Below are positions 1 through 64,000 of a DNA stretch of 64,000 nucleotides, one piece after another; positions within the stretch are counted from its first letter, which is position 1; the number at the start of each line of letters is the position of its first letter. A program made the translations under genes and the position numbers. Below the pieces are notes generated by a model that was not told the DNA's origin, did no database searches, and saw only the letters and a list, made by a program, of their open reading frames with translations. The DNA comes from a virus (Duplodnaviria; Heunggongvirae; Uroviricota; Caudoviricetes): the IMG/VR virus record IMGVR_UViG_3300029828_000006, positions 27,904 through 91,903 of that record; one strand, written 5' to 3'.

Positions 1-139
1 TGGAGTCCATTAATACAAAACCATCCGGTAGTAGAGTAATTATCAGGCCAGGCCCATACACCAACACTCCATACTTTACGGCGGCACACTTCAGCCTGTC
101 CTTCCCTGATTTTTTTTACCGCCTGCATGATGTCCATCA
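1..139 (-). CDS. partial ORF (start in window, 3' end beyond left edge); C-terminal-module protein of the antirepressor locus
   Basis: ATG at 137-135 overlaps the stop of the Rha ORF (TGATG coupling); product MDIMQAVKKIREGQAEVCRRKVW... resembles the 53166..53462 product (RERIKTGYAIVCRRVSW...). Confidence 0.35.
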
Positions 140-844
140 CTCACCTCCCCAACCGATCACCTGGAATTGCCCCATTTTGGGGTGATACCAGCGTTTTCCT
201 CGGTGTTCAGCCTCCGACATCATCCGGTTAAAAGCATTCATGAAGGGAGATAAGGCCACGATTGAACGACGCGACAATACCCCCTCTGGAGTTAAAAACT
301 CATGCGTATCTGTGGGGATCCGGTAAGCGTTGACCAGGTTGCGGCATTTGGCTTCGGTCAGGCCGCATTTTGCCGCCAGCTGGCGGTAGCCAATGTAACC
401 TTCCGGCATGTTGCCCTTCTTGATTTGCTCGACGGTTTCTACCACTTGGCTAACCTTTGACTCAACAACATGAAGCCGCTTTTGCTGCTGAACTGCATTT
501 GCAGCCATTGCGGCGATCATCTCTATTTCGGTCAACGGCTGGCGTGCTTGTTCTTCCAGTTCGCGCCAGCGGTCCACCAGCCGGGCGGTGAATTCGGGAG
601 AGAGCTGCGCAACGACAATAATGCTGTCTCGTTTGCCTTGCTCGCCTTCGAAGACGTAAGCCTCGACACTACGGCGTAGTCCTAAGTTATTGATTTTTTC
701 GAAAACCTGCAATGCAGGAAGTTGAATAACTCCAGATTTAGCCAGGCGCTCTATTGATATTTTTACGTTATCTGGACGACTTCCCACCAGCTCCGCGATC
801 TCAATGCTGGTCATTGATGGCTTTTCAAGAATGCAGATATCCAT
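137..844 (-). CDS. Rha-family phage regulatory protein / antirepressor (Ant-like)
   Basis: N-terminal MTSIEIAELVGSR...ISIERL Rha-type motif; overlaps upstream Icd-like ORF as in P1 immI; ~90% DNA-identical paralog at 53470..54108. Confidence 0.7.
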   Translation of the reverse strand: MDICILEKPSMTSIEIAELVGSRPDNVKISIERLAKSGVIQLPALQVFEKINNLGLRRSVEAYVFEGEQGKRDSIIVVAQLSPEFTARLVDRWRELEEQARQPLTEIEMIAAMAANAVQQQKRLHVVESKVSQVVETVEQIKKGNMPEGYIGYRQLAAKCGLTEAKCRNLVNAYRIPTDTHEFLTPEGVLSRRSIVALSPFMNAFNRMMSEAEHRGKRWYHPKMGQFQVIGWGGE

Positions 845-1068
845 CAGTGTGCCTCCGCAATTCCGGGATTGGTAATATTGCGATACCAGGGATTAGTGTT
901 TGGTTGTGGGGAAGTAGAGAAACGACCAGTAAGAACACCATGCTGATCAGGGATCAGAGAACGGGCTTCTTTTTCGGTTGCGGCAATTGCGAAGTGATCG
1001 CAGTGTTTTTGCAGGGAGTGGAAACGCCAGATGAATTCTGGACGTGAGCAAGGATTGGCATTAACCAT
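844..1068 (-). CDS. Icd-like host cell-division inhibitor (small immI protein)
   Basis: 74 aa, FIWRF motif, immediately upstream of and overlapping ant-like gene; SD GAGG 8-11 nt upstream of ATG. Confidence 0.5.
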   Translation of the reverse strand: MVNANPCSRPEFIWRFHSLQKHCDHFAIAATEKEARSLIPDQHGVLTGRFSTSPQPNTNPWYRNITNPGIAEAH

Positions 1069-1129
1069 AGTTACGGCCTCACTAACAGGTTTAACAACCT
1101 GCTACCCGCTGTCAAACAGGTGGCAGGAC

Positions 1130-1240
1130 GTGACAGGGTTGACAGACTGGCGTTAGTGAAACCAGCAGGCCGAAGCCTCCCCATCACGCCCCACCATAAT
1201 TCGGGCGTAACGCGGTTTACGGACACAAAAATACCGCAAT
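1130..1240 (-). ncRNA. candidate c4-type antisense RNA element in icd/ant leader
   Basis: Leader segment (+ coords 1152-1160 gttagtgaa) is the reverse complement of the icd RBS region (1077-1086 cctcactaac); exact RNA ends not determinable. Confidence 0.25.
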
Positions 1241-1417
1241 ATCGGAAATCTGCGGTTGTCCGCACTAACATTCAGGCTGTCAAACCTGGTCGCAGAATTT
1301 GCTACGACGGCATGAATATAAGCCTGAAAACATGGAAGATCAACTAAAAATTTCAGCAATGGATGACTTCAGTCGATGATGCAGATCATACATTCCGATT
1401 TAGAAACAGCAAATTAA

Positions 1418-1429
1418 TTTTCTAACACA
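1418..1429. promoter_or_regulatory. operator-like motif TTTTCTAACACA (putative C1-type repressor site) upstream of immI-like leader
   Basis: One of at least 7 copies of the same asymmetric motif found in intergenic regions upstream of operons; flanked by partial inverted copy TTAGAAA at 1400-1406. Confidence 0.4.
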
Positions 1430-1481
1430 GATTATCGAGCGAGCATTTTCCGATCATTGGGATGTTTTGTAGACACACAGG

Positions 1482-2444
1482 TCATCCCCTAAAGCCCGCC
1501 GGGATTGACCAATCCTCACGGTCAAATTCAGACCGATAGCCACGCTGTTTCATCAGGTCAAAGGCTTCACCAATGGTTGCACACCCCAGGGAGCCAGAAT
1601 AATCCATTGAGAAATCCAGGGCACTGGATTGTTTAGGCTTATTCACTGCGGTAGCGGCACTACGTATCCATGCAAATTTTTTTGCCAGCTTTTCAGCGGT
1701 ACGATACAGAGCCTGCCGTTTTGCGTGCCCCTCGTCTGAACGACGCTTTGCAGCTCTCGCTTTTGCCGCCGCCAGGCAGTGGTTGGTATGTTCTTCCCTG
1801 ATTACTGGTTTTTTATCCAGCACCCCATTATCCGCTTGAGAACTATCTGCTGGTGAAGCCTTTGGCTGAACCGCGCATGATCTTTCTCTTCTTTTTGCTA
1901 TAGAGTGACTCTTATTTTCTATTGGCTGTTCATTTTGAACATGGGGGGACTTGTTCAATTTGAACAGGGGGTTCCCAGTTTCAAAAAAATAACGAACCTT
2001 TGAAATCAACTGCTTAACCAGTTTTGTGGCGTTGGCAAATTTGATGCCCTGCTTACCCCCTATCTCCATTGCTACATGAATGAAGTGGAGAAATTGTGTC
2101 GTAAACCGATATACGTTACACACCTGGGCATTGTTATTCGCTACCTGATGTTGCTTAACAAGCATTCCGCACTTCGTCGCTTCAGCAAATGCCCGGCGCA
2201 CAGTAGAAATACTGCGTCCTGTAATCTCGGACATATCAGCATATGAGCGACGGATCATGTATTCATCGGTAGACCCTGCCAGGTTGGCGAACTCGGCAAT
2301 AATGGCGCTATGTGAAGGGGAAAGAAGACCGCTATGACGAGCAAAAAAACTCAACTGATGACCTTTGATTTTTTTGTGGTATTCAGTGTTGTTTTTATAC
2401 TCAGAAGTGTTGAAAGTTACTGAAACTGAATTTAAAATACTCAC
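1482..2444 (-). CDS. HTH DNA-binding protein, possible replication initiator (RepL-like position)
   Basis: 320 aa, predicted helix-turn-helix region (ITGRSISTVRRAF), basic C-terminal half; own operator-like motif upstream at 2616-2629; family not resolved. Confidence 0.3.
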   Translation of the reverse strand: MSILNSVSVTFNTSEYKNNTEYHKKIKGHQLSFFARHSGLLSPSHSAIIAEFANLAGSTDEYMIRRSYADMSEITGRSISTVRRAFAEATKCGMLVKQHQVANNNAQVCNVYRFTTQFLHFIHVAMEIGGKQGIKFANATKLVKQLISKVRYFFETGNPLFKLNKSPHVQNEQPIENKSHSIAKRRERSCAVQPKASPADSSQADNGVLDKKPVIREEHTNHCLAAAKARAAKRRSDEGHAKRQALYRTAEKLAKKFAWIRSAATAVNKPKQSSALDFSMDYSGSLGCATIGEAFDLMKQRGYRSEFDREDWSIPAGFRG

Positions 2445-2506
2445 CAGATAGTTCCGTGAAAAAATCTATCTACCGTATAAATCTATGGCAGTGGATTTAT
2501 ACACCC

Positions 2507-2539
2507 AAAAAGCCGCTTCTCAGCGGCTTTTGCTTTTTT
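2507..2539. terminator. bidirectional rho-independent terminator hairpin
   Basis: aaaaagccgcttctcagcggcttttgctttttt: GC stem flanked by A-run and T-run. Confidence 0.55.
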
Positions 2540-2615
2540 GGCAGTCGCTACCGGAGCAGTGACCGCGATCCTACTCGATCCCATCCACCAGGATCAACAG
2601 TGTATATAAATACAC

Positions 2616-2629
2616 TATGTTAGAAATTT
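2616..2629. promoter_or_regulatory. operator-like motif (reverse orientation AAATTTCTAACATA) upstream of 1482..2444
   Basis: Motif family TTTCTAACA; sits between terminator and start of the 320-aa gene. Confidence 0.35.
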
Positions 2630-2644
2630 AACTTAACAAGGCAA

Positions 2645-3643
2645 TCACCCCCTTCTAGAAACGAAGAGTAACGGGGTGGTGTTTTTGTTCTCCTTCGGTG
2701 ATAACTCTGGTTCTTTCTTGCCTGATACCGGTAAGCCATAAGTAGCATTTGCCCCAAGAGATTCAAGCATCGCAGCCACTATGCGGGCATCATCTTCAGA
2801 CTGCATACGGCAGAGCGCCCGGCGCTGTTCTGCGCTGATAAAAACAGGCATTTCCTGGATAGCGTCACGCAAAATCCGGCGGCATTGCTTTGCATTTTCC
2901 CCTTGGCTTTCCATCATCGCTGTTTGAGCGCGCAGCTTATCTCGAAGCTGTATGTTTTCCACTTCAAGGAGCATCAATTCTGATTCCAGGGCTTCACGAT
3001 GTGCAGATTCGAGCATGGCTTGCTGATTTTTCATTGCTGAAAAGTGGTGAACCAGATCCGTAGCTGCGTTATCGGTAAAACCTTGTTCGATAAGTGCTGC
3101 ATGAATAGCCGCATCGCGCTCTTCTACTGATTCAAGCATCAGGCTTTTCTTGTCGAGGCTGATATAGTTAGGCACAGTTACGTAATCAAAGCCGTGGAAA
3201 GACTTTACCAGGGATACCGATGAATCTGGACCAGATGTAGCCCACGACCAACCACCAGCACCAGAATTAATCATGCCCTGAACAATACGCCCGGTGTCTG
3301 TATCCAGTATTTCCTGCGTATGAGTAACAATGCCGTTGTCGTCAATCGAAATGTCGATAGTCCTGTTTGACGGCACGTTCTCCAATACAACAGGCTTCCC
3401 ATCTACCATCACAACAGAGACTTCCGGCAAGTTCAGGCTTTTCGTTTTGTTATAGTGCATCGCCCGGCGACCATGACCGTAATAACCATACATCTCACCC
3501 AGCGCGATACGCTCTTTTGTTTCTGGCGAGTTGAATGTGTCTCGTACCGACTGAATGACGTAATTTCGGTTGTTCTGCGGTGTGTGTTTGCGGATTTTCT
3601 CTACCAGGGAGAAGCGATCCGTAACAGTATTCAGTGATTGCAT
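2645..3643 (-). CDS. hypothetical phage virion/head-associated protein
   Basis: 332 aa ORF, last gene of the long minus-strand operon 10558->2645; no recognisable motif. Confidence 0.3.
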   Translation of the reverse strand: MQSLNTVTDRFSLVEKIRKHTPQNNRNYVIQSVRDTFNSPETKERIALGEMYGYYGHGRRAMHYNKTKSLNLPEVSVVMVDGKPVVLENVPSNRTIDISIDDNGIVTHTQEILDTDTGRIVQGMINSGAGGWSWATSGPDSSVSLVKSFHGFDYVTVPNYISLDKKSLMLESVEERDAAIHAALIEQGFTDNAATDLVHHFSAMKNQQAMLESAHREALESELMLLEVENIQLRDKLRAQTAMMESQGENAKQCRRILRDAIQEMPVFISAEQRRALCRMQSEDDARIVAAMLESLGANATYGLPVSGKKEPELSPKENKNTTPLLFVSRRG

Positions 3644-3656
3644 TATTTCCCTCCGG

Positions 3657-5339
3657 TTAATTGCTCATCACAAATTTTGCAAAGTTTATTAACTGTTCTG
3701 GCGTCCAGTTTTCCGGATCGTCACCGGACGACAACGGCGCGGATTCGTACATACCATGCTCGCTGTTTTGCTCTGATTCATTCGCCTTAAACTCTTTGAT
3801 CATGGTGTTGAGAGTGTCATCGTCGATGTGCAACTGCTCGGTGAACAGATAACGCATAAACGCGTCACTACCAGCCAGTTTCGGGTTGTTCTGGATCTGG
3901 TCCATAATTTGGGAGATGACAGCAACAAAGTTGGCGCGTGCATCCAGTTCTCGGTTTTCCTCTTCCTGGATAGCAGTGTTCATTGAGTTGAATTGCACGT
4001 CATAAGGGCGGTTTGTTTCGGTGTAAACCTTGCCGTATTTATAAGCGAGGTGAATGTCCAGAAGCCGATAAATAGTTCGCTGGGCGGCCTGTCTGATCCA
4101 GTTCGCACGCAATGCAGCCTGGATAGCAGTTTGCTGCCAGCCGCCTTCTCCAAGCCCTCCGCTCATCTGATCAGCCCAGCCAAGCATTGTTGCGTCAATG
4201 CCGAGGCTTGCAGCAAGCTGCCGGAGGTGAAACATAACGTCTTCGATACCACTGATATCTGCGGGTATGGATTGCGTATCAATGGTGATGCCGTTCTTCC
4301 CGTCTCCCATAACAGGTATCAGATGGTTAAGCACAGTCGGAATAGCGTTAGCATTAATCGACCTTTGCGCCACCAGGTCACTATGACGCTTCAATGCCTG
4401 GCTGACGCCACGCGTATAGTTCGCCGCATTAACCGGGTCCAGTGTGTTCGTCGTAAGAGCAATCAGGCGGTCAATTTTGGCTGCATTATTTCGCGTTGAT
4501 TTCAGCGCGGCGAGCGAAGCACATAAATTAAGGTAAGGTTCATAGCTGTATTCCAGGAATGAAGTTCCGTAATTCTGCGTCTCCATTAACGGCTTATCAG
4601 CCTGATCACTTAACAGTGAGTACCCTTTTGTGCCGTAGCTAACCGGAATAACTTTATGCTGTGGCGTCCAATAGGGATTTTTCATGGAAACCAGATTCCA
4701 CGGTTCGGTTATTACTCTGCGCAAACTATGCGTATCCAGGATGTAATCACCACTGAATCCAACCAGCTGGCTACCGCGATAAAATTCCTGGACGAAATGT
4801 GGCAGAGTGTAATAACTGGACTCAATGCCTGTTATCCCCCTGCCCTGTTCAGCATAAGGTCGGACATAAGACACCCCAAAGATCGCCATGATCATGGCCC
4901 ATGAAGGAAGTCCGTCATTAATCATCGCCCCCAAATCAGCGGTTAACTCTTCACATCTACTTACTGCCTCGGCATCGGAACCATCCTTTGGCGAAAGGAT
5001 GAATGCCTGTCCGGTTTTTTTTGAAGGCGCAAGCGCATGTGCAATGTGAATGTTTAAAGCCGTCGAGATAGTCGGGCTTTTAGCCATCGTTTCCAGGATG
5101 TTGTACTTTTGCAGGCGCTCGCCGGGCAGTTCAGCGGATAAAGAAATTGAATCTGCCTCACTCGTCATGCCATCGCTATTGCTCCCCAGGATGCCTGGAC
5201 GTAAAGCAGACAGGCCGGAACGAGCAACGACACTATGTCCGCTCGTAAAAACGACCGGATCGGCGGGCGTAACATCACCACCGTTGAAGGCTTTCTTCAA
5301 TGCTGACAGAAAGCCTTTATTTTTGTCTTTCGTTGCCAT
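3657..5339 (-). CDS. hypothetical large phage protein (portal or injected head protein candidate)
   Basis: 560 aa ORF with SD GGTGA before ATG; position in operon after antirestriction-like genes; no motif-level assignment. Confidence 0.3.
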   Translation of the reverse strand: MATKDKNKGFLSALKKAFNGGDVTPADPVVFTSGHSVVARSGLSALRPGILGSNSDGMTSEADSISLSAELPGERLQKYNILETMAKSPTISTALNIHIAHALAPSKKTGQAFILSPKDGSDAEAVSRCEELTADLGAMINDGLPSWAMIMAIFGVSYVRPYAEQGRGITGIESSYYTLPHFVQEFYRGSQLVGFSGDYILDTHSLRRVITEPWNLVSMKNPYWTPQHKVIPVSYGTKGYSLLSDQADKPLMETQNYGTSFLEYSYEPYLNLCASLAALKSTRNNAAKIDRLIALTTNTLDPVNAANYTRGVSQALKRHSDLVAQRSINANAIPTVLNHLIPVMGDGKNGITIDTQSIPADISGIEDVMFHLRQLAASLGIDATMLGWADQMSGGLGEGGWQQTAIQAALRANWIRQAAQRTIYRLLDIHLAYKYGKVYTETNRPYDVQFNSMNTAIQEEENRELDARANFVAVISQIMDQIQNNPKLAGSDAFMRYLFTEQLHIDDDTLNTMIKEFKANESEQNSEHGMYESAPLSSGDDPENWTPEQLINFAKFVMSN

Positions 5340-5403
5340 GAATCACCGCAAATTGTTTCCAGTTTTGCGGCAGCATAATCAGTATGTGATTTCAGCGGTT
5401 GGT

Positions 5404-6801
5404 TTAGTTTTCCGTACGGCAATTATTTAGATCTGTAGAATTTTCAAACATAGCAAAGTTCAGACCTTTCCCTTCGCCAAATTCACCCTCAATTTCATCA
5501 GATACAGCAGACAAAATACGACGCAGATCAACATCGCCACCGCCGAACATATCGCCCAATGCCTGTTGTTTATGAGTCAGCTCGTCGTTGATTTTTTGCG
5601 CCATTTTTTTGAATGCTGTCCCCATACGCTTCGCACTGCGATTATTTGCTACGATGAATAGCGCCAATGCCTCAGCTTCTGGTGTACTGTCGCCGAATAA
5701 CCCCCTTTGGGCGATCACTTCTTCAACGGCCTGACCGTTGTCTTTGGCTTCACGTACAAGATTAATTGCTTCCTGGAGTGCTGCTATCGCCTGTGTATCC
5801 AGGCCATTAACCTGCTCTATACCGTCCACTAAGCCTGTTACTGCGTCATGGTGAGCGTCGCCAGACAGCGACTGCATTTGCGCAAAATCGCTGGCTGCCG
5901 TATTTAATGCGGTCAGGATATTACGCATTTCCGGATCTGGCTCTTCCGACACCAGCCGAACAAGCCTTTCATCCTTGTACGCTTTGGCAAAAATTGCATT
6001 CTGGATGCGATCGATAAGCTGTTTCGTGGGACGCCCATCGGCAGTAAGCAAGCCTGCCGTCGCTGTATCGCCAATTTCGCGCAAAAACGCACGAATAAAC
6101 GCATCATTGGACCGCGCCAGCAGATTTCCATCATCTGAAGGATTAAATAGCGCCATGACGCTCTCAGTGAGAAATTGCGCATCCGCATACGCTTTTTCAC
6201 TTGCTGCCATCTCTTGCAGATCGCTAATGTTTGAATCGCGGGCAAATTGAGCGCGGTCTACATCTGTGAGTCTTTCTCGCACCAGTACGGGCATAGACAT
6301 TTGCGAAATTTCGTCAGGATTCAGACCAAACTCTTTCGCATGGTCGATCAGGTACTGGCGATACTCATCCGCCTGTCCTTGCTCATAGGCACGCCAGATA
6401 CCCATACTCCTTCCGTTGCCGGATTCAACAACGTTGTCCGGACCAACTATCGGCGCTCCGTGGCTGCTCATACCGGAATCCGTTAATTGTGCCGGGCGTA
6501 AATTGGAGGCAATACGGTTAACCTGGAGTTTGCTGGATAGCCGGGTACGATCTCGTGGTTGGAGTTCTTCCGGGAAGGCCGGGTTAATCGTACCGTCAAG
6601 GTTGTTCGAAATGATCAGACTGCTGGCATCAACGACCTTAAAAGCCGTCTTTACCTCTGCACCTTTGCTGGTGACTACGTAGCTACTTCGCCCCAGGCGT
6701 GTTTCTTTCCTCTCTAATGAAGAAACCAGAGCAATGACGCTGTTAATATCTGCGGCCCCGGAAAGCGCAGAAGTAACTGATTTGTTCAAAATACACTCCA
6801 A
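5404..6801 (-). CDS. hypothetical phage protein
   Basis: 465 aa ORF in same operon; function unassigned. Confidence 0.3.
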   Translation of the reverse strand: MECILNKSVTSALSGAADINSVIALVSSLERKETRLGRSSYVVTSKGAEVKTAFKVVDASSLIISNNLDGTINPAFPEELQPRDRTRLSSKLQVNRIASNLRPAQLTDSGMSSHGAPIVGPDNVVESGNGRSMGIWRAYEQGQADEYRQYLIDHAKEFGLNPDEISQMSMPVLVRERLTDVDRAQFARDSNISDLQEMAASEKAYADAQFLTESVMALFNPSDDGNLLARSNDAFIRAFLREIGDTATAGLLTADGRPTKQLIDRIQNAIFAKAYKDERLVRLVSEEPDPEMRNILTALNTAASDFAQMQSLSGDAHHDAVTGLVDGIEQVNGLDTQAIAALQEAINLVREAKDNGQAVEEVIAQRGLFGDSTPEAEALALFIVANNRSAKRMGTAFKKMAQKINDELTHKQQALGDMFGGGDVDLRRILSAVSDEIEGEFGEGKGLNFAMFENSTDLNNCRTEN

Positions 6802-6883
6802 CTATAGAGAAAGCTGTGAGTGTAAAAAGTGTGTGATTTATGTGAGAACAGATAAGTGAAAGGGGCATTTCAGCCCCTTTTGA

Positions 6884-7252
6884 TTACCCGGCATAACCGT
6901 TAGCTTTCACCCAGCTTATGGTCTGCTCTTTAGCCTGCTCCAACGTAAGGAACTCGCCAACATAGTTTGAGATCCCACGCAGCGCATCAATAAATTCCAT
7001 TTGTGTGGACTTTGTGAAGACACCGCCCAGGAAGTCAGTCACTATCTTAGGGACTTCATCTACAACAGGATCAGTCTGTTGTTGCGGTTCCGCTGCCGGT
7101 TGCGCGGCAGTCCCCAGGCCCAATTTCAGCATCACATCAACAATCTGCTTACCAATGGTGACGCGTTGCAATACTGGCGCAGTTTTCTGCGCCTGCATTA
7201 GATCTGATAGCTCTTTACCTAATTTCAGGCGGTCTAAAACAGAGATGGTCAT
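6884..7252 (-). CDS. small hypothetical phage protein
   Basis: 122 aa; start overlaps stop of upstream 656-aa gene. Confidence 0.3.
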   Translation of the reverse strand: MTISVLDRLKLGKELSDLMQAQKTAPVLQRVTIGKQIVDVMLKLGLGTAAQPAAEPQQQTDPVVDEVPKIVTDFLGGVFTKSTQMEFIDALRGISNYVGEFLTLEQAKEQTISWVKANGYAG

Positions 7253-9222
7253 TAAGCACCTCCCTGCTGAATTTCAGCCAGAATGTTGATCAGGTAGTCA
7301 ACTGCTGCACCAACAGTGGCTTCGTTCTCGTCGTATCGACCTGCACTGATTAGAGCGTTTGCTGCTTCCTGCACATGATCAAGTTCAGCACTAATGACCG
7401 TCAGATCGCGGGATGTAAACTGCTCCGGCACGGATTTCAGGTACTCCAGTGCTTTATCTGCCTCCTGATCAGCTTCATTTGCTGATTCACCCGTTTCTTC
7501 TGGCTCCTGTTCTGGTGCTGGTTGTGGTTGTGGTTGTGGTTGTGATTCTGGCTCAACCATATGCTCTGTTTTTACTTCGCTTGAATGATTTTGAAGGGCG
7601 TTATACACGTCCATAATGAAAAGGTTCTCCCCATCACTAAGTGGATACGCCACGTTTGGAAACGCTTTGCGGAAAAGAATTTTCACTTGCGCCTTGAATG
7701 TTTTCAGGTCACTGCCAAACAGGTCCACATAGCCATCAATATGTTTCGACATGCTGGACGCAACCAATTGGTCTGCAAAATCTTTCAGCTCATCTTCATC
7801 AGGAAGATAGAGCAACTCGTACTGGCTGACTTCTTCATCTGTCAGTTTACGGTCATACGTAATGATACCGTGACGAGCATATTCGTAATACTGATCAGCC
7901 TGGTCAGGACGATCAAGCACGGCTTTATTTCCATCCGGAACAGCACCAACACCAGCCGGGCGAGATTGAAGTGCATAGTGGTATTTACCTACATCTTGGC
8001 TCTCTGGTTGTAATACTGGGTTCGTTTCGGGGTCTGTCTGTGGTGGTTCGGAGTCTTCCAGCTGGCCTGGTAACACATCAACTTTATATTTATCTGCGTT
8101 ATGCTCTCGGTAGGCTTTAAGTAATTTGGTTGCAGCATCTGCCAAACTGCCTCCTTTGACAGCACTGGCATCAATACTGAATTTACCTTCAGGTGCTACT
8201 ATCGTAACGAAATTATCACTGCCGGACGTGACATAATTAACTTCAGCTCCATTATCCAGCACTGTTTTTCCGTCAATGGCAAGATTATGTTTTACATGTC
8301 GCAGCTGGTCACTAAACGCTCGTTCTTTCGTTTTTTCACCTTTAGCAGACAACAATTTATCGCGTTTTGCTTGTAATTCCTCGTTGATGGCTTTCTGGGC
8401 ATCAAGTTTTTTTTGCATCTCCGTAAGAGCAGCACGCTTTTCAGTCAGCCCACGTTGCGCAACTTCCACCTGATCAATCATTATTGACCGTTCTTCTGCC
8501 AGTTTATCTGCTTCATTGAGATAACTCTCAATATCTGCCTTCATTTTGTCCTGGCGCTCTTTTGCTTTCTTAAATTTTTCGCTGTTACGCTCAATCAAAT
8601 TAGATAGCGCCTGGCATACCTGGCTTAAAGAAACATCTCTCCCACCAATCGGGGCGACAACGTGAGTTACGTTACGTTTATTAAGTAAAAACTGAAATGC
8701 AACAAGCTCGTCGTTACTCTTTATTTTTGCCCCGTCAGCTGTTGGAGAGTGGAAAATTATGCTTGTACTCTGCCCGTCAGTAAGCGGTATCTGCGCGGTC
8801 AAAACAGGGATATTAGCTACCCGACGTACACGACCGATAATCGCACCACCAATACAATTACGTCCATTTTCATCGGTCCCAGCTTCATCAGTCCCTGCCA
8901 TAATATTCGTACCATTCAGGCCACGATTCAGCGCACGGACGAAAGCTCGCATTGTTTGAGCTAACCGAATTCTGGTTGTAGTTATGGACTCAAACATAGC
9001 TTCGTCAGACACAACCAGAATTTCATTGCCCATATAGGCAAGCTCAATATCTTCTAAGGTCGCCGCCTCAAAAATCAGGTCATCTTCGCTTAATTCTTCT
9101 GAAGACCAGCGACTTGGCATATAGCCGGGGATCGTATCAGCAAAAGTAGACTGAATATTAATTCGTAAAGGATTGTTAATCATGCTCATCCTCCAGGCGC
9201 GCGATTTCTTCTTTAAGAGCAC
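7252..9222 (-). CDS. large acidic phage protein (DarA-position candidate)
   Basis: 656 aa, central coiled-coil, acidic PQ-repeat linker (QPQPQPQP encoded by (GTTGTG)4 at 7520-7544); operon context after holin-like genes as in the P1 darA operon (from memory). Confidence 0.3.
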   Translation of the reverse strand: MLLKKKSRAWRMSMINNPLRINIQSTFADTIPGYMPSRWSSEELSEDDLIFEAATLEDIELAYMGNEILVVSDEAMFESITTTRIRLAQTMRAFVRALNRGLNGTNIMAGTDEAGTDENGRNCIGGAIIGRVRRVANIPVLTAQIPLTDGQSTSIIFHSPTADGAKIKSNDELVAFQFLLNKRNVTHVVAPIGGRDVSLSQVCQALSNLIERNSEKFKKAKERQDKMKADIESYLNEADKLAEERSIMIDQVEVAQRGLTEKRAALTEMQKKLDAQKAINEELQAKRDKLLSAKGEKTKERAFSDQLRHVKHNLAIDGKTVLDNGAEVNYVTSGSDNFVTIVAPEGKFSIDASAVKGGSLADAATKLLKAYREHNADKYKVDVLPGQLEDSEPPQTDPETNPVLQPESQDVGKYHYALQSRPAGVGAVPDGNKAVLDRPDQADQYYEYARHGIITYDRKLTDEEVSQYELLYLPDEDELKDFADQLVASSMSKHIDGYVDLFGSDLKTFKAQVKILFRKAFPNVAYPLSDGENLFIMDVYNALQNHSSEVKTEHMVEPESQPQPQPQPAPEQEPEETGESANEADQEADKALEYLKSVPEQFTSRDLTVISAELDHVQEAANALISAGRYDENEATVGAAVDYLINILAEIQQGGA

Positions 9223-9811
9223 GTGTCTTAGCTACTTCCTGAGACAAGGCAGCTTTAACATTACCCGTATCTTGCATTACTTTGTCTGACTTGCTCTGGA
9301 GTTTAGACAGTTTGTCGTTAGCATTAGCGATATCTTCACGGAGTGCATCACGTGATTCTTTCGCTTCAGCTAATTTCTGAGCGTTAGATTTAACTCCCTG
9401 CCGCTTCTTATTTCCGTCATCAATATTTTTTGCTGCACGAGCAAGTTTTCGAGCTAATGACTTCTGGAAAGAAGTTGCTCCACGATTAAATAAAGCCGCA
9501 AGAGATTGCCCCAAAGCCGACATTGTTTTTACTGGCTTGAACGGTACTGTTTTACCATTCAGTTTGATCCCAGATATATCACCGGTATCGTTAACCTGAA
9601 CTTCCATTGTCTGTTCATCAATACCAATAAGGGTAAACGTGCGCGTCATGATCCCATCTTTCTTCCTGCCATTACTTGCAGGGATCACCCTCGCTATCTT
9701 GTAACCACCTTTGCTGATTTCTTTGACGAGTTTTGCCAGCCCCTTTTCGTTTAACTCATCATAATTAAGAAGAACATAATTATTCTTATTTGACATCCCA
9801 GTCTCCTTCAC
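9176..9811 (-). CDS. hypothetical basic coiled-coil phage protein
   Basis: 211 aa, overlaps neighbours by 26-47 bp. Confidence 0.3.
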   Translation of the reverse strand: MKETGMSNKNNYVLLNYDELNEKGLAKLVKEISKGGYKIARVIPASNGRKKDGIMTRTFTLIGIDEQTMEVQVNDTGDISGIKLNGKTVPFKPVKTMSALGQSLAALFNRGATSFQKSLARKLARAAKNIDDGNKKRQGVKSNAQKLAEAKESRDALREDIANANDKLSKLQSKSDKVMQDTGNVKAALSQEVAKTRALKEEIARLEDEHD

Positions 9812-10232
9812 GCTTTTCGATCGTAAACTGGCGCTCTATGCAGTCATTGATAGGGAAAATGCGATAAAGCGGATTCAGTCGGCAGTTACCGTTAGTCAAT
9901 GTGACTTTCAGATCCCACTTCGTTGGCTCAAGATATTTCGTATCGATGAGCAAATACTCTTCTCTCTCACCGCGTTTTGAGGCGTCAACTGGTCGCGTTT
10001 TCCCTGAAATAACCACAGATGGATTTTTCAGGTCTTGCAACCAATATTCGATTTGAGCATTGCTGACCCAGCTTCGCTTAACACGTAGCGAAACAGGAAA
10101 TGCTATAGCTGATTCTTTCACTACAGCGTCACCAATACTCAAAATCTCAACACTCTTGCGACGAAAAATGAAACGGTCAATGATGGCAACAAATGCCATG
10201 ATAAAAATGAAATAATTTCCAAAGTTACCCAT
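9786..10232 (-). CDS. membrane-anchored protein (lysis-associated candidate, LydB position)
   Basis: 148 aa, single N-terminal TM helix (NYFIFIMAFVAIIDRFIF) then soluble domain; directly follows holin-like gene. Confidence 0.3.
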   Translation of the reverse strand: MGNFGNYFIFIMAFVAIIDRFIFRRKSVEILSIGDAVVKESAIAFPVSLRVKRSWVSNAQIEYWLQDLKNPSVVISGKTRPVDASKRGEREEYLLIDTKYLEPTKWDLKVTLTNGNCRLNPLYRIFPINDCIERQFTIEKREGDWDVK

Positions 10233-10558
10233 TATTTCTCTCCACCTTTTCCCCCATTCGCTATTACGCTTAAGAGATTCAAGACGTTACTAGCTCTGGA
10301 CTTCAAGCCCTGTAAAATTTCACTACCGTTGTTACTGGCAATCAGAACAACGCAGAAAATGATGCCTTCAGGCCATTCTTGGCTAACCGCCACCCCATAC
10401 CCCGCAAGCCCGGCTGTTACCGCAGTAAACAATTCACTCGCAAGATTGAGCAGGGACGCAGAAATGCGCCCGTCTCTAACTCCGAGAAGGAATACGCCGG
10501 TTCCACTTAGTAGGGATGTTATGACTACTACAGCCAGATTTTCATAATCTGCAAACAT
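10232..10558 (-). CDS. small multi-TM membrane protein, holin-like
   Basis: 108 aa, 3 predicted TM segments, first gene of operon; P1 lydA-like position. Confidence 0.4.
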   Translation of the reverse strand: MFADYENLAVVVITSLLSGTGVFLLGVRDGRISASLLNLASELFTAVTAGLAGYGVAVSQEWPEGIIFCVVLIASNNGSEILQGLKSRASNVLNLLSVIANGGKGGEK

Positions 10559-10634
10559 ACCCCTCCAGAAATAACATCTAATGCGCCACTAACTTAGTCA
10601 GTTTGTTATTTCCTTACAGGACATCTTCTAAAAT

Positions 10635-10660
10635 CTCCCCCCTTAACATACTAGGGGGGA
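10635..10660. promoter_or_regulatory. hairpin (C7/G7 stem) overlapping invertase ribosome-binding region
   Basis: tcccccc-ttaacatacta-gggggga ending 4 nt before invertase ATG at 10664. Confidence 0.4.
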
Positions 10661-10663
10661 CAT

Positions 10664-11224
10664 ATGCTTATTGGATACATTCGCGTATCAACTAATGACC
10701 AAAACACCGCTTTACAACGAAACGCCCTTGAAAGCGCAGGATGTGAGCTAATTTTTGAGGATAAGGCGAGCGGCAAAAAGGCTGAACGCCCAGGGTTAAA
10801 AAAGGTTCTGCGTATTATTTCCAGAGGTGACACCCTGGTCGTATGGAAGTTAGATCGTCTTGGGCGCAGCATGCGTCACTTGGTTGTGCTGGTGGAAGAG
10901 CTGCGTGACAGAGGCATTAACTTCCGAAGTCTCACTGACTCCATCGACACCAGTACACCAATGGGGCGCTTTTTCTTTCACGTAATGGGGGCGCTGGCAG
11001 AAATGGAACGTGAGCTTATCGTTGAACGTACACGCGCTGGACTTGATGCAGCTCGCGCAGAAGGTCGTATAGGTGGGCGTCGGCCTAAATACAAAGAAGA
11101 AACATGGCAGCAAATGCGGCGATTGCTGGAGAAGGGCATCCCCCGTAAGCAGGTTGCAATCATCTATGATGTGGCTGTTTCCACGCTTTATAAGAAGTTT
11201 CCGGCGTCATCATTTCAATCCTAA
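10664..11224 (+). CDS. cin: serine-recombinase DNA invertase (Cin/Gin/Pin/Hin family)
   Basis: 186 aa, MLIGYIRVSTNDQNT...VVWKLDRLGRS...GRFFFHVMGALAEMERELI; stop codon abuts left crossover site of an invertible tail-fibre segment. Confidence 0.9.
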   Translation: MLIGYIRVSTNDQNTALQRNALESAGCELIFEDKASGKKAERPGLKKVLRIISRGDTLVVWKLDRLGRSMRHLVVLVEELRDRGINFRSLTDSIDTSTPMGRFFFHVMGALAEMERELIVERTRAGLDAARAEGRIGGRRPKYKEETWQQMRRLLEKGIPRKQVAIIYDVAVSTLYKKFPASSFQS

Positions 11225-11241
11225 ACCTTGGTTTAAGAGAA
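11216..11241. promoter_or_regulatory. left crossover site (cix/gix-like, 12-2-12)
   Basis: caatcctaaacc TT ggtttaagagaa: dyad half-sites around 2-bp core; start of inverted homology with 15521-15546. Confidence 0.7.
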
Positions 11242-12873
11242 CTCGGTACCAGCGGTGAAAAGATCCCCCTGTTGAGTACGGCTAACACATGGAGTGCGCG
11301 CCAGACTTTCAACGGCGGGATCACCGGGGCGCTGACAGGGAACGCCGACACCGCGACGAAATTAAAAACAGCCATAAACATTAATGGCGTCAGATTCGAT
11401 GGTTCGGCTGACATTAATATCAATACTCTGGTATCGCGTGGTCGCGTAACGGCTCTGGGGGCGAATGCACAGGGGACATCCGGGATTCAGCTGTATGAGG
11501 CATACAACAATGGCTACCCTTCCCCCTATGGCAATGTGCTTCACCTTAAAGGTGCCACCGCTGCTGGCGAAGGTGAGTTATTCATTGGCTGGAGTGGCAC
11601 GAGTGGTGACCATGCGCCCGTACATATCCGTTCGCGGCGGGATACTGATTCTGCTAACTGGTCTGAATGGGCGCAGGTCTATACGTCAAAAGATTCCGTT
11701 CCCGGCGTTAATGCCAAAGGGAATCAGGACACCTCTGGTAATGCGGCTACAGCGACCAAGTTGCAGACAGCATGTACTATCAACGGTGTCTCGTTTGATG
11801 GTTCTAAAAATATTGAGCTAACGGCGGAAGATTTAAATCTACAGGAAACGGTAAACAAGGCTGATAACGCGGTTCAAAAGACAGGCGATACCTTGTCCGG
11901 TGGACTTACTTTTGAAAACGACTCAATCCTTGCCTGGATTCGGAATACTGACTGGGCGAAGATTGGTTTTAAAAATGATGCCGACAGCGATACTGATTCA
12001 TACATGTGGTTTGAAACAGGCGACAACGGCAATGAATATTTCAAATGGAGAAGTCGCCAGAGCACCACAACAAAAGACCTGATGAATCTTAAATGGGATG
12101 CTTTGTCTGTCCTTGTTAAAGCCCTTTTCAGCAGTGAAGTAAAAATATCGACAGTCAATGCACTAAGGATATTTAATTCATCTTTTGGTGCTATTTTTCG
12201 TCGTTCTGAAGAATGCCTGCATATCATCCCTACACGAGAGAATGAGGGGGAAAATGGTGATATAGGGCCACTACGTCCCTTTACACTTAATCTCAGAACT
12301 GGCCGTATAACTATGGGGCATGGTCTGGATGTTACAGGAGATATAACAACTAACGCCTGGGTGTATGCAAACAGGTTTGCTATTAACAGCAGTAATGGTA
12401 TGTGGATTCAGATGCGCGATAACAACGCTATCTTTGGGAAAAATATAGTTAACACTGATAGCGCCCAGGCATTGCTACGTCAGGACCATGCTGATCGCAA
12501 ATTTATGATTGGTGGTCTGGGGAATAAGCAATTTGGCATCTACATGATTAATAATTCAAGGACAGCCAATGGTACCGATGGTCAGGCGTACATGGATAAT
12601 AACGGGAACTGGCTTTGCGGCTCGCAAGTTATTCCCGGCAACTATGGCAATTTTGACTCCAGATATGTGAAAGATGTTCGACTTGGTTCACAGCAATATT
12701 ATGGAGTGAACAACTGGCAAACATGGAATTTCCAGTGCCCTTCAGGTCATGTATTGTCTGGTATTAATGTTCAGGATACAGGTTCCAACTCTGCCGATAA
12801 TATAGCGGGCGTTTATTACAGGCCCGTTCAAAAGTTTATAAATGGCACCTGGTATAATGTAGCGAGCGTTTAA
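11230..12873 (+). CDS. promoterless alternative tail-fibre C-terminal cassette (Sv')
   Basis: Reading frame open from the crossover site; N-terminal ~60 aa identical to residues ~485-545 of the expressed fibre; would fuse to constant part after inversion. Confidence 0.75.
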
Positions 12874-12874
12874 C

Positions 12875-13402
12875 ATGATGCACTTAAAGAACATAAAAGC
12901 GGGTAACGCTAAAACACTGGAACAGTATGAGTTAACAAAGAAACACGGAGTTATCTGGCTTTACTCTGAGGACGGAAAAAACTGGTATGAGGAAGTGAAA
13001 AACTTTCAGCCAGACACAATAAAGATTGTTTACGATGCAAATAATATTATTGTCGCCATCACTAAAGATGCCTCCACGCTTAACCCTGAAGGTTTTAGCG
13101 TCGTTGAGGTTCCTGATATTACAGCTAATCGTCGTGCTGATGATTCCGGTAAGTGGATGTTTAGGGACGGAGCTGTGGTTAAACGGATTTATACGGCAGA
13201 CGAGCAACAACAACAGGCCGAATCACAAAAGGCCGCGTTACTTTCCGAAGCAGAAAACGTTATTCAGCCACTGGAACGCGCTGTCAGGCTGAATATGGCG
13301 ACGGATGAGGAACGCGCACGACTGGAGTCATGGGAACGCTATAGTGTTCTGGTCAGCCGTGTGGATACGGCAAATCCTGAATGGCCACAAAAACCAGAGT
13401 AA
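12875..13402 (+). CDS. tail-fibre assembly protein, alternative copy (U')
   Basis: 175 aa, [11 protein letters not shown]...[14 protein letters not shown], paralog of 13431..13964. Confidence 0.8.
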
Positions 13403-13407
13403 AAATT

Positions 13408-13427
13408 AAGGCCCGATATCGGGCCTT
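13408..13427. terminator. bidirectional terminator hairpin at centre of invertible segment
   Basis: aaggcccgatatcgggcctt between convergent tfa genes. Confidence 0.55.
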
Positions 13428-13430
13428 CTC

Positions 13431-13964
13431 TCATTCTGGTTGTTCGGGAAACGTTACTGGCAGGCTGGAGGTGTCTGTAGATTCGACTTTCTGCGCAAAG
13501 AGCATCCACTCTGTTAATTTTTGTTTATTCTCGTCGGAAATGATGCCCAGCCGTAGCTGTGAGTCCCATAGCTGGGTTTTATCCCTGACGAGCTGTAGCA
13601 GGCTTTGCTTTTCATTTTCCGCCTGCTGCCTCTGCTCTTCCTCGGTATAAGTTCGCTTTACCACTACGCCATCTTTGAACATCCATTTACCCGAAATGTC
13701 AGCACGGCGATTTGCTGTAATATCAGGAACCTCAACGACGCTTGCGCCTTCTGGATTAATTGCTGAAACATCCTTTTCAATACAAATAATAACGCCGTTG
13801 TGGTCATAGACCATTTTCAACGTATCAGTCTGGAAATTCTTTTGTTCCTCATACCAGTTTTTTCCATCCTCTGTATAAAGCCATTTGATGTTAAATTGTT
13901 TCGTTAGCTGGTATTGCTCTTTTGTTTTAGGGTTGCCAGCAGTAATATTTTTTAAGTGCATCAT
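13431..13964 (-). CDS. tail-fibre assembly protein (U), currently expressed orientation
   Basis: 177 aa, MMHLKNITAGN... family; immediately downstream of fibre gene. Confidence 0.8.
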   Translation of the reverse strand: MMHLKNITAGNPKTKEQYQLTKQFNIKWLYTEDGKNWYEEQKNFQTDTLKMVYDHNGVIICIEKDVSAINPEGASVVEVPDITANRRADISGKWMFKDGVVVKRTYTEEEQRQQAENEKQSLLQLVRDKTQLWDSQLRLGIISDENKQKLTEWMLFAQKVESTDTSSLPVTFPEQPE

Positions 13965-13966
13965 AA

Positions 13967-16900
13967 TTAAATACTCCCCGCGTTATACCACGTTCCATTA
14001 ATGCAATACTGAATTGGCCTTGCCTGAGTTGTATCAATTAATTCATCACGGTTTCCGTTAACTGAACCAGTAACGACATAACCTGACCTGTCAGACCAGC
14101 CGGGACCATTCCATGTCTGAACAGATGACAGACCGCCAAGGCGAATACCTGTAATAAACCTTGAGTTACATTCTGCCTGCGTATATGCACCAACATCTCT
14201 CGCAGAGGGTTTGCGGGTTGTGGTGTAAAACTCTGACCAGTCAGCTTCAAAGCCATAACCATCACGCGCTGAACGATAAAAGATTCCGCCATTTCTGTAA
14301 TTCACGCGGAACTGTACAGCAGGGCAGCTCCCCGTATTCATATTGAAGTGGAGGATTAATGTCGATGCGCCACCAATATTTGCGTTATAGACCCCGCTAT
14401 TCCAGTTCCAGCCAACAGCTTTATCATTTCCGACAGTGCTTCCTGTTTGCCCTAAAGCAAATGCAGGCTGCTGGTTTTTCGTGTTGTAGTCTCGTCGCCA
14501 GCCAGGAGCATAAGCATCACCATGATTAATATAGGTGAATTGAGCGTTAGTAATTCCGCCGCCGCTGGACGTACTCGGCGTAGTAACGCGTATGGTCATT
14601 GCGCCGCGAGTGCCAATAACTTCCACCACAGCACCTGCAAGACAAATATTTCCGCAACCTGTATCTGTAATGACCTTATTATTTGCATAAGCCCATGAGC
14701 CTTTGCACATCCAGTAAGGATGGTTAAATGCTCCCTGACTCTCCAGCCACGAAATAAATTGCGCGGTTGTCCAGACCTGACTATCGCCACCAATATTCAG
14801 CCATGAGCTATATGCGCGGCAGGCACCAATATTTTTGGTGAAGGTATCTTTTCCTGGAATATCTGCGCCGTTCTGGTTTTTCTGCAATGATCCAGCGGCT
14901 AATTCTACGGTTTGCTCAAGATTTAAATCTTCCGCCGTTAACTCAATATTTTTAGAACCATCAAACGAGACACCGTTAATAGTACATGCTGTCTGCAATT
15001 TAGTCGCTGTAGCCGCATTACCAGAGGTATCCTGATCCCCTTTAGCATTGACGCCGGGAACGGAATCTTTTGACGTATAGATCTGCGCCCATTCGGACCA
15101 TGCCGCAGCAGTGCTATCTCTTTTGGATCGAATGAAAGCAGGTGCATGAGCGCCATTTGTGCCACTCCAGCCAATGAGCAACTCGCCTTCACCAGTGGAT
15201 GCTGCTCCCTTCAGGTGAAGTACATTCCCGTAAGTCGTTGGATAACCATTGTTGTATGCCTCATACATCTGCAATCCAGTAGCAGCACCTTGCGTTGTAC
15301 CGGTAAGCGCAGTAACGCGTCCTCTAGACGTAATTGTTGGTATCGAAATGTTCGTAGAACCATCGAACCTGACGCCATTAATGTTTATGGCTGTTTTTAA
15401 TTTCGTAGCGGTGTCGGCGTTCCCTGTCAGCGCCCCGGTGATCCCGCCGTTGAAAGTCTGGCGCGCACTCCATGTGTTAGCCGTACTCAACAGGGGGATC
15501 TTTTCACCGCTGGTACCGAGTTCTCTTAAACCAAGGTATTGGATAACGGCTAGTGTGCTTGTTTTAGCCAGAATATCGCGACCGACTGACGTTAAATCAG
15601 TCTGCGCTACCGTATCCTTACCGGTGAAATAAGGCAGTTTGTTTGCACCAGTCGCAAGGGCAGCAAGAGCGGTTAAAGTTGCATCAAGTGGCTGTTTCCC
15701 TGCCAGCGCATTTGTCATGGTTGTCGCAAAGTTCGGGTCATTGCCCAATGCTGCTGCAAGCTCATTCAGGGTATCAAGAGCTTCAGGTGATGAGCCGACC
15801 AATGCAGAGATAGCAGCCCGTACGTAAGCAGTCGTAGCGATCTGCGTATTGTTTGTGCCCTGTGCGGCGGTCGGCGCAGTAGGGACACCCGTTAATGCAG
15901 GGCTTGCCAAAGGCGCTTTGAGAGCCAGGGCATTGTTGATAGTTGTGCTGAAATTCGGGTCGTTATTGATCGCAGCCGCTATTTCTTTCAACGTATCCAA
16001 TGTGCTAGGCGCACCGTTGATAAGTGTCGTTATAGCTGCCTTAACAAAGGCTGTATTTGCAATCTGCGTGCTATTTGTGCCTTGTGAGGCCGTAGGCGCT
16101 GTCGGTGTACCTGTAAACGCCGGGCTTGCCAAAGGAGCTTTAAGAGCCAGTGCGTTATTGATAGTTTCGCTGAACTTTGGGTCGTTATTGATGGCTGCTG
16201 CAATTTCTTTCAGCGTGTCCATCGTTCCCGGAGCACCATTGATAAGCGCATTTATAGCAGCATAGACAAAGGCCGCATTTGCGATCTGTGTGTTGTTTGT
16301 ACCGGGTTCAGGTGTTGGCGAAGTCGGCGTACCTGACAGATGCGGACTATCGAGCGGAGCTTTTGTATCAACCAAATCATGGAGAGTTTTGACAGCCAGA
16401 GGTGTAGCCGCTTTTCTTTCTTCTGTACTGCTTATTTCATTAGAGAATTCGACACCAACAGCACGGTTAACCCGGTATTTAAGCACAATCATTTCTTTAG
16501 TCACAGCCGTTGCGCCGCTAGGCACGATAACTCGACATAATTCAATTTGATTCTGCCCAATAGTATTGTCCGTACGCGCGTAAATTCTTGCAGCACTGAC
16601 AGAAGATGCGCTATCTACCTGTGTCGTTTTTACACCATGTTCAAAATTGGCTTCCAGCACAATAATGTTTGTAGCCCCAGCCTTTACCGAGACAGTCACA
16701 TCTTCTATTTGCTGAACGGATATCTGAACATTATTTACATCTACTGAAGCAGCCCCTTTACCTTCTGAGTTTTCAGAAGTTACACGGACGCTCAACCCTG
16801 TGCCGGGAACTGGTTCAAATCCACAGTAAAAGCCAGGCAAAACAATATTTTTAAGTTTTCTGTTAAGAGCCGAACTACTATAGAGTTCGAAATATTGAAC

Positions 16901-16975
16901 ATCAGCAAGCAACGGCTGTGAAACACCAGAGGATAGTGTCATTATGTTGTTCGTTTTATCAGCCCCCATAATCAA
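13967..16975 (-). CDS. tail fibre protein (S-like): constant N-terminal part plus currently linked variable C-terminal part
   Basis: 1002 aa; three tandem ~74-aa fibre repeats; crossover falls at residue ~482. Confidence 0.85.
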   Translation of the reverse strand: MIMGADKTNNIMTLSSGVSQPLLADVQYFELYSSSALNRKLKNIVLPGFYCGFEPVPGTGLSVRVTSENSEGKGAASVDVNNVQISVQQIEDVTVSVKAGATNIIVLEANFEHGVKTTQVDSASSVSAARIYARTDNTIGQNQIELCRVIVPSGATAVTKEMIVLKYRVNRAVGVEFSNEISSTEERKAATPLAVKTLHDLVDTKAPLDSPHLSGTPTSPTPEPGTNNTQIANAAFVYAAINALINGAPGTMDTLKEIAAAINNDPKFSETINNALALKAPLASPAFTGTPTAPTASQGTNSTQIANTAFVKAAITTLINGAPSTLDTLKEIAAAINNDPNFSTTINNALALKAPLASPALTGVPTAPTAAQGTNNTQIATTAYVRAAISALVGSSPEALDTLNELAAALGNDPNFATTMTNALAGKQPLDATLTALAALATGANKLPYFTGKDTVAQTDLTSVGRDILAKTSTLAVIQYLGLRELGTSGEKIPLLSTANTWSARQTFNGGITGALTGNADTATKLKTAININGVRFDGSTNISIPTITSRGRVTALTGTTQGAATGLQMYEAYNNGYPTTYGNVLHLKGAASTGEGELLIGWSGTNGAHAPAFIRSKRDSTAAAWSEWAQIYTSKDSVPGVNAKGDQDTSGNAATATKLQTACTINGVSFDGSKNIELTAEDLNLEQTVELAAGSLQKNQNGADIPGKDTFTKNIGACRAYSSWLNIGGDSQVWTTAQFISWLESQGAFNHPYWMCKGSWAYANNKVITDTGCGNICLAGAVVEVIGTRGAMTIRVTTPSTSSGGGITNAQFTYINHGDAYAPGWRRDYNTKNQQPAFALGQTGSTVGNDKAVGWNWNSGVYNANIGGASTLILHFNMNTGSCPAVQFRVNYRNGGIFYRSARDGYGFEADWSEFYTTTRKPSARDVGAYTQAECNSRFITGIRLGGLSSVQTWNGPGWSDRSGYVVTGSVNGNRDELIDTTQARPIQYCINGTWYNAGSI
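15521..15546. promoter_or_regulatory. right crossover site (cix/gix-like)
   Basis: ttctcttaaacc AA ggtattggataa; closely matches Hin hixL TTCTTGAAAACC AA GGTTTTTGATAA (recalled from memory). Confidence 0.75.
15688..16363. repeat. ~222-bp tandem direct repeats (3 copies) inside tail-fibre gene
   Basis: Encode repeated IANAAFV..INGAP..LDTLKEIAAAINNDP..ALKAPLASPA units (residues ~205-430). Confidence 0.7.
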
Positions 16976-17418
16976 CCCTCAACTTGCTCGATTGTCATGA
17001 GAATACTGTAACGTTTACCTTTATAGAGGGTATCTTGCTGGGTGCAAAGCACACCAAAAGCCTGTTCCTCAGCATCAACAAGCACAAGCGTGTTAAAGTC
17101 GTAAGGCGTGTTATCCGGCATTCTTTCTTGAGGGAAGGCTGCATTGATAGTGATAATCCCATCCACACTGGACAATATCAGATCGGACACTGCAAACTGT
17201 TGAGCATCACTCAATTTAAAATCGAGTGGAATGTCAGCTATATTCCAGCCTCCTGCACCATTAGCAGTTACCAGACTAGATTTGCACCAATACGCCTTAG
17301 AGATAACAAAACGCGCACCTTTGCCGATCGCCGACTCAGCGCGGCGTGAATAATAGTAGGAAAGCAATTGCGCCTTATACAGGCGGTTACCATCTCTTGC
17401 CTTTAAATTTTCAGCCAT
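16972..17418 (-). CDS. tail protein (P1 R-position)
   Basis: 148 aa, overlaps fibre start by 4 bp. Confidence 0.35.
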   Translation of the reverse strand: MAENLKARDGNRLYKAQLLSYYYSRRAESAIGKGARFVISKAYWCKSSLVTANGAGGWNIADIPLDFKLSDAQQFAVSDLILSSVDGIITINAAFPQERMPDNTPYDFNTLVLVDAEEQAFGVLCTQQDTLYKGKRYSILMTIEQVEG

Positions 17419-17512
17419 ACGAACATAGCCCCTTCATAAGCAATGAACCAAAGGAGAGTATGCTCAGTTTGTGATTTCCGTTGTTCTTCCCCCAAATGCG
17501 GGGGAAGAATTA

Positions 17513-18358
17513 TTAAACAGGTTGAAGGTGGTAATCCAAAGGCCACGCATCGAGTGGGGTTACATCAAGATGTAATTGCTTTTCTGCCGTTCGGTTCGGT
17601 ATGGCGTTAAGAGAAATATTGTCTACCTGGCAGGAGATATCACTACGGGATAGCATATCAGCCATACTCTCAGTAACATAAACACCTTCAATTACCGAAA
17701 CATCCGTAGACAAGCAATTTAGTATTTCTGCCACTTCAGGGAATACAGCACTAAGCCGAAACGAGACGCCATCAAAAACAATATGCAATGGCAACAAAGG
17801 GGCTATTACTGTTTCGAAGTCAGATAACAATTTCTGCACAGCGGCTTCTTTATCCTGCTCTCCATATGAGCGATATAGCTTGTTCTGATCAACAACGACC
17901 AGCCCCCTTGATGTCAGGAAGAACTCACCGAATTGAGCCTGTGCCGTAGGTATTTCTATTTCGGTCGCAAAATATGAACCATAGGGGTGTTTTTCTATAT
18001 TTACAGGTGCATACAGCGGTTCCCAGCTAACAGGAATACAACCGAATTCACGCCAGAATGTCTGCTCAATAGGCAAGATAGTGCCTTTAAAGTGCACTTC
18101 ATCTAAACGTTGTGCCAGTAGCATTGGCCTACGGGCCTTATCTTTTTCAGTGATGACGAAAAAACGCCCGTATTCAGCAATGCGGGCATCCATATCCTCA
18201 CTGTCCATAGTGAAGAAGGATTTTCTGTTACTTATTCTTGTTAATATTGGTTCTACTGCCTCATTCCAGACATCCTGTAAAGCGTCGATAAAGGCACTCC
18301 AGAGATGTGAATCCTGTTTTACTTTAGTTAATCGTTCCTTAAGCCAATTATCTTTCAT
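17513..18358 (-). CDS. baseplate/tail protein (P1 gp16-position)
   Basis: 281 aa; gene order relative to fibre. Confidence 0.4.
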   Translation of the reverse strand: MKDNWLKERLTKVKQDSHLWSAFIDALQDVWNEAVEPILTRISNRKSFFTMDSEDMDARIAEYGRFFVITEKDKARRPMLLAQRLDEVHFKGTILPIEQTFWREFGCIPVSWEPLYAPVNIEKHPYGSYFATEIEIPTAQAQFGEFFLTSRGLVVVDQNKLYRSYGEQDKEAAVQKLLSDFETVIAPLLPLHIVFDGVSFRLSAVFPEVAEILNCLSTDVSVIEGVYVTESMADMLSRSDISCQVDNISLNAIPNRTAEKQLHLDVTPLDAWPLDYHLQPV

Positions 18359-18368
18359 GCCAACCTCA

Positions 18369-19799
18369 TTACGGGTAAGAAATGCTGAACGTTGAAGATT
18401 TCACGTCAAGATAAATGAAGTCATTAAAGTAAACAGCATCTTTCATATTTTGTATTGTTATGTCGTAAGACAGAAACATATCCAGAGACTCTATTACTCG
18501 CCAAATATCTTTAACTTTTACCTGTGCATAACATTGCTGGGAATCATCATCACTCTGTAGTAATAAACTGAATGATGAAGAATCACGGCCAAAATTATCT
18601 TCCAACGCTGCTTTAATAGTATTTTGAGCATCGTCTATCAGAACATTTTTACGTGCAATACCTATAAAATTTATAGTAAATGGCTGTTCATTTGTATCTA
18701 CATACTCGAACCGCTTGTTCAACTCATTTGGAACATTCTCTAGAGCTTTCAGTATTTCTGATTTTAGCTGAGCCTGGCTTACACCCGGTTTATGTCCGCA
18801 AAAGAAAATTTTGTTGATGTTTCGAACGTCAAACCCAGTTATTTTCTCTTGTAACGCTTCGCCCCAAACGTTCAACCATGAAGTTCCATGAACAACATTC
18901 TGAATGAATTGGCGATAATCACCGCCCCATACCACTTGTTCATCGTATGCAACATAATACTGAGCACGATTTCGAGTTTCTTCTGTAGTTTCCATACCAC
19001 TACCACCGGTAATGATCGAATCAGTTTTAAACTCTAGTGACTCCACATATTGAGCGATATTTCCAGCCGGTTCTAACTTTTGTCCTTCAGCCAAAGTATA
19101 GTCGCCAAGGCTAGCCATAACATCGATTCGAACCTGACAGCCTGCTGGAGGCATCATACCCATAGAACCATCACCAAACTTGACTCCAAGTTGTTCTGTA
19201 GGTTTATATGCCAATGAATAGTGTTTACTCTTGTCTCTGGACATTCTAAATAATGGGTTATATGTCCATTTTTCTTCTACGCCATCTGTAATAACATAAA
19301 CATCCAGGCTAGAGACTTCTTTTGTTAACTCTCTGGAAAGCAACAATGTCAGAAATAAAGTTTCCTTCTCAATATCAAATGTAACGCTAACGGCTTCATG
19401 CTGTTTAGTTTCTACGCCAGAAACAGTTCCTCCAGCAGGAATTACAACACTGTTAATAATTGCCAAAGGTGTTTGGTCATTGGCAAGCAATTCAGCCCCG
19501 GCTGGTAACGTAATATCCCGATCAGTTTTATTGGTTATAGACGTTGTTCCGTATGAAGCACTAACAAATCGCCCTACGTAGCTACGGTCTTCAGCAACCG
19601 CTAAAATACTTGAGCGGCGCGTAGCCGTTGAAATAAGTCCCTCAGTGAGGCCGCGGCTTGCAAATGTACGGGCAATATAAATAAGCTGTGATCCGAATAT
19701 AGCGTGCATCTGCACAAACTGACTATTTACAAATCGTGACCACCATGTGTTTTCATTTAACTTAGCGTTAAATTTGTCCAGTAATTCTGTAATCGTCAC
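18369..19799 (-). CDS. baseplate J-like protein (P1 BplA-position)
   Basis: 476 aa; follows gp25/W-like gene and precedes fibre genes as in contractile-tail baseplate modules. Confidence 0.45.
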   Translation of the reverse strand: MTITELLDKFNAKLNENTWWSRFVNSQFVQMHAIFGSQLIYIARTFASRGLTEGLISTATRRSSILAVAEDRSYVGRFVSASYGTTSITNKTDRDITLPAGAELLANDQTPLAIINSVVIPAGGTVSGVETKQHEAVSVTFDIEKETLFLTLLLSRELTKEVSSLDVYVITDGVEEKWTYNPLFRMSRDKSKHYSLAYKPTEQLGVKFGDGSMGMMPPAGCQVRIDVMASLGDYTLAEGQKLEPAGNIAQYVESLEFKTDSIITGGSGMETTEETRNRAQYYVAYDEQVVWGGDYRQFIQNVVHGTSWLNVWGEALQEKITGFDVRNINKIFFCGHKPGVSQAQLKSEILKALENVPNELNKRFEYVDTNEQPFTINFIGIARKNVLIDDAQNTIKAALEDNFGRDSSSFSLLLQSDDDSQQCYAQVKVKDIWRVIESLDMFLSYDITIQNMKDAVYFNDFIYLDVKSSTFSISYP

Positions 19800-20170
19800 G
19801 CGCCCACCCCACTTGATTTCTGCATAACAATATCCATGCTCCCACCTTTCGCATAAAAACTAATTAATAAAGAATCTTCAGAAATTGATGTGCAACGAAT
19901 CCCCTGCACATCCAAACCTGGCAAATCTTGTCGTAGTTTTTTCATCATTCTCCCTTCAATAGCCACTTCAACTATGTGCGAAGTTTCAGAGCCGAATGGT
20001 TCATGCTTAAATTCTTCCATTGGATTCCCCCATGAGGGTAAACCATAAACACTCCCTTCAGGGGTTCGTAACCACTCGTCAAGTCGGGCCATCCATGCTG
20101 CGGTACTTCCTTCTGCAATAATGACACCGCTCTCATTCGTTTGAAGTCTTGCGTCTATTTCATAAAGCAT
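19796..20170 (-). CDS. baseplate wedge protein, gp25/W-like
   Basis: 124 aa; size and position typical of GPW/gp25 family; weak motif match. Confidence 0.4.
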   Translation of the reverse strand: MLYEIDARLQTNESGVIIAEGSTAAWMARLDEWLRTPEGSVYGLPSWGNPMEEFKHEPFGSETSHIVEVAIEGRMMKKLRQDLPGLDVQGIRCTSISEDSLLISFYAKGGSMDIVMQKSSGVGA

Positions 20171-20175
20171 CTGTA

Positions 20176-23100
20176 TTAATCCTCAAGCAGAGCATCCAGC
20201 GACGGGTCATTAATAGTTGTGCTAGCACGTGGTCGCGGTTGCGGCTGCGATGTTTTGACAACCTTATCCGGATCGCCTTTTGTATTGTTCTTGTTCACAT
20301 TCAGAAGATCGTTCAGGATAGAGCAGATGTTATCCAGCGCCTTCAACATAGCAGGATCGTTATTTATAGTGTCAGTAGTTAATGGTTGTCTTATTCCGCT
20401 TCGTGCGAGGTCTGTTACAGTAGGAAGCTGTGGTGGCAAAGCAAGAAAAGGTTCTTGCACGGCTGACGCAGAGCCAAATATGGCATTATTGGCTTCGTTT
20501 GATATACCTCTAATGCTATCTGCGGTTTGTTGAATACCATTATTCAGCCAACTACCGGCGCTCCTGGTAAGCGGGCTAATAGCCCTGGCAATTGTTGAGT
20601 TCTGCCCAGTAGCCTGATAAACCAAATCATTAACAATGCCAGTGCCATCTACCCCACCAATAAGTTGTGAAACGTTATCGCCAATTGCAGGTAACACAGC
20701 AGAGCTAATACGTTTCAGACCTGTTAATGACGAGTCAAACAAAGAGCCAAGCACCCCCTTATCTTCACCATCAATTACCTTGTATCCATTGTCATAAACT
20801 GGAATCCCCCTTGAGTTTACAGAGATTTTTTCACTCTCTCTTGCCGAAGAAACACCGGAGAGAAGATCCACTGAAGGCATATCGCGTTCAGCTTTTGGTC
20901 TTTTTTGTAAAGCGTCTCTTATATCAGTTACCTGGCTTGCTTTTTGAAATCCAAAAGATTTACCGGTTAAGCTGGATATCTTTTCAGTAAGAGCCTGATC
21001 CATTCCTTTCGCTTTTTCGGAAAGCGAAGATATAGAACCAAACGAAGTCGCCGACGCAAAATCCTTAATCAGGCCAAGGCTTGTACCAGCAATGCTGGTA
21101 GCCGCACCTCCAAATAAATTACCTACCCCGCTGTCATTTATAGCGATTAATCTCTCAAGCAGACTTGATGGCGAGCCAGTATTAACATCAACATTCTCTG
21201 GATTAATCGGTTGCGATTGATTGCCTGTTTTTTGTGGCTTTTTGACTGTCTGAGCATGTTGTGCAACCTCAATTGGCTGTTGTGTTGCTGTCGGAACGGC
21301 ATTCAAAACTGGTTGAGCTGGAGATTTTCCATTAGCATATTTTACCTTGCGACCAACACTATATTGCGAATCGCGGGCAATTAGCTGACCACCATTTTCT
21401 TTCTGAATTTTATTAATCCGCGCCAATGTTTCGTCAGAGAATTGTCCCTCCCATCGACCAGTATTTGTGTTAAATGCCCCAAGAGCATTCTTTATGAACT
21501 CATTGTTAACCGCCGGGTTTCCACCTTCTTTCGTCGCTATTGCACGAACTAATTGCGTCATAACCTCTGGGTTGCTGACGTCTATTTTTTCATTAGGCGA
21601 GACGCCAAGATATTTGCTGACGTTATCAATATATTGATTAGTATTGTTCTCCTTTGGGGGTGCCCATTTGGAAATAATACTGGATACCGTCTGTAGCTTC
21701 TGATACCCAGCAGCGGCGCTGGTGCCGTTGTAATAGCTTGACACCTGGTTTGCCAGCGCCCTGATCCCTTCTTCAGGCGTGTTAAATCGCGCAAAACGTT
21801 GTTCACCTTTTGCATTTGGTGCTTCCAGCGTCGCCCCTTCCTGATTAGCGAAAACAAGGTTGCCGAGATTATTATTCCGGTAATTGCGGTTTTTAGCGTT
21901 GCTGCCACCAATATTCAGATCCGCTGCAATGGTGTTGCTGGTAGGGGCATTAAATTCAGCCGGGGAAGTATACCCGTGCTCACCAACACCATCTTCACCA
22001 TCACGCCCGCCTTGTAGCTGCTCACCTAAAGAATGAATCGCATCGACAGTTTTTTTGGTGCCGTCTTCAACAGCTTTTTTTACTTGTTTTGTGTTTTCGT
22101 CAGTGGATAAAAATGTATCCTTAAGGCTACCAAAAACAGATTTGGTGATATCTACCGCGCCGTTAACACCACGAGCAATATCTCCGGTATCAAAATTCTG
22201 AAGTTTTTCACCTGCTCTTTCAAATCCTAGCGCAGAAATTCCTTTCCCTATCAAGTTTGTTGCGCCCGACACCAAGCCCCCCATATCGAGCACATTAGCT
22301 GTTGCGTAAGCCGTTTTTTGCTGTTCGGATACAGCATCATCGTCACTTAAACCAAAGGCTGCCTTTTGCGCCTCTGTATCTGTGTAACCATCTATGGCGT
22401 CATATCCAGCCATTGCCAGCGAACCGATGATAGGGACCGCTCTCGCCGCTGTGGATGCTGCTGATTTAACTCCTATTTTTGCAGCACTTTTGAGGGCTAC
22501 AGATTCAGTTTTTTTCTTTGCAATGGCTTCGCCGGTTTTAATGGTGGCATCTTCAGCCACAACACCAGCTGACTTCACGGCCTTAGCAGTATTTTTTGTT
22601 TCCTTTGCAATCCCCTTTGATGTATCGCTGATAGTGCTTACATCTTTGGGTTTACTGATCTTATTTTTAACTACTTTTGCTGCTCCGACACCAGTGCCAG
22701 CTGCAGCACTACCGGCAGCAACTTTTTCGCCAACGGAGAGTGCTTTTTTCCCAAGATTGCGACCTTTCCTTTTCGATTTATTCCGTTTATTTTTTCCCGT
22801 TTGATCACCAATATTGATTTTATTTCTTCTGCTTGCTCGATTTTTCCAGAGATCACTTAAGCCGAACTTATTTCCAGAAGACACTGATTTCCGAAGCTTA
22901 ACTATCTCGTCAGAAACATTTTCCAGACCATCAATTATTTTGTTGTCATTGGTCTGAAGGATTTTGGTTTGCTCTTCTACTGCTTGTGCGGATTTTGTCT
23001 CAACAGCGTTATTAAACGCTTTTGCAGATGTTGCTTTTTGAGAATTCACCGCCGCCGGATAAGTAATTACTGGTGATATTGCTTTCGAGGTTGATGTTTC

Positions 23101-23958
23101 TTTTTTCCCCTTTTCTACCCATTCTTTAAGAGATTCTGCTTTACCTGTGATCTCTTTAGTTATGTCGTACATGCCACGAGCCGCCATCCATAACGGCCCA
23201 CCAGCACCGACACCAGCTGCATTTGTTAAAGACTCTTCACTGGAAGACTGATTGCCATCTACCCCCATAATGGAACCTAGCTTTCTGAGAAAGCCAGCTT
23301 GTAATTTTGCGTCGGCTTTACGTGCGTTCTGCAATTCTTTTTTTCTGGCTACATCCTCATTGCTTTTTTGGGATACAAAACGTCCATTACTATCCCGCAG
23401 CGGGCCTTTTAGACTTTGGGGGGATTGTGGTTCAAGAGGGGCTGAATTAGCAGCTACCGGTATAAAACCGTCCGATTTTCGGATGGTCTGACGTGATTGC
23501 ACGGAGCGAACACTTTCTGGTGTGTTCGTTGCAACGATAGAGCGGTCCACGGTTTGGTTTATCGGTGCCCTTTCCTTTTTAGCAGGGAGACGTTTTTTAT
23601 ATGGGTTAGTTTGGACATCTCTAACGCTATCAGATGTACTTTGCTCGTAGTCTTTACGCCTGCGTGATAGTCTGTTGCTAACTCTGCCTTGCCTTTCGTC
23701 CTGTTGAGTTATGGTGCTTGCCCCAGAAAGAATGGCGTCTTTTACCTCAGCAAGAGCTTTAAGTTCGTTTGTGCTCGCCTCCTGAATAGCGTCAATTATT
23801 GCGATACGGTCTTTATTCTCTTTCAAAATAACCTCTCTTTTACCAGCGCGATCAACGTTTCCCAGCTTGAGCTTTGTATTTTTCTTCCAGGGCTTTTGAC
23901 ATATGGAGTGCTCGCCATTGCGGTAATTGTTCAACGTCGCTAACGGGCTGATATCCAT
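20176..23958 (-). CDS. giant tail internal/injection protein (P1 Sit-like; tape-measure candidate)
   Basis: 1260 aa, Lys/Ala-rich N-terminal half, C-terminal globular domain; located where P1 sit lies; no classic SLT motif recognised. Confidence 0.5.
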   Translation of the reverse strand: MDISPLATLNNYRNGEHSICQKPWKKNTKLKLGNVDRAGKREVILKENKDRIAIIDAIQEASTNELKALAEVKDAILSGASTITQQDERQGRVSNRLSRRRKDYEQSTSDSVRDVQTNPYKKRLPAKKERAPINQTVDRSIVATNTPESVRSVQSRQTIRKSDGFIPVAANSAPLEPQSPQSLKGPLRDSNGRFVSQKSNEDVARKKELQNARKADAKLQAGFLRKLGSIMGVDGNQSSSEESLTNAAGVGAGGPLWMAARGMYDITKEITGKAESLKEWVEKGKKETSTSKAISPVITYPAAVNSQKATSAKAFNNAVETKSAQAVEEQTKILQTNDNKIIDGLENVSDEIVKLRKSVSSGNKFGLSDLWKNRASRRNKINIGDQTGKNKRNKSKRKGRNLGKKALSVGEKVAAGSAAAGTGVGAAKVVKNKISKPKDVSTISDTSKGIAKETKNTAKAVKSAGVVAEDATIKTGEAIAKKKTESVALKSAAKIGVKSAASTAARAVPIIGSLAMAGYDAIDGYTDTEAQKAAFGLSDDDAVSEQQKTAYATANVLDMGGLVSGATNLIGKGISALGFERAGEKLQNFDTGDIARGVNGAVDITKSVFGSLKDTFLSTDENTKQVKKAVEDGTKKTVDAIHSLGEQLQGGRDGEDGVGEHGYTSPAEFNAPTSNTIAADLNIGGSNAKNRNYRNNNLGNLVFANQEGATLEAPNAKGEQRFARFNTPEEGIRALANQVSSYYNGTSAAAGYQKLQTVSSIISKWAPPKENNTNQYIDNVSKYLGVSPNEKIDVSNPEVMTQLVRAIATKEGGNPAVNNEFIKNALGAFNTNTGRWEGQFSDETLARINKIQKENGGQLIARDSQYSVGRKVKYANGKSPAQPVLNAVPTATQQPIEVAQHAQTVKKPQKTGNQSQPINPENVDVNTGSPSSLLERLIAINDSGVGNLFGGAATSIAGTSLGLIKDFASATSFGSISSLSEKAKGMDQALTEKISSLTGKSFGFQKASQVTDIRDALQKRPKAERDMPSVDLLSGVSSARESEKISVNSRGIPVYDNGYKVIDGEDKGVLGSLFDSSLTGLKRISSAVLPAIGDNVSQLIGGVDGTGIVNDLVYQATGQNSTIARAISPLTRSAGSWLNNGIQQTADSIRGISNEANNAIFGSASAVQEPFLALPPQLPTVTDLARSGIRQPLTTDTINNDPAMLKALDNICSILNDLLNVNKNNTKGDPDKVVKTSQPQPRPRASTTINDPSLDALLED

Positions 23959-23972
23959 ATAGAGTCAGGTTG

Positions 23973-24794
23973 TTAATAATGGTTAGCCATCCATTCAGAT
24001 CTAATTGATGGGATAAACTCTCTATTGAGAAAGGGGACGTACAGTGTGGTTGTCACATCTGCACCCTCCTTAGCGTTTTTGCAATGTTGCGGAGGCAGGA
24101 TCAGTCGGCTTGTGCCTCTCTCAATAGACATTTTCAGGCCGTGGCGTAGGTCTTTTTGCATAAGCTGTATGCGAGCCACAAGCGGTGTAAACTCGGTTTC
24201 AAGCGCCATGCTTTCAATAATGTCAAAGCGTCGGTTAGCGGCCTGCGTGAAGTCCTCCGGATCGTCTTCAAGCGCCGTGCATAAAGCGAGTTCAGCAATC
24301 CGCATCCGTGCCACGCCAGCACTGTATTCGGGGCTTTTCATATCAGGAAGTGACGCTCGCATTCGTTCAAGGAGTTCCGCGCCTTTCCCGGTTAATGGTT
24401 TAAGTATCCAGTCAGTTGGTACTCCATTTACTGGTACGTTGGTTTTCACGTAAGGAGGTACAGTGAGTATTTCTACTGTTTGGGCCAGGTCGCTCAGGTT
24501 AATATCTGCATGATGCGTATTACCGCAGTGACTGCACTCATAGGAGTAGGTCATTACTGCATCGGGGCGCGAATTAATAAATATCCACCAAAGAGCAGTT
24601 CTGCGATCCTGAACTGTCCAGTTAGCACTGTCGTTAATTTCACCATCCTGCATAGAGTTAAGGTACTCTGTAGTAGTTGCCTCATCTTCTGCCGGGTTCA
24701 GGTCAGAATATTTCAGCGCATCCTTCACGGTAGGGGCGTGGAACTGAATTTCTGTCTCAGGACGGGAAGGCAATGGGAATTTTGGAATGTTCAA
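23973..24794 (-). CDS. hypothetical tail-operon protein (P1 PmgB-position)
   Basis: 273 aa; first gene of the tail operon. Confidence 0.3.
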   Translation of the reverse strand: MNIPKFPLPSRPETEIQFHAPTVKDALKYSDLNPAEDEATTTEYLNSMQDGEINDSANWTVQDRRTALWWIFINSRPDAVMTYSYECSHCGNTHHADINLSDLAQTVEILTVPPYVKTNVPVNGVPTDWILKPLTGKGAELLERMRASLPDMKSPEYSAGVARMRIAELALCTALEDDPEDFTQAANRRFDIIESMALETEFTPLVARIQLMQKDLRHGLKMSIERGTSRLILPPQHCKNAKEGADVTTTLYVPFLNREFIPSIRSEWMANHY

Positions 24795-24869
24795 TTATTC
24801 CTCCGAAAAGCAGGTATCTGTTCATTTTCCAGAGGATAGGGAGTGTGTGATTTGCGATGGGGATTGAAT

Positions 24870-25160
24870 GAAGATCTTTGCTGGTCGAGAAGCGATTATT
24901 GAGGGTGATTTTTACACCTTAAGTGACGCTACTCACATATCCACAGAGTATTTTTATAAACCTTTTTCCATTTTTAATCCTTTTTAGATCCTTTTTAGGC
25001 GTCGCTGGAGCCAGTAGTGGCGCGGGCTGTAGAGGAGGCTGGTGTAAGATTTGCCCTCAATTAAATACGATCGGTGTAAGATTTGCCCTCAAAAGGTGTA
25101 AGATTTGCCCTCAAAAGGTGTAGTAATTGCCCTCAAAGTGATGTAAAAATTGCCCTCACC
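24870..25160. promoter_or_regulatory. plasmid replication origin region (oriV): GATC sites, DnaA-box-like ATATCCACA, AT-rich tract, iterons
   Basis: GATC at 24873 and 24987; ATATCCACA at 24937-24945; inverted iteron 24899-24918; direct iterons 25041-25158 end just upstream of repA. Confidence 0.6.
25041..25158. repeat. five direct iterons (GGTGTAAGATTTGCCCTCAA, ~22-bp spacing)
   Basis: Exact copies at 25041, 25073, 25095; degenerate copies at 25117 and 25138. Confidence 0.85.
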
Positions 25161-25182
25161 ATTTGAAGGATCACACAGGGTT

Positions 25183-25938
25183 ATGAACAGAGCGGAATTA
25201 ACAGCAAAAGCCGTCAGCCTGATTGAGTCAGCGACACCTATTAGTCGTAGTTTGGCACAAGCCAATGAGATCACGGAGGCTGCTTATCACCTGACTCGCG
25301 ACCAAAAGCGACTGTTGTTTATTGTGGTGGGAAGACTTCGCTATGCTTCTAAGGATGGCGTTCTTGGTTCAGGTGCCTGTGAGTTGACGGTCAACGAATA
25401 TGCAGAGATGTATAATTTGCCCTCTGCTGAAGCCAGCAAGGATATTCGTAAGGCCATTTCAGGGCTTAGCGAGAAGAAAGTTACGATATATAACCCTGAT
25501 GAATCGACCGAATCAGAAGACAGTTATGAGTCTTATCCTTGGATGATTAAGGATGCCTATTCACCACGGCGCGGGACTTACATTATTCATCTTAATCCAT
25601 ATCTCATGCCGTTTTTTACTCTGCTTGATAAGAGATTCACAAGGCTGAATTTTACCGAAGTATCTCGCCTTACAAATCCTTATTCTATGCGGCTTTATGA
25701 GTCCTTATGCCAGTACAGGAAGGATGATGGAAGCGGCTTTGCCATACTTGGCGTCGAATGGATGCGGGAGCGTTATGGGTTACCAAAAAGCTATCAGCGG
25801 TATGCCGAATTTAAGAGAAGTTTTTTAACGAAGGCTGTAGCAGAGATTGAAAAAAATACAAAAATGAAAATAGTCTTCTCAGAGGTGACGGAAGGCGGCA
25901 AAGTTACCAGGATAAAATTTACCTATCAGCAGTCTTAA
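25183..25938 (+). CDS. repA: iteron-binding plasmid replication initiator (Rep_3 family RepA)
   Basis: Flanked by iteron arrays on both sides; track ORF starts at TTG 25150 inside the last iteron, ATG 25183 preferred. Confidence 0.7.
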   Translation: MNRAELTAKAVSLIESATPISRSLAQANEITEAAYHLTRDQKRLLFIVVGRLRYASKDGVLGSGACELTVNEYAEMYNLPSAEASKDIRKAISGLSEKKVTIYNPDESTESEDSYESYPWMIKDAYSPRRGTYIIHLNPYLMPFFTLLDKRFTRLNFTEVSRLTNPYSMRLYESLCQYRKDDGSGFAILGVEWMRERYGLPKSYQRYAEFKRSFLTKAVAEIEKNTKMKIVFSEVTEGGKVTRIKFTYQQS

Positions 25939-25939
25939 G

Positions 25940-26273
25940 GGCAATTTTTACACCCCTCTCAAGGTGTAGAATTTGCCCTTAACGATCGGCAATTGAGGGC
26001 AATTTTTACATCTTAATTGCATGTATCTTGTTATTAGCAAGTTGTGTTTTTATATAACGTATTGATATGTAAGGACTATGTAAAAATCGCCCTCAACCAA
26101 TATCGTGCGTATCGTGCATTCTTATTGCGCTTTTTTATTATCATTCACTGTGTTAACTGATTGATATTATTGAAATGTGTAAAGAATGCCTTCATTACAG
26201 ATGAATTGATGATGTAAAAAATGCCCTCAAAATTGCGCTACCTTCCCTACCCGCTATCGTTGAGGGCGTGGGT
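25940..26273. repeat. downstream iteron array (incA-like), mixed orientation
   Basis: Iteron-like units at 25940, 25963, 25994, 26079, 26212, 26259. Confidence 0.7.
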
Positions 26274-26319
26274 GCTGACGGGAAATGAGCAACCCTCCAG
26301 CACACATAATTAAAGCTAT

Positions 26320-27027
26320 TCAGAATTTGATCACTCCACTCACAGCCCCCTTTAACGCACTTGTAGCCATGCCAGCGGCACCGTTGACCAAAGCAGAAAC
26401 ACCTGAGCCTGCGGATGTGTATTTCTGGAAAGTGATTGGGTATGACAAGAACTCTGACACCTGATCACGTGAGCGTGTGATTTCCCCAAGTTGCGTAGGA
26501 AATACGCGCATTTCTTCTTCCAGTTCTTTTCCGCCGTCCTGAGTCACCCGGTAGACACGGATTTTCATCAGATATTCAGGAGGAAGGTTTATTGTTCCAT
26601 CAGGATTTGTTACACGAGAACGACGCTCTTTGAACCAGTCCATGATCTTGCCATCTTCGGTATCCCTCACGGTCATAGTGACCGGTCCGGCGCTAACATA
26701 GGTTGGCTTGCTGAATTCTACGCTGCCGATCACCTTGCTTTCTGTCTCAATGTTTCCACTGCTGTAGGTGATATCCTTCACGAACATATCGAAGCCGTTC
26801 AGGCCATCCACTTCAACGGTCCACTGCCACCCCTGGGCGTAACGGATACGCATAGCGGCAGCAACAATATTTTTCCCGTAGGCAATATCGCTACTGTAAT
26901 TCCCGCTTACCCCGCCGCCTGATATGGCTTTATCAAGAATGTCGCTAATGAGGTTGCTGGTGAATGATTTCGTGTTAAATGACAATGCGGTGGTCAACAT
27001 TCTACCAACGCTGCTGAAAATACTCAC
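26320..27027 (-). CDS. hypothetical late/virion protein
   Basis: 235 aa, last gene of late operon. Confidence 0.3.
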   Translation of the reverse strand: MSIFSSVGRMLTTALSFNTKSFTSNLISDILDKAISGGGVSGNYSSDIAYGKNIVAAAMRIRYAQGWQWTVEVDGLNGFDMFVKDITYSSGNIETESKVIGSVEFSKPTYVSAGPVTMTVRDTEDGKIMDWFKERRSRVTNPDGTINLPPEYLMKIRVYRVTQDGGKELEEEMRVFPTQLGEITRSRDQVSEFLSYPITFQKYTSAGSGVSALVNGAAGMATSALKGAVSGVIKF

Positions 27028-27042
27028 TCTGCGCCTCCAGCG

Positions 27043-27594
27043 TTAAAAAATGGTAGCCCCCGGAATAATGGCCCGGTTTGAGGACATTTTTTCCTCAATC
27101 TCCTGCACGCGGGCATATAGCGTGGCTTCATCGGGCAGATCGGAGTAGTCAAATTTCCCGTCGATGGACGCTCTACGCTGCCGGGCGACATTTCTTACAT
27201 TGATAAGCGCCTCCAGATATTCCTCCAGCATTCCAATGATTGCAGGAGGCACTTGCCATTCATCCAGCTCTCTGTCGCGTAGATTAACCAGATACAGCAT
27301 TCGAAAAGGCCAGCGTTCTGAACCTGTTAGTTCTAATTCAATAAATCCGGATAATTCATCCGAATAGACCAACAAGCCGTTGTTGTCGGTAACATGAACC
27401 AGAGAGAGATAATCTTCTGGCAACGGGATTGCAGTACCACCAGCTTTTTCAAGTTTTAACGTTTTCACTACCCCTGCCCTGTCCTGATACGTGGTCAGAG
27501 CTTTGATCAGGAATGCTTTCAACGTTTCTTCTTCACGCACAAGCAGCGGATTAAATCGCTCTTTAACGCTTTCTAATAATTCAATTGGTGTCAT
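27043..27594 (-). CDS. hypothetical late/virion protein
   Basis: 183 aa. Confidence 0.3.
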   Translation of the reverse strand: MTPIELLESVKERFNPLLVREEETLKAFLIKALTTYQDRAGVVKTLKLEKAGGTAIPLPEDYLSLVHVTDNNGLLVYSDELSGFIELELTGSERWPFRMLYLVNLRDRELDEWQVPPAIIGMLEEYLEALINVRNVARQRRASIDGKFDYSDLPDEATLYARVQEIEEKMSSNRAIIPGATIF

Positions 27595-27648
27595 TGTTGC
27601 CTACAACTCAATAACAAGGATGTTCCCGCCACAAGGGCGGGATAGGGA

Positions 27649-28140
27649 TTATTCCGCCCAGTTGTAAACAATGCGCAGGGAAGGTTTAACGACCGCCGTT
27701 ACGTCTTCGGATGAGAAGTCCACGGCGTCGGAATACACTTTGCAATGAGAATATGTGCGGATCAGACCTTTATGGTTACCGCTATTCGATTCAGCCGCCG
27801 CCTGTAAGGTAATTTCCAGATATTCTTTTCCGTATACCATCTGTTTTACAGCGGCGAGAACTGCGCCTTCGATAGTTTCCGCGCATGTGACCTGAAATTC
27901 ACCAGAGTTGCGTAATGGTCCGTGCTGGTTGAATTTCATGCCACCAGGGGCGTAATCCTCCACATCTTCACGTGTCATTTCTGGTAACTGAGCTGTACGA
28001 ACTAGTACAGACAGATGTTCGTAACCCTTAATGGTCATCCAATATTCAGAACCAATAAGTTTTTCGCCTGCAGCCAGGTTTTTATTAAACCGGGATTTTA
28101 GAAAGGCCATATCGGCTTTTGTATTTGCAAAACCGGACAT
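27649..28140 (-). CDS. tail tube protein candidate
   Basis: 163 aa, size and position downstream of sheath gene typical of myovirus tube proteins. Confidence 0.35.
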   Translation of the reverse strand: MSGFANTKADMAFLKSRFNKNLAAGEKLIGSEYWMTIKGYEHLSVLVRTAQLPEMTREDVEDYAPGGMKFNQHGPLRNSGEFQVTCAETIEGAVLAAVKQMVYGKEYLEITLQAAAESNSGNHKGLIRTYSHCKVYSDAVDFSSEDVTAVVKPSLRIVYNWAE

Positions 28141-28148
28141 AAATACTC

Positions 28149-28739
28149 CTACACAAAAACAGATGAGATATTGCTACGGTTGATCGATGTGTTACCGCTG
28201 CATTGCAGGGTTACCGTGTTATGAGTGAAATAGCCTTCCGGTGTGCGCGGGGCGTCCAGTTGGTAACTCACGCTTTTGATAACAACGTCGGTAAGGGCTA
28301 TGTTCCTACCTATGTTTAACGTTACTGTCTCCGGGCGACGACCGAATGGCGCTACATTGTTCAGTTCCGGCGATTCCATCTTCAGCAATGCTGTAATGGC
28401 TGCGTTCACTTCAAGTTGCGCGTTCGTTGTCGCCATGAAATCAATTACCAGATTAAATTCAGGCGGTTGCTGACCTTCCCAAACAAGCATTGAGTTGAAG
28501 AGGGTTTTTGTTGTTACGCCGGTTGCGGTCTGAAGCGTATCTGCAAGAGAGCCAGCCGCAGCGCTAATACCGCCAAGCAAACCTCCTACTGACTGGTTTT
28601 CAAATGGTGATTGCCACATTGATGACAGTTCTGCGGTAGATCCTTCACCGATATAACCGACGACCATATCCTCTGAAGAGAGGATATAAACCTTCATTAA
28701 CGGACTTATTCCGTCAGGCATTATCGCGCCGCAAATCAA
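28149..28739 (-). CDS. hypothetical late/virion protein
   Basis: 196 aa. Confidence 0.3.
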   Translation of the reverse strand: MICGAIMPDGISPLMKVYILSSEDMVVGYIGEGSTAELSSMWQSPFENQSVGGLLGGISAAAGSLADTLQTATGVTTKTLFNSMLVWEGQQPPEFNLVIDFMATTNAQLEVNAAITALLKMESPELNNVAPFGRRPETVTLNIGRNIALTDVVIKSVSYQLDAPRTPEGYFTHNTVTLQCSGNTSINRSNISSVFV

Positions 28740-28788
28740 ACGCTATTTCTCCCAGGTAGAGGCCACCTTTGCAGGCGGCCTATGTCAC

Positions 28789-29529
28789 TTACAAACCGCG
28801 TTTTTTGCGAATGCGCATTGATTTTTTGCGGTTGATATTCGCTACGGATGTATGTGCTTTGCGGCGTGCTTTTTTCAGCGCCTGTTTTTGCAATGACGTC
28901 ATGCGGCGAGGACGCGGGCGTTTACGGATGATGGTAACCTTGCCATCACGAACCACTTTTTTACGTACCGCTTCCAGCATTGCGCTATCACCACCAGCAA
29001 CGGTGTAAATGGCAATAGCTGTTTCCATCATGTCGGTGTCGCTTTCGGAAAGAGCGTCATAAACACGTTCGGCAGCTGAGTCATCTTCATCGTCGATCAT
29101 TTCGGTTACATCGTCCTGATCAGCGCCAAGCGCAACAGCTGCATCAGCAAGAGCTGCGAGAGCATCGTTATAAGCATCGATTTGCTCATCGGTGAAATCG
29201 GTGTCTTCATCGATATCAGCCAGGCCAGCCATAGTGATTGCTAATGCATCAAATGAGTCAGCCTCCGGATCACCATCTTCAACCCAACCAGCAAGCATGG
29301 AAGCTGCCAGGCTGCGCATATCACCTTGTGCACGGGATTCAACCGCTTCCATCATCGCGGTTTCAATGTCGTCTTTGGGCTTTGGTTGAGTGTCCTTTCC
29401 TTTCTGTCCTGCGCTTTCCAGCATGGCGTTATCATTATTGTCCTGCGTGGATTTATCACCGCTTTCAAAGCAGCCAGAACCGAAAATCGCACGCATAAAA
29501 GGATCAGCAGTATAATTTTTCATATTCAA
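28789..29529 (-). CDS. acidic protein with strongly basic C-terminal tail (scaffold/chaperone-like)
   Basis: 246 aa, D/E-rich body, C-terminal KRPRPRR...RKKRGL. Confidence 0.3.
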   Translation of the reverse strand: MNMKNYTADPFMRAIFGSGCFESGDKSTQDNNDNAMLESAGQKGKDTQPKPKDDIETAMMEAVESRAQGDMRSLAASMLAGWVEDGDPEADSFDALAITMAGLADIDEDTDFTDEQIDAYNDALAALADAAVALGADQDDVTEMIDDEDDSAAERVYDALSESDTDMMETAIAIYTVAGGDSAMLEAVRKKVVRDGKVTIIRKRPRPRRMTSLQKQALKKARRKAHTSVANINRKKSMRIRKKRGL

Positions 29530-29566
29530 ACCTCTCTCCCCCGCATCATTTAGCGGGGGTTATAAA

Positions 29567-31225
29567 TCAGCGCATCAGAATTGGCTTACCGACGATTCGG
29601 CGAGCTGTACCGGTCGGACAAACAGACCAGGACACTTCCCACAGATCGATGTCCTTTTGGACAACCTGAACAACATATGGATCTTCACCCTGGGACTTGT
29701 CACGTGGAGTAACCAGCGCACCGGCTGCAACGTAACGGTCAAGCAATTCAGTCATTGCTTTCATTAGCGTTTCTTTGGTAATGCCATCCGGTTCGTGCTT
29801 AATCGCCTGAGCTACTTCATAGAAATCTCTGGCGATGGCGTTCATCAAGGAAGACACATGCTGGAATCGCAGATAGTTGTTTTTGCTGTAAGTTGTTAAA
29901 GAGTCGTCAATGTAAACGGACCCGTCAGCAGCAACTGAAACTGGATTAATGCGCGCAAGAACGAACGCTTCACGATCAACTGCACCGATATTTGGAATTC
30001 GGGCAATGTTCTGTCGATCAATAATCGCGCGTGATATACCTGCCGGTGCGTAATGCCAACCACCAACATCCGGTACCAGCGCCACTCCTTTTGCTTTCGC
30101 TACGAATGCGTCGCAGCTAATGCCATAGACGACATTCATTCCAGTGAAAGTATCTCGGCAGGAGAGCGGGAAGTAGTAACGGCTTGGTTGATGTGAGCCG
30201 CCAAAACTATGGCTTTTCGCTTCTGAAATAGCGTTTTCAGGTGTCTGGTTGCCCTTCAGGTCATAGAACATGTCTACGCGAACATCTTCAGCCAGCTTTT
30301 TGATTGCGGCTAAGGCGGATGCGTCATAACAACCCAGTGACAGCAATGCGGTGTAATTAACCTCTGAAGCTTCGAGAACCTTTAATGCTTCCAGATAGTC
30401 TTCAGTGTCAATTTCGGACAGATCTCCATCAGTACCACCTTCAAAAGCCACATCCTCAAAAATGAGTTGAGCAGCGGATGCTTCTGCATTATCTGCCAGT
30501 ACGGCACCAATGCGAGTGGACTGGCTTTCAAGCAGTGTCGGAATCCATGCTGGTTGGCCCATGTCGTTAGTGCCTTCTGGATTGAAAGACACTTGGTGGC
30601 TTTCCAGCACCTCAATGGACCCATCGGTTTGTTTTTCTTTCAGCGTCAGCGTAAAGAGTTCGCTTTCTTCATCATCGCGAGTTAGTGATAACGTGCGATT
30701 TTGAGATGCATCACCATCTTTGATGAAGAATAATGCCTTCTCTTCACCTTTAATCTGGGGCGTCTCTTTGGGTGTGAAGGACACTGATTGAGTCGTTGCA
30801 GTTGAAGCAACACCAACGCTTAATGTGTCACCTGGATTTACTGTGGTTTCAGTAGGTTCAACGGAAAGTTCTTTGCTCGCCTTTGCCGCTTTTGCTTTGC
30901 CCACAACGGAAACAGAAATACCCGGCACCTTCATGTCTTTAGCGCAAACTCGAACGACATATCCAGAGCCGCCTTTTACTGCACGCTCCACGTGGCGATA
31001 TGGTTCAAATGCCGCGCCCTGGCGAGGGTGAATCGGTGAACCTAATACGCTTTGATAAGTCGTATCGTCAACTTTCAGTACCTTACCCGGTGCGCCACGA
31101 CGCGATATTACAAGCCCAGCAAAGACGGATGCGCCACCGCTGGTATTGGTGAGGGTAGCGTCAGCATTTACTGACATTACAGCAACGCCAGCTGCCTGCC
31201 CTACCGAAAAACTAATCTTATTCAT
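29567..31225 (-). CDS. contractile tail sheath protein
   Basis: 552 aa; N-terminal and C-terminal sequence patterns judged sheath-like. Confidence 0.55.
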   Translation of the reverse strand: MNKISFSVGQAAGVAVMSVNADATLTNTSGGASVFAGLVISRRGAPGKVLKVDDTTYQSVLGSPIHPRQGAAFEPYRHVERAVKGGSGYVVRVCAKDMKVPGISVSVVGKAKAAKASKELSVEPTETTVNPGDTLSVGVASTATTQSVSFTPKETPQIKGEEKALFFIKDGDASQNRTLSLTRDDEESELFTLTLKEKQTDGSIEVLESHQVSFNPEGTNDMGQPAWIPTLLESQSTRIGAVLADNAEASAAQLIFEDVAFEGGTDGDLSEIDTEDYLEALKVLEASEVNYTALLSLGCYDASALAAIKKLAEDVRVDMFYDLKGNQTPENAISEAKSHSFGGSHQPSRYYFPLSCRDTFTGMNVVYGISCDAFVAKAKGVALVPDVGGWHYAPAGISRAIIDRQNIARIPNIGAVDREAFVLARINPVSVAADGSVYIDDSLTTYSKNNYLRFQHVSSLMNAIARDFYEVAQAIKHEPDGITKETLMKAMTELLDRYVAAGALVTPRDKSQGEDPYVVQVVQKDIDLWEVSWSVCPTGTARRIVGKPILMR

Positions 31226-31292
31226 GCTGGTTCTTATCCTCTAAAGCGAGAGAACGAGGCAAGGCTACCCACGGTTAATGGGCAGCCTCTGA

Positions 31293-31571
31293 TCAGGATT
31301 CGCTTACCGTGAAGTTGTCGCCTACGGTTACTTCTTTCGTAGTTGGTTCAACACTGACGGCGCTTACGCTTTTAGGTGCCTCCCTAACAGTGACTGTGCA
31401 CTGTGCGGTTTTATTGCCGTCATTTGTTTTGATTGTCAGCACTGCCTGCCCGGCCTTAAGAGCGGTACATGTAGTGCCATCAACCTGGACAATTTCAGGG
31501 TGATCTGACTCAACAGTGAAAGATTTGTCTGTTGCGTCAGATGGCGTGATAGTTACTTGAATGTTTGCCAT
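31293..31571 (-). CDS. small Ig-like (BIG2-type) domain protein, decoration candidate
   Basis: 92 aa, all-beta pattern TVTVREAP... with Thr/Val-rich strands. Confidence 0.4.
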   Translation of the reverse strand: MANIQVTITPSDATDKSFTVESDHPEIVQVDGTTCTALKAGQAVLTIKTNDGNKTAQCTVTVREAPKSVSAVSVEPTTKEVTVGDNFTVSES

Positions 31572-31718
31572 TCTTTTCTCCTGAACGCCCCTTATTCAGG
31601 GGCGTGTTTTTGCCTTACTTCTGCTTTGTTTTTTTCTGTGCCTTTGAAGTGTTCGCGGCGATAGTTTCACCTTCATCTACGTCAAGTGACGTTGGTGATA
31701 CCGACACGTTCGCCACCA

Positions 31719-33416
31719 TCACTTTTTTTCGTTAACCTTGCCTGTCAGCATGTCGATAGCACCTTCTTTGGCACGAGTCAGACGCAGGCGGGTGAAGTAG
31801 TTTTCACCGTTGCGAGGATGTACTTCGTTGATGGCACTGCCCCAGAGAGTGGTACGGTTAACGAGAGACGGATTGGTTTCGTGCACGTAAGGGATTGCTG
31901 GGACTGCATCACCAGCAATCAGACCGGCTTTACCGATGCCTTCGCCACGCCCATAGAAGAAGATGTCATCCAGCCCGAAGTCATATCCCTGTGCCTGGAA
32001 TTGCTCACAGACAGGTTGCGGCACTTCGTAAATACGAATCGTGCCAAACAGGGTGCCGATGTACTGTACATACGGCGACTGAACGTAACCTGGTGCGATC
32101 TGGAAGTGCTGTGGAGGCAGAGAGCGCAGGAAGTTCGCGGCGTCACCACCAGCAAAGCCGCCACGAATACCCGTTGTCAGGGTACGATTTGCCATTTCTT
32201 GAGACAGAGCGTTTACTACGTGACGCAGGAGGCCGACCCAGGACTCATAGTTTTGAGCTTCCGGCAGAGCCACATCAAATTCACGACCATAAACGGTATG
32301 GAATACTAGGGTGCGCAGACGCATGATGTCAGTCTCATGGGAGATCCAGTTACGCATCGCGGAGAACTGAAGTGCCGCTAATTCAAGGCCGTGCTCACGG
32401 CTTAAATCGGATGCGGACATTACCGTGTGTTCGGATGCAATTACGTACTGGGACGGACGAACTTCGTACTTACGCATAGCCTGGTTGATCACCGGAATCA
32501 GGCTTGGATTGCGCTCGATGTTAATTTCGACCTGAACAGCAATTTCAGTACCTTCTGGCGGAGCCTGGGTAAATGTAATGTCAATGACACCAGTGTCATA
32601 GGCAACTTTGGCAGTCGCTGAGAAAGCATTACCTTTGCTGTCTTTAGCATTGAAATAAAGGTTGCCATCGCCGTCGTCAACTTTGGACGGTTTGCGGTTG
32701 ATCAGCAGTTTGTTATAACCAGCGCGAAGCGGGCAGGATTGTCCCTCAAAATTTTGGATGTCGAACTGGAAGGTTTTGGTGCTGCCATCCCCTTTAGTGG
32801 AAAGGGTATACAGGCGCTTCATTTGAGAATAAACACCAGCTGACTGCATATTCAGTTCGTCACCTTGTTTGAAGGTGCCGAATTTTGTGCCTGCTACGTT
32901 GACCAGTTCATAAATATTTGACTCGTCACGATCACAAGGAACAAAAGTACAGGCATCACTGGTAGCAGCGCCCAGAGAGGCAGGCAGAATTAGAGCAGCA
33001 TATTGAGCAACTTTCATTACGCCGTCAGAGCTACGCATTGATTGCGCGACAGACTCAAACATCGCCTTACCCGTGCCTTCATGGGTATCACTGGCACATT
33101 CAGTCATCAGGCGTTCAAGAGCCATGTGTGCGTTCGCCAGGATGTCACTTGCCGGGTAATGACCATGTTGACGTTTATACTCATGCAGAGACATAGCCCA
33201 CCCACCAGTGATCTGACGAGCGACCTCTGGATTTACGCCTTCAAACATAGGCACTTTCTGGATTGCTTTATCCAGGTTTTCCATCATTACTGCCTGGTCA
33301 GCAATCATGTTGCCTGCTGCATCGGTGGTCGGATCGACGGTCATAGCCATGACGCTTGCCGCCCGATTCATAATCTCGCGCTCGCGATCACGAGCTGGCT
33401 GAATGTTTTTATTCAC
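31719..33416 (-). CDS. major capsid protein candidate (~62 kDa precursor)
   Basis: 565 aa, first gene of late operon adjacent to sheath; GTG start with SD AGGG; size fits P1 gp23 precursor (from memory). Confidence 0.4.
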   Translation of the reverse strand: MNKNIQPARDREREIMNRAASVMAMTVDPTTDAAGNMIADQAVMMENLDKAIQKVPMFEGVNPEVARQITGGWAMSLHEYKRQHGHYPASDILANAHMALERLMTECASDTHEGTGKAMFESVAQSMRSSDGVMKVAQYAALILPASLGAATSDACTFVPCDRDESNIYELVNVAGTKFGTFKQGDELNMQSAGVYSQMKRLYTLSTKGDGSTKTFQFDIQNFEGQSCPLRAGYNKLLINRKPSKVDDGDGNLYFNAKDSKGNAFSATAKVAYDTGVIDITFTQAPPEGTEIAVQVEINIERNPSLIPVINQAMRKYEVRPSQYVIASEHTVMSASDLSREHGLELAALQFSAMRNWISHETDIMRLRTLVFHTVYGREFDVALPEAQNYESWVGLLRHVVNALSQEMANRTLTTGIRGGFAGGDAANFLRSLPPQHFQIAPGYVQSPYVQYIGTLFGTIRIYEVPQPVCEQFQAQGYDFGLDDIFFYGRGEGIGKAGLIAGDAVPAIPYVHETNPSLVNRTTLWGSAINEVHPRNGENYFTRLRLTRAKEGAIDMLTGKVNEKK

Positions 33417-33549
33417 GGTTAAGCCCTAAATTCGGGCGCGGCGTGAAGGTTCTTTTGACGGGCTAACAATACCTACTTTGTGATTTAGTCAATAGGTTTA
33501 GTAAAATAAAATATATTAACACGCATGTTGTTATGTGATTTAATTTTAG

Positions 33550-33563
33550 TTTTCTAACACAAA
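33550..33563. promoter_or_regulatory. operator-like motif TTTTCTAACACAAA 12 nt upstream of ATG 33575
   Basis: Same motif family as the other operator-like sites. Confidence 0.45.
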
Positions 33564-33574
33564 TTATTAGAGTT

Positions 33575-33967
33575 ATGGCGTATCGAATCTTTGTTTCGTA
33601 TAAAAATGGCGCTAAGAGCCACTCTCTGAACACAACAAGTCGCTTTCTTGTTGAGGCGCAGTTGGCATCAATTCTTGCTGAAAGTGAGATACTCTCGCTC
33701 GCTGAACGGATCGTTATCCAGTTTTCTGGTAGAGATATACTCAATGTCCCCGCCCTCACCCCGGCATCCGAAGTTATGGAATCAATTAAATGGCCTGTAT
33801 GCGGATGTCCTGCCAGGGTTGAAGAGCCGGTAACTGCAACGCTCTACATGCCGAAAGCTGTAAGAGATTGGCTTGCTATGGTTGGCAATGGGAAAGTCAG
33901 TGCTGGACTTCGCAAGTTAATTGAAATGGCAGATATTCCTGAGTTAAAAAATGCATGGCGACAATGA
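33575..33967 (+). CDS. hypothetical early protein
   Basis: 130 aa, operator-controlled position. Confidence 0.35.
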   Translation: MAYRIFVSYKNGAKSHSLNTTSRFLVEAQLASILAESEILSLAERIVIQFSGRDILNVPALTPASEVMESIKWPVCGCPARVEEPVTATLYMPKAVRDWLAMVGNGKVSAGLRKLIEMADIPELKNAWRQ

Positions 33968-33983
33968 GTAAACAAGGGACAAA

Positions 33984-34442
33984 ATGAGTCACGTTAACCC
34001 ATCAAAAACACAATATCGCTTAATGCTGGCGATCGCGTCAGCTATACCAACCAGCCTGAATCCCCCGACAGGCTATCCCGCTGTTGTTGATGATTGTTTT
34101 CAGTATTACGGAGAAGACATCCTGAGCCAGTCAAAAGCGCTCAAGCAGTTATGTAAGGCAGGTATTCTTCACTGTATCGGAGATCCGGACGATTTTGTTG
34201 TTATGCTGGCGGATCGTGACTCTTTTCTACTGTCCTGGAAAGCTGGTGCGCGCGAAGCACGTTTGGGGAATGGTATTGGTTACATAGACTATAGCGATTG
34301 TCCGCTGGCATTTGCTGGTGGATATATGCATTGGCATGAGCGAAATAGGGGCCGTCAGCGTCAGTATCGTTTGAGTGACTTTAACGTCTGTCACGGTTTC
34401 GAAGAAGCTGACAGCCAGGACATCTGGCTTCAGGAGCCTTGA
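33984..34442 (+). CDS. hypothetical early protein
   Basis: 152 aa. Confidence 0.35.
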   Translation: MSHVNPSKTQYRLMLAIASAIPTSLNPPTGYPAVVDDCFQYYGEDILSQSKALKQLCKAGILHCIGDPDDFVVMLADRDSFLLSWKAGAREARLGNGIGYIDYSDCPLAFAGGYMHWHERNRGRQRQYRLSDFNVCHGFEEADSQDIWLQEP

Positions 34443-34762
34443 TCCCCCTTCCCTTCCCAAATCTCCCTGTTTCTTTGGTTATTCAGTGCGTTTCGTTGGT
34501 TGCATTCGTCGATCGTGCTGAATAACTGTTCAGCGTATGTCGGATACTTGTTTAACAGCACTGGCGTGTCTTCTGGCACTAAACAAGGGGAGTAATCAAT
34601 CAGATTTGCCTGCGGCCTGCTGGTGGCTTCTACGGTAATTTTCACTGGCACGCTGGTTGATGGCTTTTGCCCGTTCCCGCTGCATCCTGATAACGTCATC
34701 AGGCACACGCACATCGTTAATCCCAGCACGGCGTAACGCATTTTCAAGGCGAGTGATTTCAT
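34430..34762 (-). CDS. outer-membrane lipoprotein, o-spanin (Rz1-like), overlapping the i-spanin gene
   Basis: Signal peptide plus lipobox LSGC; ORF overlaps the 3' end of the 34596..35069 gene in another frame. Confidence 0.55.
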   Translation of the reverse strand: MKSLALKMRYAVLGLTMCVCLMTLSGCSGNGQKPSTSVPVKITVEATSRPQANLIDYSPCLVPEDTPVLLNKYPTYAEQLFSTIDECNQRNALNNQRNREIWEGKGDQGS

Positions 34763-35069
34763 TCTGGCTTTCCTCCCGTTGTTTGATTAGGTTGGCATTC
34801 AGTTCTGCTGTTTTGCGCTGGTACTCCTTTTCCAGTGCTTTAATTCTTTCGTTTTCGGACAGCATGGCTGAGCGAGCGTTCTCACTTAACTGTAATGCGG
34901 TAGAAAGCGTGTTGTTCGTGCTTTCCAGTTGTGATTTTGAGTCTTCAAGCGATCGGACATACCTGATGTGTTCGATAACTGCCGTCGTTGTTCGGTAAAT
35001 TCCAGAAATGGCTAAAAGCGCAATTACAATCAAAATTATCTTTTTCAAAACCATCCTCTTTAGGTTCAT
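34596..35069 (-). CDS. i-spanin (Rz-like): N-terminal TM anchor plus periplasmic coiled coil
   Basis: 157 aa, TM IILIVIALLAISGIY, then heptad-rich segment. Confidence 0.55.
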   Translation of the reverse strand: MNLKRMVLKKIILIVIALLAISGIYRTTTAVIEHIRYVRSLEDSKSQLESTNNTLSTALQLSENARSAMLSENERIKALEKEYQRKTAELNANLIKQREESQNEITRLENALRRAGINDVRVPDDVIRMQRERAKAINQRASENYRRSHQQAAGKSD

Positions 35070-35124
35070 CTTTGGTGTTAAACATGTACCAATTCACATC
35101 CTTTTGTGTTCCTAAGTGGTGTTG

Positions 35125-35931
35125 CTATTGTTCCTTTTTGGTGTTCTTTTGGAGCGCATCGATAACGCCTTGTGGCATGATTAAACTGATTGCCGGACTC
35201 ATTACTGCATCATCCAGTAGAGAACCAGTTAACGTGATGGCGACAGCGTTCTCTAAACCTTTGGTTGCCTGAGTGGTTGACGTTTTAATGCGACCTGTAA
35301 GGGTTACGACACTCTCACTTGCTGAGTTAATTTCGGAGAGTAAAACTTCGGCGGCTGCCACTGCTTCCCGTAAAGCATCAATTTCATCCTGAGTAATGAC
35401 TGGAGCCTGAGCGCCCCCAGCACCACCCTGTCCACCATTGCTATCACCACCACCAGCACTTCCGGCAGCTTCTATTTTTGCGTTAATGGCGTTCATGGCG
35501 GTTTTCAGAGCATCAAGTTTTAGCGCCGCCAATGCGTCCGTTAATGAATGCGGTATGGAAACATTACCCATCCCCTCCACGAGAGCGAATGCTGGCGTGG
35601 GTGCCAGTTCATTACCTTTTGCGTGGCATTCCCAGCCAATCTTCATCTGTAACAGCTCTGATGGCTTGGTGTATGGGGAAAGAGAATCAGCCAGTAATGA
35701 AGACGCTTTGCTGGCCTCATTGAGCTGTTCAGAAAAGCCAAGCAATTGAGTAGTCCAGGCCGAAACAGAATCAGGATAGGCTTTATCGGCGTGAACTATT
35801 CCCTGTATGGCGCTGGCGAGCGATGAGGCTTTTACAGAAGCTGCCCGGCTTATGGTTATAGATTCTGGTGTAGAGATACCGGCATCTGACAGAATTTTGA
35901 AGGCTTTAACTTCACCTATTGAATCAAGCAT
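35125..35931 (-). CDS. hypothetical protein with Gly-rich linker
   Basis: Likely start MLDSIG at 35931 (ATGA overlap with PAAR-like gene); AGSAGGGDSNGGQGGAGGA linker. Confidence 0.3.
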   Translation of the reverse strand: MLDSIGEVKAFKILSDAGISTPESITISRAASVKASSLASAIQGIVHADKAYPDSVSAWTTQLLGFSEQLNEASKASSLLADSLSPYTKPSELLQMKIGWECHAKGNELAPTPAFALVEGMGNVSIPHSLTDALAALKLDALKTAMNAINAKIEAAGSAGGGDSNGGQGGAGGAQAPVITQDEIDALREAVAAAEVLLSEINSASESVVTLTGRIKTSTTQATKGLENAVAITLTGSLLDDAVMSPAISLIMPQGVIDALQKNTKKEQ

Positions 35932-36215
35932 TATGCAACCTGAAAAATATCCTCGCCGTTGGCGATAACAGAACCACAAGAAAGCGGATCGCCTACACAG
36001 ACAACTCCCTTTCCACCTATCGAAAACCATACTCGCGTCGATACAGCTGCCCCTGGATGTGCACTGTTACCGTCAGTGTGACTGGGAAACATGGCACCAT
36101 CTACAACAATTGGCTTACCGTTAACGGTGAACCAGGGAACAGTTTCAGCTACCAGTCGCGGCGGAAATCCTCCGTGACCAGAACAAAGGGTGTCGCTGGT
36201 GGCTATTGCGCTCAT
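35931..36215 (-). CDS. PAAR-like spike-tip protein
   Basis: 94 aa, Cys/His/Gly-rich PAAR-type pattern (CSGHGG...VNGKPIVVDGAM...CVGDPLSCGSVIANG). Confidence 0.5.
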   Translation of the reverse strand: MSAIATSDTLCSGHGGFPPRLVAETVPWFTVNGKPIVVDGAMFPSHTDGNSAHPGAAVSTRVWFSIGGKGVVCVGDPLSCGSVIANGEDIFQVA

Positions 36216-36239
36216 TCTTCACCTCCTGGTTATCCTCCT

Positions 36240-36457
36240 ATTGTCATCACTTTGTTATTTCGTCATTCAAACTGAGAGTTAAATTTCGGAATATTTTTGT
36301 ATTCTCAATTCATTCTCAAATAAATCTCACTGTCAGACCATCATTCATTGGGTGATTAAGATATTCTCAAAGTGAACTCAATAATCACTCTTTTTTATCT
36401 CTTTTGGTGTGGATTTTTGGGTGCTTCTCTTTTAAAATTGCATTTTGATTCTCAAAT
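36240..36457. repeat. parC-like centromere with repeated ATTCTCAA units upstream of parM
   Basis: Units at ~36310, 36323, 36370, 36447 in AT-rich region. Confidence 0.5.
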
Positions 36458-36481
36458 GTGTCTCAGAAGTGGAGCAAGAAG

Positions 36482-37438
36482 ATGCGCATTTTTATCGATG
36501 ATGGTTCAACCAATATCAAAATGCTGTGGGAGCACGACGGGGAAACTCGCACTCACATCAGCCCTAACAGCTTTAAGCGCGGATGGTCAGCAACATTTGG
36601 TGCGGGCAAGCCGTTTAACTATGTCATTGACGACGAAAAGTATTCGTATGATTTGATCTCGCCAGATGTTCTGCCGACGAATAACGTGGAATGGCAATAC
36701 AGCCCGCTTAACGTCCTGGCTGTTCACCATGCCCTGCTGACAAGTGGCATTGAGCCGCAGGAAGTAGAAATTGTGGTCACGCTGCCTCTGGCGGAGTTTT
36801 ACGACGACGACGCGCAATACAATCTCGATAACATCGAGCGCAAGAAAGCCAGCCTTATGCGCCCCGTCACGCTGAATAAAGGCAATGTGTTCACGATTAA
36901 GAAAGTTACGGTACGCCCGGAGTCTATTCCGGCAGGAATTGGCCTGTGCGACAATCTGAACCCTGCCCATTCTGTTCTTATCGTCGATTTGGGTGGAACT
37001 ACCCTTGATGTTTCAATGGTCGCCGGGCAAATGACGGCAGTTTCCCGTGTTTTTGGCGATTCGAATCTTGGCGTCTCTCTGGTTACCAGGGAAGTAAGGC
37101 AAGCACTTGCCAGAGCCAATACCGAAACGTCAAATTACAATGTCGATCAGCTCATTATTAACCGCCACGATGAAGATTATCTGAACGACAATATCAATGA
37201 CCCATCAGCGATTGGTGATGTGAAAAAGGCCATTGCCGCAAGCATTGATCGTCTGCGTACCCGCGTTCTTGATGTGATTGGCGACTTTAAAGGATATACG
37301 CATGTCATGGTGATCGGTGGTGGCGCACCGCTGGTGGCAGATGCAATTCGCGAGCAAGTTAATATTCGTGATGACCGTTTCTTCGTGGCGGATGACCCGC
37401 AACTTGCTCTTGTTCATGGCCTGAAAGCAATCGGTTAA
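36482..37438 (+). CDS. parM: actin-like plasmid segregation ATPase ParM/StbA
   Basis: MRIFIDDGSTNIK...ISPNSFKR...WQYS..NV.AVHHALLTSG...DLGGTTLD...GYTHVMVIGGGA matches R1 ParM recalled from memory; SD GGAG before ATG 36482. Confidence 0.85.
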   Translation: MRIFIDDGSTNIKMLWEHDGETRTHISPNSFKRGWSATFGAGKPFNYVIDDEKYSYDLISPDVLPTNNVEWQYSPLNVLAVHHALLTSGIEPQEVEIVVTLPLAEFYDDDAQYNLDNIERKKASLMRPVTLNKGNVFTIKKVTVRPESIPAGIGLCDNLNPAHSVLIVDLGGTTLDVSMVAGQMTAVSRVFGDSNLGVSLVTREVRQALARANTETSNYNVDQLIINRHDEDYLNDNINDPSAIGDVKKAIAASIDRLRTRVLDVIGDFKGYTHVMVIGGGAPLVADAIREQVNIRDDRFFVADDPQLALVHGLKAIG

Positions 37439-37445
37439 CGAGGTA

Positions 37446-37790
37446 ATGTCCATGTCTCAGGAACGTAAGAAAGTGATGATTTATCTTCGCCCAGAGGCTT
37501 ATGCCAATGAAAAGGCGGCGAGCGAGAAGATAAAAAAACATAGCGATATGGCAAGAACCGCATTGTTGGCAGGGCTTGCGCTGGGAGAAGTCGATAGCAG
37601 GCTTCCAGGATTACTGGCTTCCCTGCTGACCGAAGATAATAATCCGGAGCTGATCCGAAAAATGCTGGCATCCTTCCTGGAACTACCAGCTGCGGTTGAG
37701 GAGCGCCCTGCCTCCATTGAGCCAGTGAAGGAGCAAGTTGTTGCCAAAAGCGCGTCGGCGCGCAATCTGGCTGACTCTCTACCTGATTGA
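37446..37790 (+). CDS. parR: ParR/StbB-like partition adaptor
   Basis: 114 aa immediately after parM; RTALLAGLALG motif. Confidence 0.6.
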   Translation: MSMSQERKKVMIYLRPEAYANEKAASEKIKKHSDMARTALLAGLALGEVDSRLPGLLASLLTEDNNPELIRKMLASFLELPAAVEERPASIEPVKEQVVAKSASARNLADSLPD

Positions 37791-37808
37791 CAGAAGATGT
37801 GCTGGTTT

Positions 37809-37835
37809 AAGGCTGCAAATTGCAGCCTTTTTTAT
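37809..37835. terminator. rho-independent terminator after parR
   Basis: aaggctgcaaattgcagcctttttt. Confidence 0.6.
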
Positions 37836-37843
37836 GCCTTAAT

Positions 37844-37917
37844 GGTGCCTAATTGGTGTTAATCTGGCACCAGTTAGGTGCTGTTATGGTGCAGTTTTGT
37901 ATCTGGTTCCAATTTGG
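37844..37917. repeat. centromere-like GGTGC(A)CC repeat cluster upstream of parA
   Basis: ggtgcctaattggtg / tggcaccagttaggtgc / ggtgcag / ggttccaatttgg. Confidence 0.45.
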
Positions 37918-38077
37918 GGCTGATTTCGTGTTAAATAGGATGCAATATAAGGTGTATTTGGTCTGATTGATGTTATACTTTGCCAAACATTCATGACTCC
38001 ATTATAGAGCCTGTCCCGCATCAAAAAGGCTCTTATCTGGAACCGTTTTGATACCAAAATCACACCGAGGAACGGAT

Positions 38078-38719
38078 ATGATTATATTGGTAGTCAGCCA
38101 AAAAGGTGGCTGTGGAAAATCAACCACAAGCGTAAACATCTGTGCGGAGCTTGCCCGCGCAAATAAGGATGTAGTGTTACTAGATGCAGACAAGCAAGGA
38201 ACAGCTGCCCGCTGGGCAGCTGACCGTAACACGGCAGAGGTTTCTCCTGTTATTCATTGTGTCCAGAAGTTTGGTAATATTCGAGAAACACTTCTCGATC
38301 TGGATAAGCGTTATGAATTTGTAGTTGTTGATACAGCCGGGCGCGATAGCAAAGAGATGCGTACAGGCATAACCGCTGCAGATATTGTGTTGGTCCCATT
38401 CAGACCATCTCAACCAGATTTAGACACGCTGGCACACTTTGTTGAAGTGTTTGAAGAGGCTTTGGACCTGATGCCTAATCCTAGCATTAAGGCGTTCGCA
38501 GTCTTAACAATGGCCCCATCCAATCCGGTTGTGAATGAAACCAATGAGGCCAAAGAGTACCTGGCTGAATATCCGCAACTGAAGTTGCTGAAAACCATCA
38601 TTCGTGATCGTAAGGTTTACCGCGATTGCATGGCTGAAGGGAAGGGCGTTGTTGAGATGGACAACGGGAAAGCTAAAGGTGAAATCCAGATGTTGGTTAA
38701 GGAGTTATTAAGTGATTAA
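38078..38719 (+). CDS. parA: ParA/Soj-family partition ATPase (small type Ib)
   Basis: Walker A VVSQKGGCGKST; ATG 38078 with SD GAGGA preferred over track TTG 38048. Confidence 0.85.
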   Translation: MIILVVSQKGGCGKSTTSVNICAELARANKDVVLLDADKQGTAARWAADRNTAEVSPVIHCVQKFGNIRETLLDLDKRYEFVVVDTAGRDSKEMRTGITAADIVLVPFRPSQPDLDTLAHFVEVFEEALDLMPNPSIKAFAVLTMAPSNPVVNETNEAKEYLAEYPQLKLLKTIIRDRKVYRDCMAEGKGVVEMDNGKAKGEIQMLVKELLSD

Positions 38720-38999
38720 GCCTCGTAAATCGGTAAAAGCCCCCGAAGTAAAAGACCCCGATCTTGAACGCCGAATTGAGGATTTTGCCAGTAAGGCTGA
38801 TTTGGTGCCAGGTGAGCAACCAGAAGACAACAAAGTGCTCGATAAGGACGCTCCACGTGATTTTAAATCTATTCGTGTTGGTTTCAATGAATACGAGTAC
38901 CAGGTACTTGATGCGTTAAGTAAAAAGCATAATCGCAGCAAATTGAATATGATCCGCCATGCTATCCTCATGTTAGCGGAGTCTGAGGAAGCAAAATAA
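38712..38999 (+). CDS. ParG-like small partition protein
   Basis: 95 aa, GTG start overlapping parA stop; C-terminal RHH-like segment. Confidence 0.5.
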   Translation: MIKPRKSVKAPEVKDPDLERRIEDFASKADLVPGEQPEDNKVLDKDAPRDFKSIRVGFNEYEYQVLDALSKKHNRSKLNMIRHAILMLAESEEAK

Positions 39000-39039
39000 A
39001 GTCTTTCAGGTTGGTTTTAGAACTTAAAAAGTCTTGAAC

Positions 39040-39110
39040 CAAAGGTGCACCAATACACCACTAATTTGGTGCACCTTTACATCCTTTTTGGTTCCAATTG
39101 TGTACCATTT
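39040..39110. repeat. palindromic centromere-like repeat downstream of parG (GGTGCACCAA / TTGGTGCACC)
   Basis: Inverted repeat 39044-39076 plus ggttccaattg at 39090. Confidence 0.45.
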
Positions 39111-39267
39111 GTCATTAATTTACTTATGCGCAAAAGTGGGCTTCATGAAAAAGCTCATTATTGAAATAACGATAGAAAGCAATTTCTAATCAACTAGTGG
39201 TTGTCAGCCTATTCGGCTTATAAGATCATACGCTGTTATACGTAGTTTACGCTTTGAGGAATCCACA

Positions 39268-40929
39268 ATGAGTGAGGCAGAAGCCCGCCCGACTAACTTT
39301 ATTCGTCAGATCATCGATGAAGATCTGGCCAGTGGTAAGCACACCACAGTACATACCCGTTTCCCGCCGGAACCGAATGGCTATCTGCATATTGGTCATG
39401 CGAAATCTATCTGCCTGAACTTCGGGATCGCCCAGGACTATAAAGGCCAGTGCAACCTGCGTTTCGACGACACTAACCCGGTAAAAGAAGATATCGAGTA
39501 TGTTGAGTCGATCAAAAACGACGTTGAGTGGTTAGGTTTTCACTGGTCTGGTAACGTCCGTTACTCCTCCGATTATTTTGATCAGCTCCACGCCTATGCG
39601 ATCGAACTGATAAATAAAGGCCTGGCGTATGTTGATGAACTGACACCGGAACAGATCCGCGAATACCGCGGCACCCTGACGCAGCCGGGTAAAAACAGCC
39701 CGTACCGCGACCGCAGCGTTGAAGAGAACCTGGCGCTGTTCGAAAAAATGCGTACCGGTGGTTTTGAAGAAGGTAAAGCCTGCCTGCGTGCGAAAATCGA
39801 CATGGCGTCGCCATTTATCGTAATGCGCGATCCGGTGCTGTACCGCATTAAATTTGCTGAACACCACCAGACTGGCAACAAGTGGTGCATCTACCCGATG
39901 TACGACTTCACCCATTGCATCAGCGATGCGCTGGAAGGTATTACGCACTCTCTGTGTACGCTTGAGTTCCAGGACAACCGCCGCCTGTACGACTGGGTGC
40001 TGGACAACATCACCATTCCTGTTCACCCGCGCCAGTACGAATTCTCGCGCCTGAATCTGGAATACACCGTGATGTCCAAGCGTAAGCTGAACCTGCTGGT
40101 GACCGACAAGCACGTTGAAGGCTGGGATGACCCGCGTATGCCGACCATTTCCGGTCTGCGTCGTCGTGGTTACACTGCGGCTTCTATTCGTGAGTTCTGC
40201 AAACGCATCGGCGTGACCAAGCAGGACAACACCATTGAAATGGCGTCGCTGGAATCCTGCATCCGTGAAGATCTCAACGAAAATGCCCCGCGCGCAATGG
40301 CGGTTATCGATCCGGTGAAACTGGTTATCGAAAACTACCAGGGCGAAGGCGAAATGGTCACCATGCCGAACCATCCGAACAAACCGGAAATGGGTAGCCG
40401 TCAGGTGCCGTTTAGCGGTGAGATTTGGATCGACCGCGCCGATTTCCGCGAAGAAGCTAACAAGCAGTACAAACGTCTGGTGCTGGGTAAAGAAGTGCGT
40501 CTGCGTAATGCTTACGTCATTAAGGCTGAACGCGTGGAGAAAGATGCCGAAGGCAATATCACCACCATCTTCTGTACTTATGACGCCGACACCTTAAGCA
40601 AAGATCCGGCAGATGGTCGTAAAGTGAAAGGCGTTATTCACTGGGTGAGCGCGGCACATGCGCTGCCGGTTGAAATCCGCCTGTACGATCGTCTGTTCAG
40701 CGTGCCGAACCCAGGTGCTGCGGATGATTTCCTGTCGGTGATTAACCCGGAATCGCTGGTGATCAAACAGGGTTTTGCTGAACCGTCGCTGAAAGAAGCG
40801 GTAGCGGGTAAAGCATTCCAGTTTGAGCGTGAAGGTTATTTCTGCCTCGACAGCCGCCATTCTACGGCGGAAAAACCGGTATTTAACCGCACCGTTGGGC
40901 TGCGTGATACCTGGGCGAAGTTAGGTTAA
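39268..40929 (+). CDS. glnS: glutaminyl-tRNA synthetase
   Basis: 553 aa with class I HIGH ([13 protein letters not shown]) and VMSKR (KMSKS-type) motifs; matches E. coli GlnRS recalled from memory almost throughout. Confidence 0.95.
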
Positions 40930-40953
40930 TAGGTATTTCGCCACATAAAAAAG

Positions 40954-40979
40954 AAAACGCCGCTACTGCGGCGTTTTTT
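40954..40979. terminator. bidirectional terminator between glnS and Dam-methylase gene
   Basis: aaaacgccgctactgcggcgtttttt. Confidence 0.65.
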
Positions 40980-41883
40980 ACTTCATTATTGCAATTATAT
41001 CGTTAGCAACTACACGTTTTGACGCCTTGCAGGACACCGACCGTCTGGCTGCCATATGATGTACTTTAAACCCGTTTCCTTCATATAGTTCACGGATGTT
41101 TGGCGCACCACTATTTGTTATCACTACCTTAGCGCCGCGCTGGTGGGCTTCCACCAATAGAGATACCAGCCGTTTCTGTTCGTCGAAACGGAAGCTATTT
41201 CCTGAATAACTGGTAAACCCTTCTGTATCCGGCAGCGGTTCATACGGCGGATCGCAAAAAATCACATCGCCTTCACCAGCCGCCTCGATGACGCCAGCAA
41301 AGTCACCTGATACAAAGGACGTGTTTTTGAGGACGTCATCAGCCAAAAATGCCTCCATCTCTGCATGTGGGAAGTAGGGCGCTTTGTATTTGCCATACCC
41401 CACGTTGAACTCGCCATTTTGGTTGTACCGCGTTACGCCATTAAAACAGTGCCGATTAAGGTACAAAAAGGCGGCAGCATGATGTAGCTGGTCATACTTT
41501 CCTCTGTTAAATGCCTCACGCACTTCGAGGTAAGCGTCAGCGTTGTTGTAATTTTGGAAAAAACTATATGACAGCGTGACGAGCGAATGTCCTTCTCGCT
41601 GCAATGTCTGATAGAAGTTAATCAGGTCACCGTTAATATCATTAAGCAGGTTGTGGCAAAATCCTGCATTCGTAAATACGGAACCGCCACCAACGAATGG
41701 TTCTATTAACCGCTTACCGTGTGGTAGATGCTCAAGCACTGTAGGCAATTCTGAGAATTTACCACCTACCCATTTGAATATCGGACGCTCATATTCATCC
41801 GGAGTCCGAATGGTGCGCATATAGCTAATTTCAGCCATCGTATCCTGTTTTTCTATGGCTATGCTTGCTATAGATTTACTCAT
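40978..41883 (-). CDS. Dam-family DNA adenine (N6) methyltransferase
   Basis: FKWVGGK...EPFVGGGSVF and DPPY motifs; ATG 41883 overlaps stop of upstream gene (ATGAGTAA). Confidence 0.85.
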   Translation of the reverse strand: MSKSIASIAIEKQDTMAEISYMRTIRTPDEYERPIFKWVGGKFSELPTVLEHLPHGKRLIEPFVGGGSVFTNAGFCHNLLNDINGDLINFYQTLQREGHSLVTLSYSFFQNYNNADAYLEVREAFNRGKYDQLHHAAAFLYLNRHCFNGVTRYNQNGEFNVGYGKYKAPYFPHAEMEAFLADDVLKNTSFVSGDFAGVIEAAGEGDVIFCDPPYEPLPDTEGFTSYSGNSFRFDEQKRLVSLLVEAHQRGAKVVITNSGAPNIRELYEGNGFKVHHMAARRSVSCKASKRVVANDIIAIMK

Positions 41884-42526
41884 AGAGCACCCCCTTATTC
41901 GCTTCGAAAACTGCCTTTGCGAATCCATGTGGAGTAGCACTTCGAAAATTAGCCCTGTCAGGCCCTGGTGGCGCGGCATGGATTCTGTTATCTGGCTTGC
42001 CTAATGATTCGTCCATTAGGGCATCAGGCATGACAAAGCCCTGGCCGCTCCAGAGGCATGTTTTTTTGGTGTAGTTATCTTCCTGACAATATGCAGTGAA
42101 GAAGTAAGGGTGAAAGATGTGATCTGGCTTACGCCAGAATGTCGATATTTTGCTGACCGGATTTTCAATCATGTACGGACAACCGATCATCTTTGCAATG
42201 TCATAACACTGCCAGACAACCTGCATTGCTTTGAACTGGAAAAACGGATCTTTGTCAGCCTTATGCGCAAACCAGCGCGCACCGGAAACAGCAAGGTCCG
42301 TGCACGGCGGAAAACCAGCTAAAAACACAATACGTTGTAAATTATTTCGGAGAAAAGCATAAACTTCATCACTATCGATAATCGCACTGATACGTGTCAG
42401 AACTGCGCCTGATTGCATCAGCTCATCTCTGGTCTCTGCGTGTTGTGGATCGACGATAACAGCATCTATACCATGCTCCAGCCAGGGGGCGACCATTTTC
42501 CCCGTGAAATCACAAAGACTCACCAT
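41876..42526 (-). CDS. divergent C5-cytosine methyltransferase-like protein
   Basis: GFPPC..AVSGAR (PCQ-type motif IV) and ENP (ENV-type motif VI); likely start MVSLCDF at 42526, 14 nt after rdgC stop. Confidence 0.5.
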   Translation of the reverse strand: MVSLCDFTGKMVAPWLEHGIDAVIVDPQHAETRDELMQSGAVLTRISAIIDSDEVYAFLRNNLQRIVFLAGFPPCTDLAVSGARWFAHKADKDPFFQFKAMQVVWQCYDIAKMIGCPYMIENPVSKISTFWRKPDHIFHPYFFTAYCQEDNYTKKTCLWSGQGFVMPDALMDESLGKPDNRIHAAPPGPDRANFRSATPHGFAKAVFEANKGVLYE

Positions 42527-42539
42527 CAGAGGTCTATTG

Positions 42540-43445
42540 TTAACGTTCTGCTTCACCACCAACGGCCTCCACCAGCGAAGTGAACATCGCGGATAATTCA
42601 GCAGTAAACAGGATAAAGTCAGCGTCAAATCGTTGCGCAACATCCTCTCGATCAATATCGTCGTTCTGGTCGTACAATTCGTCGCTGAACGACAAAGCCT
42701 TGATACTCATATCGTCATTCAGTCTGAAAAATGCACGGTCTTGCCAGTTAACCGCAACTGTGGTTGCAACCTTACCAGCTTCTATATGACTCATGATCTC
42801 GTCGGATAGCAGGTCCACTTTTTTGCAGCGGACCGCGCCGCCATCATCAAGCAATGCTTTTAAGGTCGCTTCCTCACCGGCACGGAAACCGTTCGGGAAG
42901 CCATTTTTAATCCAGCCAGTGATGGTCAGTTCTAATGGGTCTTTCGGAGAGAAGGGGACAACGGGCAAGCTGCCAAGCGATTTCCGTAACAAAGCCAGCT
43001 GATCCTCTGCTTTTTTAGCACTGCTGGCCTCGACAAAAACCAGATGATTGCTTCGGTCTATCAGGATTTTAGCGACTGATTTTCTCGTGAAAGCACGAGG
43101 AAGCAGAGAGTGAAGCACTTCATCCTTCAGCGAATCTTTTTCAGTCTTCTTCAGCTTTCTGTCTTGCTCTTCTTCAAGTGTCAGGATTTTTTTCTGTAAC
43201 TCTTCTTTGAGCACTTGAGAGGGTAGGATTTTTTCCTCTCGTTTATGCTGTATCAGAAGAAAACCCTGGTATTCATGGGTGAGGTTGTCACCAAGAACGG
43301 AGGTCCAACCAGCTTTAGCCATATCCTGAGAACCGCATGGGGTAAACACAAACTTGCTAAGGGCTGCATTTACTTCTGCAGTATCCCAGCTAACTTCGCG
43401 TGAAAGACGATAGATGAAGATATTTTTGAAAGCGACTGATCTCAT
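42540..43445 (-). CDS. rdgC: RdgC-like recombination-associated protein
   Basis: 301 aa; [12 protein letters not shown]...[11 protein letters not shown]...[21 protein letters not shown]...RFDADFIL resembles E. coli RdgC (from memory). Confidence 0.75.
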
Positions 43446-43454
43446 GTCTCACCA

Positions 43455-43492
43455 TTTGTGTTAGAAAATACATATTAATTATCTAACACAAA
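43455..43492. promoter_or_regulatory. pair of inverted operator-like motifs upstream of rdgC
   Basis: TTTGTGTTAGAAAA (43455-43468) and TTATCTAACACAAA (43479-43492); first copy lies 10 nt from rdgC ATG. Confidence 0.5.
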
Positions 43493-43504
43493 TGGGTGCA
43501 TTTT

Positions 43505-44158
43505 CTATCCTTTCTTGAAATCGAAGTTGCCAGCAGTGGCCTGAAAGGTTCCTCCTGCCTTGAAAGCTATGTCTCCGTTAGCGGTGACAGCTATATTTTC
43601 CCCATTAACATTGATGTTGTTGGCTGATTTGACGTTAACACTCCCTCCTGCATTCACGATTACATCAGCCGGACCAATGATATATATCTGCCCGGACTCA
43701 TTCATGCCAATCCTTGAGCCTGCTGCCGTATTGGCAATTTCATAGCCGCCACCAGCAGTTCGTACTTCAAGAATATTGTTGCGGTGAATAACGAAGTCTT
43801 TCGTTGCTGAGATTTGGGGGCGGGGAGGTGCTCCATCTACTTCCGGCGGCGTCCAGCCGTTGCCTTTGCCAGATGCTTCTGGTGCAACGTTTGGAATTCC
43901 TCCCGGTGCATCCTGAGCGGCACCAACTATCATTGGGCGTCTGGTGTCTATTCGACCGTTAACATCTAAATAAGGAAACTCTACCCAGACCAGGTCACCT
44001 TTGACTGTAGGTACAAAAGCGTTCCCGATGGGTAACTGGTATTCCGCCCAGGGTAGATCGTCATCAGGAACGCCATTCCAGTCAGGTAAAACACGGACTT
44101 GAGCACGCATAAGCCCTGCCGGGTGCACAGTTCCAACAATTTGCGCTCTACGCTTCAT
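43505..44158 (-). CDS. baseplate spike protein (gpV/VgrG-like OB fold plus beta-helix)
   Basis: 217 aa; RAQVRVLPDWNGV...VPTVKGDLVWVEF...RPMIVGA then repetitive VNxGGxVNV beta-helical tail. Confidence 0.55.
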   Translation of the reverse strand: MKRRAQIVGTVHPAGLMRAQVRVLPDWNGVPDDDLPWAEYQLPIGNAFVPTVKGDLVWVEFPYLDVNGRIDTRRPMIVGAAQDAPGGIPNVAPEASGKGNGWTPPEVDGAPPRPQISATKDFVIHRNNILEVRTAGGGYEIANTAAGSRIGMNESGQIYIIGPADVIVNAGGSVNVKSANNINVNGENIAVTANGDIAFKAGGTFQATAGNFDFKKG

Positions 44159-45135
44159 TTGTTAGGCACTCCCAATATCATTCGTGTTGTGTAGCCTACG
44201 CGGTCCTCAAAGTGCGCAACATTTTTTACTATCAGCTTACGGGGCATTGATTCATCAATGCGGTTTTCCTGGTCATAGCGGTATACGATAATCTCTATTA
44301 CCATCCCCGGTTTTATATCAGGATTGCCTGCGACTTCTATATCCATTTTGGGGACGAGAGACAGCTGCATATTGCGAAGAGTTTCCATATCAGAGTCGGA
44401 TATATAACGCACTGGGAGTGAGCTATCGCCATATTCGACGTAGCCATCGGTCATGGAATACCCAACAAAACGATATTGATTCTTTGCTGTTGTCGCATGT
44501 TCCTGTTGGAGTAGGCGCATTTTGGACAAAGTGTATTCTGCTTTAGGGTTATTCCCCTCGTAGGTAAATGATGGCGTTTGCTTCATCAGATCAGCCAGGG
44601 TATAAAAGTTAAATTCCCCCCGACATACCCAACACAATGCACCTTTGTCTCGCGCTATCTCCGAAAGCATTTTTGACGGTTTGTCACCGGCATTCAGATG
44701 ATATGTAACTGCGCGTTTTAGCACGCTGCTGGTAATTTTAAGTTTGCCGGAATATGCCTTGAATATAGCGTCTGGTGTTTTGTTGGTATGTAAATTTGTG
44801 CGCGGGGAGGGGATCTTAAACCTGCGCACGTCTTCACTGACAGCAATAACGGTAACAACATCACCAGCCAGCATTGCAGACGTAACAAAGAAATCTGTTT
44901 TAAAAGTGCCTGCATTACCGTTTGGATCGCCCATTTCAGCCACCAGCGATGCACCGTATTTGGCTTTCCAGTCATCAATTACGGTGCCGGTAGCGTCATG
45001 AATTTCCAGTTTTAGCAAAGGGGCTTTGAGGCTGGTTTTTTCTACATATACTGCGGTAAAAATCCAGTCTCGTGGCACTTTGTTATCGTTAATGAGCACT
45101 GACTGTAGAAAATATTGTTGTAACTCCTGGGCCAC
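44155..45135 (-). CDS. hypothetical tail/baseplate protein
   Basis: 326 aa, translationally coupled to spike gene. Confidence 0.3.
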   Translation of the reverse strand: MAQELQQYFLQSVLINDNKVPRDWIFTAVYVEKTSLKAPLLKLEIHDATGTVIDDWKAKYGASLVAEMGDPNGNAGTFKTDFFVTSAMLAGDVVTVIAVSEDVRRFKIPSPRTNLHTNKTPDAIFKAYSGKLKITSSVLKRAVTYHLNAGDKPSKMLSEIARDKGALCWVCRGEFNFYTLADLMKQTPSFTYEGNNPKAEYTLSKMRLLQQEHATTAKNQYRFVGYSMTDGYVEYGDSSLPVRYISDSDMETLRNMQLSLVPKMDIEVAGNPDIKPGMVIEIIVYRYDQENRIDESMPRKLIVKNVAHFEDRVGYTTRMILGVPNK

Positions 45136-45138
45136 TTA

Positions 45139-45906
45139 TCACCCCATAGATATCGAGGTTTCGGTAATAATACGTTTTGCGTCCAACTCCCATGCTGTGA
45201 TCACGTCTGCAATCACACTTATCGGCGCTTGTGTGGCATAAATACGCTCTTCTCCAATTGGTGCTGAAACATCCGTAAAGCCGACTTCTTTGGCATCCTG
45301 TATCGAGCAAATCAGCGGGACCGGGACACGAACAAGGTGAGTGGTTGCTTCAAATTGTGTACCTGTCATCAGGCGAAGCCGTGCGCCCAGCGAATTACAC
45401 ATCAGACTCATGGTCGCTTTATCAGTTGCCATTAACGTAACGTCATACGTCAGAATGGCCTGGGTGTATTCCAGTTCTGCTAAAGGCATTCCGGTATCCG
45501 GTTCGCAAAAACTGGCTACTTTTTTGCGGTCAATCTGCTGATCATCGTTGATATAATTGATATCCATAGTGCGTGAGATATTGACCAGGGGGAGAGCATC
45601 CCGGTTAATGTTCTGGTTTTCAGGTTTTCTCCCTTGCCCGGCATTTGCGCGACGAACTGCTTTAAGAAACTCGATCGCATTGTCGAAACGGGCCACATAG
45701 ACACGCTCTGCTGGTGGACGATTCAGGAATGACGCAAAGCGTTTTTCTTCCGGCGCGGGGGCCACCAGTAAGATATCAGAAAAAATGTTGCTGATTAGCG
45801 TCGCAAACGCGTTATCCACGTTTTCAAAGCCCGTGGTCTGGAATTTTCCTGTGCGTGAGGTTTGCCATTCACCTGTTCGCGCCAGGAGGGTTTTATTTGA
45901 AGTCAT
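45139..45906 (-). CDS. hypothetical virion protein
   Basis: 255 aa. Confidence 0.3.
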   Translation of the reverse strand: MTSNKTLLARTGEWQTSRTGKFQTTGFENVDNAFATLISNIFSDILLVAPAPEEKRFASFLNRPPAERVYVARFDNAIEFLKAVRRANAGQGRKPENQNINRDALPLVNISRTMDINYINDDQQIDRKKVASFCEPDTGMPLAELEYTQAILTYDVTLMATDKATMSLMCNSLGARLRLMTGTQFEATTHLVRVPVPLICSIQDAKEVGFTDVSAPIGEERIYATQAPISVIADVITAWELDAKRIITETSISMG

Positions 45907-46706
45907 TCGATCACTCCGTTTTGAGTCGTATCAAAATTCCTGGCAGGTATGCAGTAGTAAAGCGAACCAACATGCTGTGTGCCGTAGCTAAAAATACGGT
46001 GCACGTACCACCAGCGGCGCGCTACGCCGTTTACCATCTCTTCATTCCATTCAAGAATTGAGCCGACGGGGACGTTATTTGCTGCAATACGCAGAATCAG
46101 AACATCATCGGTTAAGCCATCCTGCTCACCGTCTGCGTCAATCGCATGGAAAGAGTCACGCCCGTCAGGGTTATCCAGCACATAAACGATTTCAGGTTCC
46201 TGGTAAGTCAGTTCGCGTTGGTTGTTATCCAGTTCAGTGAATGACTCTTCTCCTGTTTCGTCGCTGACTACCCCATATGTGCCAACATCTGGTCGATATA
46301 AGAGAGCCTGAAACGCGTCTGGGCTGGATTCAATAATCAGCATCCAGTCTGCGCGGATTTGGTCGTTAAAGGCTTTATGCCCGTTATAGCGTGCTTTTAA
46401 CTGTGGAGTCGGTTCTCTGCCAGCCAGGGAAGATGGAAGTATGGCTATATCTGATTCGCCAGCATCCGGAGTAAGGCCACCGTTGCTATCAGCAAAATTA
46501 TCATGGCTATCAGCTTGGGCGGCGGGTTGCTCTTCCAGAATGCTGAATGAATCCGAACCGGTATTGCCATGTTCCGGCGCGCCTCCTGCATTCGCTTCAA
46601 TCGGCGCTGGCGTTTCTCTCTGCGTGCTGTCATGTTCTGACTCCTTACTTGCCAGGTTTGCATCGTCAGCAAACCATTCGTCAAAACGGCCCATAAGCAT
46701 CCTCAA
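45903..46706 (-). CDS. hypothetical protein with acidic disordered N-terminus
   Basis: 267 aa. Confidence 0.3.
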   Translation of the reverse strand: MRMLMGRFDEWFADDANLASKESEHDSTQRETPAPIEANAGGAPEHGNTGSDSFSILEEQPAAQADSHDNFADSNGGLTPDAGESDIAILPSSLAGREPTPQLKARYNGHKAFNDQIRADWMLIIESSPDAFQALLYRPDVGTYGVVSDETGEESFTELDNNQRELTYQEPEIVYVLDNPDGRDSFHAIDADGEQDGLTDDVLILRIAANNVPVGSILEWNEEMVNGVARRWWYVHRIFSYGTQHVGSLYYCIPARNFDTTQNGVIE

Positions 46707-46856
46707 AGGTCGATCTGTCAGGTATCGAAAGGAAGATTTTCTGGAGATTGTGATTTTGGATGAAGGAGGGGGAATTCATAAAATGCACTTGCGCACAGTG
46801 CAACGGTGCGCTATAGTTATGGCATTCGGTAATCATCACGGAGGATCAAATGACTA

Positions 46857-47159
46857 ATGACCAAAAAAATTAACATAAAGGATTTCAGGGATGCGTGGCT
46901 TGATGATTTTTTTGAATTTTCAACACCACATAGAAAGATACCTCCTGATATTCATATGACATTGTCACGGAAGTTGGACATTATCAATGCCGCAACTACC
47001 TGTAAGGATTTAAGATCACCACCAGGTAATCGGTATGAGGAACTGTCAGGGAAGCTAAATGGCTATTCATCAGTAAGGGTGAATAAGCAATATAGGTTAA
47101 TTTTTAAGTGGGTTAACGGAAAGGCCGAGGACTTGTATCTCGACCCTCACAAATACTAA
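46857..47159 (+). CDS. higB: HigB toxin (RelE/ParE superfamily)
   Basis: 100 aa, C-terminal RVNKQYRLIFKWVNGKAEDLYLDPHKY matches HigB pattern. Confidence 0.8.
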   Translation: MTKKINIKDFRDAWLDDFFEFSTPHRKIPPDIHMTLSRKLDIINAATTCKDLRSPPGNRYEELSGKLNGYSSVRVNKQYRLIFKWVNGKAEDLYLDPHKY

Positions 47160-47229
47160 AACAGATACCCGGTTACGGACCGGGTTCTGACCAGAGTCCA
47201 CTTAATACGCACGCTAGTAAGGGCAAAAA

Positions 47230-47568
47230 ATGAAACAGGCAACCAGAAAACCGACGACCGTAGGTGATATCCTGCTGTACGAATACCTGGAGCCGTTAGA
47301 GCTGAAGATCAACGAGTTAGCAGAAATACTTCATGTTCATCGTAACACCGTAAGTGCTCTTGTTAATAACAATCGTAAGCTAACGATGGATATGGCATAT
47401 CGCCTGGCAAAAGCATTCGATACTTCTGTAGATTTTTGGATTAATCTTCAGACCGCAGTAGATCTGTGGGAAGTCGAAAATGATATGCGCGTTCAGGAAG
47501 AGTTAAGTCGTATCAATACTGCTGAAAAATTTATTTCTCAGCGGAACCTGAATAAAAAAGCAGCCTGA
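47230..47568 (+). CDS. higA: HigA antitoxin (XRE-type HTH)
   Basis: 112 aa, LAEILHVHRNTVSALVNNNRKLT HTH, FWINLQ motif. Confidence 0.8.
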   Translation: MKQATRKPTTVGDILLYEYLEPLELKINELAEILHVHRNTVSALVNNNRKLTMDMAYRLAKAFDTSVDFWINLQTAVDLWEVENDMRVQEELSRINTAEKFISQRNLNKKAA

Positions 47569-47586
47569 TATAGTAAAACACATACA

Positions 47587-47618
47587 AAAAGCCCACTTAG
47601 CAAGTGGGCTTTCCTTTG
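47587..47618. terminator. terminator after higA
   Basis: aaaagcccacttagcaagtgggctttcctttg. Confidence 0.55.
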
Positions 47619-47624
47619 TAATTA

Positions 47625-47825
47625 ATGAACATTAAACCTATCCGTACAGAACAAGATTATGAGGCCGCACTGCGTGCGGTCGAACCGATGTTCGATAACG
47701 AACCGGAAATGAATACTCCGGAAGGTGATTTCTTTGAGGTTATGAGTCTTCTCATTGAGGAGTACGAGAAGAAACATTACCCAATTCAACCACCATCACC
47801 TGTTGAATCTTTTAACTATCCATAA
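47625..47825 (+). pseudogene. truncated two-domain HigA-like antitoxin (N-terminal domain only; HTH domain missing)
   Basis: 66 aa PIRTEQDYEAAL...EGDFFEVMSLLIEEYEKKHYPI then stop where the HTH domain normally follows; abrupt drop to AT-rich DNA begins here. Confidence 0.5.
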
Positions 47826-47846
47826 TAAAAGTAATCAGGATAAGCT

Positions 47847-48575
47847 ATGATGTCAGAAAAAGTTAAAGATAATCCGTCTATAAATGAAACAGAACTAAAA
47901 TCATTTTCTGAAATAATAAAAGATAAAATATTTAACAAGGTTTTTGCATATGTTGTCATTTCTTTTCTAATTTTTAACTGGAAGGATATTTTAATTATAT
48001 TAAAGTCAAAGGACGACATCCTATATACATTATCTATTGTTTCTGTTGGTGGTAATGTCCCGTTCATTGATAATTGGATTGTATCCCCGTGGGTTTATCA
48101 CGTTGTAATCCCATTTATTTATGGAGTATTTGCATCTGTGTTAGCTCCTGTTCTCACACTGAAGATATCTAAGCTAACAAGTAAATTATACACTGAAATA
48201 AGATATTTAGATGAAGTTGCTGATTATGATAAAAGAATAGAATTGCAAAGAAAGAAAACAAAGTTAAATCAAGCAACCAATGACGCTAAATATTCAAAAC
48301 AAATCTTAGATGAAAATGAAAATAAACTTAATGACTTGGTTGCGAAACAGCGAGAAATTTGTGGCGCGATAAAACTATTGCATACTGATGTTGGCAGTAT
48401 TATTGAACTATATAAAAATAAGGGGGTTAGCATTGAATCTCCGCAAGATTTATGTGATTTTATAGTCGCTATAAAAAGCACATCATTCTATAATGATGAC
48501 AAGCATTTTAATAAATTGGTGTCTGATATTTCCAGTTTGTTTGATAATACTGGAATTGATCTTTCAAAAAAATGA
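47847..48575 (+). CDS. low-GC 2-TM membrane protein with cytoplasmic coiled-coil domain (accessory gene; exclusion/defence candidate)
   Basis: 242 aa; TM helices ~33-50 and ~80-105; markedly AT-rich codon usage unlike neighbours. Confidence 0.5.
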   Translation: MMSEKVKDNPSINETELKSFSEIIKDKIFNKVFAYVVISFLIFNWKDILIILKSKDDILYTLSIVSVGGNVPFIDNWIVSPWVYHVVIPFIYGVFASVLAPVLTLKISKLTSKLYTEIRYLDEVADYDKRIELQRKKTKLNQATNDAKYSKQILDENENKLNDLVAKQREICGAIKLLHTDVGSIIELYKNKGVSIESPQDLCDFIVAIKSTSFYNDDKHFNKLVSDISSLFDNTGIDLSKK

Positions 48576-48581
48576 AAGCCC

Positions 48582-48621
48582 AGCATAAACTACTAGGCTA
48601 TGTGTGGTTTATGCTTTTTTT
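48582..48621. terminator. terminator hairpin shared by convergent genes
   Basis: agcataaac...gtttatgct followed by TTTTTTT. Confidence 0.55.
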
Positions 48622-49802
48622 ACATACTCCATGAACATTTTTTCAGCTTGTGCTGGTGGTGTTCCAGCCATGACAAGCGCATCAATGAACGCCTGCTTCT
48701 TCAGTGCGAACTGATCGGCAAGGCGTTGCTGAAGCTCCTTGTTTTTCTGTTTCTCACGTTGCAAGGCCGCTTCTTTTGCTGCCGCCCGTTTTTTCTGTGC
48801 ATCTGACAACTTTCTGGCCTTGGTCAATTGGTCACGTAGTTTGTCGATCTTGCCGTTGTCCTTTGCCAGTTTTGTACTTAAAGCTGCCTGGCGCTTCTGA
48901 TAGAGCCTCCATTCGCGTTTGGCGGCTTCAACGTTCGTTTTACTGCTACGATTGCGATTAAACTCCTTCTCGTCTTCTTTTGAGAAGTGTTTGGTTGTAC
49001 GGCGGCGATCGTCACCAAATGCAATTTGCGTTGCAGCCTTTTGTAGCGCACGAGCAATACTCATTTGCCAACTGGCGGACTGTAACCGCGTCATTGAGTG
49101 GATCACGTGTTTACAGGCGACGCCTTGCAGCTTCGGGTTGCGAACTTTTGGATAGGCGTATTCTTTTGGCGGTGCCAGGGCAAAGTTACCCGCAGTGGCG
49201 ATGTAACGATACCAGTATTGATGACGACCACAGTCACAATCGAAAGACACTCGCCCGGCGCACAGTGATTTAGTGATTTTGAGAGCTGATTTATCGTCTT
49301 CTGCGATGTCATCAACCATCTGATCCCATTCTTCAAAGCGTATCCGGACGATATGGTGCTGGTGGACGGATATATCCGATGCTTCTACGCGGATATTAAT
49401 CACATTGTGGCGAAGAGATACGGGTGTAGCTCTTTTGATACCAGATCCGTCATCCACGGCGTTATTTGCACGCTTAATATCGATTGCCTGGCTGGATGCC
49501 ACCAGCTGGGCGTATGTGATGCCAGCCGTCTTGCTGTCATATTTTTCGCGCGTTTTACTCCGTAGCTTTTCGAAACCTTTCAGGTCGTCTCGCGTGAAGA
49601 ACGTGCCGCCTTTTTTCTTCCCTAACTTGAGAATATCTTCGGCGGATTTGTTCCTCAGTCTACCTGGCGTCAGCGTCCGGTGAGCTTGTCGGCGCTTACG
49701 GGTTTGTTCTTTCCTGATAAGGTCGAATAAACGCGTGAAGTCCTTAGAGGACAGGCCGTCAGTGATATAGCGCCCGTCCTGGTTTTTCAGGAAATCAGGC
49801 AT
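48609..49802 (-). CDS. SWIM-type zinc-finger protein with basic coiled-coil C-terminus
   Basis: 397 aa; CDCGRHQYW...ACKHVIH (CxC...CxH). Confidence 0.4.
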   Translation of the reverse strand: MPDFLKNQDGRYITDGLSSKDFTRLFDLIRKEQTRKRRQAHRTLTPGRLRNKSAEDILKLGKKKGGTFFTRDDLKGFEKLRSKTREKYDSKTAGITYAQLVASSQAIDIKRANNAVDDGSGIKRATPVSLRHNVINIRVEASDISVHQHHIVRIRFEEWDQMVDDIAEDDKSALKITKSLCAGRVSFDCDCGRHQYWYRYIATAGNFALAPPKEYAYPKVRNPKLQGVACKHVIHSMTRLQSASWQMSIARALQKAATQIAFGDDRRRTTKHFSKEDEKEFNRNRSSKTNVEAAKREWRLYQKRQAALSTKLAKDNGKIDKLRDQLTKARKLSDAQKKRAAAKEAALQREKQKNKELQQRLADQFALKKQAFIDALVMAGTPPAQAEKMFMEYVKKA

Positions 49803-50124
49803 TTTCTATCTCCGGTTCCGCGCTTGCGTAATCACGGATCTTGTTCCTCAGCCATGCCACATCAGGAAGAGTTAACGTGGTCCCTGCGGGCATTTCTTCC
49901 ATTTCTGACTCATGGCCCACCAGCACCCGGAATACCCAGCGCAAATCTGCATTGCCATACGCCCTGTAGGCTGCAAGGTCTGAACGATATACTTCATCAA
50001 TCTTTATCGTGTACTGGAAATTATCAGAGTGATACTCCGATACCCGCTTAATCATTTCCTGGTGAAACAGCGCACGAAAAATATCGTCTTCAATGTACCT
50101 ATCGTCGAGTCTGCTATAGCCCAT
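49795..50124 (-). CDS. hypothetical protein
   Basis: 109 aa, overlaps downstream gene by 8 bp. Confidence 0.3.
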   Translation of the reverse strand: MGYSRLDDRYIEDDIFRALFHQEMIKRVSEYHSDNFQYTIKIDEVYRSDLAAYRAYGNADLRWVFRVLVGHESEMEEMPAGTTLTLPDVAWLRNKIRDYASAEPEIENA

Positions 50125-50452
50125 AACAAAGCCTCTCAGTCATAACCTGGGGGAAACTGTATGCAGGGTGTGAAATGCGAGAAACAGACAGGCCACCAGT
50201 TCAGGGGGATGTGGTTCATAAATCCCCTCACTGGTGACAAGTGACTTTCATTAATCTTTATGCGGGGGCCAGCTTCATTTGCTGGCATTAGATTAAAAAT
50301 CAAACGGAGTAAATGACATGGATGTTATCTTCGAATTATTAATGCTAATTGATCTGTTTATGAACGCTTCATTGACCACTCAAATACTCGCGTCAATATT
50401 TTTGTTACTCTTCTACCTGGTATTGAGGGAGTTAACAAAGCTACTAATGTGA

Positions 50453-51106
50453 TCAAAGTATCACGGTATCTTCATCAACTTCTTTCCCAGTCAGCGACTT
50501 TGGCTGGGAGGTGCCTGCTTTAACTTTTTCATGCCCAATAATGGACAGGAACGAAGCGAGTATGCCTGTTTTTTGCTCTTTCTCGACTGTACCGGTCATC
50601 TGCTCTACGTAATCCGCACTGGCAACATTGTGGTATACGGTCGCGTAGCAACACAGGATCATCAAAATATGTTCCGGCCTGATATCCTGCCAGTTCACCC
50701 GGTAAACTTCTTCTCCGTTACCGTTGTATTCGGTGTCAACGATGGAGTCGGGAATTTCGAAAGCACCTTTATTGTTTTGCGGCAGGGATAATAGCTTCTG
50801 GAGTTTTAGCTCTCTGTATCTTTCCATCCCTACGATGATCGCAGCTCTGCCGTCGGCATGACGTGTCTTGAGTGTTACCTGGCTTGCTCCGGTGCCAGCG
50901 GAGATCGTTGGCGTAATTTCGTCTACCAGCACCTTAAATTTGCTTTTCCGCAGGGCTGCTATAGCTGGAGGAATCTTTTGCTTTTGTTCCAATGCTGACG
51001 CGGGAAGGGGTTTTACTTCGTTAATCACGAGAGCACCGTCTTTCAGTATTGCAGTGAGCATTTGCGGTTTGCTGGTGGTCAGGCTGAATATTGCTATCTT
51101 CTCCAT
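50453..51106 (-). CDS. hypothetical protein
   Basis: Likely start MEKIAIF at 51106 with strong SD GGAGGAAGGA; track ORF extends to 51148. Confidence 0.35.
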   Translation of the reverse strand: MEKIAIFSLTTSKPQMLTAILKDGALVINEVKPLPASALEQKQKIPPAIAALRKSKFKVLVDEITPTISAGTGASQVTLKTRHADGRAAIIVGMERYRELKLQKLLSLPQNNKGAFEIPDSIVDTEYNGNGEEVYRVNWQDIRPEHILMILCCYATVYHNVASADYVEQMTGTVEKEQKTGILASFLSIIGHEKVKAGTSQPKSLTGKEVDEDTVIL

Positions 51107-51133
51107 TGTCCTTCCTCCACGGATGACGGATAC

Positions 51134-51165
51134 AAAAAAAGGCCGCACATGGCGGCCTGCTTTGG
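51134..51165. terminator. rho-independent terminator (minus direction)
   Basis: Reverse complement gives ggccgccatgtgcggcc followed by TTTTTTT. Confidence 0.5.
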
Positions 51166-51452
51166 CGTTATGACTCCCTACCGCGCTTCGGCTGAAAGTT
51201 AATCGTCAAAAGAACCTTCAACGGGAGCCGTTAGCGCGATGGATTATGTGCAGTTTGTGATTTCCAGAATAGTGTCAACCACTTTTTGAGGATTTTATTA
51301 TTTGACCGAAACTTGGCCTAAATCATGTTGATGTAGTTGATTGTTTTTATAACATAAAACCTCATTTTGTTTACATGAAGGACGGGGTAGTGAAGTTAAG
51401 GGTTTTAGGGACCGCGCTCGCGGCTAAGATGGTAAAGTATGGAGTTAATGAA

Positions 51453-52286
51453 ATGTTTTTTATAAAAAATGGAAAAAGATGTTCCTCAACAATACTTGCT
51501 ACTGTTGTTGCTCTCTCTGTTCCCACATTTGCCTTTGCTTATGATTTTAGCAAAATTGACTGTAATGCCCCTAAAACCAGACAGATGTTAATCGATGATT
51601 ATAATGAACTGCTGAAGGACGATCAGGAAGCAATCTCTGTAATTGATGCTTATAATCAGATCAATGAGATAAGAGAAAAAAATAAGCTCCAATGTCTGGG
51701 AACGTATGAATTCTCTGATGGAAGTGCGCTTAGGGTTAGATATAAGTTATATTTAAATAGCCTCGGCACACCCATATATGAATTTGCTCCAGTTGAGGAA
51801 TTAACGCAGGATGATGTAAGCGCATCTATTCATAATTCCCCTGCAACTCCTGCAAGCATGGCTGGACATGATAAAAAAAATAATGGTGAAACGTATGCCT
51901 GTAAGGTGGCTGTAACTTACAAGGGGGAGCGTTCTAACTATATGGGGGATTCCGGAACATGGGATCGTGTGATTACTGACTATGGCACTTATTTTTCATG
52001 GGATTTGCCACGCGGAAACCGAGGCAACAGCACAGGTCAGGATGCTTTTAGTGGCATGGACGAATCAAAGCCTGTATTAGAAAATCAGCTAGTGAGAAAG
52101 GAAACTGAAAAAGATGGTAGCGTGGTTGATGAATTTAGGACTGATGTAAGTTATGGGGAAAAACAACCAGTTCATAAGTTTGTATATGCTCGTAGAATAA
52201 AACCTACAGGCATGAGAGAGTATTATGTTACGGATTTAACAGACAAGCGGGCGTTTATGTTTCTGAATTGTCAGAGAGATTCGTGA
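51453..52286 (+). CDS. secreted protein (signal peptide), low GC
   Basis: ATG 51453 with SD GGAG; MFFIKNGKRCSSTILATVVALSVPTFAFA signal peptide; track ORF starts 51375. Confidence 0.45.
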   Translation: MFFIKNGKRCSSTILATVVALSVPTFAFAYDFSKIDCNAPKTRQMLIDDYNELLKDDQEAISVIDAYNQINEIREKNKLQCLGTYEFSDGSALRVRYKLYLNSLGTPIYEFAPVEELTQDDVSASIHNSPATPASMAGHDKKNNGETYACKVAVTYKGERSNYMGDSGTWDRVITDYGTYFSWDLPRGNRGNSTGQDAFSGMDESKPVLENQLVRKETEKDGSVVDEFRTDVSYGEKQPVHKFVYARRIKPTGMREYYVTDLTDKRAFMFLNCQRDS

Positions 52287-52293
52287 TTGACAT

Positions 52294-52321
52294 AGCAGGC
52301 TTACTATTAAGCCTGCTTTTT
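52294..52321. terminator. bidirectional terminator
   Basis: agcaggcttactattaagcctgcttttt. Confidence 0.6.
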
Positions 52322-52325
52322 GGCT

Positions 52326-52685
52326 TTACTCGGTAATAGTTTTGCAGTTGTTTTGATTTAATGACAATCCTAGCTTGCTAGCAGCCAACTCATTTTCTGT
52401 GTGAGAACCAGCAAAAATGAAGCCTTGTTTTATCTTATTTACGGTGAAATATTTATTATACATGAACGCCCAGATAAATGAGGCAATCCACGGGCCAATT
52501 CCGGCTGTGAGGAATGCCAGTATCAGCATCACTACAAATACCCCAATAAAAGTTATAAAGTCTTTCCTGAACAAAGCTGGAAAAGCACCAAACAAGAATG
52601 TAGTCCAGGAAAAACCATAAAAACCGGTGATTGATTCGCCAGTTTGAGGGTTTTCAAGTTTAATTTTAGTAGCCACGATTATCAT
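52326..52685 (-). CDS. small inner-membrane protein (2 TM)
   Basis: 119 aa, hydrophobic segments FSWTTFLFGAFPALF and IGVFVVMLILAFLTAGIGPWIASFIWAF. Confidence 0.4.
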   Translation of the reverse strand: MIIVATKIKLENPQTGESITGFYGFSWTTFLFGAFPALFRKDFITFIGVFVVMLILAFLTAGIGPWIASFIWAFMYNKYFTVNKIKQGFIFAGSHTENELAASKLGLSLNQNNCKTITE

Positions 52686-52821
52686 CCTTTTACATAAAAA
52701 ACATATAGTTATAGTGCTGTGTGAGATTCTAATGTTACTAATTTACACTTTGTAATGCAATTAAATAACTTTAGGCAGTGGAAGTAACTATTCGTGGCAG
52801 ACTATCGTTAAGACCTTTCAA

Positions 52822-53106
52822 TTATGGTTGCTGTAAATGGAGGGGAACAGCCTGTTCTATCATCCCGCGTATCAAGCCAACTTCAAGTAGTTCCTCGTAT
52901 TCCCAGTATCTGTTTGTTACCAGATCCAGGCTGGCTATGACCTTGTGCCGGTCATTCGGCATAGCCAATTTTTCTGCTATAACCATCAGTGAAAACTCTT
53001 CATCCAGTAGAATTTGATAGCAGTTTTTTGATAGTTCCACTTCCCTTATGAGACTGAAACGTCGCTGGATTGTGGCAGCAGAGTAAGTGAAATCTATTTT
53101 CTTCAT
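52822..53106 (-). CDS. hypothetical protein
   Basis: 94 aa. Confidence 0.3.
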   Translation of the reverse strand: MKKIDFTYSAATIQRRFSLIREVELSKNCYQILLDEEFSLMVIAEKLAMPNDRHKVIASLDLVTNRYWEYEELLEVGLIRGMIEQAVPLHLQQP

Positions 53107-53165
53107 CGTGCGGAGAATCCGGTTATTTAGTAGTTAAAGCCCCGGACAGGCCGGGGCAACAGTAA

Positions 53166-53462
53166 TTAACTAACAATCCAGTCCGTAGCAACAACATCCT
53201 CTGGAGCTAAATCAATCGCATGGATTTTCCCATCCCGGATAGTGCGCCAGTGCTTTCGTGATCCACCTTCGGGCCACACCCATACACCTTCAGGCCAGGA
53301 TACTCGACGGCATACGATTGCATAGCCTGTTTTAATCCTCTCTCTGGCGGTATGCAACGACAGGTTTGCCTTTGGACTTTCAGGCACAGGATGGTGGATT
53401 GCCTGAAACATCCCCATCTTTGGATGATACCAGCGTTTATTGCGTGGTTCTGCCTCCGACAT
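53166..53462 (-). CDS. antirepressor-locus C-terminal-module protein (separate gene)
   Basis: ATG at 53462 preceded by AGGUG SD 7 nt after Rha stop; MSEAEPRNKRWYHPKMG... homologous to the tail of 137..844 and to the partial ORF at 1..139. Confidence 0.45.
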   Translation of the reverse strand: MSEAEPRNKRWYHPKMGMFQAIHHPVPESPKANLSLHTARERIKTGYAIVCRRVSWPEGVWVWPEGGSRKHWRTIRDGKIHAIDLAPEDVVATDWIVS

Positions 53463-53469
53463 CACCTGC

Positions 53470-54108
53470 TTAAAGGCTTTCCGGAAGGGGGGCCATGGCC
53501 ACAATGGAGCGTCGCGCAAGCAAACCATCGGGAGTTAAAAACTCATGCGTATCGGTGGGAATCCGGAAAGCGTTAACCAGGTTGCGGCATTTGGCTTCAG
53601 TCAGGCCACATTTCGCCGCCAGCTGGCGGTAGCCAATGTAGCCTTCCGGAATATTGCCTTTCTTTATTTGCTCGAGTGTTTCAGCGACCATCGATACTTG
53701 TGCTGATACCTCGGCTACCTGGGCATTTACGGCGTTGATCCGGCGTTCATGCTCAAGATGCATTTGCGCCATTTCAGCCAGAATTTCGGCTTTTGATTTT
53801 AACTGTACCCGGGCATTCTCCAGTTCGCGCCAGCGGTCCACCAGCCGGGCGGTGAATTCGGGAGAGAGCTGCGCGACGACGACAATACTATCGCGCTTGC
53901 CTTGCTCGCCTTCGAAGAAATAGGCTTTTGTGTATTTATTAGGGCTAAGTGATTGATTATTCTCAACTGTAGCCAATGGCGTATGTTGGATAACTCCTTT
54001 AGCAACAAGTCTTTCGATGCTGCGTTTAACATCAGAGTGACGACTTCCCACCAGTTCCGCGATCTCAATGCTGGTCATTGTCGCTTTTTGAGAGATGGAC
54101 AGATTCAT
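53470..54108 (-). CDS. Rha-family phage regulatory protein / antirepressor (second copy)
   Basis: 212 aa, MTSIEIAELVGSR motif; ~90% DNA identity with copy at 137..844 over the conserved core. Confidence 0.7.
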   Translation of the reverse strand: MNLSISQKATMTSIEIAELVGSRHSDVKRSIERLVAKGVIQHTPLATVENNQSLSPNKYTKAYFFEGEQGKRDSIVVVAQLSPEFTARLVDRWRELENARVQLKSKAEILAEMAQMHLEHERRINAVNAQVAEVSAQVSMVAETLEQIKKGNIPEGYIGYRQLAAKCGLTEAKCRNLVNAFRIPTDTHEFLTPDGLLARRSIVAMAPLPESL

Positions 54109-54323
54109 CAGTGCACCTCCACGCAGTTCATTGGCAGATTCCAGTAATTGAGGATCTCCATCGCATCAAGAGTGAAGCGAGCAGCAAAAATGCAGGGTTC
54201 TTCGGGAAGGTATGAGCGCGCCTCTGCTTCGGTAGCAGCCATTACGCAGATATAAAGGTGTTTTTGGCAGGAATAGAAACGCCAGATAAATTCAGAATGA
54301 GTTGGGGTAGGGATAGTAGCCAT
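54108..54323 (-). CDS. Icd-like small protein (second copy)
   Basis: 71 aa, FIWRF motif, strong SD AAGGAGG. Confidence 0.5.
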   Translation of the reverse strand: MATIPTPTHSEFIWRFYSCQKHLYICVMAATEAEARSYLPEEPCIFAARFTLDAMEILNYWNLPMNCVEVH

Positions 54324-54389
54324 ATTGGCAGCCTCCTTTGACTAAGTTAAGGAGCTACCGCGTGAGGTTCCAATCTCAATGGCGGTAGC

Positions 54390-54480
54390 ACTGACTGGGT
54401 TGGAACTACCGGCGTCAAAGGGAACCGGCCTGCCTTTCGGCAGCCCAGCCAGCACTACCATTGATCTCTGAGCTAAACGC
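54390..54480 (-). ncRNA. candidate c4-type antisense RNA element in second icd/ant leader
   Basis: + strand 54414-54422 gtcaaaggg is reverse complement of RBS-region cctttgac at 54335-54342. Confidence 0.25.
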
Positions 54481-55121
54481 TAAGTATGGCTGTGCGATGG
54501 CATGACACAAAAAAAGACGCGTTCGGCGTCTGTGTCGCCTTTGACATTATCCGGGGTTCCAATCCCGGCACCCGTTTTTCTAAGGTGCCGTAGAAATATA
54601 CCCCACGATAATGCCAGGGCGCAACAGTCAGTATTTTATGCTTTGGCGGATTTCTTCCGGGCTTGCTTGCAGGCGTAGGCCATTGCTTTAGCTTTCACTT
54701 CATCCAGCTTCCCGGTGATCACTTCTTTTCCGAGAGTGACAAACCAGTCATAGCAACCGCCAGTAATGTTCTTGATTTGAAAGTTGAGGTAGCGAACAGT
54801 CATTTTGACACCCCCAGCGCGAGTAAAGAATGCAGATTATCGCGTGAGTGGTGGACGACGAGTGATGGGAAAAGACTGTAGTTGTTCATAGTGTAGTGAC
54901 TCCTTGCTTTCGGAGCCGCCATCGACTGTTCCACGGTCTGGTGGCGGCGCAATAAAGGCTGGAACACCGTGAGTCAACGGGGGCTTTTCAGCCACCTATA
55001 TTGCACCGCCATAGGTATGGCGGCGGCAATAATACGAAAAACTAAACAGTTTGTCTCAAAAAGTTGACCGGTGTGCCAATCGGTAGTGAATGTACATCGG
55101 TGAAATTCACAATTCAACTTA

Positions 55122-55136
55122 AAATGTTAGAAAACT
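55122..55136. promoter_or_regulatory. operator-like motif (reverse orientation, AGTTTTCTAACAT) far upstream of second immI-like module
   Basis: Motif family; abuts stop of ref-like gene. Confidence 0.35.
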
Positions 55137-55713
55137 AATTTATCAATTCAATCGCCATCTGATACAACGTCATTTCATCGGCATTGTGCCGCATGAAATC
55201 TGCTTTTCCGCCTATTTTTCCGTCAGCATGAACAGGGACCAGCCAGGGATATTGTTCTCGGACCTCGGCTGGCGCTGCGTACTGGTGGTGCCATTTACAC
55301 AAAGGGAGGACATATTTATGCGCGTTCTCTACCGTTCTCCCGAAGATATGGTGCAGGGATACCACAGGGCTATGTTGCCCGTGAATATGGCAGGCAATGC
55401 AGGGGAGAGTACCGATAGCGGTCTGTATCCGGCGTTCATCGGCTGTGAGTGATCTGCCCTTCAGGCCGCGTGACGTGCGTGTTTTTTTGGGCGGAGCGGA
55501 TACCGCTTTATCTTTTCTCCGCTGTTCATATTGCTTTGCTTTTTCAATTTTCTTTTGCCGATATTCAGGCGATGCGGCTTTTTCTCTCGCTCGCTGCTGC
55601 TGGCGTTGAGCTTGTTGAAGGCGCTTTGCCCTTTGTTCCTCTCGCCAGGCTGGGTCAGCCAATTTTTGCATGGCTTTTTGTCTCTGTTTCTCCCAATAGC
55701 TCTGTTTCTGCAT
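55135..55713 (-). CDS. ref: HNH endonuclease, P1 Ref-like
   Basis: 192 aa; Lys/Arg/Gln-rich N-terminal ~80 aa then LPCIACHIHG...SLHHI.GRT...LPLCKWHHQ...AAPAEVREQYPWLVPVHADG HNH core. Confidence 0.6.
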   Translation of the reverse strand: MQKQSYWEKQRQKAMQKLADPAWREEQRAKRLQQAQRQQQRAREKAASPEYRQKKIEKAKQYEQRRKDKAVSAPPKKTRTSRGLKGRSLTADERRIQTAIGTLPCIACHIHGQHSPVVSLHHIFGRTVENAHKYVLPLCKWHHQYAAPAEVREQYPWLVPVHADGKIGGKADFMRHNADEMTLYQMAIELIN

Positions 55714-55781
55714 GATGGCAGTCTCTTACTTTTCAACGATTTTTCTATGATTGATCATAACCGTTAGATATTCAAAATTGA

Positions 55782-55796
55782 TTTTCTAACACAAAA
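55782..55796. promoter_or_regulatory. operator-like motif TTTTCTAACACAAAA in divergent ref / early-operon promoter region
   Basis: Motif family; partial inverted copy GTTAGATA at 55763-55770. Confidence 0.45.
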
Positions 55797-55830
55797 CATT
55801 AATATCATCACTGATAAATGTTTGGAGGAC

Positions 55831-55986
55831 ATGATGCTTATAGCTTTAAGTGCGATCCACCAGCCATCTGTGAATGAGATTGGCCTGTTCTATGTGTTGG
55901 TTTTCGGGGCGTTGGCGCTACTTGAGCTTGGTATTGAGCTTTTCGCAGTGCTTATGTTTTGCGTCACGATTCTGGGGAAATTTTGA
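55831..55986 (+). CDS. small hydrophobic membrane protein (51 aa), first gene of early operon
   Basis: SD GGAGGAC before ATG 55831; stop overlaps next ATG (TGATG); below the ORF-track size cutoff. Confidence 0.4.
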   Translation: MMLIALSAIHQPSVNEIGLFYVLVFGALALLELGIELFAVLMFCVTILGKF

Positions 55987-56597
55987 TGGTGAAACGTGTT
56001 TTGAAAATTTACATCGCGGGGCCGATGACTGGTTATCCAGATTACAACCGTGCGGCGTTTAATGCGAAAGCGAGCGAGTTGATGGCTGAAGGGCATATCG
56101 TTCTGAATCCAGCTGTGTTACCTGGTGGCCTTTGTCAGAGTGAATACATGGATATTTGCCTGGCAATGGTGCGTTCTGCTGATGCGATCTACTTGCTCAA
56201 TCGATGGGAGGAATCGATTGGTGCTCGTGCAGAGCACGCGCTGGCTGAAAAGCTGGGGCTGACTGTAATTTATGAGTCACCAACCAACATTGAATGCCAG
56301 GTTGCTCCGCATATTTACCGGGAACTGGTCAATGCACTGCGTGATATCGCTGCTGTATATCACGGCACAGAACAGCTTCGTGAGCGTTTAGCCCATACCA
56401 TTTCCTATTACCTGTCTTTATCTCATGAGCACAAGCTCCGCCAGAAGGTAATGATCAAATTTATCATGAGGTTATCGAAATCCCTGGCAAACGCCGATCC
56501 AAAGAATCCATTACCGAAAGAGGCAATGAATTACCTGAAGTCCTGCAACGTTGTTTCTGAAGATGGCGTTCTTTTGGTTAGAAGGAGTTCTGCGTGA
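55986..56597 (+). CDS. nucleoside 2-deoxyribosyltransferase-like protein (DUF4406-like)
   Basis: KIYIAGPMTG N-terminal motif; start MVKRVL at 55986. Confidence 0.4.
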   Translation: MVKRVLKIYIAGPMTGYPDYNRAAFNAKASELMAEGHIVLNPAVLPGGLCQSEYMDICLAMVRSADAIYLLNRWEESIGARAEHALAEKLGLTVIYESPTNIECQVAPHIYRELVNALRDIAAVYHGTEQLRERLAHTISYYLSLSHEHKLRQKVMIKFIMRLSKSLANADPKNPLPKEAMNYLKSCNVVSEDGVLLVRRSSA

Positions 56598-56911
56598 GCT
56601 GGCGGGGATGGGGAAGGGCAGAAATCATGATACTCCGCCAGTGCGCCGGAACTATGACGGTCGAGAGTATTGGGAAGCTGATCGGTCGTACCGGTGATGC
56701 CGTCAGGACTAAAGCGCGGGAGTTGGGGATCAGCATGATTCTGAAAGGAGACTTTCATCCGTCAGCCAAATACCGGCAGAGCGATATAGAACTGGCACGG
56801 CAGCTTCATCAGTGTGGTGTTCCCCGCCGTGAGATCGCGGAAAAACTCGAAATGCCCCTGGGCATGATTAATCAGTACGTTTATTTCGAAAGGAGAGTGT
56901 ATGAAGTCTGA
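56594..56911 (+). CDS. hypothetical early protein
   Basis: 105 aa, ATGA-coupled. Confidence 0.3.
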   Translation: MSWRGWGRAEIMILRQCAGTMTVESIGKLIGRTGDAVRTKARELGISMILKGDFHPSAKYRQSDIELARQLHQCGVPRREIAEKLEMPLGMINQYVYFERRVYEV

Positions 56912-57389
56912 AGGTTTAACGCCCGCACAACTGGCAGAGCGTAACGCTGAGTATGTAACGGAAATTTCCCGACTTGAGAAAGCGTGTGCTGCGCTGGCGG
57001 CGGAGAATGCTGGGCTGAAACATGCAATGGCTGTAACTCTTGAGCATGTGTCGGTCACGGATGCAGGGCAGGCCGGAGTTGCTGCAATGATTATCAACGA
57101 TGCCCTGCACCACAGCGAAACTCCAGCCACCAATGCTTTTCTGGCTGAAATTCGTGCGGCGGCTCGCAACGAGGGGATTAACTATACCGCAAGCCGTCTT
57201 GCTGCTGCTTTCAACCACGGATTTATCAATAAGTCTTTACGTGAAGTTTTCGACGTTACGCGCATGATTCTGTCAGCGAAAGAAGAGTTGGCTAATGAAC
57301 CGCACCCGATTGATGGCCTGTCCGGTGAATATGCGGAGAAATCCCTTGAAGAATGGGCGGAACAGATTCGCAAAGGAGCTGACAAGTGA
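56901..57389 (+). CDS. coiled-coil early protein (Ea22-like), paralog of 57805..58590
   Basis: Shared module AAENAGLK...FLAEIRAAARNEG..A.R.AAAF..GFI. Confidence 0.35.
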   Translation: MKSEGLTPAQLAERNAEYVTEISRLEKACAALAAENAGLKHAMAVTLEHVSVTDAGQAGVAAMIINDALHHSETPATNAFLAEIRAAARNEGINYTASRLAAAFNHGFINKSLREVFDVTRMILSAKEELANEPHPIDGLSGEYAEKSLEEWAEQIRKGADK

Positions 57390-57796
57390 AGAGGATGATT
57401 TTTGTGGCGGCATTGCTGACCATTACCCAACAGGCGCAGGCTTCAGCAGTTATTGTGGCATCTACCGCCGCGACCACGGCTGCTGTAGCTGCTGCGAACT
57501 CTGCGAATATCGCAAACCAACAGTCACAGCGTGCTGCCAATGCATCAGCCAGTGTTCACCCGATCGCCATTAAGACCGGCAAGAAAAATATAGGTTTCAT
57601 AACATGCGGCAAACGTTCTGACGAGGCTGTAGGTTCACTTGGATGTACGGTATATGGGGATAGTGAGAGTAGAGAAATTCCATGGAAAACGTGGCCCGGA
57701 TACGTTCTCGGATCGAAGCTCCCTGCCAGCTACGAAGTAAATGCCGTATCGTTTGATCACTATAACGGCGTGGCAACTGTCTATTTTACATACTGA
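57386..57796 (+). CDS. secreted protein (signal peptide)
   Basis: MKRMIFVAALLTITQQAQA signal peptide. Confidence 0.4.
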   Translation: MKRMIFVAALLTITQQAQASAVIVASTAATTAAVAAANSANIANQQSQRAANASASVHPIAIKTGKKNIGFITCGKRSDEAVGSLGCTVYGDSESREIPWKTWPGYVLGSKLPASYEVNAVSFDHYNGVATVYFTY

Positions 57797-57804
57797 GGCT
57801 CCGC

Positions 57805-58590
57805 ATGAAATTCTCCAAATTTTCTGAGTTGGTGAATCGTATTTTGTCCAACAACCACAGCCATCGTCGCGATATGGATGTAACGATCATTGTTCATTCG
57901 CCTGGCAGCATTGGTTCAACACCCTCAGTTGAGGTTCAGTCAATTCACGCTGGTTTTGATTGGGATTCCGGGAAAGTGCTGATTTTCCCTGCACAGCCAC
58001 TGACTACGCTAACACCAGAACAGATTACTGATATTACTGATAGTGTGCGCAAAGGTCAGTCCTGGCACGCATATCAGGAATACAAGAAGCATAAAGAGCA
58101 GTTGGAAAAATTATCGATTGAACTTGATACCGCAAAACAGCGCATTGCAGAGCTGGAGGGTAATCGCGCGGCGCTGGCTGCGGAGAATGCGAGACTGAAG
58201 GCGATATGTGAGGATCGCCGCACGTTCATTATGAATGGCGTGCAGCTTGGTTTTATCAAGGTGCCAACAGTGGAAATAGATCCAGCTCTTGAAACAATTC
58301 GTATCGCCCTATCACCACAAAAAACCACTCCTGCGACCGACACTTTCCTGGATGAAGTGAAGACTGAAGCACGCAAGGAGGGCGCTTACTTTGTGGCGAA
58401 CAGGATGCTGGCTGCCTGGAAAGCTGGTTTTATTGATGATACTGCGAAGAACGCCGCGGATATTGCCCGGATGATTCTTACCTCTACTGAGTTTATGGCT
58501 AATGCGCGGGAAGGCGATTTTGACCGCTCATTCTCTGATGGCGTTCTCGAAGATATCGCCGAACAGCTTAGAAAAGGAGGTAAACAGTGA
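57805..58590 (+). CDS. coiled-coil early protein (Ea22-like), paralog of 56901..57389
   Basis: 261 aa; AAENARLK and C-terminal module shared with 56901..57389. Confidence 0.35.
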   Translation: MKFSKFSELVNRILSNNHSHRRDMDVTIIVHSPGSIGSTPSVEVQSIHAGFDWDSGKVLIFPAQPLTTLTPEQITDITDSVRKGQSWHAYQEYKKHKEQLEKLSIELDTAKQRIAELEGNRAALAAENARLKAICEDRRTFIMNGVQLGFIKVPTVEIDPALETIRIALSPQKTTPATDTFLDEVKTEARKEGAYFVANRMLAAWKAGFIDDTAKNAADIARMILTSTEFMANAREGDFDRSFSDGVLEDIAEQLRKGGKQ

Positions 58591-58835
58591 GTAATACCGC
58601 ACGACTACAGCTTGGTTTTTCACCGCTATCAAAAACCATCGTGTTGGCAAAAATGCGTGACTTAGGGGATGGAACAAAACGTCGTGTCGGCAATGATCGC
58701 GGTCGTGATGTAACCAACGAGGCCGCACAACTCGTTTGGCATCTAGTCATGGCTGAAGGCGGTGAAATTAATTGGGAGCTGGATGATGGTTCTCGCATGG
58801 TATTGAAGGCAGAAAAGCAGGAGCCACCACAGTGA
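58587..58835 (+). CDS. small hypothetical early protein
   Basis: 82 aa, ATGA-coupled. Confidence 0.3.
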   Translation: MSNTARLQLGFSPLSKTIVLAKMRDLGDGTKRRVGNDRGRDVTNEAAQLVWHLVMAEGGEINWELDDGSRMVLKAEKQEPPQ

Positions 58836-59107
58836 ATATCGACACCACGATAACAATCGATACGGCCCTAAATACCGGTCTGGCACTTTTCGGTTGGCTT
58901 TACATCATGTCCCGTACCTGGCGATGGCTGGGTTCCATTTTCCTAAAAGAGTGGAAAAAACGGCGCAAACAGGAACTACGCCAGAAGGCATTAGAAGCGT
59001 TCTATGACGCATTTGAGCTTAGCCGCATTGAACCAGGCACAACAGCCAGAATAGCGACAAAAGGCGACCTGATGATAGTGATGTTCAGACAGGAGAAAAC
59101 CAAATGA
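58832..59107 (+). CDS. small hypothetical early protein
   Basis: 91 aa. Confidence 0.3.
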   Translation: MNIDTTITIDTALNTGLALFGWLYIMSRTWRWLGSIFLKEWKKRRKQELRQKALEAFYDAFELSRIEPGTTARIATKGDLMIVMFRQEKTK

Positions 59108-59328
59108 CAGAACAGACGATGACAAATCGCGAACTTGTTGATGCCGCGATTGAACTTGCTGGCGATTTTTATTCCATGATGGGTTACGAGCATCGACCTG
59201 GTTTTAAGTATTGGGAGTCACCGCATCCGCAAGAACAACAGGTGTTTGAAATGGCCTGCCGTGCTTTTGAGGTTATTCGCGGTTCTGATGTGATGGAGGC
59301 CGTTGCCGACTTGGAGGATGAAGAGTGA
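59104..59328 (+). CDS. small hypothetical early protein
   Basis: 74 aa. Confidence 0.3.
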   Translation: MTEQTMTNRELVDAAIELAGDFYSMMGYEHRPGFKYWESPHPQEQQVFEMACRAFEVIRGSDVMEAVADLEDEE

Positions 59329-59636
59329 GCATCATTAAAGAAATGCCGGTAGAACGTGATGAATATGGCTGCTGGACACATCCGGAGTATGAGAAGTTTT
59401 GCGCAGGTCGTGAATATATTTCCACTGAGGAATTTGACGCCTGGATGAAGGAAAATAATCTTCAGTGGACTATTCGCAGTATGGATGAAGATGATTTTGA
59501 TCTGGACGCAGCTGGACCCGATATTGCCGCCTGGGAACCGGAGCGACCAGAGGGTGAAGGCTGGTTTGTTGGCTCTATCCATGACACTGAAGATGGTCCA
59601 GTTTGTATCTGGCTGCGGGAGAAGGTTGCCGCATGA
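59325..59636 (+). CDS. small hypothetical early protein
   Basis: 103 aa. Confidence 0.3.
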
Positions 59637-60325
59637 TCCAGGCTATGCATGAAGTGAATTTATATAGCCGTATTGATGGTTCTGGCTACAGAAACATATG
59701 GGTTGTTGGTGATCTGCATGGTTGCTACACCAGACTGATGTCCGAACTCCATCGTGTGGATTTTGACCCGGCGCAGGATTTACTGATATCGGTTGGCGAC
59801 CTTATCGATCGCGGCACCGAAAATGTTGAATGCCTGGAGCTATTGCAGATGCCCTGGTTTCGGTCGGTTATGGGAAACCACGAGCGATTAATGATCGATG
59901 CGTTAAGTCCTGATGGCAACGTGAATAACTGGCTAATGAATGGCGGGCAATGGTTCTTCATGCTGGACGCTGATCAGGAAATATTAGCCAGGGCGCTGGT
60001 GGAGCTGGTAAGACGTCTGCCCTATATCATTGAGTTGAACACCGGGCATGAAACTATCGTTATAGCCCATGCCGACTATCCAGGTGGAGAGTACCAGTTC
60101 GGTAAGGATGTGTCGCTTTTTGATGTTGTCTGGTCGCGCAGTCGCGTCGGTGATTCGATAGATGGCATTGGTGGAGAAATCACAGGCGCAGATCGCTTTA
60201 TCTTTGGGCACACACCGGTACGAAGACCAAAAGCATACTGGAATCAGCACTACATAGACACTGGCGCGGTTTTTTGCGGAAATCTGACGCTAATGCATGT
60301 GAAGGGAGGGCAGCTTAAAGTCTGA
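59633..60325 (+). CDS. Ser/Thr protein phosphatase (lambda PPase family)
   Basis: GDLHG, GDLIDRG, GNHE motifs; ATG 59633 overlaps previous stop (ATGA); track ORF starts 59603. Confidence 0.8.
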
Positions 60326-60351
60326 TCAAATCATTTACGCACTCAAAATAC

Positions 60352-60382
60352 GTTAGAACATTGATTTTAGTTTTCTAACATA
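60352..60382. promoter_or_regulatory. operator-like inverted pair (GTTAGAA ... TTTTCTAACATA) upstream of 60423
   Basis: Motif family. Confidence 0.4.
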
Positions 60383-60422
60383 TTATTTTACCACTCGGAA
60401 CAAAACAGAGTCGGTATGCATT

Positions 60423-61418
60423 ATGAGTGCAATAATCACCCCATATGTCGTAAATGAAACTGGTGTGGCTGTCTTTCCTGTAGATAAGCCCACCAGCAAT
60501 TACATCGGCGCAGGACGCCGTTTTCTTATATCCCCATTGCCGCGCGAACAGGTTGAAAACACCCCTGATGGCGTCGTGGACCTGAATTATTCCCTGGTTG
60601 CCAACCAGTCACTGACACCCTTTTTTCAAAGTGAGCGCGTATTTAATGCGTTAGGTGGTGAGGATTCTATCGTTCACTGGGTTAGCACCAACATTCACGA
60701 TTGCCAGGCGCATGATAAGCGTGATTGTAGCCACCAGCTAACCACTCACTTCTATAACGGTTCTGCCGTTCGCCTGTGCTGGAAGCATGATGCGGAATAC
60801 ATGATGAAGGGGTACGGCAAGCTTGACGACCAGCTATCCCTGAATCGCGCCAACTGGATTATGAACTGGGCCGCCAGCGAGTTAAAACTTCCGCCAGACC
60901 GCGATCTTAGCATGGTTGAACTCACCTTTTGGGCCATTCGCCGGAATCTTAAAGACGAGCTACCTGATGAAGCTGGTCGCATTGCATTTTGTCAGCCAAA
61001 GCCTGAGATCCCTACAGGCACTCTGAAAGAGTCGGATATCACCTGGGAGCACAGCACCCGCGAGCTGGTGGATATTACCGCAGAGCAGATCGTCAACCTG
61101 TCTGTAGATGAAGATTCCGGCCTGCTTTATATGCGCCGACCAAAAACGGTCCTCGGTAAAAGCCCGGCTTATCTCCGGTTTGTGGTTTCTCGTCCGTGCA
61201 TCGGATGCGGTGGAAAAGTTAATCACCCGTTCATGTACCGCGCCCGCTCGTTAAACGAACACGATCGCTGGGCTGTTCCTCTTTGCGATGAATGCGCCAG
61301 AAGCGCAGAAAACGATGTCCGGGCATGGGAAAAAACGCATGGCATACGCCTTTACGTAGCCGCTAACCAGCTTTTCGATTTCGCCATCGAGCGCGGAGTG
61401 ATCACGTTCAATAACTGA
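60423..61418 (+). CDS. hypothetical protein with Cys/His zinc-binding-like cluster
   Basis: 331 aa; CIGCGG...HPF...PLCDEC. Confidence 0.3.
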   Translation: MSAIITPYVVNETGVAVFPVDKPTSNYIGAGRRFLISPLPREQVENTPDGVVDLNYSLVANQSLTPFFQSERVFNALGGEDSIVHWVSTNIHDCQAHDKRDCSHQLTTHFYNGSAVRLCWKHDAEYMMKGYGKLDDQLSLNRANWIMNWAASELKLPPDRDLSMVELTFWAIRRNLKDELPDEAGRIAFCQPKPEIPTGTLKESDITWEHSTRELVDITAEQIVNLSVDEDSGLLYMRRPKTVLGKSPAYLRFVVSRPCIGCGGKVNHPFMYRARSLNEHDRWAVPLCDECARSAENDVRAWEKTHGIRLYVAANQLFDFAIERGVITFNN

Positions 61419-61431
61419 TGGGAACAATGCA

Positions 61432-61731
61432 ATGAGTCAAGGTAATGGTGACGGAGCTGCAAAGTGCAGAATCTCCACTTGTTTGATTAATGACAAAAAA
61501 ATAGAACCGTGCGCGGCGTTGGCACAATCCCTGGAGCAGGATGCTGAATACACGACGCGGAAAGGTCTGCTGAAATACAAAATCTATAACCATGAATTAA
61601 TTCATTCACAAGACCTGATCATGCTGCGGTCAGGCGAGCTTTCTAAATCGCCGATTCGAATTTCATTTTGCCCGTTCTGTGGTGAAAGTCTGAAAACGTG
61701 GGAAGCGGAGGCAACCAGTGATCAAAATTAA
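61432..61731 (+). CDS. small hypothetical protein
   Basis: 99 aa, CPFCG motif. Confidence 0.3.
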   Translation: MSQGNGDGAAKCRISTCLINDKKIEPCAALAQSLEQDAEYTTRKGLLKYKIYNHELIHSQDLIMLRSGELSKSPIRISFCPFCGESLKTWEAEATSDQN

Positions 61732-62527
61732 CTATCAAGAACTGCGCGAGGCGGCGGAACAGGCAACGCAAGATGAATGGGTAGCATATATTTTGCCGGG
61801 TCATAACGGCATTTATCCTGCGCGCACGTCTGAGGGTAGGCATTGCGGATACTTTATTGACTGGCCTGGCATTGATGGACAAAGGAATGCTGGTGCTAAT
61901 GCCCGTTATATCGCGTCTATCCCACCAAAAGTTGCGCTGGCACTCCTGGCCGAAATTAAGTGCCTGGAAGACACAAATATTGATGCCATGTGCCGAATTG
62001 CAGAACTGGAAAAACAATGCGCTGAATGGGAGCGAAAAGCATTAAGCAACTTTGAAGAGTGTGCTGCTATGGCTGAACGTATCGAAGAGTTGCAGACAAA
62101 CTCTGCACCAGGTTCGTTTGGCATCATCGGTGAAAATATTCGAACACAGGATAATCGAATAACGTCAGACCCTATGTTTTGTGTGTATCAAAAGCGCGAA
62201 ATCGTTGTTGATGCTGATTATGACTATGACCGGATTGTCTGGGTTGATGAAGATGGCAATGAAGCCAATAAACGCCAAAGTCGTCGTCTCGAACTACTTC
62301 ACGAAAACTTTCGAGAGCCACCAGAAAAATGGCGGCGCGTTGCTGTGAAAGATATTGATGAATTCGTGACCTGCTGTTTCACCGAGCAGGGTTGTAAAGA
62401 CTACTTGGCAGCCAATGGTCACAATCTTCGCTTGCCTTTTATATATGTAAAAAGCGGTTTCAGGAACGCTGAATATATCGGCATAAGAAACTGGCTTGCT
62501 GGCATTCGCATCAAAGGAGGTGAGTAA
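61718..62527 (+). CDS. hypothetical early protein
   Basis: 269 aa. Confidence 0.3.
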   Translation: MIKINYQELREAAEQATQDEWVAYILPGHNGIYPARTSEGRHCGYFIDWPGIDGQRNAGANARYIASIPPKVALALLAEIKCLEDTNIDAMCRIAELEKQCAEWERKALSNFEECAAMAERIEELQTNSAPGSFGIIGENIRTQDNRITSDPMFCVYQKREIVVDADYDYDRIVWVDEDGNEANKRQSRRLELLHENFREPPEKWRRVAVKDIDEFVTCCFTEQGCKDYLAANGHNLRLPFIYVKSGFRNAEYIGIRNWLAGIRIKGGE

Positions 62528-62700
62528 TGCGTGTGGCATGTATCGGCTTGTTACCGTACCCGACTCGTTTTTGGGCTTCTGCGCTAATTGCAAAGCCACA
62601 TGTCCTGATGGCTGACAACATCATCCCGGCACCAAAGCGCCGCCATACCGGTATTGCAGCGGCACGACGAGCAGCAAAGAAACGCAGGAGAGCAAAACGA
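62527..62700 (+). CDS. small basic protein (57 aa), below track cutoff
   Basis: ATG overlaps previous stop; C-terminal RRAAKKRRRAKR; stop overlaps next ATG. Confidence 0.3.
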
Positions 62701-62882
62701 TGAAAAACCGTAAAGCAAAGATTCTGTTAGTTCGTAGAAACGCCCCTAGCGTCTGGCAGTGGGTGAGACTCAGCAACCGACGGATGGGGTTGATGAAATA
62801 TTACGGGATGATGGATTGTTGTTTTTGCAAAAAGCCTACCGCGGCACAGAACAGGCGGAAGAAAGGGTACGCAGTACGATGA
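62700..62882 (+). CDS. small basic protein, tandem paralog 1 (MKNRKAK...)
   Basis: 60 aa; paralog follows immediately. Confidence 0.35.
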   Translation: MKNRKAKILLVRRNAPSVWQWVRLSNRRMGLMKYYGMMDCCFCKKPTAAQNRRKKGYAVR

Positions 62883-63060
62883 AAAACCGTAAAGCAAAGA
62901 TGCTTATTTCCCGTGTATACAGACGTTGCCATCCCAGCCAGTGGTTGAGAGTTAGCAATCGCCGTGTGGTGTTGTACTTATATTCTGGAATTGCCAGAGA
63001 GGGAGTCCGAGATAAGCGCAGCGCGGCGCAAAACCGCTGGAAAAACCACCTGCGCACTAA
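62700..63060. repeat. diverged tandem duplication (~180-bp unit x2)
   Basis: Both units start ATGAAAAACCGTAAAGCAAAGAT and share internal blocks. Confidence 0.6.
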
Positions 63061-63070
63061 AGGAGACTGA
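62879..63070 (+). CDS. small basic protein, tandem paralog 2 (MKNRKAK...)
   Basis: Internal ATG 62879 of track ORF 62759..63070; same N-terminus as paralog 1. Confidence 0.35.
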   Translation: MKNRKAKMLISRVYRRCHPSQWLRVSNRRVVLYLYSGIAREGVRDKRSAAQNRWKNHLRTKGD

Positions 63071-63071
63071 T

Positions 63072-63281
63072 ATGGCTATTGCCGCAAGTTACACCATGCA
63101 TCTCTACTGTGATTGTCGCCAGTGTACAAATGGTAAATATCAAACGCCAGACTTCGGTGAGTATATCGGTACGTCATGGGCTGGCTGTGCAAAAGAGGCG
63201 CGCAAGGACGGCTGGCGAATAAGCAAAGACAAAACACGTGCTTTTGCGCCCGGGCATAAAGTTTTGAGGATTAACAAATGA
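63072..63281 (+). CDS. small Cys-rich protein
   Basis: 69 aa MAIAASYTMHLYCDCRQCTNGKY...; internal ATG of track ORF 62964..63281. Confidence 0.3.
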   Translation: MAIAASYTMHLYCDCRQCTNGKYQTPDFGEYIGTSWAGCAKEARKDGWRISKDKTRAFAPGHKVLRINK

Positions 63282-64000
63282 CAACTATTACCAGAGAAAA
63301 CGCGGAAATTAAATCATTCATCACTGGTTTCCTGAGCGACCCGGCGCACGACAACCAATCTACAGACAGCCTGCTTGCCAATGTGTTTCGTATCGCACAG
63401 GCATCGCTGGAAGCAGAGCCTATTGGTGAAGTTTCAGAGAAGCGACACGGCCTTGTTATGGATGGAACGGTAGACCTTGGCGGGAAATCAACTTATCGCA
63501 TCATTAAGGGAGAAAAAGCGATGAAGTTGTTGCCGTTGGGGACGAAGTTTTATACCGCACCGCCAGCGCCGGTAATACAGGCTGATGTCGCGCAAGCAAT
63601 TGAAAATCTCAAGCAGAAATTAGTGGAATGCAATCGCTATAACTACTGCGCAGATGCAGTTAAGGGCGTAGAGGATGCCTGCCACGCTGCCATGCTTCAG
63701 GGTATCCAACCTGTAAGCCAAACTTACAACTTGCCAGAATTAATCGAAGGGATGGAAGTTTCCATTGATGTAAGCACTTGTGATGCTGATTTAGGTAATC
63801 GCTATTTCGGCACCGTCACCGAGGCGTTAGAACTTGATACAGCCAAGAATGGTTACATCCTCCTGGTTCAGGACGCAGAGCCAAACTTCGATGTAAATGG
63901 CAACTCTCCGGTAACTCCGGATAGTTGGATAAGCTGTAGTGATCGAATGCCTGAAAAGGGCCAGAACGTGCTTATTTCGGTGAATTTCGATAGCTCTCTG
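63279..64000 (+). CDS. partial ORF running off right edge (prophage early protein, DUF551-like C-terminal region)
   Basis: ATG 63279 (ATGA overlap); open frame to window end: MTTITRENAEIKSF...SWISCSDRMPEKGQNVLISVNFDS. Confidence 0.35.

What the first reader, a model, noticed from the sequence alone, without database searches (positions are those of the whole stretch)
10635..10666. G7/C7 hairpin sequestering the invertase ribosome-binding site
The only purine-rich stretch before the invertase ATG (GGGGGGA) forms the 3' arm of a perfect 7-bp C/G hairpin (10635-10660). This could hold invertase translation low or make it condition-dependent, which would set the switching rate of the fibre inversion.
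Basis: seen in the sequence. Interest (0 to 1): 0.4.

Follow-up and report, generated by a model that had tools for sequence, protein, structure and literature searches.

The report
Hairpin masking the cin invertase ribosome site
A strong stem-loop just upstream of the tail-fibre invertase gene of a D6/P1-like phage would hide the gene's ribosome-binding site in any transcript carrying both arms, a familiar way to keep a recombinase scarce; it is not conserved in relatives, and whether the gene's own transcript includes it is unknown.

Summary
The window is a phage D6-like P1 relative, and 10664-11224 is cin, the C-segment DNA invertase. The hairpin is real, but the runs are C6 and G6, not C7/G7. 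The stem is UCCCCCC(U)/(A)GGGGGGA, 7-8 bp with a 9-nt loop, at -15.7 kcal/mol. Its 3' arm is a strong Shine-Dalgarno (SD) sequence.

If both arms are transcribed, exposing the SD and AUG costs about 16 kcal/mol. That is the strongest SD occlusion among 74 gene starts in the window. It is too stable to be a thermosensor (15.4 kcal/mol at 42 C).

- The only promoter-like element kept in every relative with an intact cin is a -10 hexamer at 10629-10634. It matches P1's annotated P1cin -10 and puts +1 near 10641, inside the C run, where the cost falls to 3-5 kcal/mol.
- The stem is not conserved. Relatives with intact cin have CCTTCC, CCCTCC, C5, G5 or G7 (-6 to -17 kcal/mol). No compensatory change was seen. 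Only 2 of 5 cin leader types have an above-chance hairpin.

Best reading: a lineage-specific RBS-occluding stem-loop like the one in IS200 tnpA. It may silence only transcripts that start upstream. This is a new member of a known kind, of low to moderate interest. Mapping the cin 5' end would settle it.

The parts
10636..10643 (+). 5' arm of the hairpin, UCCCCCCU (C6 = 10637-10642)
   Evidence: Sequence; MFE structure
10644..10652 (+). Loop, UAACAUACU (9 nt). D6 has A at 10652, which allows a ninth pair and a 7-nt loop.
10653..10660 (+). 3' arm, AGGGGGGA. It contains the Shine-Dalgarno sequence (G6, 10654-10659), 4 nt before the ATG.
   Evidence: SD:anti-SD duplex -10.8 kcal/mol
10664..11224 (+). 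cin, the serine DNA invertase of the C segment (186 aa)
   Evidence: ORF; 96% nucleotide identity to P1 cin and 98.9% to the D6 region; Pfam Resolvase + HTH_7
10629..10634 (+). -10-like hexamer TAAAAT, 2 nt upstream of the 5' arm. Candidate proximal cin promoter; predicted +1 about 10640-10643.
   Evidence: Same hexamer as P1's annotated P1cin -10. TA..AT is kept in all intact-cin leaders and broken only in two pseudogene lineages. PWM score in the top 0.2%, but with no -35 at 16-18 bp.
10521..10548 (+). Upstream sigma-70-like site, ATGACT-16-CATAAT, inside the 5' end of lydA (opposite strand). Predicted +1 about 10555, which would transcribe the whole hairpin.
   Evidence: The -10 is CGTAAT in L008 and L009, which have intact cin, so it is not conserved.
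10603..10613 (.). Block TTGTTATTTCC, shared by all five cin leader types including P1 and P7. It overlaps P1's annotated -35. Function unknown.
10587..10598 (-). Palindromic ACTAACTTAGT box. By position it is the counterpart of the -22 element of P1's late promoter LPdar, which drives lydA/lydB (context only).
   Evidence: Compared with the P1 annotation; inference
11219..11238 (+). cixL crossover site overlapping the 3' end of cin (context)
   Evidence: D6 annotation transferred by coordinates

Best explanation
The inverted repeat encodes a cis-acting stem-loop that occludes the ribosome-binding site in the cin leader. On any + strand transcript that starts at or upstream of 10636, the C-rich arm is made first and pairs with the G6 Shine-Dalgarno as soon as it emerges. 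The 30S subunit is then largely shut out and little Cin invertase is made. The same protein in P1 and P7 is kept low by a very weak SD; this lineage has a strong SD that is masked instead.

The element is lineage-specific and evolutionarily labile, not a conserved regulator, and it is not a temperature switch.

Shown: the structure, its stability, its overlap with the SD, the dependence of occlusion on the 5' end, and its variability in relatives. Inferred: that both arms are transcribed, and that translation is reduced in vivo.

Which transcripts are affected is unresolved. I put about 0.35 on most cin mRNA carrying the hairpin (promoter at 10521-10548 or elsewhere upstream). I put about 0.25 on only upstream-initiated or read-through RNA carrying it, with transcripts from the TAAAAT box starting inside the C run and escaping. 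The stated confidence is the sum of these two cases.
For: - The 8-bp stem folds at -15.7 kcal/mol, z -3.4, 0 of 200 shuffles.
- The 3' arm is the SD, which pairs with the anti-SD at -10.8 kcal/mol against -2.7 (P1) and -2.4 (P7).
- The SD..AUG opening cost is 16-17.7 kcal/mol for 5' ends at or before 10636.
- It is the most stable SD-covering hairpin of 74 gene starts and third of 45 annotated D6 genes.
- Two of the window's seven G/C runs of six or more form it.
- P1's non-homologous cin leader also has a 9-bp hairpin containing its annotated SD (-10 kcal/mol, z -2.5).
- Hairpins tend to be weaker where cin is a pseudogene (median -8.3 against -14.6, p = 0.05, lineages not independent).
- A validated precedent exists for a recombinase gene: the IS200 tnpA SD, AAGGGGGU, is sequestered by a 5'UTR stem-loop (PMC4513863).
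Against: - No TSS data were found. The only promoter-like element conserved with intact cin (TAAAAT, 10629-10634) predicts +1 inside the 5' arm, leaving an opening cost of only 2.7-7.6 kcal/mol.
- No compensatory (two-sided) change was seen in 20 leader variants.
- 5 of 8 variable columns among intact-cin D6-type leaders lie in the arms.
- Intact-cin relatives range from -6.3 to -16.8 kcal/mol.
- The P7, fergusonii-type and marmotae-type leaders have no above-chance hairpin.
- Invertase leaders as a class are only slightly more occluded than background genes (9.3 against 7.9 kcal/mol).
- Hairpins of this stability are common in the window.
Confidence: 0.6

Rival explanations
1. Incidental complementarity. 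The C run is just a C-rich discriminator or initially transcribed region of the proximal cin promoter, and the G run is just a strong SD. They happen to be complementary, or were made perfect by quasi-palindrome template-switch mutation. Transcripts carrying both arms are too rare to matter.
For: - The arms are the most variable part of the leader in relatives with intact cin.
- No compensatory changes were seen.
- A hairpin is absent or at chance level in 3 of 5 leader types.
- Equally stable hairpins occur about once per kb, and 2 of 44 other D6 genes are as occluded.
- Any pyrimidine tract pairs with any SD: in the arm-swap test chimeras were nearly as stable as natives.
Against: - Two of only seven G/C runs of six or more in 64 kb sit 11 nt apart in complementary orientation exactly at an RBS.
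- 0 of 200 shuffles are as stable.
- A reasonable upstream promoter-like site exists that would transcribe both arms.
- There is a weak association between hairpin strength and an intact cin.
Confidence: 0.25
2. An intrinsic terminator on the - strand. Read on the opposite strand, the stem is followed by GAUUUUAG. It would stop transcripts running antisense through cin (tail-fibre operon read-through, or a short antisense RNA starting inside cin) before they reach the lydA/dar late operon.
For: - The - strand hairpin is as stable or more stable (-16.9 kcal/mol).
- Four U follow 2 nt after the stem.
- A weak antisense promoter-like site, TATCCT at 10763-10758, exists.
- IS200 and IS10 use antisense RNAs.
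Against: - The terminator scan does not call it (9-nt loop, fewer than 5 T in 8).
- The U-tract is the complement of the -10-like hexamer and varies as UUCU, UCCU or UAUU in relatives.
- The tail-fibre operon already has a canonical - strand terminator directly after U (13409-13426 followed by AAUUUUUA).
- The antisense promoter candidates are poor.
Confidence: 0.06
3. An RNA thermometer or other condition-responsive switch. The hairpin would melt or be opened under some condition, making inversion condition-dependent.
For: The SD lies in a hairpin, as in ROSE and fourU thermometers. Weaker natural variants (-6 to -10 kcal/mol) fall in a range that could respond.
Against: - Six consecutive G-C pairs; the opening cost is 16.4 kcal/mol at 37 C, 15.4 at 42 C and still 8 at 80 C.
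- There are no mismatches or non-canonical pairs of the kind thermometers use.
- No Rfam family matches.
- No candidate trans-activator was identified.
Confidence: 0.03

Closest known systems
IS200 tnpA 5'UTR stem-loop (PMC4513863)
   Same: It is a DNA recombinase gene that must be expressed at very low level. It has a near-consensus G-rich SD (AAGGGGGU there, GGGGGGA here) buried in a cis stem-loop that blocks 30S binding.
   Different: In IS200 the TSS is mapped upstream of the stem and the effect has been shown by toeprinting and stem mutations. IS200 also has an antisense sRNA (art200) and Hfq control. Here nothing has been tested, the stem is a short 8-bp local hairpin, and the TSS may lie inside it.
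IS10/IS50 protection from outside transcription ('fold-back inhibition'; Davis, Simons and Kleckner 1985; Krebs and Reznikoff 1986; cited from my own knowledge, papers not read here)
   Same: The geometry matches: a candidate -10 abuts the 5' arm. The gene's own transcript would then lack the arm and be translatable, while transcripts entering from upstream would fold back over the RBS.
   Different: There are no TSS data here. The upstream source of + strand transcription is only a predicted promoter inside lydA, and no same-strand operon reads into cin (the flanking genes are on the other strand).
P1 cin leader (annotated P1cin promoter and 'potential' SD, AF234172)
   Same: It is the same gene in the same position. 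An identical TAAAAT hexamer lies 29-38 nt before the ATG. A 9-bp hairpin (GCUUGCUAU/AUAGUGAGC, -10 kcal/mol) contains the SD.
   Different: The sequences are not alignable upstream of 10662. P1 has lydC between LPdar and cin. P1's SD is weak (GAG), and its stem starts 6 nt after the hexamer, so it would lie within the transcript.
Phage Mu com/mom translational hairpin (from my own knowledge)
   Same: It is a phage gene next to an invertible tail-fibre segment whose translation start is sequestered in a stem-loop.
   Different: mom is activated when the Com protein binds and opens the structure. No Com-like factor or binding motif was found here, and the target gene is different.

Membership tests
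SD-sequestering cis stem-loop (translational repression by mRNA structure) | A stable local stem-loop in which one arm contains the Shine-Dalgarno sequence | tested here: met
   8 bp, -15.7 kcal/mol; 3' arm = G6 SD
SD-sequestering cis stem-loop (translational repression by mRNA structure) | Both arms are present in the mRNA (TSS upstream of the 5' arm) | tested here: inconclusive
   There are two promoter-like candidates. One gives +1 at about 10555 (both arms included). The other gives +1 at about 10641 (inside the arm). No experimental TSS was found.
SD-sequestering cis stem-loop (translational repression by mRNA structure) | Pairing is maintained in homologues (conservation or compensatory change) | tested here: not met
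   No two-sided change in 20 leader variants. Stems weaken to -6 kcal/mol with cin still intact. Only 2 of 5 leader types have an above-chance hairpin.
SD-sequestering cis stem-loop (translational repression by mRNA structure) | Disrupting the stem raises translation | not testable with these tools
   Needs reporter fusions or toeprinting
Fold-back inhibition of read-through transcripts (IS10/IS50 type) | The native TSS lies within or downstream of the 5' arm | tested here: inconclusive
   A conserved TA..AT hexamer lies 2 nt upstream of the arm and predicts +1 at 10640-10643. This is a prediction only, with a poor -35.
Fold-back inhibition of read-through transcripts (IS10/IS50 type) | Transcription enters from upstream on the same strand | tested here: inconclusive
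   The only source found is a predicted promoter at 10521-10548. The neighbouring genes lydA, lydB and darA are on the opposite strand.
RNA thermometer | The structure melts across the physiological range (about 30-42 C) | tested here: not met
   Opening cost 17.9 kcal/mol at 30 C, 16.4 at 37 C and 15.4 at 42 C
Intrinsic (rho-independent) terminator, - strand | A G+C-rich stem followed immediately by a U-rich tract, at the end of a transcription unit | tested here: not met
   The stem is present, but the tail is GAUUUUAG (4 U) and the scan does not call it. The tail is variable in relatives. The tail-fibre operon ends at its own terminator, 13409-13426.
Serine DNA invertase of the Cin/Gin/Hin/Pin group (identity of the downstream gene) | Resolvase catalytic domain plus C-terminal HTH, next to an invertible tail-fibre segment bounded by cix sites | tested here: met
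   Pfam PF00239 and PF02796; 96% identity to P1 cin; cixL, S'/U' and U/S arrangement
Any curated RNA family (Rfam 15) | A match to a covariance model | tested here: not met
   No hit at E <= 1 in 10300-11000

The most novel reading that the evidence does not exclude
The hairpin is a promoter-embedded gate. The proximal cin promoter (TAAAAT, 10629-10634) fires inside the C run, so the exact start nucleotide decides whether an mRNA is translatable. Each extra C at the 5' end adds about 3 kcal/mol of SD occlusion, over a range of about 13 kcal/mol. Any transcript entering from upstream is silenced, which would be IS10-style fold-back protection applied to a phage DNA invertase. Length and C-to-T polymorphism of the two homopolymer arms (C5-C8, G4-G7, CCTTCC, CCCTCC) would then be a natural tuning knob for tail-fibre switching rate among P1/D6-like plasmid prophages. 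RNA polymerase slippage at the C tract could add further control.
Probability: 0.2. Interest if true: 0.5.

Novelty: new member of a known kind. Interest (0 to 1): 0.25.

Why it matters
Cin sets how often a P1/D6-type phage flips its tail-fibre genes, and so how it hedges its host range. How the invertase is kept scarce is poorly documented. If the stem works as predicted, D6-type phages reach low Cin by masking a strong ribosome site, while P1 and P7 use a weak site. That would be two routes to the same end in near-identical genes. The stem's natural variants would offer a ready-made series for testing how invertase dose sets switching rate. If the transcript starts inside the stem, it would extend a transposon-style safeguard against read-through to phage invertases. 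None of this changes current understanding of translational control.

Tried and rejected
1. Covariation in the Gin/Pin-type invertase leaders. By eye the arms looked compensatory (ATTCC/GGAAT, TTTCA/TGAAA and others). RNAalifold found only an invariant GGCAU/AUGCU helix. An alignment-free arm-swap test gave native -6.85 against chimera -5.89 kcal/mol, with 38 of 2000 permutations reaching the native mean. That is too weak to claim, because any pyrimidine arm pairs with any SD.

2. SD occlusion as a family-wide trait of invertase leaders. The mean is 9.3 kcal/mol against 7.9 for annotated D6 genes, p = 0.016 on non-independent sequences. Not convincing.

3. G.U wobble as a way to tell the strands apart (CCUUCC/GGGGGG). 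The - strand energies of the variants are similar, so it does not discriminate.

4. Thermometer, - strand terminator, antisense-RNA terminator and Rfam families. All negative or weak.

5. The exact 15-mer scans CAGTTTGTTATTTCC. A gapped pattern anchored on the cin start worked better.

6. Literature. The P1 genome paper (PMC523184) and the cin sequence paper (PMC555351) are not held. No cin TSS mapping or P1/D6 primary transcriptome was found. The papers on D6-like plasmids do not discuss the leader.

7. Orthology of the TAAAAT box between P1/P7 and D6-type leaders. It could not be established by alignment. Only the shared hexamer and its similar distance to the ATG support it.

Full report
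**What the window is.** The region is 98.9% identical to Escherichia phage D6, a P1 relative. The layout is:
- lydB 9786-10232 (-) and lydA 10232-10558 (-);
- a 105-bp intergenic region;
- cin 10664-11224 (+), a 186-aa protein with Pfam Resolvase and HTH_7 domains;
- cixL at the 3' end of cin, then Sv'/U' (+) and U/S (-).

P1 and P7 match only from 10662 onward, the cin start. Upstream they carry an extra gene, lydC, between the late promoter LPdar and cin. The hairpin therefore lies in a D6-type leader that cannot be aligned with P1's.

**The observation.** The C run is 10637-10642 and the G run is 10654-10659, six bases each, not seven. T10643-A10653 adds an eighth pair around a 9-nt loop. 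ViennaRNA gives -15.7 kcal/mol, z = -3.4, and 0 of 200 dinucleotide shuffles are as stable. The G run is the only purine-rich stretch before the ATG, and it pairs with the 16S anti-SD at -10.8 kcal/mol.

**Is it more than chance?** Stability alone is not unusual. About 0.8-0.9% of 41-nt windows reach -15.7 kcal/mol, which is 64-73 regions per strand. Position is what stands out:
- Among 74 crude gene starts, cin's is the most stable hairpin that actually covers the SD.
- Against annotated D6 CDS starts, the cost of opening -13..+3 is 15.7 kcal/mol, compared with a background of 7.9 +/- 3.5. That ranks third of 45.
- Only seven runs of six or more G or C exist in 64 kb, and two of them form this hairpin.

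I conclude the feature is real and probably not accidental. The statistics are moderate, not overwhelming.

**Consequence if transcribed.** For 5' ends at or before 10636, exposing the SD and AUG costs 16.1-17.7 kcal/mol. Established work on SD-occluding structures, including IS200 tnpA where it has been shown experimentally (PMC4513863), says this represses initiation strongly. The cost is 15.4 kcal/mol at 42 C, so a thermosensor role is not credible.

P1 and P7 cin have very weak SDs (-2.7 and -2.4 kcal/mol). P1's unrelated leader also folds into a 9-bp hairpin containing its annotated SD (-10 kcal/mol, z -2.5). A strong but masked SD here and a weak SD there look like two routes to a scarce invertase. 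This is inference.

**The weak point: where the mRNA starts.** The opening cost falls as the 5' end moves into the C run:

| 5' end | Opening cost (kcal/mol) |
|---|---|
| 10638 | 13.8 |
| 10639 | 10.8 |
| 10640 | 7.6 |
| 10641 | 4.8 |
| 10642 | 2.7 |

A rough sigma-70 weight matrix finds two + strand candidates, both in the top 0.2% of scores (the first was also found):
- **ATGACT-16-CATAAT at 10521-10548.** It predicts +1 at about 10555, so the whole hairpin would be transcribed. Its -10 is CGTAAT in L008 and L009, which keep an intact cin, so it is not conserved.
- **TAAAAT at 10629-10634.** It has no usable -35 and predicts +1 at about 10641, inside the C run.

The second candidate is the same hexamer as P1's annotated (predicted) P1cin -10. 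TA..AT is kept in every intact-cin leader: TAAAAT, TAGAAT or TAATAT. It survives even where a 15-nt deletion has reshaped the leader. It loses a key base only in two pseudogene lineages, TAATAC in L219 and TAAAT in L223.

If that box is the working promoter, cin's own transcript lacks most of the 5' arm. Only RNA arriving from upstream would be silenced, which is the logic described for IS10 and IS50 (from my own knowledge). I found no experimental TSS. The two key P1 papers are not in the library.

**Conservation.** I collected 20 or more distinct D6-type leaders from plasmids, IMG/VR and metagenomes. Among those with intact cin:

| Arms | Energy (kcal/mol) |
|---|---|
| C6/G6 | -15.7 to -16.4 |
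| C6/G7 | -16.8 |
| C5/G6 | -13.5 |
| CCTTCC/G6 | -10.6 |
| CCCTCC/G5(A) | about -9.5 |
| CCTTCC/G5 | -6.3 |

- No two-sided compensatory change occurs.
- Five of the eight variable columns lie in the arms, which make up 16 of the 68 nt.
- Run-length differences may partly be assembly errors.
- The fergusonii/Shigella-type and marmotae-type leaders have only chance-level hairpins (z -0.15 and +0.68). P7 has none.
- Hairpins are somewhat weaker where cin is a pseudogene (median -8.3 against -14.6 kcal/mol, p = 0.05, lineages not independent).

The stem is therefore labile and lineage-specific, not a conserved regulator.

**Alternatives.**
- *A - strand terminator.* The stem followed by GAUUUUAG is not called by the scan. 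Its U-tract is just the complement of the -10-like box and varies in relatives. The tail-fibre operon already ends at a canonical terminator at 13409-13426.
- *An antisense RNA ending at the hairpin.* The antisense promoter candidates are poor.
- *A known RNA family.* No Rfam family matches.
- *A family-wide trait of invertase leaders.* SD occlusion as a general trait, and apparent covariation in Gin/Pin-type leaders, did not hold up.

**Verdict.** The most likely reading (0.6) is an RBS-occluding stem-loop that keeps Cin translation low on transcripts carrying both arms. That splits into about 0.35 for most cin mRNA being affected and about 0.25 for only upstream-initiated RNA being affected. 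An incidental or mutation-generated palindrome remains plausible (0.25).

The element works like the IS200 tnpA leader. Membership in the class of SD-sequestering leaders is met on structure, inconclusive on transcription, and not met on conservation. It is a new member of a known kind. The accessible literature does not describe it. Interest is low to moderate. Mapping the 5' end, together with stem-mutant translational fusions, would settle it.

Noticed in passing
L004-L007, L214, L219, L223, L226, L312, L313 (counterparts of window 10600-10850): Many P1/D6-like plasmid prophages carry a truncated or frameshifted cin together with a decayed leader. In the L006 type, cin is cut after about 45 nt and a different recombinase gene sits on the opposite strand.
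   Followed up: partly
window 54323-54363 (- strand): Another gene start has its own SD-occluding hairpin, GCUCCUU-AACUUAGUCA-AAGGAGGC (-14.8 kcal/mol). The loop 10-mer AACTTAGTCA is identical to 10591-10600, next to the LPdar-like box. There are only two copies in the window, which is not above chance.
   Followed up: partly
window 13409-13426: The palindrome GGCCCGATATCGGGCC lies between U' and U. On the - strand it is followed by AAUUUUUA, which makes a canonical terminator for the S-U tail-fibre operon.
   Followed up: partly
L250-L307 positions about 660-706; Mu L309 2540-2595: Gin/Pin-type invertase genes (about 83% identical to Cin) and Mu gin share an invariant TGGCAT(C/G)AT about 30 nt before the start codon. 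This looks like an extended -10. Its GGCAU is complementary to the AUGCU at the start codon. A T-rich loop and a pyrimidine tract facing the SD follow it.
   Followed up: partly
window 10603-10613: The block TTGT(T/G)ATTTCC is conserved in all five cin leader types, including P1 and P7, although the surrounding sequence is not alignable. It overlaps P1's annotated -35 of P1cin, but its spacing to the -10-like box ranges from 9 to 21 bp. Function unknown.
   Followed up: no
window 10559-10663 compared with P1 L002 1027-1502: This phage, like D6, lacks lydC, the putative second holin gene that P1 and P7 carry between the late promoter LPdar and cin. The lydA-cin intergenic region is only 105 bp.
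   Followed up: no
window 10637-10642 and 10654-10659, and their counterparts in L220, L310-L313, L062, L213: The lengths of the two homopolymer arms differ among isolates (C5-C8, G4-G7). This could be real slippage polymorphism or homopolymer assembly error.
   Followed up: partly

Follow-up and report, generated by a model that had tools for sequence, protein, structure and literature searches.

Two partition cassettes in tandem in a phage D6-like phage-plasmid, with a candidate ribbon-helix-helix partner of ParA

The 64-kb stretch of DNA analysed here (the window) carries two unrelated partition systems in tandem, one of type II and one of type Ib, each with its own repeat array, as had been proposed in a first-pass annotation. 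The locus is very probably the plasmid-maintenance module of a D6-like phage-plasmid, built from two independent, functional cassettes. The window is 100% identical to the E. coli plasmid pF16EC0589-1 and 98% identical to phage D6, and its sequence identifies it as a D6-like phage-plasmid, that is, a prophage in plasmid form. Four intact genes follow each other in the same orientation, parM, parR, parA and an open reading frame (ORF) for a protein of 95 residues, with glnS next to them from 39268.

The GenBank record of phage D6 already gives orf58 and orf59 as StbA and StbB, and orf60 as ‘possible ParA’. New here is the recognition of the 95-residue protein, labelled hypothetical in every annotation we examined, as a predicted ribbon-helix-helix (RHH) protein and candidate centromere-binding partner of ParA; together with the arrays we located, it would complete the annotation of the second system. 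The combination of type II and type Ib in tandem is real but fairly ordinary: the double par locus of pB171 is a precedent, and type II and RHH type I systems have been reported together in 971 PLSDB plasmids. The stable inheritance of D6-like phage-plasmids relies on modules of this kind, and our findings leave the current understanding of partition mechanisms unchanged.

The type II cassette

The product of parM (stbA; 36482..37438, + strand) is an actin-like segregation ATPase of 318 residues. It matches the Pfam families StbA_N (1.7e-69, 233 bits) and ParM_N (3.3e-55, 187 bits), both well over their cut-offs, aligns over its full length with R1 ParM structures (E 1e-111) and is 43% identical to pB171-type ParM. 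Starting 14 bp past the parM stop, parR (stbB; 37452..37790, + strand) encodes a centromere-binding adaptor of 112 residues; its reading frame is open from 37446 and a GAGG ribosome-binding site suits the ATG at 37452. ParR matches Pfam Plasmid_stab_B (3.5e-11; 43 bits, cut-off 25), the pB171 ParR structure 2jd3 (E 1e-6) and a PHROG partition protein (8.6e-60), and has 32% identity to pB171-type ParR.

Upstream of parM lies a putative parC-like centromere and operator (36301..36469, + strand), comprising nine iterons phased at 11 bp with the core (T/A)CTC(A/T). They form three clusters, of three (36301-36333), four (36363-36406) and two (36448-36469), and flank a putative promoter region (TAAAAT, 36433-36438). 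Of the five + strand copies of ATTCTCAA in the 64 kb, four (36301, 36312, 36363, 36448) are found within 155 bp upstream of parM. On both strands of the whole window the total is 8 against 3.25 expected, so that the signal resides in the clustering and the 11-bp phasing rather than in the count. The density of TCTC-type motifs has its single window-wide maximum at the iteron region, and TCTCA pairs 11 bp apart occur only there. The layout of the iterons is kept in all variants and their flanking bases shift with the ParR allele.

The domain and structure matches and the clustered, phased copies of ATTCTCAA thus bear out the earlier reading of an actin-type ParM/ParR locus with an upstream repeat centromere, and with its ParM domains, adjacent ParR and phased upstream repeats the cassette classes, by sequence, as a type II ParMRC system. 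It resembles parMRC (stbAB) of R1/NR1 in its strongly similar ParM, in a ParR of the StbB family and in upstream 11-bp direct iterons that flank the promoter region. Yet parC of R1/NR1 has 5+5 iterons, two sets of five 11-bp iterons around the promoter in R1 (PMC2241845), whereas we find nine, arranged 3+4+2, of different sequence and around a promoter whose position is putative. In the mechanism we propose, ParR dimers would occupy the nine iterons through their N-terminal RHH domain and also repress the parM promoter, and the ParR-parC complex would cap actin-like ParM filaments, by which sister plasmids would be pushed apart.

An intrinsic terminator found by a terminator scan (37809..37837, + strand), with a 9-bp stem AAGGCTGCA/TGCAGCCTT and a T run, divides this operon from the next and is kept in every D6-like variant, which makes parMR and the parA operon separate transcription units.

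The type Ib cassette and the candidate partner of ParA

Downstream of the terminator, parA (38078..38719, + strand) encodes a small ATPase, 213 residues long, with a deviant Walker A motif, KGGCGKST, at residues 9-16 and without an N-terminal DNA-binding domain. It matches the Pfam families AAA_31, CbiA and MipZ and aligns over its full length with the TP228 ParF structure (E 1e-18) and, at 43% identity, with pB171-type par2 ParA. In a full-length alignment to the NCBIfam model ‘ParA family partition ATPase’ (NF041546) it scored 162.6 bits and missed the cut-off of 180, a near miss that we read as membership of a related subfamily rather than as an NF041546 equivalog.

The ORF of the 95-residue protein (D6 orf61; 38712..38999, + strand) begins with a GTG, shares 8 bp with the end of parA and is translationally coupled to it. 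A word-based homologue search with the protein recovered close relatives only, whereas an exhaustive profile search reached further. With nine near-identical sequences AlphaFold2 gave a poor model (pLDDT 57); with an alignment of 81 sequences the model had a pLDDT of 86, rising above 90 in a C-terminal domain of one strand and two helices. The predicted secondary structure consists of a helix at residues 16-29 and a C-terminal RHH fold (strand ~52-58, helices 60-73 and 77-92), preceded by a basic N-terminus (MIKPRK) in which K3 and R5 are conserved. The best Foldseek matches of the model were to ParG (top), Arc, ORF56 and CopG, all of them RHH proteins, at E >0.5. The protein itself matched no Pfam family, but RHH families of Pfam were matched by 23-32 of the 81 family members, the family profile found HP0222 and CopG in the PDB (E 0.03-0.1), where a sequence search with the protein gave no match, and the best phage-family match was a PHROG Arc-like repressor (1.8e-4). 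Since single structural and profile matches are not significant (E 0.03-1), the assignment rests on their unanimity, from which we predict an RHH protein with a flexible basic N-terminal tail.

The first-pass annotation had called this locus ParG-like. This describes the architecture and fold of the 95-residue protein well but does not extend to family membership, as neither it nor any of its 81 relatives matched the Pfam ParG model (PF09274; E up to 1). Like ParF/ParG/parH of TP228, the cassette would combine a small ParA with an RHH partner that has a flexible N-terminal tail; it differs in its repeat motif, in having arrays upstream as well as downstream of the operon and in a partner outside the ParG family.

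These arrays are built from GGTRC repeats. The upstream array, a putative centromere and operator (37841..37967, + strand), contains some 11 direct repeats of the TTTGGTGC type, spaced by 11 bp and divided between two sub-arrays that are half a turn out of step. It reaches the -35 position of an extended -10 promoter (TGTTATACT, 37971-37979), which is inferred from its conservation. Its GGTGC-type pentamers have an exact spacing of 10-12 bp at 37844, 37855, 37867 (inverted), 37877 and 37888 and continue in degenerate form to ~37965. Three inverted repeats with 11-bp spacing (38039..38066, - strand) lie downstream of this promoter and ahead of the parA start: GGAACC, GATACC and ACACC, which are GGTGT, GGTAT and GGTTC on the - strand. 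The downstream array (39036..39106) comprises GAACC, GGTGCACC, ACACC, GGTGCACC, GGTTCC and GTACC, overlapping GGTRC repeats of the + and - strands spaced by ~11-12 bp.

In the upstream region a phased three-repeat pattern had 2 matches, against 0 in 100 shuffles. Only the upstream and downstream regions reach 9 matches to the degenerate GGTRC-type pattern per ~105-125 bp in the 64 kb, and the density of such repeats in the two arrays is about five times the background. The earlier claim of palindromic repeats on both sides is therefore to be narrowed: phased repeats do flank the parA operon, but the exact palindrome GGTGCACC occurs twice in the 64-kb window (39044 and 39068), both times downstream of the 95-residue ORF, and has no exact copy upstream of parA. 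A third cluster of GGTGC/GCACC, at 43827-43956, lies unphased inside a baseplate gene and was dismissed as chance.

Multi-copy phased arrays on either side of the operon are a signature of type Ib centromeres and are known from pB171, pSM19035 and pESBL (PMC7602700). A small ParA, a predicted RHH partner and flanking repeats place the cassette in type Ib, with partition as its predicted function. The type Ib parAB of pESBL (IncI), with arrays of the octamer GATAACAA, offers a parallel in that its ParB, too, was earlier annotated as hypothetical; its repeat sequence differs from GGTRC.

In the mechanism we propose, the RHH protein would bind the 11-bp-phased arrays either side of the parA operon and, as the upstream array overlaps the promoter, would regulate its own synthesis. 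Its basic N-terminal tail (K3/R5, helix 16-29) would contact nucleoid-bound ParA and stimulate its ATPase, and this stimulation would lead to plasmid copies being spaced over the nucleoid. We infer binding, autoregulation, ATPase stimulation and the share of each in stability; the literature, apart from the D6 genome paper (Gilcrease and Casjens 2018), which was not covered, yielded no experiment on either D6-like cassette.

The pair of ParA and RHH protein might instead be primarily a regulator, for example of glnS or of methylase genes, or serve the phage life cycle as a device for positioning or exclusion. Many RHH proteins act simply as repressors, as the match to an Arc-like repressor recalls, ParA-type ATPases position many cargos, and the downstream array precedes the glnS promoter region by ~160 bp. 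We nevertheless consider such a primary role improbable, given that the cassette and both its arrays are present in relatives that lack glnS, that the arrays carry the centromere signature described above, that ParA is so similar to the par2 ParA of pB171, which has been studied experimentally (PMC4270457), and that homologous pairs adjoin replication genes in ordinary plasmids. In plasmids of Serratia, Aeromonas, Arsenophonus and Acinetobacter, homologues of parA and the small ORF are the sole partition-type genes annotated within the few kb examined, and in two of these plasmids the pair adjoins the replication initiator gene.

The neighbour itself, glnS (39268..40929, + strand; Pfam tRNA-synt_1c), lies outside the partition locus and shares ~97% identity with the chromosomal gene of E. 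coli. It is a variable cargo gene, which 12 of the 20 related loci carry; relatives without it have a longer downstream array of about 10 repeats, followed by a terminator. The association of the downstream repeats with the glnS junction, which had been suggested before, is thus coincidental.

Conservation, selection and allele mosaicism

The search for related loci used a narrow alignment; a broad alignment had no conserved stretch. Each of the 20 D6-like loci we examined has both cassettes in the same order, as do about 120 plasmids; nearly all of a sample of 60 from 123 plasmids have the four genes annotated. The ratio dN/dS is 0.01-0.10 for parM, 0.03-0.14 for parA and 0.05-0.13 for the gene of the RHH protein; across the four genes it spans 0.01-0.18, and stays this low in comparisons with dS above 1. 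Both cassettes are under strong purifying selection.

These data bear on the possibility that one cassette is a decaying or silent remnant and that a single system segregates the prophage. A single-base deletion in parM is present in two of the 20 loci (pCUVET20-PYO4.3 and IMGVR_UViG_2740892439_000006) and, if real, would make ParMRC dispensable for keeping the plasmid; at least two of the sampled plasmids have no ParA in their gene tables; and of the two systems of SCP1 only one matters in laboratory culture (PMC13245405). However, both parM deletions fall in short runs of a single base and may reflect sequencing error, as may the missing ParA, 18 of the 20 loci and most of the ~120 plasmids have all four genes intact, and the low dN/dS at saturating synonymous divergence holds for both cassettes, whose catalytic motifs are present and whose array layout is kept across alleles. 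Inactivity of one system, which would have spoken against the first-pass reading, was accordingly not what we found, and we give a remnant slightly less credit still than a primarily regulatory pair. One plasmid, pMUB-MIN14-1, was considered as a one-system intermediate and rejected, its record being unreliable, with many fragmented genes.

Two functional cassettes remain our preferred reading, and each of them occurs as deeply diverged alleles that assort independently. Identities between alleles are 58-64% for ParR, with altered iteron flanks, and 76-93% for ParA and the N-terminal tail of the RHH protein, and diverged alleles (dS >1) are found on near-identical backbones. GGTRC arrays persist across diverged alleles and in distant homologues from plasmids, and the repeats co-vary with the binding protein: homologues with the RHH β-strand FK(S/A)IRV keep GGTRC/GTAYC repeats at 11 bp, while the Acinetobacter homologue has an altered strand, FKTHTIPM, and different repeats. 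The family of the 95-residue protein comprises about 124 clusters at 50% identity.

Selection for extra stability through two systems, as suggested initially, is plausible. More tentatively, and with the odds rather against it, the cassettes may go beyond redundancy, with incompatibility among co-infecting relatives selecting for new specificities and with the 95-residue protein representing an unannotated family of RHH-ParB proteins that recognise 11-bp-phased GGTRC arrays. If this were true, an element with two types of system could go on segregating when a resident relative blocks one of them. The mosaic of alleles is a natural setting in which to study how competing phage-plasmids come to differ in partition specificity, and the arrays and the 95-residue protein are concrete targets for incompatibility or curing experiments.

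Comparison with pB171 and origin of the arrangement

We compared the locus with the double par locus of pB171 (par1, parMR; par2, parAB; with parC1 and parC2) by way of a close relative, the EAF plasmid pMAR2. There, as here, the type II system directly adjoins a type Ib operon that has arrays upstream and downstream and a small centromere-binding protein (PMC4270457, PMC7602700). In pB171, however, the operons are divergent and share parC1, whereas in the window they are in tandem on one strand, with a terminator between them and separate, unrelated arrays. The repeats are hexamers of the TCAYA type in pB171 and GGTRC with 11-bp phasing here, and the carrier is a virulence plasmid of conjugative type in one case and a tailed phage-plasmid in the other. 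Between the 95-residue protein and pB171 ParB we detected no relation (BLASTP E 0.14; hhalign probability 1%). The two have a similar basic N-terminus, MVK/MIK, which is a lead only.

A cointegrate history had also been suggested. That a ParM-type plasmid fused with a plasmid or phage-plasmid of the ParA type and left the double locus as a scar is the least probable of the alternatives. The cassettes are indeed unrelated, each comes complete with a promoter, arrays and a terminator of its own, and their independently assorting alleles indicate that they move as modules. But RepB, 11 kb away, is the only replicon gene annotated in the surrounding ~30 kb, the locus is flanked by phage structural genes and no transposase or resolution site was noted beside the cassettes; the arrangement is fixed throughout the D6-like lineage; and homologous recombination that swaps cassettes between related phage-plasmids suffices for the mosaicism. 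The locus resembles two exchangeable cassettes instead.

D6-like phage-plasmids are also found in Salmonella and Shigella; in E. coli, the glnS-linked version is present in 75 of 5,426 complete genomes (~1.4%).

Gene content and the type II cassette

The first-pass annotation placed two partition systems back to back in this part of the genome, and the locus indeed consists of four co-oriented genes, all intact in the window: parM (36482-37438) and parR (37452-37790), followed by parA (38078-38719) and an ORF of 95 codons (38712-38999) with a GTG start and an 8-bp overlap with the parA stop. Identity over this 3-kb region is 100% with the E. coli plasmid pF16EC0589-1 and 98% with D6, a tailed phage related to P1 whose prophage is a plasmid. 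Matches also occur in 123 plasmids from Escherichia, Salmonella, Shigella and Klebsiella, with few exceptions non-mobilizable and ∼90 kb in size, and in a sample of 60 of these the four genes are annotated in nearly all. The D6 GenBank record lists them as orf58 (‘StbA type’), orf59 (‘StbB type’), orf60 (‘possible ParA partitioning function’) and orf61 (‘hypothetical’), and in D6-like Salmonella plasmids the systems have been lumped together as ‘a partition system represented by cop, parA, stbB and parM’ (PMC6799933).

Phage genes flank the locus: a PAAR-domain homologue of upfC lies to one side, and the other side has glnS and a gene for a Dam methylase. The plasmid RepB gene is 11 kb away. 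Twenty D6-like loci were compared, from phage D6, a plasmid and 18 IMG/VR contigs, and all have the order PAAR, parM, parR, parA, 95-residue ORF. The homologue of P1 upfC (35931-36215, minus strand) matches the PAAR domain in Pfam slightly below the cut-off (E 8e-6), and its label ‘alanine racemase’ in the identical plasmid record looks like a misannotation. Elsewhere in the window, two C4 antisense RNA genes on the minus strand (54378-54588 and 1116-1321), one adjoining an isrK-like RNA and the other its a1/b1 target element, represent two copies of P1-type immunity (immI-like) control elements.

In Pfam, ParM hits the two ParM domains and ParR hits Plasmid_stab_B; among known structures, ParM aligns to those of R1 ParM (E 1e-111) and ParR to that of pB171 ParR. 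The 155 bp 5′ of parM contain four plus-strand copies of ATTCTCAA, against a single further copy on the plus strand elsewhere in the window. In an 11-bp register, nine iterons sharing the core (T/A)CTC(A/T) can be read here, in clusters of three, four and two. Within the 64 kb this region is the unique maximum for motifs of this type and the only place with TCTCA pairs at 11-bp spacing. The 11-bp iterons are reminiscent of R1 parC, where two sets of five surround the promoter and each iteron is bound by one ParR dimer (PMC2241845). A strong terminator (37809-37837), kept in every relative, ends the type II operon.

The type Ib cassette

ParA (213 residues) has a deviant Walker A box and matches TP228 ParF (E 1e-18) as well as, over its full length and with 43% identity, the par2 ParA of the pB171-related plasmid pMAR2. 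Its score on the NCBIfam partition-ATPase model, 162.6 bits, is slightly below the cut-off of 180.

The 95-residue protein had no sequence match in Pfam, NCBIfam or PDB. An exhaustive profile search yielded a small family that forms 124 clusters at 50% identity, most of its proteins being 65-100 residues long. Among 81 aligned members, 32 matched NikA-like, 23 RHH_1 and others further ribbon-helix-helix (RHH) families, but none matched ParG. Residues 45-87 of the family profile align to HP0222 and CopG (E 0.03-0.1), and PHROGs gives an Arc-like repressor (1.8e-4). The AlphaFold2 model built from the 81-sequence alignment (pLDDT 86 overall, >90 at residues 50-92) has helices at 16-29, 60-73 and 77-92 and an extended segment at 52-58. 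Its best Foldseek matches in PDB were ParG, Arc, ORF56, CopG and TacA1, all RHH proteins; their TM-scores, normalised to the target, were 0.6-0.8, and none of the E-values was significant by itself. We conclude that the protein has a ParG-like architecture, with a flexible basic N-terminus and a C-terminal RHH domain, while standing outside the ParG family; the earlier designation ‘ParG-like’ thus applies to architecture and not to family membership. K3, R5 and F25 are invariant in eight aligned homologues, and M1, R5 and F25 nearly so across the 81 members. The analogy with other small ParBs, among them ParG, makes the basic N-terminal tip a candidate ATPase-stimulating motif.

The parA locus had been described as flanked on both sides by palindromic repeats. 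Repeats do occur on both flanks, but the palindrome GGTGCACC is confined to the downstream side, with two copies in the window (39044 and 39068), both 3′ of the 95-residue ORF, and none 5′ of parA. The upstream flank instead carries GGTGC-type pentamers at 37844, 37855, 37867 (inverted), 37877 and 37888, degenerate copies running on to ∼37965, and three inverted copies at 38039-38066. A phased three-repeat pattern matched twice 5′ of parA, compared to no match in 100 shuffles, and in the whole window a degenerate pattern reached nine matches per ∼105-125 bp only at the two flanks of the parA operon.

The downstream repeats had also been tied to the junction with glnS (39268-40929), which shares ∼97% identity with its counterpart on the E. 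coli chromosome. Plasmid-borne glnS is variable cargo, present in 12 of the 20 D6-like loci and absent from 8; 5,426 complete E. coli genomes contained 81 such plasmid copies. In glnS-less relatives, some ten GRTRC repeats in 11-bp phase come directly after the small ORF, and these are followed by a terminator and then the methylase gene, whereas glnS-bearing relatives have a shorter array with two GGTGCACC palindromes. Since the glnS-less loci keep a longer array of their own, the array belongs to the partition cassette and its position at the glnS junction is incidental. The plasmid glnS has kept ∼70 bp of the sequence that natively precedes it (39199-39260). Directly 3′ of glnS, the gene for a Dam-type adenine methylase overlaps that for a putative cytosine methylase (40978-42655, minus strand); identity of the Dam gene among relatives ranges from 72% to 99%, which marks another mosaic segment.

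Conservation and mosaic alleles

One of the two systems might be an inactive remnant. Pairwise dN/dS of each relative against the window was 0.01-0.10 for parM, 0.04-0.18 for parR, 0.03-0.14 for parA and 0.05-0.13 for the small ORF, and these low values persist at a synonymous divergence of about 1-2, which excludes decaying remnants. Two of the 20 loci have frameshifting 1-bp deletions in short homopolymers of parM, L003 at 3389 (∼36627 in the window) and L014 at ∼2293 (∼37002), reducing TT to T and CCC to CC, respectively; they may represent real loss or sequencing error. No such lesions were seen in parA or the small ORF among the 20 loci. Judged from sequence, both systems are very probably active. 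In the D6-like plasmid pMUB-MIN14-1 (NZ_CP069647.1), many genes are fragmented (rdgC, for example, is split up, and parM and parA lack annotation), which suggests a low-quality assembly rather than biology.

Each cassette exists as deeply diverged alleles (dS about 1-2), which assort independently on otherwise similar backbones. In four loci (L015, L016, L019, L020), ParR is only 58-64% identical to that of the window, with changes and a 5-residue insertion in its N-terminal DNA-binding part, and the iterons read TGTCTC(T/A) instead of ATTCTCA. Yet their type Ib cassette is nearly identical to the window's (ParA 99.5%, dS 0.02, in L015 and L016; 96%, dS about 0.37, in L019 and L020). Four others (L003, L022-L024) have parM and parR 95-100% identical to the window's, with ParA at 85-93% and the small ORF at 76-78% (dS about 1.2 or more). 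Differences between small-ORF alleles sit in the N-terminal tail, whereas the RHH strand FKSIRV(G/S)FN is constant, and GGTRC-type repeats are retained with every allele. In the comparison of window positions 36216-39000 to L015-L024, the recombination breakpoints coincide with the stop codon of parR and with the 3′ end of the small ORF.

Precedents and plasmid homologues

The closest precedent is the double locus of pB171, in which par1 (parMR) is combined with par2 (parAB) and parC1 and parC2 flank par2 (PMC4270457). In the related pMAR2 the two operons diverge around a shared region, whereas the D6-like locus is in tandem with a terminator in between; further, the small ParB of the pB171 type is unrelated in sequence to the 95-residue protein and the repeats differ. 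According to a recent survey, multiple partition systems occur in about 19% of the PLSDB plasmids having any, and 971 accessions combine type I RHH and type II systems (PMC13245405). Arrays on both sides of a type Ib operon have been described for pB171, pSM19035 and pESBL (PMC7602700). The tandem locus is therefore a genuine case of an already known kind of arrangement. Three points appear to be new: D6 orf61 can be assigned as the RHH partner, the two arrays that go with it are defined, and the cassettes show allele mosaicism. We found no evidence for the proposed cointegrate origin. Overall, the first-pass observation is partly confirmed and its interpretation partly supported.

The pair of parA and small ORF is also found in plasmids of Serratia, Rahnella, Arsenophonus, Aeromonas, Marinobacter and Acinetobacter, directly adjoining the replication initiator gene in Arsenophonus paIh6 and Acinetobacter pACICU1. 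GGTRC/GTAYC-type repeats accompany it; they flank the operon on either side in Serratia and Arsenophonus, with the clearest 11-bp phasing in the latter, and lie only upstream in Aeromonas. The Acinetobacter protein has a different RHH strand, FKTHTIPM, and different repeats, of AACTAAT type, so strand and repeats co-vary, as predicted for an RHH centromere protein that reads DNA with its β-strand. In pACICU1 these repeats, not GGTRC, follow the distant homologue of the small protein at 1735-1800, which may represent a natural switch of specificity in this family.

Follow-up and report, generated by a model that had tools for sequence, protein, structure and literature searches.

A host-type glutaminyl-tRNA synthetase gene in a D6-like phage-plasmid: probable single capture and recurrent gene conversion by chromosomal alleles

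Organisation of the glnS locus

The DNA analysed here, referred to as the window, is a stretch of 64,000 nucleotides of a caudoviricete virus (IMG/VR record IMGVR_UViG_3300029828_000006, positions 27,904 to 91,903). A gene for glutaminyl-tRNA synthetase (GlnRS), glnS, is located in its maintenance region beside two partition modules, and the following features were assigned in and around it:

36458-37438: ParM/StbA, left of glnS
37446-37790: StbB, left of glnS
38048-38719, plus strand: parA-type ATPase (Pfam; orf60 of phage D6)
38712-38999, plus strand: small orf61 (no Pfam match; named from the D6 annotation)
39000-39191, plus strand: orf61-glnS intergenic region, found only in the glnS-carrying lineage
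about 39192-40919, plus strand: stretch with homology to glnS of the E. coli chromosome; its left edge is a few bp before the -35 hexamer and its right edge is at codon 551
39201-39229, plus strand: sigma-70-like promoter of glnS (consensus scan: TTGTCA, 17 nt, GATCAT)
39268-40929, plus strand: glnS coding sequence, one intact open reading frame of 553 codons for amino acids
39501-40911, plus strand: gene-conversion tract (variable-site matrix, two-breakpoint maximum chi-square test, best chromosomal matches)
40952-40979, both strands: bidirectional intrinsic terminator (hairpin and T-run), common to the convergent glnS (plus) and dam (minus)
40978-41979, minus strand: phage Dam, a D12-class N6-adenine methylase (Pfam PF02086, E = 6e-56; D6 orf63)
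between dam and rdgC, minus strand: open reading frame with no Pfam match (putative cytosine methylase in the D6 annotation)
42540-43445, minus strand: RdgC, right of glnS

The parA and orf61 genes (38048-38999, plus strand) constitute a partition module that directly precedes glnS and shares its orientation, and dam is convergent with glnS. The spacer between orf61 and glnS, in which no homology to nagE-glnS spacer DNA was found (39000-39191), includes, at 39041-39078, a perfect inverted repeat of 13 bp that is a candidate centromere or terminator. No nagE or chiP flank, IS element or integrase adjoins glnS. The gene is compositionally foreign, with a GC3 of 0.61 versus 0.41-0.53 in the adjoining genes. 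An earlier reading of the same DNA from its letters and open reading frames (the sequence-only reading) had described an apparently full-length glnS with its own promoter-like region and terminator, placed between a partition locus and dam/rdgC without chromosomal neighbours, IS element or integrase, and had proposed a comparison of base composition; each of these points agrees with the features given above. Its labels ParG and C5-methylase are plausible, and no profile match obtained here backs either.

A Dam site (GATC, 39224-39227) lies within the -10 hexamer of the glnS promoter. The -35 and -10 hexamers of chromosomal glnS are identical to those of the plasmid copy, including this GATC, and the chromosomal promoter is repressed by Dam according to the work of Plumbridge and Soll (1987), which PMC11741368 cites and reproduces. 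The terminator at 40952-40979 belongs to the plasmid backbone and is not chromosomal.

The plasmid-borne GlnRS

The predicted protein scores 1066.9 bits against the glnS model TIGR00440 (cutoff 425.8), and the match extends over the whole model (positions 1-524 of 524), which identifies it as a glnS equivalog. PF00749, PF03950 and PF20974, representing the catalytic domain and both anticodon-binding domains, are all full length, and both the HIGH motif at residues 40-43 (...LHIGHAKS...) and the KMSKS-type motif VMSKR (...TVMSKRK...) are intact. The alignment with E. coli GlnRS structures (1o0b and 1gtr among others) spans the whole protein; against 1o0b, residues 1-553 align with 3 substitutions (99.5% identity). 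The differences from K-12 GlnRS are A163T, D510E, V552L and the loss of E554, and there are no others; A163T is a natural polymorphism that is also found on chromosomes. Constant among plasmid alleles are just two differences at the very C-terminal end, V552L and the loss of E554 (...AKLG* in the window versus ...AKVGE* on chromosomes). Plasmid glnS encodes a full-length GlnRS with intact catalytic motifs and domains, almost identical to the host enzyme, and as the characterised enzyme of E. coli is 99.5% identical, it would be expected to aminoacylate tRNA-Gln. The open reading frame is intact, at 553 amino acids, in all eight plasmid alleles sampled, and the gene is annotated as an intact glnS in most of more than 100 plasmids. 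The dN/dS ratio of glnS is 0.01-0.06, a low value that in part represents divergence gained on chromosomes (before capture or in imported tracts) and is no proof of selection on the plasmid.

Distribution among D6-like phage-plasmids

The 8 kb from 36000 to 44000 of the window are 96.0% identical to phage D6 over 100% of their length, with a gene order matching orf56 to orf69, and the E. coli plasmid CP088384.1 is 100% identical to the region. Matches to these 8 kb were found in 140 plasmids of PLSDB, of which 97 cover at least 80% of them, and the same synteny is present, at 96-100% identity, in phage D6 and in 97 complete circular D6-like plasmids. All related plasmids that were typed (8 records) belong to rep_cluster_1704. 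The window also contains P1-type immunity C4 antisense RNAs (RF01695 at 54378-54465 and 1116-1201; RF03163 at 1269-1321). Among 5,426 complete E. coli genomes, the parA-orf61 flank of glnS was found on 94 plasmids and 0 chromosomes, the distribution of a prophage in the extrachromosomal state. The window belongs to a D6-like (P1-related) phage-plasmid.

The gene order parM-stbB-parA-orf61-glnS-dam-rdgC is the same in Escherichia phage D6, where glnS is orf62 (MF356679.1 / NC_050154.1), and in the D6-like prophages pYU39_89 and pSL26_91. The D6 gene shares its junctions and its ...AKLG* end with the window, and its product is 98.9% identical. That glnS is cargo of D6-like phage-plasmids is already known: the GenBank annotation of MF356679 describes D6_62 (orf62) as 'glutaminyl-tRNA synthetase, similar to E. 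coli GlnS', and PMC6799933 treats the gene as a cargo 'moron' present in D6-like genomes. In a tblastn search of 50,697 phage records, D6 was the sole isolate with a host-type GlnRS; other GlnRS homologues were found in uncultured phages of 630-735 kb and in Acinetobacter phage contigs.

In the E. coli genomes, glnS is missing from about 14% of the D6-family plasmids (94 places with the par module versus 80-81 with glnS), and therefore it is dispensable for the element. Empty sites are present in NZ_AP027678.1, NZ_CP115379.1 and NZ_LR890273.1.

Capture of glnS

When the region was compared by megablast with the 5,426 E. coli genomes, the aligned part extended only from about 39180/39200 to 40919/40925, at 96.3-98.5% identity. 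The flanks of this segment, which the sequence-only reading had proposed to compare with nagE-glnS-chiP, are not chromosomal. Relative to E. coli chromosomal glnS (nagE-glnS-chiP; structures 1GTR, 1QTQ and 1O0B), to which it is 96.3-98.8% identical in nucleotides and 99.5% in protein, the plasmid copy lacks the nagE and chiP flanks and differs in its last codons, its terminator and three positions of the promoter spacer. An alignment of promoters and boundaries from 8 plasmid and 9 chromosomal alleles revealed all three spacer substitutions in seven of the eight plasmid alleles, with pTB423 differing at the third. The 5' and 3' boundaries are identical in all eight plasmid alleles, which also end in ...AKLG*, versus ...AKVGE* in all nine chromosomal alleles. 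Because these boundaries and this end are common to all sampled plasmid alleles, glnS was apparently captured once. The sequence-only reading had offered capture as cargo by a phage-plasmid as one of two possibilities, and this part of it is borne out by the synteny with D6 and the 97 plasmids and by the confinement of chromosomal homology to about 39192-40919.

In a single event, an ancestor of the element took over a piece of a glnS locus of Escherichia type, about 1.73 kb long. This piece comprised a minimal Dam-sensitive sigma-70 promoter, the 5' untranslated region and the coding sequence minus its last three codons; on its left is now the partition operon parA-orf61, on its right the 3' end of dam.

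The plasmid-type allele is not an E. coli allele. Compared with E. coli genome records, glnS of pTB423 is 90-95% identical to 5,424 and at least 95% identical to 76, with 81 plasmid copies present. A 201-nt plasmid-type block is at least 95% identical in 69 of 76 plasmid copies, versus at most 93.0% in the chromosomes listed, with 5,424 records at 90-95%. Every E. coli chromosome differs by 7-8% from the ancestral plasmid-type blocks, and dS in the plasmid-type block is 0.31-0.45 versus 0.09 within E. coli. By these measures of divergence, the plasmid-type allele lies outside E. coli diversity. Among 100,044 species representatives, no match was found to the plasmid-type promoter GTGGTTGTCAGCCTNTNCNGCTTATAAGATCAT or to a codon-degenerate pattern for the peptide ending [QK]LHAYAVELI.

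Several routes of insertion were considered and rejected. A 12/13-nt direct repeat (39155-39167 and 40983-40995) brackets the insert and was a candidate for a target-site duplication or microhomology; a local-alignment shuffle test of it gave 109 of 2000, which is not significant. Neither an IS element nor an att-like repeat was detected at the insertion. Integration by homologous recombination at chromosomal glnS was discarded, the par module being present on 0 chromosomes of the 5,426 E. coli genomes. A clean empty site could not be reconstructed either: the orf61-dam spacer and the terminator stem differ in glnS-minus relatives, and the flanks do not simply abut.

Gene conversion by chromosomal alleles

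Mosaicism is directly visible in the matrix of variable sites, and most plasmid alleles are mosaics that have been overwritten by chromosomal alleles. In the window, the interior of glnS (the tract at 39501-40911) has the sequence of a chromosomal allele type (CM187539 / B1.H1.18 / PEC1020-like, 99.0-99.4% identical), with both ends of the gene remaining plasmid-type. The two-breakpoint maximum chi-square for this tract is 63.4 (0 of 300 permutations), and two-breakpoint tests gave 0 of 300 permutations in five triplets. The window allele is 98.8% identical to a chromosomal allele versus at most 98.0% to any other sampled plasmid allele. V97I, Q106K and I112V, which vary among plasmid alleles, have been erased in the window; D6 keeps them, and the 3' half of its glnS is K-12-type, whereas the interior of about 1.4 kb in the window comes from a different chromosomal allele type.

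These patterns show that about 1.4 kb of the glnS interior in the window was overwritten by a chromosomal allele, the junction-proximal ends alone keeping the ancestral sequence, and that recurrent chromosome-to-plasmid gene conversion keeps plasmid glnS close to the host gene. Conversion in the opposite direction was rejected: no E. coli record outside the plasmid set is at least 95% identical to the 201-nt block.

Gene conversion of this kind could also passively repair a neutral gene.

Possible roles of the plasmid copy

Taken together, a D6-like phage-plasmid, one capture, an intact GlnRS, recurrent conversion, and expression with a benefit of dosage make up the reading that we prefer, with a probability of about 0.8. 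In the lysogen, transcription of glnS would start at the gene's own promoter, and transcripts of the par operon might also read through into it; the cell would therefore be supplied with an essential enzyme from two sources, one of them on the element. The benefit that keeps glnS is more probably dosage or independent expression than altered enzymology, and may most likely consist of back-up or extra GlnRS that favours carriage of the prophage in the plasmid state. A role in that state fits the position of glnS beside the two partition modules and its presence in variants of about 75 kb from which morphogenesis genes are missing.

It is unlikely that glnS is instead a neutral hitch-hiker, the fossil of an illegitimate recombination kept intact by linkage and conversion with no benefit to the element. 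The glnS-minus family members, the conversion tracts through which the chromosome continually supplies intact sequence, and the lack of a known phenotype of the gene are all consistent with such a fossil. However, a phage whose genome size is limited by packaging should shed 1.8 kb that serve no purpose, yet glnS is still there, with intact reading frames throughout the sample and intact annotation in most plasmids. It is also kept alongside par modules whose identity has fallen to 78%.

Distinctly unlikely is essential-gene takeover or addiction, in which plasmid GlnRS would displace the chromosomal copy and make plasmid loss lethal or costly. A plasmid copy of an essential aminoacyl-tRNA synthetase (aaRS), with which any such takeover begins, is present, and takeover has been proposed for D6-like glnS (PMC6799933). 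There is a precedent in pBT1 of Salmonella Typhimurium ST313 D23580, which likewise carries a housekeeping class I aaRS gene in an enterobacterium, and whose cysS makes chromosomal cysS dispensable (PMC6785131; PMC11481867); pBT1 is a different plasmid type with a different gene, and displacement was shown experimentally there, whereas D6-like glnS is known from sequence. The position of glnS next to partition and toxin-antitoxin functions also favours takeover, as does the Citrobacter cronae plasmid p.S175-1.4 (NZ_CP060445.1), where cysS and glnS occur together close to higBA, glnS having its own promoter-like upstream region. That plasmid is a conjugative MOBP/MPF_I plasmid and not a phage-plasmid, and its glnS (85.9% identical, 555 amino acids ending in ...AKAGE, other junctions) is an independent acquisition. 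Against takeover, chromosomal glnS occupies 5,428 places in 5,425 of the 5,426 E. coli genomes, and an ST167 carrier has an intact chromosomal glnS with promoter and protein identical to those of K-12, so that stabilisation through loss of the chromosomal copy, which the sequence-only reading had suggested, is not seen in the sequences. The glnS-minus relatives, and the two toxin-antitoxin systems that the element already has (PMC6799933), argue in the same direction.

A role in the lytic phase, with post-induction replication raising glnS dosage and extra GlnRS supporting late protein synthesis, is improbable. Some phages have aaRS genes, including the GlnRS homologues of the very large uncultured phages and Acinetobacter phage contigs, and D6-like genomes also carry tRNA genes (PMC6799933). 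However, glnS is kept in variants of about 75 kb that are without morphogenesis genes (also reported in PMC6799933), its promoter is of the host housekeeping type and not a phage late promoter, and the adjoining phage proteins are Gln-poor (2-3% Q in a small sample).

Similarly improbable is a more elaborate form of the back-up idea, in which glnS would be a maintained essential-gene back-up or 'homology anchor'. Synapsis with the chromosome, frequent enough to leave the recurrent conversion tracts, would match it to the tRNA-Gln/GlnRS system of each host, and its extra Dam-repressible dose would create partial host dependence on the plasmid or protect translation from some insult to GlnRS or tRNA-Gln.

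Extra aaRS copies confer resistance to mupirocin and indolmycin, and over-expression of GltX counteracts HipA. By analogy with this general knowledge, which is not specific to the locus, glnS could be a protective copy, giving resistance to a GlnRS inhibitor or shielding GlnRS or tRNA-Gln from a toxin directed at them, as the sequence-only reading had also supposed. This is very improbable. Resistance duplicates of the MupA/IleRS2 type are clearly divergent and have changes that lower inhibitor binding; the plasmid enzyme shares 99.5% of its residues with the housekeeping GlnRS, and its interior is freely interchangeable with chromosomal alleles, to the point that V97I, Q106K and I112V were lost from the window. 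Protection would be possible only through dosage, because just V552L and the loss of E554 are constant. The literature searched, in which toxins were not queried directly, links no GlnRS-directed toxin or inhibitor to these elements.

Finally, an assembly chimera or genuine chromosome-plasmid junction, the other possibility raised by the sequence-only reading, has nothing in its favour except the oddity of a housekeeping gene in such a context and can be dismissed, since the D6-like synteny, with identical junctions in phage D6 and 97 independently assembled circular plasmids, and flanks that are never chromosomal establish glnS as captured cargo.

Implications

Temperate phage-plasmids do not usually carry a housekeeping aaRS. 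To what was known of D6-like glnS, the present analysis adds exact capture boundaries and evidence for an ancestral allele from outside E. coli, together with sequence evidence against inhibitor resistance and no support for loss of the chromosomal copy. The natural glnS-minus relatives provide a ready comparison, and the mosaic alleles are a clear example of chromosome-to-plasmid conversion that homogenises a mobile copy of an essential gene. If the improbable idea of a maintained back-up or homology anchor were true, a gene of a phage-plasmid would be in concerted evolution with an essential gene of its host and would have a selected function.

The glnS gene and its neighbourhood

The predicted product of glnS, a glutaminyl-tRNA synthetase (GlnRS), reaches 1066.9 bits with the NCBIfam equivalog model for glnS, TIGR00440 (cutoff 425.8). 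Profile searches find a full-length class I catalytic domain and two full-length anticodon-binding domains, and the protein aligns residue for residue with E. coli GlnRS crystal structures (1o0b, 1gtr, 1qtq and others). It differs from the E. coli enzyme only in the substitutions A163T, D510E and V552L and in ending one residue earlier. A GAGGA Shine-Dalgarno sequence precedes the ATG. On the same strand, 5' of glnS, lie genes for ParM/StbA, StbB, a ParA-type ATPase and the 95-aa orf61, and 3' of it, convergently, genes for a D12-class Dam methylase, an ORF without a profile match, and RdgC. The sequence-only reading had described an apparently full-length glnS with its own promoter-like region and terminator between par genes on the left and dam/rdgC on the right, and the ORF, profiles and neighbours all agree with this. 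The features of the window are:

1116-1321 and 54378-54588, minus strand: two C4 antisense RNA genes (RF01695), from RNA families
39041-39078: perfect 13-bp inverted repeat, AAAGGTGCACCAA N12 TTGGTGCACCTTT, directly 3' of orf61
39155-39167 and 40983-40995: 12/13-nt direct repeat TCATTATTG[A/C]AAT, bracketing the glnS insert
39201-39229, plus strand: sigma-70-type promoter of glnS (TTGTCA, 17 nt, GATCAT)
39268-40929, plus strand: glnS CDS, a single unbroken ORF of 553 aa
39501-40911, plus strand: chromosomal-type tract in glnS, from the variable-site matrix
40952-40979, both directions: bidirectional terminator 3' of glnS, with a 12-bp stem
41876-42655, minus strand: ORF between dam and rdgC, annotated in phage D6 as a putative cytosine methylase

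Pfam gives no match at E <= 0.001 for the ORF that separates dam from rdgC, the start of which overlaps the adjoining genes. The inverted repeat could be a partition site or a terminator; relatives lacking glnS have other repeats in its place. C4 RNA genes are typical of P1-type immunity; one has an a1b1 target element (RF03163) and the other adjoins an isrK-like sRNA (RF01394), indicating that the window has two P1-type immunity regions. Within its 64 kb no tRNA genes were found; D6-like genomes have been reported with four.

Identity of the element

Escherichia phage D6 (MF356679.1) is 96.0% identical to window positions 36000-44000 over the full length. Its counterpart of glnS, orf62, is annotated as 'glutaminyl-tRNA synthetase, similar to E. 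coli GlnS', and its neighbour annotations include StbA/StbB, a possible ParA, Dam, a putative cytosine methylase, RdgC and P1-like tail genes. The same 8 kb matches 140 plasmids in PLSDB, mostly from E. coli but also from Salmonella and Shigella, of which 97 keep the same order across 80% or more of it; the 91.9-kb plasmid CP088384.1 is 100% identical. The parA-orf61 module is present in 94 of 5,426 complete E. coli genomes, on a plasmid in all 94 and on no chromosome. Since about 100 independent assemblies have the same arrangement across the glnS joins, contiguity and the extrachromosomal state are established, and the chimeric or chromosomal junction entertained earlier is rejected.

Capture from a chromosomal locus

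Similarity to chromosomal DNA of the 5,426 E. coli genomes is limited to window positions ~39192-40919 (96.3-98.8% identity); together with the synteny with D6 and the plasmids, this supports the proposal that glnS is captured cargo of a phage-plasmid. The left boundary lies a few bases 5' of the -35 hexamer and the right one within glnS, past codon 551: all eight plasmid alleles compared (the window, D6, pTB423, pGA_Eco1, two Salmonella plasmids, pETEC1706 and ptetA) end in ...AKLG*, versus ...AKVGE* in 9/9 chromosomal alleles. Because the junctions are identical among plasmid alleles, they indicate that glnS was captured once. As first noticed from the sequence, no chromosomal neighbours or IS elements flank the gene (nagE, chiP and IS are all missing). 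The right copy of the bracketing direct repeat lies within the final codons of dam; the repeat is not significant (109/2000 shuffles) and may be due to chance. The captured promoter has kept the GATC within its -10 hexamer. According to Plumbridge and Soll (1987), cited and reproduced in PMC11741368, dam mutation relieves repression of the chromosomal glnS promoter about two-fold, and we infer by analogy that the plasmid copy would be Dam-repressed likewise.

Age and origin of the plasmid allele

The least-converted plasmid allele, that of pTB423 (NZ_CP034790.1), matches 5,424 E. coli genome records at 90-95% identity and only 76 at 95% or above, which fits 81 plasmid copies; the best matches listed are other plasmid copies throughout. 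A 201-nt plasmid-type block (CDS nt ~270-470) is at least 95% identical in 69 of the 76 plasmid copies and at most 93.0% identical to the chromosomes among those listed (5,424 records in the 90-95% band). Its dS is 0.31-0.45 versus K-12, compared with 0.09 between E. coli phylogroups. Residues I97 and V112 of the plasmid type are shared with a Citrobacter allele and not with E. coli. This divergence and the shared residues suggest that the donor was probably not E. coli itself but one of its relatives; the donor lineage was not found in scans of 100,044 species-representative genomes. The parA-orf61 modules linked to glnS, compared over window positions 38048-39190, range from 100% down to 78% identity, while glnS itself stays at 95% or above, which suggests that the two sides of the orf61-glnS junction have evolved under very different dynamics, or that modules have been swapped. 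Linkage to modules diverged to 78-82% is a further sign that the gene was acquired long ago, although shuffling of modules could also produce the pattern.

Gene conversion from the chromosome

The 153 variable sites among 17 Escherichia-type alleles are arranged in blocks. All plasmids have plasmid-specific bases in common at the promoter, over the initial ~130 nt of the CDS and at the 3' end; the 3' half is practically the K-12 allele in D6, pSL26_91 and pETEC1706, and pGA_Eco1 and a Salmonella Concord plasmid have the 3' third of another chromosomal type. The chromosomal-type tract of the window is 99.0-99.4% identical to chromosomal alleles such as those of PEC1020, ST2747 and CM187539, PEC1020 being closest (99.4%), and the whole window allele is 98.8% identical to a chromosomal allele versus at most 98.0% to other sampled plasmid alleles. 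In a two-breakpoint max-chi-square test of five triplets, 0/300 permutations matched in each. The plasmid-type block has been lost, as in the window, from about 7 of the 76 plasmid copies, and a 201-nt search of E. coli genomes found no sign of it on any chromosome; thus transfer is detected only from chromosome to plasmid. The present host is not necessarily the donor: strain ST167 has the K-12 allele on its chromosome and other types on its plasmid. The PEC1020 chromosome (L022, NZ_CP162603.1, 1598-2056) has an IS200C transposase gene between nagE and glnS.

Relatives without glnS and other plasmid-borne synthetases

About 14% of D6-family members lack glnS, orf61 being followed directly by a terminator and dam, which argues against a strong requirement for the gene. 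Three such plasmids (L019, NZ_AP027678.1; L020, NZ_CP115379.1; L021, NZ_LR890273.1) show that the published statement of glnS in all D6-like genomes is not strictly true. Their terminator differs from that beside glnS: it is AAAAAGCCCCAGGCGGGGCTTTTT in the first two and a variant stem in L021, where a ~135-bp spacer containing it separates orf61 from dam.

Citrobacter cronae p.S175-1.4 (L004, NZ_CP060445.1, 1507-6739) carries cysS and glnS directly 3' of higB/higA. This conjugative MOBP/MPF_I plasmid, whose glnS (555 aa) is 85.9% identical in nucleotides to the window gene, is an independent case of plasmid-borne synthetase genes, reminiscent of cysS on pBT1. A 316-kb K. pneumoniae plasmid (NZ_OP378648.1) has an annotated glnS at 136240-137946, 86.7% identical to the window gene.

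Possible function of the extra GlnRS

The plasmid-borne GlnRS is almost certainly active, judging from its near-identity to the host enzyme and the interchangeability of its interior with chromosomal alleles. Any selected benefit would thus have to come from an extra, independently expressed copy and not from altered specificity. Retention of glnS in ~75-kb derivatives without morphogenesis genes, and its position in the maintenance region adjoining the partition modules, suggest that glnS serves the plasmid or lysogenic state and not lytic growth only. The best reading is that it supplies a functional second dose of GlnRS, which would modestly favour carriage. The main rival explanation, a neutral hitch-hiker kept intact in sequence by conversion, is considered unlikely. 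Addiction of the host through takeover by plasmid glnS finds no support in the sequence data and is considered unlikely, although displacement could act at the level of expression. PMC6799933 suggests, on the model of pBT1 cysS of Salmonella ST313, that glnS may help to maintain the plasmid. The chromosomal gene is seen to be neither lost (5,428 places in 5,425 of the 5,426 complete E. coli genomes) nor decayed, and the second, chromosomal copy sought by the sequence-only reading is present and intact in an examined carrier. An inhibitor-resistant variant is disfavoured by the near-identity and the chromosomal-type interior. Functional speculation from the sequence alone is unsupported or disfavoured. 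The counts imply that a few E. coli chromosomes carry an extra glnS copy, and one genome has no match.

The feature itself is already known from phage D6 and D6-like plasmids: PMC6799933 uses the term moron (cargo gene) for it and credits the original observation to the D6 genome paper, and no later functional study was found in the literature searched. The exact junctions, the ancestral allele from outside E. coli, the one-way gene conversion and the natural relatives without glnS are added here; they are modestly interesting, and offer concrete handles for experiments.

Follow-up and report, generated by a model that had tools for sequence, protein, structure and literature searches.

A described counterpart of the locus analyzed here is the immunity-controlled uhr-hrdC-dmt operon of phage P1, a module that was reportedly described in 2004. 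Another close relative is phage D6, whose record is said to have been in GenBank since 2017 and whose genome was reportedly published by Gilcrease and Casjens in 2018. The RdgC protein of E. coli is a dimer in the shape of a ring; it binds double-strand DNA and restrains RecA. The P1 repressor C1 is also reported to have operators at c1, lpa, and c4/icd/ant (Lobocka et al. 2004). Annotation of P1 confirms the operator Odmt and also Oref, the latter located in a promoter spacer. The Dmt protein of P1 methylates GATC (P1 record; PMC12707154). A further system, known from a preprint, is the Dcm of phage K42, which forms 5-methylcytosine (5mC) as detected by LC-MS, whereas a C82A/E128A/K175A/K176A mutant does not. 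K42 Dcm also triggers the retron Ec86. The CCWGG target given in the preprint is borrowed from E. coli Dcm and is provisional for this short Dcm family.

The stretch of DNA examined here, called the window, is 64,000 nucleotides long and is part of a D6-like phage-plasmid of about 93 kb. The region was found on 101 E. coli plasmids and on no chromosomes. Within it, three minus-strand genes overlap in series with a 44-bp palindrome in front (Table 1), and the operon is very probably the D6-type counterpart of uhr-hrdC-dmt. Phage D6 (GenBank MF356679) matches the trio gene for gene, in order and in context, with glnS again downstream, and the proteins are 90% to 93.5% identical (90% for the RdgC homolog and 93.5% for the middle protein). 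The trio is already annotated there as orf65 (RdgC family), orf64 (putative DNA-cytosine methylase), and orf63 (DNA-adenine methylase). The differences from D6 are allelic only, although its GenBank record annotates no operator or hairpin at the operon. The RdgC-Dcm-Dam trio is also present in a 63%-identical lineage. The gene identities, coordinates, translational linkage, and operator-like inverted motifs of the original prediction are all present, and its general picture of an early repressor-controlled DNA-modification module is right, as it matches the Odmt/Op68 and Pdmt that precede uhr-hrdC-dmt. Its view that a phage-borne RdgC paired with methylases is unusual has to be given up, since this is the classical hrdC-dmt arrangement of P1, it is annotated in D6, and RdgC homologs occur in 402 phage records. 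Because the operon is the D6 version of a long-known repressor-controlled operon of P1, the gene set is ordinary and carries little weight as a discovery. The module is already known; the details of the operator and the hairpin are modestly new.

Table 1. Positions of the genes and of the predicted regulatory features in the window.
Feature	Position	Strand	Description or basis
hrdC, RdgC-family DNA-binding recombination-associated protein	42540..43445	-	301 aa; PF04381, NF001462
Short phage Dcm-type C5-cytosine methyltransferase	41876..42556	-	226 aa from GTG 42556, or 216 aa from ATG 42526
Dam-family N6-adenine DNA methyltransferase	40978..41883	-	301 aa; PF02086, TIGR00571
44-bp palindrome, two inverted candidate D6-type operator 12-mers TT(T/A)TCTAACACA	43452..43495	.	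inverted repeat 17/18
Predicted sigma-70 promoter, TAGAAA-18 nt-GATAAT	43478..43507	-	consensus scan, 9/12 matches
Predicted bidirectional intrinsic terminator, common to the dam operon and convergent glnS	40952..40979	.	both-strand terminator scan
Candidate monovalent operator copy, between repL and the region upstream of icd/ant	1418..1431	+	D6 equivalent 21267
Candidate monovalent operator copy, upstream of orf52-like gene, divergent from the major capsid gene	33550..33563	+	D6 54208; pEC361_3 23419
Candidate monovalent operator copy, between ref and the divergent early operon	55782..55795	+	D6 equivalent 76637; P1 Oref at the corresponding locus

Like its P1 counterpart, the operon has an RdgC homolog that is followed directly by C5-type and Dam-type functions, neighboring genes overlap, and an operator appears to lie at the promoter, where it would provide control by the prophage repressor. 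The differences are in the parts. P1 has an extra upstream gene, uhr, and a canonical PF00145 C5 domain that is fused upstream of Dam in a single 754-aa Dmt protein. Here, in its place, there is a separate, non-orthologous short Dcm gene with no detectable sequence similarity to the C5 part of Dmt. The P1 operator is monovalent and reads ATTGCTCTAATAAATAT, whereas the putative operator here is bivalent and of a different sequence. Another difference is that the late tail genes 7-24-6-5 immediately precede the operon here. Overlaps of 17 nt and 8 nt couple the translation of the three genes.

The first gene, hrdC, corresponds to orf65 of D6, and its product is 55% identical to HrdC of P1. It matches PF04381 over nearly all of the profile (E 6e-102, 341 bits, residues 6-298 to profile positions 3-298 of 298) and the NCBIfam equivalog model NF001462 with 388.5 bits, above the cut-off of 330 bits. 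It resembles the RdgC of E. coli in matching the family models at full length and differs in being borne on a phage-plasmid and probably under immunity control. HrdC may modulate recombination on phage DNA.

The last gene encodes a Dam-family protein with strong matches to PF02086 (E 4e-56, 190.9 bits, cut-off 22) and TIGR00571 (251.6 bits, cut-off 114.85). Its translation holds FCDPPYEP, with the catalytic DPPY, as well as EPFVGGGSV, with the SAM-binding motif FxGxG. It is 69% identical to residues 478-753 of P1 Dmt, the Dam half, from which GATC is the probable target here as well. In P1, methylation of GATC by the Dmt ortholog licenses cleavage of the pac packaging site and can protect against restriction. 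GATC and CCWGG are mildly under-represented within the window, which is uninformative.

The original prediction began the middle gene at ATG 42526, but GTG 42556 is the likelier start: it has a GGAGG box 6 nt upstream, gives a protein of the same length (226 aa) as D6 orf64 and P0001, and produces the 17-nt overlap with the rdgC stop. When this C5-like protein is scored against PF00145, the result is mixed. There is no match to the profile even at E <= 1, and none of the 120 listed homologs carries PF00145 either. The Pro-Cys of motif IV and the Glu of motif VI are present, the latter in an ENP variant in which the Val of the usual Glu-Asn-Val is replaced by Pro. None of 33 homologs departs from FPPC or ENP, where P1 Dmt reads TPCQ and ENV. 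The same homologs show no change in the catalytic Cys and Glu or in the residues that surround SAM-binding motif I. At motif VIII, YTKKTCLW stands in the place of QxRxR. No large target-recognition domain is found, as only about 35 strongly conserved residues precede RSATP in a protein of 216-226 aa in total. Searches with Pfam, NCBIfam, and PADLOC methyltransferase models and a PDB sequence search gave no meaningful match to the protein, and a comparison with the C5 half of P1 Dmt gave no similarity by BLASTP and a probability of 0.3% by hhalign. The protein does have the fold of a C5-methyltransferase catalytic domain. Since the sequence searches gave no meaningful match, the C5 assignment is based on this fold together with a family link.

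The family is that of the short phage Dcm proteins (phrog_757, E 4e-77), which comprises 2610 clusters at 50% identity, nearly all of 200-260 aa; over 1,500 phage genomes have a member, and Pfam has no model for it. A gene labeled hypothetical can thus be placed in a very large family. The Dcm of the K42/KarlJaspers type (damhaus gp42) belongs to phrog_757 too and is 38% identical to the middle protein over its full length. Residues C75, E121, K154, and K155 (with C75 in the numbering of the 216-aa form) align to C82, E128, K175, and K176 of damhaus gp42, whose numbering is also that of K42 Dcm, so that the mutated Cys, Glu, and Lys-Lys are the aligned residues here; the fold resembles DNMT3. 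The two differ in a 14-residue insert before motif VIII in the K42 type, which is absent here. The Dcm genes of the Drexlerviridae differ as well in being early genes that stand alone, with neither Dam nor RdgC next to them. In another relative, P0226, an intein sits exactly at the catalytic Cys. Genuine in-frame fusions of Dcm to Dam do exist elsewhere, as in P0121. The 226-aa protein is a short orphan C5-cytosine methyltransferase without a full target-recognition domain, and it would be expected to form 5mC as its homolog does. The suggestion that a PPC variant could indicate non-canonical chemistry falls away, since Pro-Cys is the canonical motif IV and a relative with the same Cys, Glu, and Lys-Lys makes ordinary 5mC. 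From the family link, cytosine methylation by D6-like plasmids is to be expected on induction, and such plasmids could set off retrons of the Ec86 type.

It is very unlikely that the middle protein is something other than a DNA 5mC methyltransferase, such as an inactive or regulatory partner of Dam, an RNA or tRNA enzyme (DNMT2-like), or a transferase of another group (carboxymethyl from Cx-SAM, CmoX-like). The TKKT at motif VIII, the few residues where a target-recognition domain would be, and the lack of a match to PF00145, NCBIfam, or PADLOC methyltransferase models all fit such a protein, as does the provisional specificity of the family, and glnS and tRNA genes on the same element could be taken to fit an RNA or tRNA substrate. 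These points are outweighed by a 38%-identical relative that makes 5mC in DNA in vivo in dependence on the aligned Cys, Glu, and Lys-Lys, and by the invariance of the catalytic residues and of the surroundings of motif I in the family. The gene also sits in the slot of the canonical DNA C5 domain of P1 Dmt, natural fusions of short Dcm to Dam exist, and the annotation of D6 has no cmoA-like gene, which speaks against a CmoX-like transfer. The original prediction had also raised a frameshift that would make the two methylase ORFs one fused gene. The chance that a single gene like that of P1 Dmt was split here, by a frameshift or by an error in sequencing, is negligible. P1 Dmt is indeed a C5-Dam fusion, P0121 is a 563-aa fusion of a short Dcm and Dam, and PGAP labeled the Dam gene partial in a 99.9%-identical plasmid. 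However, diverged plasmids keep the arrangement of two ORFs that overlap by 8 nt: the overlap of the dam ATG and the dcm stop, which reads ATGAGTAA (41883-41876), is kept in D6, in pEC361_3 (72% DNA identity), and in the P0009 lineage. Both methylase proteins span their profiles end to end, the dam ATG is preceded by a G-rich Shine-Dalgarno stretch of its own, and the linker of about 45 residues that joins the domains of P0121 is absent here.

The palindrome in front of hrdC has arms at 43452-43469 and 43478-43495 that are complementary at 17 of 18 positions and separated by a spacer of 8 nt. The motif pair consists of TTTTCTAACACA twice, in opposite orientations, and D6-like plasmids as diverged as 72% identity retain the palindrome. 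The core 12-mer occurs at 7 sites in the window against 0.58 expected (12-fold over shuffles) and is therefore well beyond chance. It surfaced only when a shorter exact core was used, as the first search, with a 14-mer and 3 mismatches, was not above chance. In D6, TTTTCTAACACA(AA) precedes c1, lpa, and hrdC (at hrdC as the inverted pair) and is also found between repL and icd/ant and between ref and orf88. The 12-mer sites are retained in the diverged plasmid pEC361_3, in which the site at ref is bivalent as well, again with the 22-nt geometry. Because the 12-mer recurs at positions equivalent to those of the P1 C1 operators (c1, lpa, icd/ant, and ref), the palindrome is most likely a bivalent operator of the C1 type. 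The P1 C1 consensus ATTGCTCTAATAAATTT has no match in the window with up to 3 mismatches, which means that D6 uses a different operator sequence and that the D6 motif is assigned to C1 solely by genome position. In a lysogen, the C1 repressor would keep the operon off, and transcription would follow infection or induction. The candidate D6-type operator and the map of its sites offer a handle on the immunity regulon of phage-plasmids that are widespread in E. coli and Salmonella. A reading of the motif as a late promoter was rejected, as the P1 late-promoter -22 box AAGTGACTT is dissimilar and the sites are not upstream of structural operons.

The -10 hexamer of the predicted promoter, GATAAT, is located within the promoter-proximal arm of the putative operator and is invariant in six D6-like plasmids. 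It is created by an asymmetry of the two arms, TTATC against TTTTC, which is itself invariant. The match to the sigma-70 consensus is weak, and a scan gave 4 promoter-like sites against 4.6 in shuffles, with no excess. The arrangement suggests a weak sigma-70 promoter overlapped by two inverted copies of a D6-type C1 operator.

The palindrome could also act as RNA. Its folding energy is -22.7 kcal/mol (z = -5.2 against shuffles), and in a sense-strand read-through transcript it would form a hairpin of about 20 bp that ends 6 nt before the hrdC AUG. Variants of the palindrome came from a search of viral contigs; a search of genome contigs found none. The invariance of the hairpin core is partly due to the search pattern, so the flanks alone are informative. 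Five pairs in the flanks covary, with changes on both sides, and none of 500 shuffles reaches the observed value. The G-U wobbles in the flanks are standard pairs on the sense strand only. Rfam has no known RNA family at the palindrome. With the predicted -10 placed within the first arm, only a transcript from upstream could form the full hairpin. The late tail operon lies directly upstream, and transcription from it would fold the palindrome into the sense-strand hairpin, whose structure is deduced from the covariation. The hairpin probably insulates, processes, or translationally damps read-through transcripts.

These observations could be pressed further, into a reading in which the palindrome is purely an RNA element where the late tail operon ends (for example, a 3' stabilizer, an RNase III site, or a terminator that lacks a U-tract) with no operator, and the three genes are the distal part of a late operon. 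The strong fold, the covariation that reaches beyond the operator core, the wobble pairs that fit the sense strand only, the need for a transcript from upstream, and the weakness of the predicted promoter would all agree with it. Such an element is nonetheless unlikely, since c1, lpa, icd/ant, and ref-type loci carry the identical 12-mer as a lone copy, which lacks the palindrome and cannot form a hairpin, and the second bivalent site in pEC361_3 has the same geometry without symmetry of the flanks. The T-T mismatch that creates GATAAT is invariant, although one substitution would be enough to complete the stem. The stem is not followed by a T-run, no intrinsic terminator was called at the palindrome, and the P1 homolog is a documented C1-controlled operon. 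Alongside the C1-type operator, a broader proposal is a tentative possibility and on balance doubtful. The palindrome would serve as DNA as a bivalent C1 operator over its own promoter and in read-through RNA as a hairpin that insulates, processes (for example, through RNase III), or damps hrdC-dcm-dam, while Dcm and Dam would form a physically coupled pair whose 5mC is visible to sensors of the retron Ec86 type. A repressor site and an RNA hairpin appear to be written into one palindrome, with two functions in one sequence. As for the coupled pair, the dcm and dam genes overlap here and are fused in relatives.

At the other end of the operon, the predicted terminator has a GC-rich stem of 10-12 bp followed by a T-run. 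Downstream of dam, glnS runs convergently, and tRNA genes are present on the same element.

The ORF listing and a reading of the minus strand of 40700-44000 confirmed the noted trio, three consecutive minus-strand genes with a 44-bp palindrome upstream of rdgC. The most likely start of the middle gene is GTG 42556, preceded at 6 nt by a GGAGG box; it yields a protein of 226 aa, the same length as D6 orf64 and an identical database protein (P0001). Counted from this GTG, the rdgC stop and the middle gene overlap by 17 nt, and the dam ATG overlaps the middle-ORF stop in ATGAGTAA (41883-41876), so all three genes are translationally linked. These overlaps are read from the sequence and the gene identities from homology. 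Both methylases are orphan, since their neighbors are tail genes and glnS, with no nuclease. The glnS gene carried by this phage-plasmid is missing from the diverged D6-like plasmid pEC361_3 and is therefore a variable cargo gene. In NZ_CP173482.1, a plasmid 99.9% identical, PGAP (NCBI) calls the Dam gene (12049-12867, equivalent to window 40978-41796) a partial pseudogene "missing N-terminus." Despite this label, the ORF is intact and spans the Dam profiles end to end, and the call is probably an annotation artefact from the overlapping start.

Features of the operon and copies of the repeated motif in the window
Feature	Position	Strand	Evidence or context
glnS (D6 orf62)	39268-40929	plus	full-length glutaminyl-tRNA synthetase, 553 aa
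Bidirectional terminator	40952-40979	both	between operon and convergent glnS
Dam-family methylase	40978-41883	minus	PF02086, E 4e-56; TIGR00571 above cut-off
Middle ORF	end 41876	minus	FPPC and ENP present
RdgC homolog (hrdC)	42540-43445	minus	PF04381, E 6e-102, full length; NCBIfam NF001462 above cut-off
Palindrome	arms 43452-43469 and 43478-43495		17/18 positions complementary, 8-nt gap
TTTTCTAACACA, exact or 1 mismatch	1418	plus	AT-rich intergenic, near repL and icd/ant
TTTTCTAACACA, exact or 1 mismatch	33550	plus	AT-rich intergenic, near orf52-like gene
TTTTCTAACACA, exact or 1 mismatch	52073	minus	inside an ORF
TTTTCTAACACA, exact or 1 mismatch	55782	plus	AT-rich intergenic, near ref/orf88
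TTTTCTAACACA, exact or 1 mismatch	60371	plus	AT-rich intergenic, near pdcB-like gene

The region is matched in 101 E. coli plasmids of ~90-95 kb, with no match in chromosomes. Identity to the phage D6 proteins is 90-93.5%. The D6 annotation gives orf65 as RdgC family and similar to P1 hrdC, orf64 as a putative DNA-cytosine methylase, and orf63 as a DNA-adenine methylase resembling the C-terminal half of P1 dmt, with orf62 (glnS) next after orf63. The module is already known, because the D6 record is public and shows its gene set and layout; what the analysis adds is modest, namely an operator consensus, a family for the middle gene, and covariation in the hairpin. The phage P1 homologs are organized as the uhr-hrdC-dmt operon, recorded with the C1 operator Odmt (formerly Op68) and the promoter Pdmt. 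In pairwise comparison, P1 HrdC is 55% identical to the hrdC product, and residues 478-753 of P1 Dmt are 69% identical to the Dam protein. Given this homology, an RdgC gene beside C5-type and Dam-type methylases under prophage-repressor control is the textbook P1 arrangement, and 402 phage records contain an RdgC homolog, so the pairing cannot be called unusual, as the original prediction had done. Unlike P1, the D6 type lacks uhr, lies directly behind a late operon, and has a different operator sequence that is bivalent. In P1 Dmt, the C5 part is a canonical PF00145 domain that makes up the N-terminal half of the fusion; the D6 type has an unfused, non-orthologous short Dcm in its place.

The middle protein matches phrog_757 ("DNA methyltransferase") at E 4e-77. 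Pfam, NCBIfam, PADLOC, and PDB gave no sequence match, and comparison with the C5 half of P1 Dmt detected no similarity. The phrog_757 family is very large, with tblastn matches in 1,588 phage records and >7,900 clusters at 90% identity (2,610 at 50%, almost all of 200-260 aa). In an alignment of 33 members, FPPCT, ENP, and RSATP are invariant, LCDxTG is nearly so, and VDPQH and YTKKTCLW are conserved. Foldseek comparison of the AlphaFold model (pLDDT 87.8) agrees with a C5-methyltransferase assignment; as modeled, the protein is a C5 catalytic domain with only ~35 residues in the usual place of the target-recognition domain. Pro-Cys is the canonical nucleophile motif of these enzymes, and P1 Dmt has TPCQ at this point, so the idea that PPC signals unusual chemistry is not supported. 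The suggestion that the two methylase ORFs are a single frameshifted gene was rejected, since D6, pEC361_3, and the P0009 lineage all keep their overlap.

Activity is known for a related enzyme. The 711-bp "dcm" gene of phage K42 (Drexlerviridae) triggers retron Ec86, and its product makes 5mC in msDNA, as seen by LC-MS, while a C82A/E128A/K175A/K176A mutant is inactive (10.1101/2023.08.16.553469). Phage damhaus gp42, also 711 bp, carries exactly these residues under the same numbering (C82, E128, K175, and K176). Its identity to the middle protein is 38%, and C75, E121, K154, and K155 of the middle protein align with them. In the same preprint, CCWGG specificity was assumed from E. coli Dcm, and the strain used, MG1655, is dcm+, with low 5mC still present in control msDNA (10.1101/2023.08.16.553469). 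As the target motif of the short phage Dcm family, CCWGG does not look rigorously established. In other phages the short Dcm gene stands alone, and in a 63%-identical lineage the RdgC-Dcm-Dam order is retained. One relative, P0226 (548 aa), carries a Hint/LAGLIDADG intein exactly at the catalytic Cys, GFPP-[CFTGDT...IVHN]-CTNLSVSG, so that the intein +1 residue is the methyltransferase nucleophile. Another, P0121 (563 aa), is a natural single-chain fusion of a short Dcm domain (2-254) and a Dam domain (303-546) over a linker of ~45 residues; the domain order is that of P1 Dmt, but with the non-canonical C5 module. The intein, the fusion, and the 63%-identical lineage are further indications that the enzyme is real and linked to Dam.

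No match to the P1 operator consensus occurs in the 64-kb window. The palindrome core TTTTCTAACACA occurs 7 times at no more than 1 mismatch, against 0.58 in shuffles, and the single copies together map out a candidate regulon of the D6-type C1 repressor. In the complete D6 genome, the inverted pair precedes hrdC; other sites lie directly in front of c1, ahead of lpa, orf52, and a simB-like gene, and in the intervals repL to icd/ant and ref to orf88. These positions match those of P1 C1 operators: Odmt and Oref are annotated as such in the P1 record, and those at c1, lpa, and c4/icd/ant are established (Lobocka et al. 2004). The promoter-proximal arm covers the spacer and -10 of a predicted promoter, TAGAAA-18-GATAAT, much as P1 Oref lies in the spacer of its own promoter, and pEC361_3 retains the operator sites. 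From the recurrence, the match to P1 operator positions, the promoter overlap, and this conservation, we infer that the inverted motifs are a putative bivalent D6-type C1 operator, which supports their description as operator-like. A second bivalent site was seen in pEC361_3 at 43088-43121, between ref and the next operon, with the 22-nt start-to-start distance found at hrdC and without flank symmetry; its equivalents in the window and D6 are monovalent.

In a lysogen, C1 would repress the operon. After induction, HrdC might modulate RecA-dependent events, the short Dcm would lay down 5mC, and Dam would methylate GATC; both marks could protect against restriction. In P1, GATC methylation licenses pac cleavage (PMC12707154).

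The palindrome may also act as RNA. D6-like plasmids and IMG/VR contigs supplied 13 distinct versions of it. Next to the operator core, the five flanking pairs occur in four sequence forms (CCATT/AATGG, CCAAT/ATTGG, GCAAAAC/GTTTTGC, and TTCAA/TTGGA), with complementarity kept in all. Both-sided changes fill 18 cells, a number reached by 0/500 shuffles, and shifted-register controls collapse. Flanks of other operators in the same genomes are unlike each other, so repressor specificity cannot explain the covariation. Cells that are not Watson-Crick pairs read G-U or U-G in the sense direction and would be C-A on the opposite strand; the loop is hypervariable, and no version repairs the T-T mismatch that gives rise to GATAAT. 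Folding gives -22.7 kcal/mol (z = -5.2). Covariation, wobbles, and fold together argue for a sense-strand hairpin, which can form only in transcripts that run in from the late tail genes 7-24-6-5 upstream. The terminator scan shows no U-tract for it, and Rfam has no matching family. The predicted hairpin stops 6 nt short of the hrdC AUG, with part of the Shine-Dalgarno sequence inside it, and might act as an insulator, as an RNase III processing site, or by damping translation.
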